Below are positions 1 to 6,806 of a DNA stretch of 6,806 bases, in pieces. The notes below the pieces were generated by a model. It was not told the DNA's origin. It saw nothing but the letters and a program-made list of their open reading frames with translations, and did no database searches. Each line of letters starts with the position of its first letter. Position 1 is the stretch's first letter. This stretch comes from Candidatus Culexmicrobium profundum (lineage in GTDB: Archaea > Thermoproteota > Methanomethylicia > Culexarchaeales > Culexmicrobiaceae): the NCBI GenBank assembly GCA_025061245.1, contig JANZKD010000093.1, positions 1 through 6,806 of the forward strand, given 5' to 3'. A program made the position numbers and the translations under genes.

Positions 1-192
1 CTGGTACTTAAAGCTATAGCTGAGGAAGCAAAATCATGGTCTTCAGTAAGAAGATATGTTGAGGAGAAAATGGGAGTAACTATACCAAAGTCTTCATTAA
101 CAAGAATAATAAAGAAACTAGAAAAACTAAGCATAGTTAAGAATTATGAATTTCTAGACCCAATATATGAGAGAGCCTCCAAGAAACTATAA
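1..192 (+). CDS. 3' end (63 codons + TAA) of an archaeal-ATPase-like protein with a winged-helix C-terminal tail; 5' partial at window edge
   Basis: Frame 1 is open from base 1 to TAA at 190-192: LVLKAIAEEAKSWSSVRRYVEEKMGVTIPKSSLTRIIKKLEKLSIVKNYEFLDPIYERASKKL. From memory this resembles the DUF234-like wHTH tail that follows PF01637 'archaeal ATPase' domains. It is not in the ORF track because it has no start in the window. Confidence 0.45.
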   Translation: MVLKAIAEEAKSWSSVRRYVEEKMGVTIPKSSLTRIIKKLEKLSIVKNYEFLDPIYERASKKL

Positions 193-231
193 GCATAGGC
201 TATTTCACCTTCAAATTCAATTAACAGTCAA

Positions 232-240
232 TTTAAAATA
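232..240 (+). promoter_or_regulatory. Putative archaeal TATA box for the 263-1135 gene (leaderless-type spacing)
   Basis: tttaaaata is centred about 27 nt upstream of ATG 263. No Shine-Dalgarno-like motif lies between them. Confidence 0.35.
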
Positions 241-262
241 ATTTTGAATTCAATTTTAATTT

Positions 263-1135
263 ATGAAGTGTCGGGTGGATGAATTTGTAATTGATGAATT
301 CCTCCAAGTGAAATTGAAGGTTTATACTATTGGTGATGGTAAGCCGACAATTCTAATAACAGGTGGAATACATGGAGATGAAACAACAGGAGTATATGCA
401 GCCTTTAAACTAAAAGAATACCTGTTAAATACAAGTTTAAAGGGGACTGTAAAGATCATTCCAATATCAAATCCAATAGCCTTTAGATGTAGAGTGAGAG
501 CCTCACCAATCGACAACACAGACCTAAATCGAGTATTCCCAGGAAACCCCAATGGAAGCCACACATCAAAAATAGCAGCAAAAATATGGGAAATAGCTCA
601 AACAGCAGACTACATCCTAGACCTACACTGCTGCGGTCAAACATGCCACCCATACATACTAGCAATCCACAAAGAATACCAACACATCAAAAATTACATC
701 CTAAAGATACCACTACCCTACGCAGTAGAGTCATCAGGTTTAAGAGGACAACTCTTCATAGAAGCCTCACACCTAGGAAAACCAGCAGCCATAATAGAAG
801 TAACAGGAGGACGAGGCATCTACAACCCCGAAATCGGTGAAATGCTATTCGAAGCAGTTAAAGGATTACTAACAAATCTAAACCTAATCGAAGGAGAAAA
901 AATTGATAGAAAACCAAAACTATACGACAAACTAAATCCAGTAACAATCAACCTAGAAGGATTCTTCAAACCCAAACTAAAACCAGGAACAGAAGTAAAA
1001 GCCGAAACCATCATAGGAGAAATCAATGGACAAGAAATCAAAGCAGGAATAGACGGACTCCTAATAAGAATAAGCCCACCAACCTATGTATTCAAAGGAG
1101 AATCAATAGCAAGCATAGCAGCAAAACTAGAGTAA
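263..1135 (+). CDS. Succinylglutamate desuccinylase/aspartoacylase (AstE/AspA) family zinc hydrolase, M14-carboxypeptidase-like
   Basis: 290-aa ORF. It has the HxxE zinc motif in ILITGGIHGDETTG, the family-typical DLNRVFPG, and a third His ligand in YILDLHCCG. Spacing of the three motifs fits the family. Confidence 0.85.
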   Translation: MKCRVDEFVIDEFLQVKLKVYTIGDGKPTILITGGIHGDETTGVYAAFKLKEYLLNTSLKGTVKIIPISNPIAFRCRVRASPIDNTDLNRVFPGNPNGSHTSKIAAKIWEIAQTADYILDLHCCGQTCHPYILAIHKEYQHIKNYILKIPLPYAVESSGLRGQLFIEASHLGKPAAIIEVTGGRGIYNPEIGEMLFEAVKGLLTNLNLIEGEKIDRKPKLYDKLNPVTINLEGFFKPKLKPGTEVKAETIIGEINGQEIKAGIDGLLIRISPPTYVFKGESIASIAAKLE

Positions 1136-1295
1136 ACTACAATAGAAGCTTGCTTGCTCAGTACTCACAACGTTATTTTCCCATCAACTAACATGAATGA
1201 TGACATTTAAAGAGTTGGTTAAAATAACATGTAGTAGATGAAGTTTAAGGTAAGATTTAAGTATGACTCAATTCTTACCATTTAAATGTGAAACC

Positions 1296-1556
1296 ATGTT
1301 TAAGACTGTTGTTTCCAAGAAAGGTCAAGTCGTCATACCAAAAAACATTAGAGAAATGCTAGGACTAACAACTGGAACAATCCTAAAAGTCTCAGTTGAA
1401 AAAAAGAAGATTATACTCGAACCAATAGAAGAACCACCAAAAGAAATCTTCATAGAAGCAGGATCAAAAATAACTGAAAAAATAATACGAGAAGCCAAAA
1501 CCCTAAGCGACAAAACCATCAAACTACTCAAAGACCTAGGTGTAGAAATTGAGTAA
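1296..1556 (+). CDS. vapB: AbrB/SpoVT-fold antitoxin (VapB-like)
   Basis: MFKTVVSKKGQVVIPKNIREMLGLTTGTILKVSVEKKKIILEP is a typical SpoVT/AbrB swapped-hairpin N-terminus. It sits immediately upstream of a PIN gene and overlaps it. The ORF track starts at ATG 1263, but ATG 1296 gives the usual N-terminus, so the start is uncertain. Confidence 0.8.
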   Translation: MFKTVVSKKGQVVIPKNIREMLGLTTGTILKVSVEKKKIILEPIEEPPKEIFIEAGSKITEKIIREAKTLSDKTIKLLKDLGVEIE

Positions 1557-2004
1557 AATAGTACTAGACACCAGCGTCATAATAGAATACATAGACAAAA
1601 AAGCAGACTACCACCAACAAGCCAAAACCATATTCAACACAATCACGCAAGGAAAACTAGAAGCCATAATACCCCACCCAACCCTAACCGAAACATACTA
1701 CGTCGCCAAAAAAATCTACAAAACCCTCAAAACAAAAAACCCACAACAAAAAGCCAAAAAACTAATAGAATGGCTATACCGCCACTCACAAATACAAATA
1801 AAAGGACTAAACCTACAACTCGCCCTAGAAGCAGGCAAAATAAAACTAAAATACAACATAGCCCTAACCGACTGCTACGTAATCGCATCAACAAAAATCT
1901 ACAACGCAAAAGCAATATTCAAAAAACGAGAAAAAGAACTACAAAACAAAATAACAAACATACAAAAAGAATACCCAATAATATTCCTAGAAGACTACGC
2001 ATAA
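1549..2004 (+). CDS. vapC: PIN-domain ribonuclease toxin (VapC-like)
   Basis: Starts MSKIVLDTSVIIEY (PIN Asp at residue 7), with E48 (TLTETYY) and D108 (IALTDCYVIA). The TTG start at 1549 overlaps the vapB stop (1554-1556) by 8 nt. The fourth acidic residue (usual T-x-D-x-D-F region) is not evident in AKAIFKKREKEL. Confidence 0.8.
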   Translation: MSKIVLDTSVIIEYIDKKADYHQQAKTIFNTITQGKLEAIIPHPTLTETYYVAKKIYKTLKTKNPQQKAKKLIEWLYRHSQIQIKGLNLQLALEAGKIKLKYNIALTDCYVIASTKIYNAKAIFKKREKELQNKITNIQKEYPIIFLEDYA

Positions 2005-2287
2005 ACTAACTATAAATTAAACTAACTCTATTCAAATTTTCTTAATCTATCTTTCAATATTGACGTAAACAATGATTCCTTAGCTAAAGTTAAAAATTAG
2101 AAAATTAATCCATCGTAGTTCAAGTATTTTTGATGTTTAGGCATAATGTAATAAAGTTAAAGGAAACATAACTTTACTTTAGACTTATATTGTCTGAAAG
2201 AAATACTTTTAAGGTTTCTACTTATAGCTTTGTTCAGAGTTAAGATATATTGCTATCCTAATCTAATGCGATTTCCTGAAGAGGTTG

Positions 2288-2992
2288 ATGGAAGTCGTGT
2301 TGGAGACTGATTATGATGTCTTTGAAAAGCAACTTAGTAATAGTGCGTGGGAAGATAAAATTAGGATTTGTATTCGCGGTATTTTTAATAATGTCTTCTT
2401 TAGAGGAGCAAAATTTATTAGTGATCTGAACATGGAGACGTTAAGAGAAAGATTTCCAGAAGTCTATGAAACTGTTAAGGACAATAATGTTAGGAGAGCA
2501 TTGATAATTTCTGAAATGTTTAAGGCTACTATTGAAACCACAATTCTGCGAAAACTTGGTGTCGAAGAGTTAGAAATAGAAATCGACGGTACGCATCCAA
2601 GTACTGGATTTCATGGATGGAATTTTCTAACATTAATCCGTCAACGAGATTTCACTCAAGCAGAGAATCTTTATGGTGGAAAAGATGCTGTAAAAATATT
2701 TTTTAAGAGTATTTTCTTTATATCAAAGGAATTATACAGTGTGCTGAATTCACCGGTTTTGAGAGATGTTTGGAGAGCAAGAAGTGGGCTAGAATTTAAA
2801 CGTGATAAACTTAGAGAAATTATATTTTCTGAGTTGCAGGATATTGCACAGAATATTCCTAATGAAGCTAAATGTTTCACAGATCTGAAAAAAGCAGTTA
2901 ATACACTGGTTTATTTCCTATACTATTGGTATGTTTCTGTTGGAAAGAAAGTTAAAAGAAAATTAGAAAGACTGTTGGATATCAAACTGTAA
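2288..2992 (+). CDS. Hypothetical protein (234 aa from ATG 2288), predicted mostly helical, no family recognised
   Basis: Long ORF with ordinary A/T-ending codon usage. A GAGGT Shine-Dalgarno-like motif at 2281-2285 lies just upstream of ATG 2288; the track starts one codon earlier at TTG 2285. I could identify no motif (no P-loop, no Rx4-6H HEPN motif, no metal-binding Cys/His cluster). Confidence 0.6.
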   Translation: MEVVLETDYDVFEKQLSNSAWEDKIRICIRGIFNNVFFRGAKFISDLNMETLRERFPEVYETVKDNNVRRALIISEMFKATIETTILRKLGVEELEIEIDGTHPSTGFHGWNFLTLIRQRDFTQAENLYGGKDAVKIFFKSIFFISKELYSVLNSPVLRDVWRARSGLEFKRDKLREIIFSELQDIAQNIPNEAKCFTDLKKAVNTLVYFLYYWYVSVGKKVKRKLERLLDIKL

Positions 2993-3111
2993 AGAACAAA
3001 GCAATAAAGCTAATATTACTAAGAAGTTAAGATAAAATATAAAATTAAATCCCTTAAGTACATAATTATTATATTTTAACGGTCCACTTAATATTAGATA
3101 ACGATTGGGAC

Positions 3112-3129
3112 GAAAGCTGCACAGCTTTC
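3112..3129. repeat. Perfect 8-bp palindromic hairpin gaaagctg-ca-cagctttc
   Basis: Read directly from the sequence. GC-richer than the surrounding AT-rich spacer, between the orphan gene and the tRNA promoter. Function unknown. Confidence 0.5.
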
Positions 3130-3170
3130 CGAATAATTAGTTGAATTAAATTTATAACTGTAAATGGTGA

Positions 3171-3180
3171 ATTTATTTTT
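3171..3180 (+). promoter_or_regulatory. Putative TATA box of the tRNA-His gene
   Basis: atttattttt is centred about 25 nt upstream of G(-1) at 3200. Confidence 0.35.
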
Positions 3181-3199
3181 CGAAGTTGTGGCCCGGAAT

Positions 3200-3316
3200 G
3201 GCCCGGATTGGGTCTCAAACCCTGCACGGAGAGCTCAGTCTGGTTAGAGCGCCAGCCTGTGGAGTCGATGTTTCGCAGAGAGCTGGTGGTCGCGGGTTCA
3301 AATCCCGCTCCGGGCC
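3200..3316 (+). tRNA. tRNA-His (anticodon GTG) with a canonical 37/38 intron (about 3263-3280) and a probable second, non-canonical about 23-nt intron (about 3209-3231) between the acceptor 5' arm and the D-stem
   Basis: Hand fold: G-1 3200; acceptor gcccgga 3201-3207 pairs with tccgggc 3309-3315; U8 3208. D-arm is gctc/agtctggtta/gagc (3233-3250). Anticodon stem is ccagc 3252-3256 / gctgg 3282-3286. The loop is c-t-GTG-g, then the intron, then a. A 4-bp helix (3257-3260 with 3275-3278) is flanked by 3-nt bulges gga and aga, which is bulge-helix-bulge-like. Variable loop is tggtc. T-arm is gcggg/ttcaaat/cccgc (3292-3308). Discriminator C73 is at 3316, and G-1:C73 is the tRNA-His identity pair. 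CCA is not encoded. An alternative contiguous 5' end at 3224 is discussed in findings. Confidence 0.8.
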
Positions 3317-3319
3317 TCC

Positions 3320-3560
3320 ATTATTCATCCTATTTTAGACTACCTTATCATTGAGCTGCAATAGCTTTGAAGCTTTGAGATTTGGTCGCTTATTTTCTCG
3401 ACTGAGTGCTTAATGTTCCCGACCACAGGCCTGGATTTGGAGTCTGGATGACTCCTTCTCCTTCATTGAGGCTATTGCCTCTTCCAGAGCTCTCGGGGGA
3501 ATCCAGGCTCCCCGCATCTGAAGGTTTAATGCTGCTATTACGTCTCTGTCTATTGTGAAG
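3320..3560 (-). ncRNA. Putative TnpB omega/reRNA region (3' end of tnpB plus right end of the element); boundaries not determined
   Basis: In characterised TnpB systems the guide RNA scaffold overlaps the tnpB 3' end and the right end of the element. Here 3410-3545 is locally GC-richer and rich in hairpins, for example ggagtc-tggat-gactcc at 3439-3455. It also escapes the strand bias of the rest of the gene. Positional inference only. Confidence 0.25.
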
Positions 3561-4748
3561 TTGCATTTGGGGGCATTTTACTTTTCTTTCTTTTAGTTCT
3601 ATGAGTTTGTTTTGACATTTTGGACATGTTTTTGATGTGTTTTTTGGGTCAACGTATTTTACTGGTAGTCCGTGCCATTTTAGCTTGTATTCTAGCATTT
3701 TTTGTATTTTTCTTGCATCCCATTTTGATAGTTTTCTATTCATTGACTTTGACTTGTTTAGTATGTGTCTTTTTATGTCTTTTAGGTCTTCTAGTATTGC
3801 TCCGTAGCCTTTTTGGACTAGTTCTCTTACTATTTTTGTTGTTAGTTTGTGTATGAAGTCGTTTGTTCTGTTTAGTTCTCTTTTTGAGTATTTTTGTAGT
3901 AGTTTCCTTGCTGTTTTTGGTTTTTTCTTGGCTAGTCTTTGTATTCTTTGTCTTTTGATTTCGTAGACTCTGTGTATGTGGTAGAGTGGTTTTAGGTCGT
4001 AGCGTTTTATTTCTCCGTTTATGTAGGCGGTTATGTTTGTTAGGTTTATGTCGAAGCTTGCCCATCCTTTTGGCTTTTTTATTGTTACTTTTTTCTTTAG
4101 TGTTAGTATTAGTTTGTTTTCTATTAGGAGTAGTCCTCCTATTTTGTCGAAGTCTTTTGGTATCCATGGATACTTGTTTAAGTCAATTATTATACAGCGC
4201 TTATAGGGTTCGATACTTATTCTGAGAATGCCATCTTTATAGCTGAATAATGACATTTTAATATATACGACTTTTCTTCTCACTTTCGGCTTGTTCTTGA
4301 ATACTCCTCGATTGTAATTTGAAATCCATGATCTCACTATGCTATAGGCCATGTCCATAGCTGAGTCAACATAGTTTTTAGTGAACTTCCAATTCTTCAA
4401 TAGTTCTTTTCTCAATTGCTTCTTGAACTCATTGGTTATAACTAGTTTTGCTTTTCTCTTTTCTGTGTATTGTATTTGTTTTAGTATTGCTTGTAGTGCT
4501 TTGCATTCTATTTGGTGGTAGGCTTCTATGAGGTCTTTGGGTGCTTTTATTGGTATGCTTCTTGCTTTGCATACTTCTATTGTTTTTTCTTGTCCAGTCA
4601 AGTTTGTTTGGGGTGAGCTCTTTTTCCCCAAACTTTCCTCCTTGTTCTCTAGTTCTCTTTTTCTCTTTTTTCTGCCCTCGTGTGAGGGCTTTTTTCTGTT
4701 TTCCGTCTGCCCAACTCCTTCGCATCTCTGCTTCATGGGTTTCTGCAT
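3390..4748 (-). CDS. tnpB: TnpB (IS200/IS605 OrfB, RuvC-like RNA-guided nuclease), frameshifted near the C-terminus; true start probably downstream of the annotated ATG
   Basis: RuvC-I Asp is in GWASFDINLTN and RuvC-II Glu in GAILEDLKDIK. The first zinc-ribbon half is NTSKTCPKC. At the C5 run (minus strand, 3569-3573) the listed frame reads KCPQMQLHNRQRR. With one C fewer it reads KCPKCNFTIDRDVIAALNLQMRGAW..., giving the second CxxC plus the DRD RuvC-III motif, with a stop at 3410-3412. The first 49 codons (MQKPMKQRCEGVGQ..RKKRKRELENKEE) look non-coding and structured. An in-frame TTG at 4601 is a candidate start. Confidence 0.85.
   Translation of the reverse strand: MQKPMKQRCEGVGQTENRKKPSHEGRKKRKRELENKEESLGKKSSPQTNLTGQEKTIEVCKARSIPIKAPKDLIEAYHQIECKALQAILKQIQYTEKRKAKLVITNEFKKQLRKELLKNWKFTKNYVDSAMDMAYSIVRSWISNYNRGVFKNKPKVRRKVVYIKMSLFSYKDGILRISIEPYKRCIIIDLNKYPWIPKDFDKIGGLLLIENKLILTLKKKVTIKKPKGWASFDINLTNITAYINGEIKRYDLKPLYHIHRVYEIKRQRIQRLAKKKPKTARKLLQKYSKRELNRTNDFIHKLTTKIVRELVQKGYGAILEDLKDIKRHILNKSKSMNRKLSKWDARKIQKMLEYKLKWHGLPVKYVDPKNTSKTCPKCQNKLIELKERKVKCPQMQLHNRQRRNSSIKPSDAGSLDSPESSGRGNSLNEGEGVIQTPNPGLWSGTLSTQSRK
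4606..4633. repeat. Perfect 8-bp hairpin gtttgggg / ccccaaac with a 12-nt loop
   Basis: Read directly from the sequence. It lies just upstream (minus-strand sense) of the candidate TTG start at 4601. Confidence 0.6.
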
Positions 4749-4772
4749 GTGATTGCGGAGTTGGGCAGACGG
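4703..4772. repeat. Perfect 16-bp inverted repeat (ccgtctgcccaactcc 4703-4718 / ggagttgggcagacgg 4757-4772) with a 38-nt spacer
   Basis: Read directly from the sequence. The spacer contains both in-frame ATGs (4748, 4736) of the listed tnpB ORF. Confidence 0.8.
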
Positions 4773-4835
4773 GTAAAAAGGTGGGTGGGGTTTAGGTTTG
4801 CTGTGGGGCTCGTTTGTGATGTTTCTTGGTGGGCG

Positions 4836-4859
4836 GAGTTAGGCATTTACGCCTAACTC
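4836..4859. repeat. Perfect 9-bp hairpin gagttaggc / gcctaactc with a 6-nt loop; candidate subterminal (left-end) IS hairpin
   Basis: Read directly from the sequence. IS200/IS605 ends carry subterminal hairpins. The assignment to the IS end is positional inference. Confidence 0.5.
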
Positions 4860-4922
4860 TTTCACCTCGCACTGAACATTGTATGTTTTATCTTGGCTTA
4901 TGCATGTCTTCATCCCATTTGG

Positions 4923-4948
4923 AGGGTTGGACTTCCTGCAGCAACCCT
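4923..4948. repeat. Perfect 7-bp hairpin agggttg / caaccct with a 12-nt loop, directly after the ATPase-fragment stop (minus-strand sense)
   Basis: Read directly from the sequence. It could be a 3'-end structure of the ATPase transcript or part of the IS end. Confidence 0.45.
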
Positions 4949-4949
4949 T

Positions 4950-6143
4950 TTATGGATTGCTGCATTCATTTTGGAGGGTGTGGAGAATTCTCCAGGCTAG
5001 GCTTGTTAGGTTGTATCCGTATTTTGTCCATTTTGCTAGGCTGTGTTTTTGTAGTGTTTTCCATTGGGTTGGTGTGGCTTGGTTTAATGCTGCGTTTATT
5101 AGGAAGCTTTTTAGTTTTATGTAAGCTGGTTCGTTTGGCTTTACTTTTCCCATTTTTCTTATTGTTTTTGGTATGTCTATGAGTTGTAGTAGTTGGCTTT
5201 CTGTTGTGGCTGTTTTATTGGTTATGTTTATGGTTTTTATTGTTGGCTGGTAGTATTCTTGAGTTGGTTTTGTTGTTGGTTCTAGTTTACGTGTTATTTG
5301 CTGTATTTCTTGGTGGGTTATTGTGATTTTCTGTTTTTTCTTGGGTTGATGGTGTTTGGCTGGTTTTCCTTTGGTTGATGTTGCGTTTTTGATTTTTGGT
5401 GTGATTGTGACCTGGATTAGTGTTGGTTTTATTTCTGGTGTTTTGATTATGCATTGTCCTGTTTTTAGGTTTGCTATTATTCTTTTTACTTGGTCTATTT
5501 CGTGTTTGGTGAAGGCTAGGTCTCTTGCTAGTTTTTCTCTTGTTTGGTCGTCTTCTATTCTCATTATTATTTTTAGGGTTGACATGGCCATTATTTCGTG
5601 TTGGAGTGAGGTGGGGGTTATGGCTATTATTCCTATTCCATGTTTTCTTGCTTCTTTGTAGAGTTTTGCTAGTATGTTTTCTGGTGGGTGTAGGTGTCCT
5701 GCTTGTATTGTTACTTTTTCTTTTGGTGCTATTGTGTGGGCTTCATCAATTATTACTATTAGGTTTAATTTTTGGCTGGTGCTTTGAGCATAATTGTAGA
5801 TTGCTGCGAGTAGTATGTGTGTTGCTAGGATTTTTGCTGTTTCTGTTGGTAGAGTTGATAGGTTAATTATATTTACTCCTTTTATTGGTAGTTTGGGTTT
5901 TCCTTGACAGTCTAGTGGTGTGTTTATTATTGGTTCTATTCTTCTTCTTAGTGCGTCGCATGCATCTCTATGTTCACGTTTTTTGAGTTGGCTTCTTAGT
6001 TTTTCGAGTAGTTTGTAGAGTTTTGTGAAAGTTAGTTTTTCACTGCATTGTATTATGGTTGATAGTAGGTGGTATACTAGTGGTGTTGGTGTTGATTTTG
6101 AGACTAGTGATATTTTTGCTGGTATTGCTATTGCTTTTTCAGC
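4950..6143 (-). pseudogene. HerA/DUF87 (AAA_10-like) ATPase fragment: Walker B and C-terminal core present, N-terminal domain and an intact Walker A absent, no start codon for the first 184 codons
   Basis: My translation of the minus strand shows the frame of ORF 4950-5591 stays open up to a TGA at 6144-6146 (397 codons). It includes ..LNLIVIIDEAHTIAP.. (Walker B), ..EARKHGIGIIAITPTS.., and IIMRIEDDQTREKL...LKTGQCIIKTPEIKPTLIQVTI, which resembles the HerA-like C-terminal core. The first ATG is at 5591. Upstream of 6143 there is no ATPase-like sequence and no GxxxxGK[ST]; only a weak SKST lies near the frame start. Confidence 0.6.
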
Positions 6144-6228
6144 TCATGGAACTGCAGTTATAGTTGAGAAGTTGGATGAGTGATATCTAATTTCTTGATT
6201 TAGCTTTATAGTTTGTTTGGACTATAAA

Positions 6229-6237
6229 TTTATATTT
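6229..6237 (+). promoter_or_regulatory. Putative TATA box for the 6261 membrane-protein gene
   Basis: tttatattt is centred 28 nt upstream of ATG 6261. Confidence 0.3.
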
Positions 6238-6260
6238 ACGGCCATAAATATAGTATTGAG

Positions 6261-6806
6261 ATGAGTCAAGGGCGAGAGGCTAGAGATTTAATTGAAATTT
6301 TAGATGGCTTTATGCATTTTGTGTTTGGTGAGCTTTGGGTTAGAGAGAATGTTAAGTATTATTTGTTTTTATTGTTGCTTCTCCTTGTTTCTCCACTTTA
6401 CATTGTTTCTTCTGAGGGTTTCTGGTATTTTACTTATTCATGGGGTATTGTTACTATTTCGCCTTCTGGAAGTGTTGGTTTTGAACTTATTTATTATAGG
6501 CTTATGCATCTTTTTGGAGTTCCAGTGAGTTACTATTATTTTTATGATCCCTCTTTTTTAATGCATTTTTTCGTTCTTAATTTGCTTGTGCTTTTATGTT
6601 TTCTAGGTCTGGTTTATGAATGGTTTTTTGGTGGTGGATTTGCTTCTCAGGGTTTGAGGATGCTTTGTTTGGTGGTTTCCAGTGATCTTTTCATTAAAAT
6701 TTTTCTAATTGTTTCTACAGGTTTTTTGATTTTGGGTTTTTATCCTCTTGTTTTCTATGCTGTATATAGACTTTTTAGGTTGTTTATTAGGTATTTTAAA
6801 TTTGAT
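6261..6806 (+). CDS. Multi-pass membrane protein, 5' part (182 codons, continues beyond the window)
   Basis: This frame has no stop from ATG 6261 to the window end. I checked every taa/tag/tga in 6301-6806 and none falls in this frame. Translation: MSQGREARDLIEILDGFMHFVFGELWVRENVKYYLFLLLLLLVSPLYIVSSEGFWYFTYSWGIVTISPSGSVGFELIYYRLMHLFGVPVSYYYFYDPSFLMHFFVLNLLVLLCFLGLVYEWFFGGGFASQGLRMLCLVVSSDLFIKIFLIVSTGFLILGFYPLVFYAVYRLFRLFIRYFKFD. It shows several hydrophobic spans. All three minus-strand frames are full of stops here. It is absent from the track because it lacks a stop in the window. Confidence 0.6.
   Translation, partial: MSQGREARDLIEILDGFMHFVFGELWVRENVKYYLFLLLLLLVSPLYIVSSEGFWYFTYSWGIVTISPSGSVGFELIYYRLMHLFGVPVSYYYFYDPSFLMHFFVLNLLVLLCFLGLVYEWFFGGGFASQGLRMLCLVVSSDLFIKIFLIVSTGFLILGFYPLVFYAVYRLFRLFIRYFKFD

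Follow-up and report, generated by a model that had tools for sequence, protein, structure and literature searches.

The first-pass annotation likened the strand skew of the locus reported here to that of vertebrate mitochondrial DNA (mtDNA), and the magnitude is indeed comparable. Here we describe a 6,806-bp window, the whole contig of Candidatus Culexmicrobium profundum (Culexarchaeia), a heat-loving archaeon from Guaymas Basin, in which one strand is nearly emptied of A and C over kilobases, at silent codon sites by up to 97%. It is predicted to be a hyperthermophile growing best at ~89 °C, and it carries a gene for reverse gyrase (PMC9723716). On the reading we favour, the blocks imply that mutation has acted locally, very strongly and on one strand, and we found no published description of such a process.

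Keto skew, (G+T-A-C)/N, was computed in 100-bp windows, and block edges were placed by a three-state HMM. The skew lies between -0.30 and -0.66 across ~451-2000 and between +0.3 and +0.72 across ~3551-6806, and is ~0 elsewhere. Half (50%) of the 300-bp windows reach an absolute skew of 0.33 or more (maximum 0.67), against essentially none in ~580 kb of other fetched loci used as controls (top value 0.41). The plus strand is A/C-rich in Block 1 (501-1142, keto skew -0.36) and Block 2 (1334-2026, -0.48), and G/T-rich in Block 3 (3523-4161, +0.46) and Block 4 (4445-6806, +0.44, peaking at +0.72 at 5301-5400). Neutral DNA separates them: a stretch at 1-500, an island at 1143-1333 (+0.02), a centre at 2027-3522 (+0.06) at which the polarity switches, and a 283-bp island within tnpB (4162-4444) found in all four strains. 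These edges agree within ~20-40 bp with those given in the first-pass annotation, except that its split at 6140-6300 is merely a dip to ~+0.2 in a continuous Block 4. Third codon positions are the purest, and some of the window's intergenic stretches (for example, 4851-4950 and 6140-6260) are less so. No consistent gradient runs along the blocks, an absence that counts against the explanation preferred below.

The left half of the window begins with the 3' end of a PF01637-type ATPase gene (1-192, plus strand; Pfam MCM_C winged helix, E=1.8e-7; third-position A+C 0.62), neutral to weakly A/C and complete in L060 and L018 (326-339 aa). An assignment of this tail to MCM was rejected; it is the C terminus of the PF01637-type ATPase, with an MCM-like winged helix. 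The next gene, an AstE/AspA-family deacylase (263-1135, plus; PF24827, E=1e-28; third-position A+C 0.80), is neutral with a slight G/T drift in codons 1-73 and in A/C dialect in codons 74-290; per 30 codons, its third-position A+C in tenths is 3, 7, 6, 9, 9, 9, 9, 9, 10 and 9. Block 1, with the same edges in L060 and L018, ends 7 bp past the deacylase stop codon. A vapBC cassette follows (1137-2006, plus), missing in strain L018; homology stops at 1136 in L018 and at 2006 in L009. It holds a MazE/AbrB antitoxin gene, vapB (1296-1556, plus; Pfam MazE, E=1.9e-11; third-position A+C 0.78), whose upstream region and first 13 codons form the neutral island at 1143-1333, identical in L009 and L060, and a PIN toxin gene, vapC (1549-2004, plus; E=1.7e-17; 0.97). 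The hand count for vapC was exact: 147 of 151 codons have A or C at the third position, the other four are TTG, AGT, ACG and TGG, and apart from the TTG start every Leu is CTA/CTC, every Lys AAA, every Glu GAA and every Tyr TAC. Within the neutral centre lie an orphan gene (2285-2992; third-position A+C 0.42), in place of which L009 has a GmrSD gene (GmrSD_N), an intron-containing tRNA gene identified by Rfam (3224-3316, plus; RF00005, 52 bits; ARAGORN detected no tRNA in the window) and the GC-rich 3' end of tnpB. Orthologous tRNAs are present in L009, L018 and L060, and genes typical of mobile genetic elements (MGEs) adjoin them in other strains.

In the right half, the tnpB gene (3390-4748, minus; Pfam OrfB_IS605 and Cas12f1-like_TNB; third-position A+C 0.77), encoding an IS200/IS605-type RNA-guided nuclease, is in A/C dialect except at 3390-3522 and 4162-4444, and is frameshifted near 3569 by an extra G at 3569 relative to L009, in which the C terminus is intact. 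Upstream of it, an inverted repeat forms a perfect 16-bp hairpin with a 38-nt loop (4703-4772), similar to an IS200/IS605 end structure; the hairpin also lies under a weak miRNA-like Rfam match. The C-terminal half of a DUF87/HerA-like ATPase (4953-6140, minus; A/C dialect, third-position A+C 0.90) aligns to residues 400-780 of P0227, a 795-aa protein of the opposite dialect. The fragment lacks a start codon and the Walker A half, its matches to CedD/HerA/CedB and PDB HerA are weak, and it is frameshifted in L009 and therefore decaying. On the opposite strand to both genes, the first half of a conserved membrane-protein gene (6261-6806, plus) is in G/T dialect (third-position A+C 0.19, G+T 0.81); all three minus-strand frames are closed, and the earlier count of G or T endings in 138 of its last 166 codons was exact. 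Its orthologues are 361 aa (full ORF, L009) and 365 aa (77% identical, L018), and in L009 Block 4 runs ~650 bp past the end of our contig, to ~70 bp beyond the membrane-gene stop. Runs of T5+ are frequent on G/T-rich strands (the membrane gene has 10 in 546 nt). Transcription by archaeal RNA polymerase tends to end at runs of this kind, which count against the explanation preferred below.

The same blocks with the same edges recur in at least five assemblies made independently from other samples, with differences at the level of strains (identity to the window: L060, 99.7%; L009, 96-99.7%; L062 and L063, 92%; L018, 95% over 1-1136). Each edge is spanned by at least two independent assemblies, Block 3 is also present in L009, L062 and L063, and sharp edges, not uniform codon usage, are seen in the extended flanks. 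The observation is confirmed as real and reproducible: the blocks are inherited, kilobase-scale chromosomal domains in Ca. Culexmicrobium profundum and in at least one further archaeon, whose metagenome belongs to L060's ENA accession series. Recombination and mobile-element insertion have shuffled them among strains. A sister species (73% amino-acid identity) has no skew across 20 kb. Core genes are mostly neutral: rpoH is skewed, and the ribosomal-protein genes and rpoB/rpoA1 are unskewed apart from the first 90 codons of rpoB.

The bias was proposed to follow the DNA strand and not the gene, and for polarity this holds: within one block the membrane ORF is in G/T dialect and the antisense ATPase and tnpB are in A/C dialect. 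Opposed genes also stand in mirror dialects in L021 (rpoH, hyp212, hyp65 and hyp59 against hyp164 and the ATPase fragment), where the intergenic DNA of the block is as skewed as its genes, and in L019 (hyp178 against hyp353 and hyp138). Third positions on the G/T-rich strand are alike whether sense or antisense (T 0.53-0.62, G 0.36-0.38). Over 385 codons aligned between the window's ATPase fragment and the L019 ATPase, the third position is amino here and keto there in 272 and the reverse in 6; residues are most often replaced as I>V (24) and K>R (16). Less constrained residues drift to K/T/P/Q/N/I in the A/C dialect and to V/F/G/L/R/S in the G/T dialect; catalytic motifs are retained and silent sites are nearly saturated. 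Genes do matter, however, to where tracts begin. Scoring an end as placed at a boundary if it was intergenic or within 80 bp of a gene boundary (background 0.315; 20 tracts), we found this for 14/20 of the 5' ends of G/T-rich tracts (p=4.6e-4) and 7/20 of the 3' ends (p=0.45); the tracts end wherever it may be, at no preferred site. Four antisense tracts begin upstream of the next co-oriented gene, in its putative promoter region. The 5'-end placement suggests that the underlying process sets out from intergenic DNA.

Substitutions were polarised in the deacylase on the branch to the window and L018. In codons 74 to the end, 28 changes run keto>amino and 4 amino>keto; the 28 comprise 23 transitions and 5 transversions, or 14 synonymous and 14 non-synonymous changes. 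In codons 1-73 the counts are 10 amino>keto and 1 keto>amino. The strand-specific transitions that the first-pass annotation expected are seen, as an excess of changes on the A/C-rich strand that are chiefly T>C and G>A and are accompanied by purifying selection, and transversions likewise run towards the dialect. Changes of the A>G and C>T types are equally complete. Spontaneous hydrolysis deaminates adenine much more slowly, so hydrolysis alone would be insufficient; the equal completeness, which departs from spontaneous hydrolytic deamination, counts against the model set out next.

We consider it probable that strand-specific mutation pressure together with purifying selection made the domains. 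The full account, with a probability of about 0.5, is that the strand that becomes G/T-rich would have been repeatedly single-stranded at ~85-90 °C and would have lost A and C, mainly as A>G and C>T, through putative deamination or another kind of damage confined to single-stranded DNA, under purifying selection. The exposed strand would most simply be the non-template strand, which transcription or R-loops would displace, a trigger that we propose tentatively; in about half of the tracts the implied transcript would be antisense, from a promoter presumed to fire in the opposite direction as well. R-loops would become more stable as the RNA-like strand gained G, such that the process could reinforce itself, which would explain why the blocks are all-or-nothing. 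Plain transcription-associated mutagenesis scaling with expression fails, as highly transcribed genes are unskewed, and the putative R-loop qualifier is therefore needed. Some changes of dialect are not predicted by the model: the dialect flips between the same-strand genes of the pair TrmB220>HTH227, which overlap by 8 bp, and the skew of vapBC and of the ATPase fragment runs opposite to their own sense transcription.

An imported skew, arisen on mobile replicons that are single-stranded at times or replicate asymmetrically, is possible but unlikely. Rolling-circle or conjugative elements or ssDNA-transposing IS200/IS605 units would be the donors, integration beside a tRNA gene or homologous recombination the route into the chromosome, and block polarity would mirror orientation on the donor. 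Such an origin fits the mostly neutral core genes and the frequent MGE or defence character of skewed genes (vapBC, absent in L018; tnpB; the DUF87/HerA-like ATPase; methyltransferases; tRNA-adjacent genes), as well as the presence of the same truncated A/C-dialect ATPase fragment in two contexts, the window and L021, and the recombination between very divergent alleles seen directly inside the membrane gene. However, in both contexts the inserted module and the resident DNA flanking it agree in polarity, skew extends to rpoH and the first 90 rpoB codons, and searches of viral and plasmid collections returned no relatives of the ATPase. The skewed 3' two-thirds of the chromosomal deacylase differ from outgroup proteins no more than the unskewed 5' third does (0.27 and 0.26, respectively, to L001), and therefore nothing marks the skewed part as foreign. 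Housekeeping genes (rpoH and the deacylase) are affected while adjacent accessory genes are spared, which also tells against selection or biased fixation for strand purity, mainly at silent sites. An A/C-versus-G/T duplex cannot hold palindromes or hairpins and might thus be favoured in either polarity, for example by escaping restriction enzymes that cut palindromes or targeting that depends on structure. These loci are rich in genes for restriction, modification and other defence, one protein family occurs in either polarity, purity peaks at third codon positions and the transversions too run towards the dialect. Three-point arithmetic on pairwise amino-acid differences gives branch lengths of 14 for the window lineage and 18 for the L008 lineage; the skewed lineage therefore shows no acceleration, as strand purity would have it, although saturation of few free sites can account for this under mutation pressure, and fixation bias is a possible reason. 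Palindromic 4-mers fall to 22-36 per kb in blocks from 73-86 per kb in neutral DNA, but this follows automatically from composition. Selection coefficients per silent site would be minute, 97% purity far exceeds known restriction-site avoidance, and selection gives no reason for the shared strand polarity of opposed neighbours or for tract starts at gene boundaries; we judge it distinctly improbable.

The skew might instead reflect replication, were the neutral centre near the tRNA an origin or origin-like site with G/T-rich diverging leading strands. The window, L018 and the surroundings of the tRNA in L019 show the classical arrangement, with the plus strand A/C-rich left of the centre and G/T-rich right of it, and the dialect of the ATPase-tnpB module tracks its orientation relative to the tRNA. 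Yet the domains span 0.2-3 kb, not replichores, their polarity alternates every few kilobases, adjacent genes and core genes are neutral, a search of the centre returned no ORB-like repeats or origin-type repeat structure, and the rule is broken at L018 13966-14489, beside another tRNA, and at L060 4954-5320, making this very unlikely. DNA damage is to be expected in hot hydrothermal sediment samples, but a chimeric assembly, or deaminated environmental-DNA reads assembled strand by strand, is barely credible. Blocks and edges recur across samples and assemblers with strain-level differences, where the first-pass annotation had allowed for mis-joined contigs; the effect in vapC is codon-phased (97% at third positions, ~65% at first and second), and the encoded proteins keep intact ORFs and significant Pfam matches. 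Chemical conversion cannot yield such phasing with intact ORFs and matches, and artefact, effectively refuted by the recurring blocks and the phasing, is therefore untenable. Archaeal G34 and U34 tRNAs form Watson-Crick pairs with codons ending in C and A, and translational selection could thereby make A/C-ending codons optimal and G/U-ending codons slow. This has a negligible probability: it is contradicted by neutral ribosomal-protein and RNA polymerase genes, by block edges inside genes, by skew in intergenic DNA and in first-position Leu choices, and by polarity that tracks the strand across opposed orientations.

The present strength of the pressure in the tnpB/ATPase block also counts against the preferred reading. 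Its recent third-position changes (19 keto>amino and 6 amino>keto) are relaxing the dialect, and singletons per site are no higher in the block (0.068) than in its neutral islands (0.082). The pressure there would therefore be episodic or past, and it is no longer at full strength.

HMM segmentation of the keto skew, defined as (G + T − A − C)/N with G and T as keto and A and C as amino bases, resolves two blocks that are A/C-rich on the plus strand (501–1142 and 1334–2026) and two that are G/T-rich on it (3523–4161 and 4445–6806), with neutral DNA between them. The maximum |keto skew| per 300 bp is 0.67 in the window versus 0.41 in about 580 kb of other loci used as controls, which included other hyperthermophilic archaea and the sister Culexmicrobium species. 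Half of the window has a |keto skew| of at least 0.33, a value reached in virtually no control window. The skew is strongest at third codon positions: in vapC, A + C makes up 0.97 of third positions versus 0.65 and 0.66 of positions 1 and 2, and the third-position values for the ATPase fragment and the membrane ORF are 0.90 and 0.19, respectively. The codon tallies made by hand in the first-pass annotation were exact on recount.

The window is one complete contig of 6,806 bp and belongs to the GB-1867-035 bin, the type material of Candidatus Culexmicrobium profundum (class Culexarchaeia, TACK), which derives from Guaymas Basin sediment and comprises 2.04 Mb in 296 contigs at 35% GC; its optimal growth temperature is predicted to be ~89 °C, and reverse gyrase is encoded in all Culexarchaeia MAGs (PMC9723716). 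The plus strand carries the 3′ end of a PF01637-type ATPase gene (1–192; with an MCM-like winged helix, and not MCM itself), an AstE/AspA-family deacylase gene (263–1135), a vapB (MazE/AbrB; 1296–1556) and vapC (PIN; 1549–2004) pair, an orphan gene (2285–2992), an intron-containing tRNA gene (3224–3316; Rfam match of 52 bits, no ARAGORN call) and the first half of a membrane-protein gene (6261–6806). tnpB (3390–4748) and the C-terminal half of a DUF87/HerA-like ATPase gene (4953–6140) are on the minus strand. The vapBC cassette (870 bp, 1137–2006) is an insertion relative to the strain locus L018 (at L018 position 9236): homology to L018 stops one base past the deacylase stop codon, and homology to a second strain locus, L009, two bases past that of vapC. 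The DNA between vapC and the tRNA gene (2007–3133 in the window versus 8640–10630 in L009) is a variable slot, filled by the orphan 235-amino-acid gene in the window, L060 and L061 and by GmrSD (type IV restriction) in L009. In the window, tnpB is frameshifted by an extra G at 3569, which swaps its zinc finger and RuvC C terminus for unrelated sequence; the gene is whole in L009 (7067–8365) and split into three ORFs in L063.

As the first-pass annotation had proposed, the skew tracks the DNA strand and not the sense of the genes, in that opposite-sense genes within one block have mirror-image codon usage. The membrane ORF uses a G/T dialect (codons ending mostly in G or T), and the antisense ATPase gene and tnpB of the same block use an A/C dialect. 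We considered and rejected the reading of the membrane ORF as a chance frame antisense to a lost N-terminal half of the ATPase gene. Every minus-strand frame of that region is closed, the protein is 361 residues long in L009 and has a 365-residue orthologue in L018 (77% identity), and in L018 no ATPase gene is called from the tRNA to the membrane gene, and neither such a gene nor tnpB beside the latter. The same logic extends to a more distant archaeal genome, GCA_964462875.1 (locus L019; L021 is from the same sample). A block of more than 4 kb in L021 holds minus-strand rpoH (third-position A + C of 0.09), hyp212, hyp65 and hyp59 in G/T dialect together with plus-strand hyp164 and an ATPase fragment (0.92) in A/C dialect, and its intergenic DNA is as skewed as its genes. 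In L019 the value is 0.07 for hyp178 and 0.70 for the convergent genes that come after it. The third-position make-up of the G/T-rich strand is the same whether that strand is sense or antisense. P0227, the 795-residue homologue of the window ATPase encoded in L019, has the opposite dialect: in an alignment of 385 codons at 38% amino-acid identity, 272 third positions change from A/C in the window to G/T in P0227 and 6 in reverse, and residues are most often replaced by I>V (24) or K>R (16).

The same sequence, with identical edges to blocks first described from the window alone, was recovered in independent assemblies of other samples. A MEGAHIT-style ENA contig (L060) is 99.7% identical to the window and reaches 8.4 kb further left; SPAdes-style L009, also from ENA, is 99.7% identical over vapBC and 96% from tnpB to the membrane gene, with GmrSD instead of the orphan; L062 and L063 (JGI and ENA) are 92% identical; and L018 (Logan) is 95% identical over 1–1136. 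Codon phase and these independent assemblies together rule out damage or an assembly artefact; chemical damage in particular cannot account for codon phasing in genes whose products retain Pfam domains.

The blocks are unevenly distributed among genes and genomes. Composition is neutral in the initial 5 kb of L060 and in the genes for ribosomal proteins, EMG1 and prefoldin, as well as in rpoA1 and most of rpoB; third-position A + C is 0.39–0.57 in ribosomal-protein genes and most of rpoB and rpoA1, and spans 0.05–0.97 in accessory genes. At one place (L021 6698–7109) a skewed block enters a core operon, where the third positions of rpoH are 91% G/T and the skew affects the initial 90 codons of rpoB; the remainder of rpoB is neutral, as is rpoA1. 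No block was found in 20 kb around the 73%-identical deacylase gene of the sister Culexmicrobium species (GB-1867-097 type), and L008, an 84%-identical relative, carries weak blocks only, at other places on its contig; the skew at this locus is thus lineage-specific within the genus. Blocks are also present in the second, more distant genome, GCA_964462875.1. A scan of GTDB representatives with TnpB yielded only distant unskewed relatives and not the MAG of the window, and a metagenome scan with the deacylase yielded one further close locus, which is unskewed.

The direction of change could be read from the deacylase gene, polarised on the tree ((window, L018), L008, L001), in which L008 and L001 are relatives and changes are counted on the branch to window plus L018. 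In the skewed part, from codon 74 to the end, 28 changes are keto>amino (23 transitions and 5 transversions) and 4 are amino>keto, so that the directional excess expected on the A/C-rich strand from the first-pass annotation is present in orthologue-polarised changes. The keto>amino changes are half synonymous and half non-synonymous. Codons 1–73 (263–481), nominally neutral, drifted the opposite way (10 amino>keto, 1 keto>amino), which places a polarity switch within the gene at about codon 73. The third-position keto fraction has fallen to 0.10 from ~0.33–0.41 in relatives, implying that, per site, keto>amino change outpaced the background about ten-fold in the same interval. The 14–20 directional non-synonymous changes are close to the expectation if ~14% of non-synonymous keto sites are free, and mutation pressure plus purifying selection would therefore suffice. 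A bias of fixation in place of mutation is a possible alternative: by three-point arithmetic on pairwise amino-acid differences the window lineage has a branch of 14 and that of L008 one of 18, with no acceleration. Relative-rate tests on the deacylase fit a bias of mutation or of fixation alike: parsimony is biased by outgroup convergence, and the few free non-synonymous sites saturate. Overall, the earlier proposal, a deamination-type pressure at the level of the strand and filtered by purifying selection, mostly holds as regards the direction of change and the role of the strand.

In the tnpB/ATPase block, compared among four strains, singletons per site number 0.068 versus 0.082 in neutral islands, and third-position singletons comprise 19 keto>amino and 6 amino>keto; the per-site ratio of 3.1 is below the 9.8 needed to hold 91% purity, and this block is therefore now relaxing. 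Between the window and L018, deacylase divergence is about two-fold higher in the skewed part (6.5%) than in the unskewed part (3.2%) by a tally of the difference list, and recent non-synonymous differences are mostly keto>amino. The membrane gene contains a sharp recombination breakpoint between L009 (reverse complement, 6393–9030) and L018 (9837–12480), at which the upstream DNA and first two-thirds of the gene, 25–40% divergent, give way to a last third and next gene that are 99–100% identical. Because both diverged alleles are G/T-rich, the skew is either old or repeatedly imposed.

Loss of A and C from one strand could arise from damage specific to single-stranded DNA, chiefly deamination, and single-strand deamination at ~89 °C is plausible. 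In vapC the T>C-type change is as complete as the G>A-type change (T3 = 0.01, G3 = 0.02). Adenine deaminates spontaneously far more slowly than cytosine, so that equal completeness of the two requires a difference in repair, an enzyme or G·T-type misincorporation by a polymerase, the last of which would act on a strand that is preferentially resynthesised. Ordinary G:C>T:A pressure would, with time, add the shifts seen within each class, from G to T and from C to A.

To locate where tracts begin, we oriented 20 non-redundant tracts by their G/T-rich strand and scored ends as boundary-associated when they were intergenic or within 80 bp of a gene boundary. This holds for 14 of the 20 G/T-rich 5′ ends, against a background of 0.315 (p = 4.6 × 10−4), and for 7 of the 20 3′ ends (p = 0.45); a direct comparison of 5′ and 3′ ends gives p = 0.056 (Fisher's test). 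Many sense G/T tracts start just 5′ of a start codon (the L019 ATPase, hyp178, Pept_S51, the membrane gene and rpoH to rpoB), and four antisense tracts start upstream of the next co-oriented gene (deacylase/vapB, acetyltransferase/amidohydrolase, hyp376/TldD and Hjc/DUF5678). The directionality of tract–gene boundaries and at least one relaxing block go beyond the first-pass annotation. The tract starts fit a process that would begin in intergenic DNA and proceed 5′ to 3′ on the strand turning G/T-rich, a behaviour that would be expected of the non-template strand where promoters fire in both directions. Non-transcribed strands are known for a transcription-associated excess of C>T and A>G, which has the same polarity as here, and the non-template strands of R-loop-prone regions are G-rich, in agreement with the blocks. 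At the tRNA locus of the window, L018 and L019, the G/T-rich strand is the one with its 5′ end nearest the tRNA gene, a rule that fails at other tracts. The ATPase–tnpB module points away from the tRNA gene in L019 and towards it in the window, and the rule thus accounts for the opposite dialects of the module in the two loci.

Simple transcription-associated mutagenesis, with a strength that scales with expression, does not agree with the data, since the genes for ribosomal proteins are neutral, dialect changes within the TrmB220>HTH227 pair, vapBC is skewed opposite to its own sense, T5+ runs abound on G/T-rich strands and a gradient is not consistent (skew decays from one edge at L019 9840–12109 and 15381–17662 and in L021, and the window blocks show no decay). 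About half of the tracts are antisense to annotated genes. A version with R-loops, putatively formed by untranslated or antisense RNA, may be compatible with these points, and would reinforce itself as the RNA-like strand gains G. We class the pattern as an extreme, mosaic form of mutational strand asymmetry. At a probability of roughly one in five, it may reflect local strand-directed hypermutation in Culexmicrobium and neighbouring hyperthermophilic archaea, launched from intergenic DNA and concentrated in accessory regions around MGE-flanked tRNA genes, that drives kilobase tracts close to strand purity with their proteins preserved; this would be an unrecognised mutational regime and possibly a mechanism of diversification. 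Such hypermutation could take the form of self-reinforcing R-loops, or of nick-primed strand displacement combined with a deaminase or an error-prone polymerase.

Two rival explanations remain. The tracts may have been imported from skewed mobile replicons; searches of virus and plasmid collections found no relative of the ATPase, and a search for att-type direct repeats bounding an integrated element found no informative one. Alternatively, selection may act for strand purity itself. Other readings were rejected. Replication skew would form replichore domains, not blocks of 0.2–3 kb with alternating polarity and neutral neighbours; at the tRNA centre of the window, L018 and L019 the strand leading 5′ to 3′ away from the switch is G/T-rich, other tracts do not follow this, and a search of the central neutral region found no origin-type repeats. 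Translational codon bias is contradicted by edges within genes, skewed intergenic DNA, polarity set by strand and neutral highly expressed genes, and single events of enzymatic hypermutation (APOBEC/AID-like or RIP) by strong codon phasing and intact ORFs and Pfam domains. A diversity-generating retroelement is rejected because there is no template/variable repeat pair and both A and C are changed in several genes; no reverse-transcriptase domain was found in the scanned window ORFs or the precomputed Pfam tables of the loci. Double-strand-break resection with deamination, centred on the tRNA gene and tnpB, fits the deacylase switch at about codon 73 and not the other blocks, where the polarity it predicts is opposite to that observed.

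Literature searches returned no description of the phenomenon, and the Culexarchaeia paper makes no mention of skew or codon usage (PMC9723716). One close parallel is vertebrate mtDNA, in which synonymous sites are also near saturation with G/T on one strand and A/C on the other, codon usage is mirrored by strand, and proteins are preserved with drifting amino-acid composition. Saturation here is of that order (third-position A + C of 0.97 in vapC and 0.92 in the L021 ATPase fragment; G + T of 0.91–0.93 in rpoH and hyp178). However, the present blocks are 0.2–3-kb patches of alternating polarity in a cellular archaeal chromosome with neutral DNA between them, T>C- and G>A-type changes are equally complete, and no gradient runs along the window blocks. 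Asymmetries linked to transcription and R-loops (the bacterial coding-strand C>T excess, GC-skewed CpG-island promoters and AID-targeted immunoglobulin switch regions) share a G/T-rich strand with RNA-like (non-template) behaviour, starts at gene boundaries or in intergenic DNA with arbitrary ends, a kilobase scale and the polarity that base loss from a displaced single strand would give; by contrast, the magnitude here is far above known prokaryotic transcription skews, does not scale with expected expression and would require antisense transcripts for half of the tracts. In replication skew of the Borrelia burgdorferi type the DNA strand likewise sets the choice between G/T- and A/C-ending codons, but moderately, over whole replichores and with a single origin/terminus switch, whereas the present blocks measure kilobases, approach saturation and are flanked by a genome that is mostly neutral. 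APOBEC/AID kataegis, retroviral G>A hypermutation and fungal RIP share sharp edges and restriction to one chemical class on one strand; they arise in one event, strike every codon position and in most cases inactivate the gene, unlike the codon-phased, intact ORFs found here, and skew in alleles differing by 25–40% argues for long-term or repeated pressure under selection.

Strand asymmetry is usually a faint signal spread over a whole genome; in this cellular chromosome it is extreme, local and mosaic. Were it mutational in origin, some hyperthermophilic archaea would have kilobase domains in which one strand loses A and C about ten-fold more, with a bearing on the genome stability of hyperthermophiles, on archaeal R-loop and single-stranded-DNA biology and on the evolutionary rate of accessory and defence genes. 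The blocks distort gene calling, through spurious ORFs on the stop-poor G/T-rich strand, as well as compositional binning and the prediction of horizontal transfer from codon usage. Phylogenetics is distorted too, because opposite-dialect homologues are only 38% identical in the aligned part of the protein, with I>V and K>R replacements driven by composition. The loci provide a natural test bed, in which one protein has undergone two mirror-image recodings.

Several smaller features accompany the blocks. Stop codons need A, and G/T-rich strands consequently contain many long spurious ORFs: those of 74–126 amino acids antisense to real genes include 3620–3856, 4826–5182 and 5525–5866, and some are annotated by gene callers in related contigs. 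Runs of T5+, which resemble archaeal terminator signals, number 10 per 546 nt in the sense strand of the membrane gene (6261–6806), are also frequent in other G/T-dialect genes (L019 10001–12388, L021 6822–7109) and are absent from A/C-dialect genes. An apparent surplus of T>G singletons along the G/T-rich strand was left out of account, with 8 of 10 coming from L063 alone; these align to 3530–4107 of the window, three of them at consecutive codon third positions (4101, 4104 and 4107), and they could reflect either an error of the sequencing chemistry or mutation specific to this strain. In L009 as well as in L019, the gene facing the GmrSD 3′ end has a strongly A/C-dialect 3′ part. Directly upstream of tnpB, 4703–4772 forms a perfect 16-bp stem with a 38-nt loop, resembling an IS200/IS605 end hairpin, which gave weak, spurious miRNA matches in Rfam. 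The tRNA gene (3224–3316) is interrupted by an intron-like insert, and an inverted partial copy of its 3′ end lies upstream (arms 3200–3222 and 3294–3316, 74% complementary), together with a tandem TGGCCCGGAA/TGGCCCGGAT just upstream of the gene (region 3189–3222); the inverted copy and tandem could be the remnant of an integration site.
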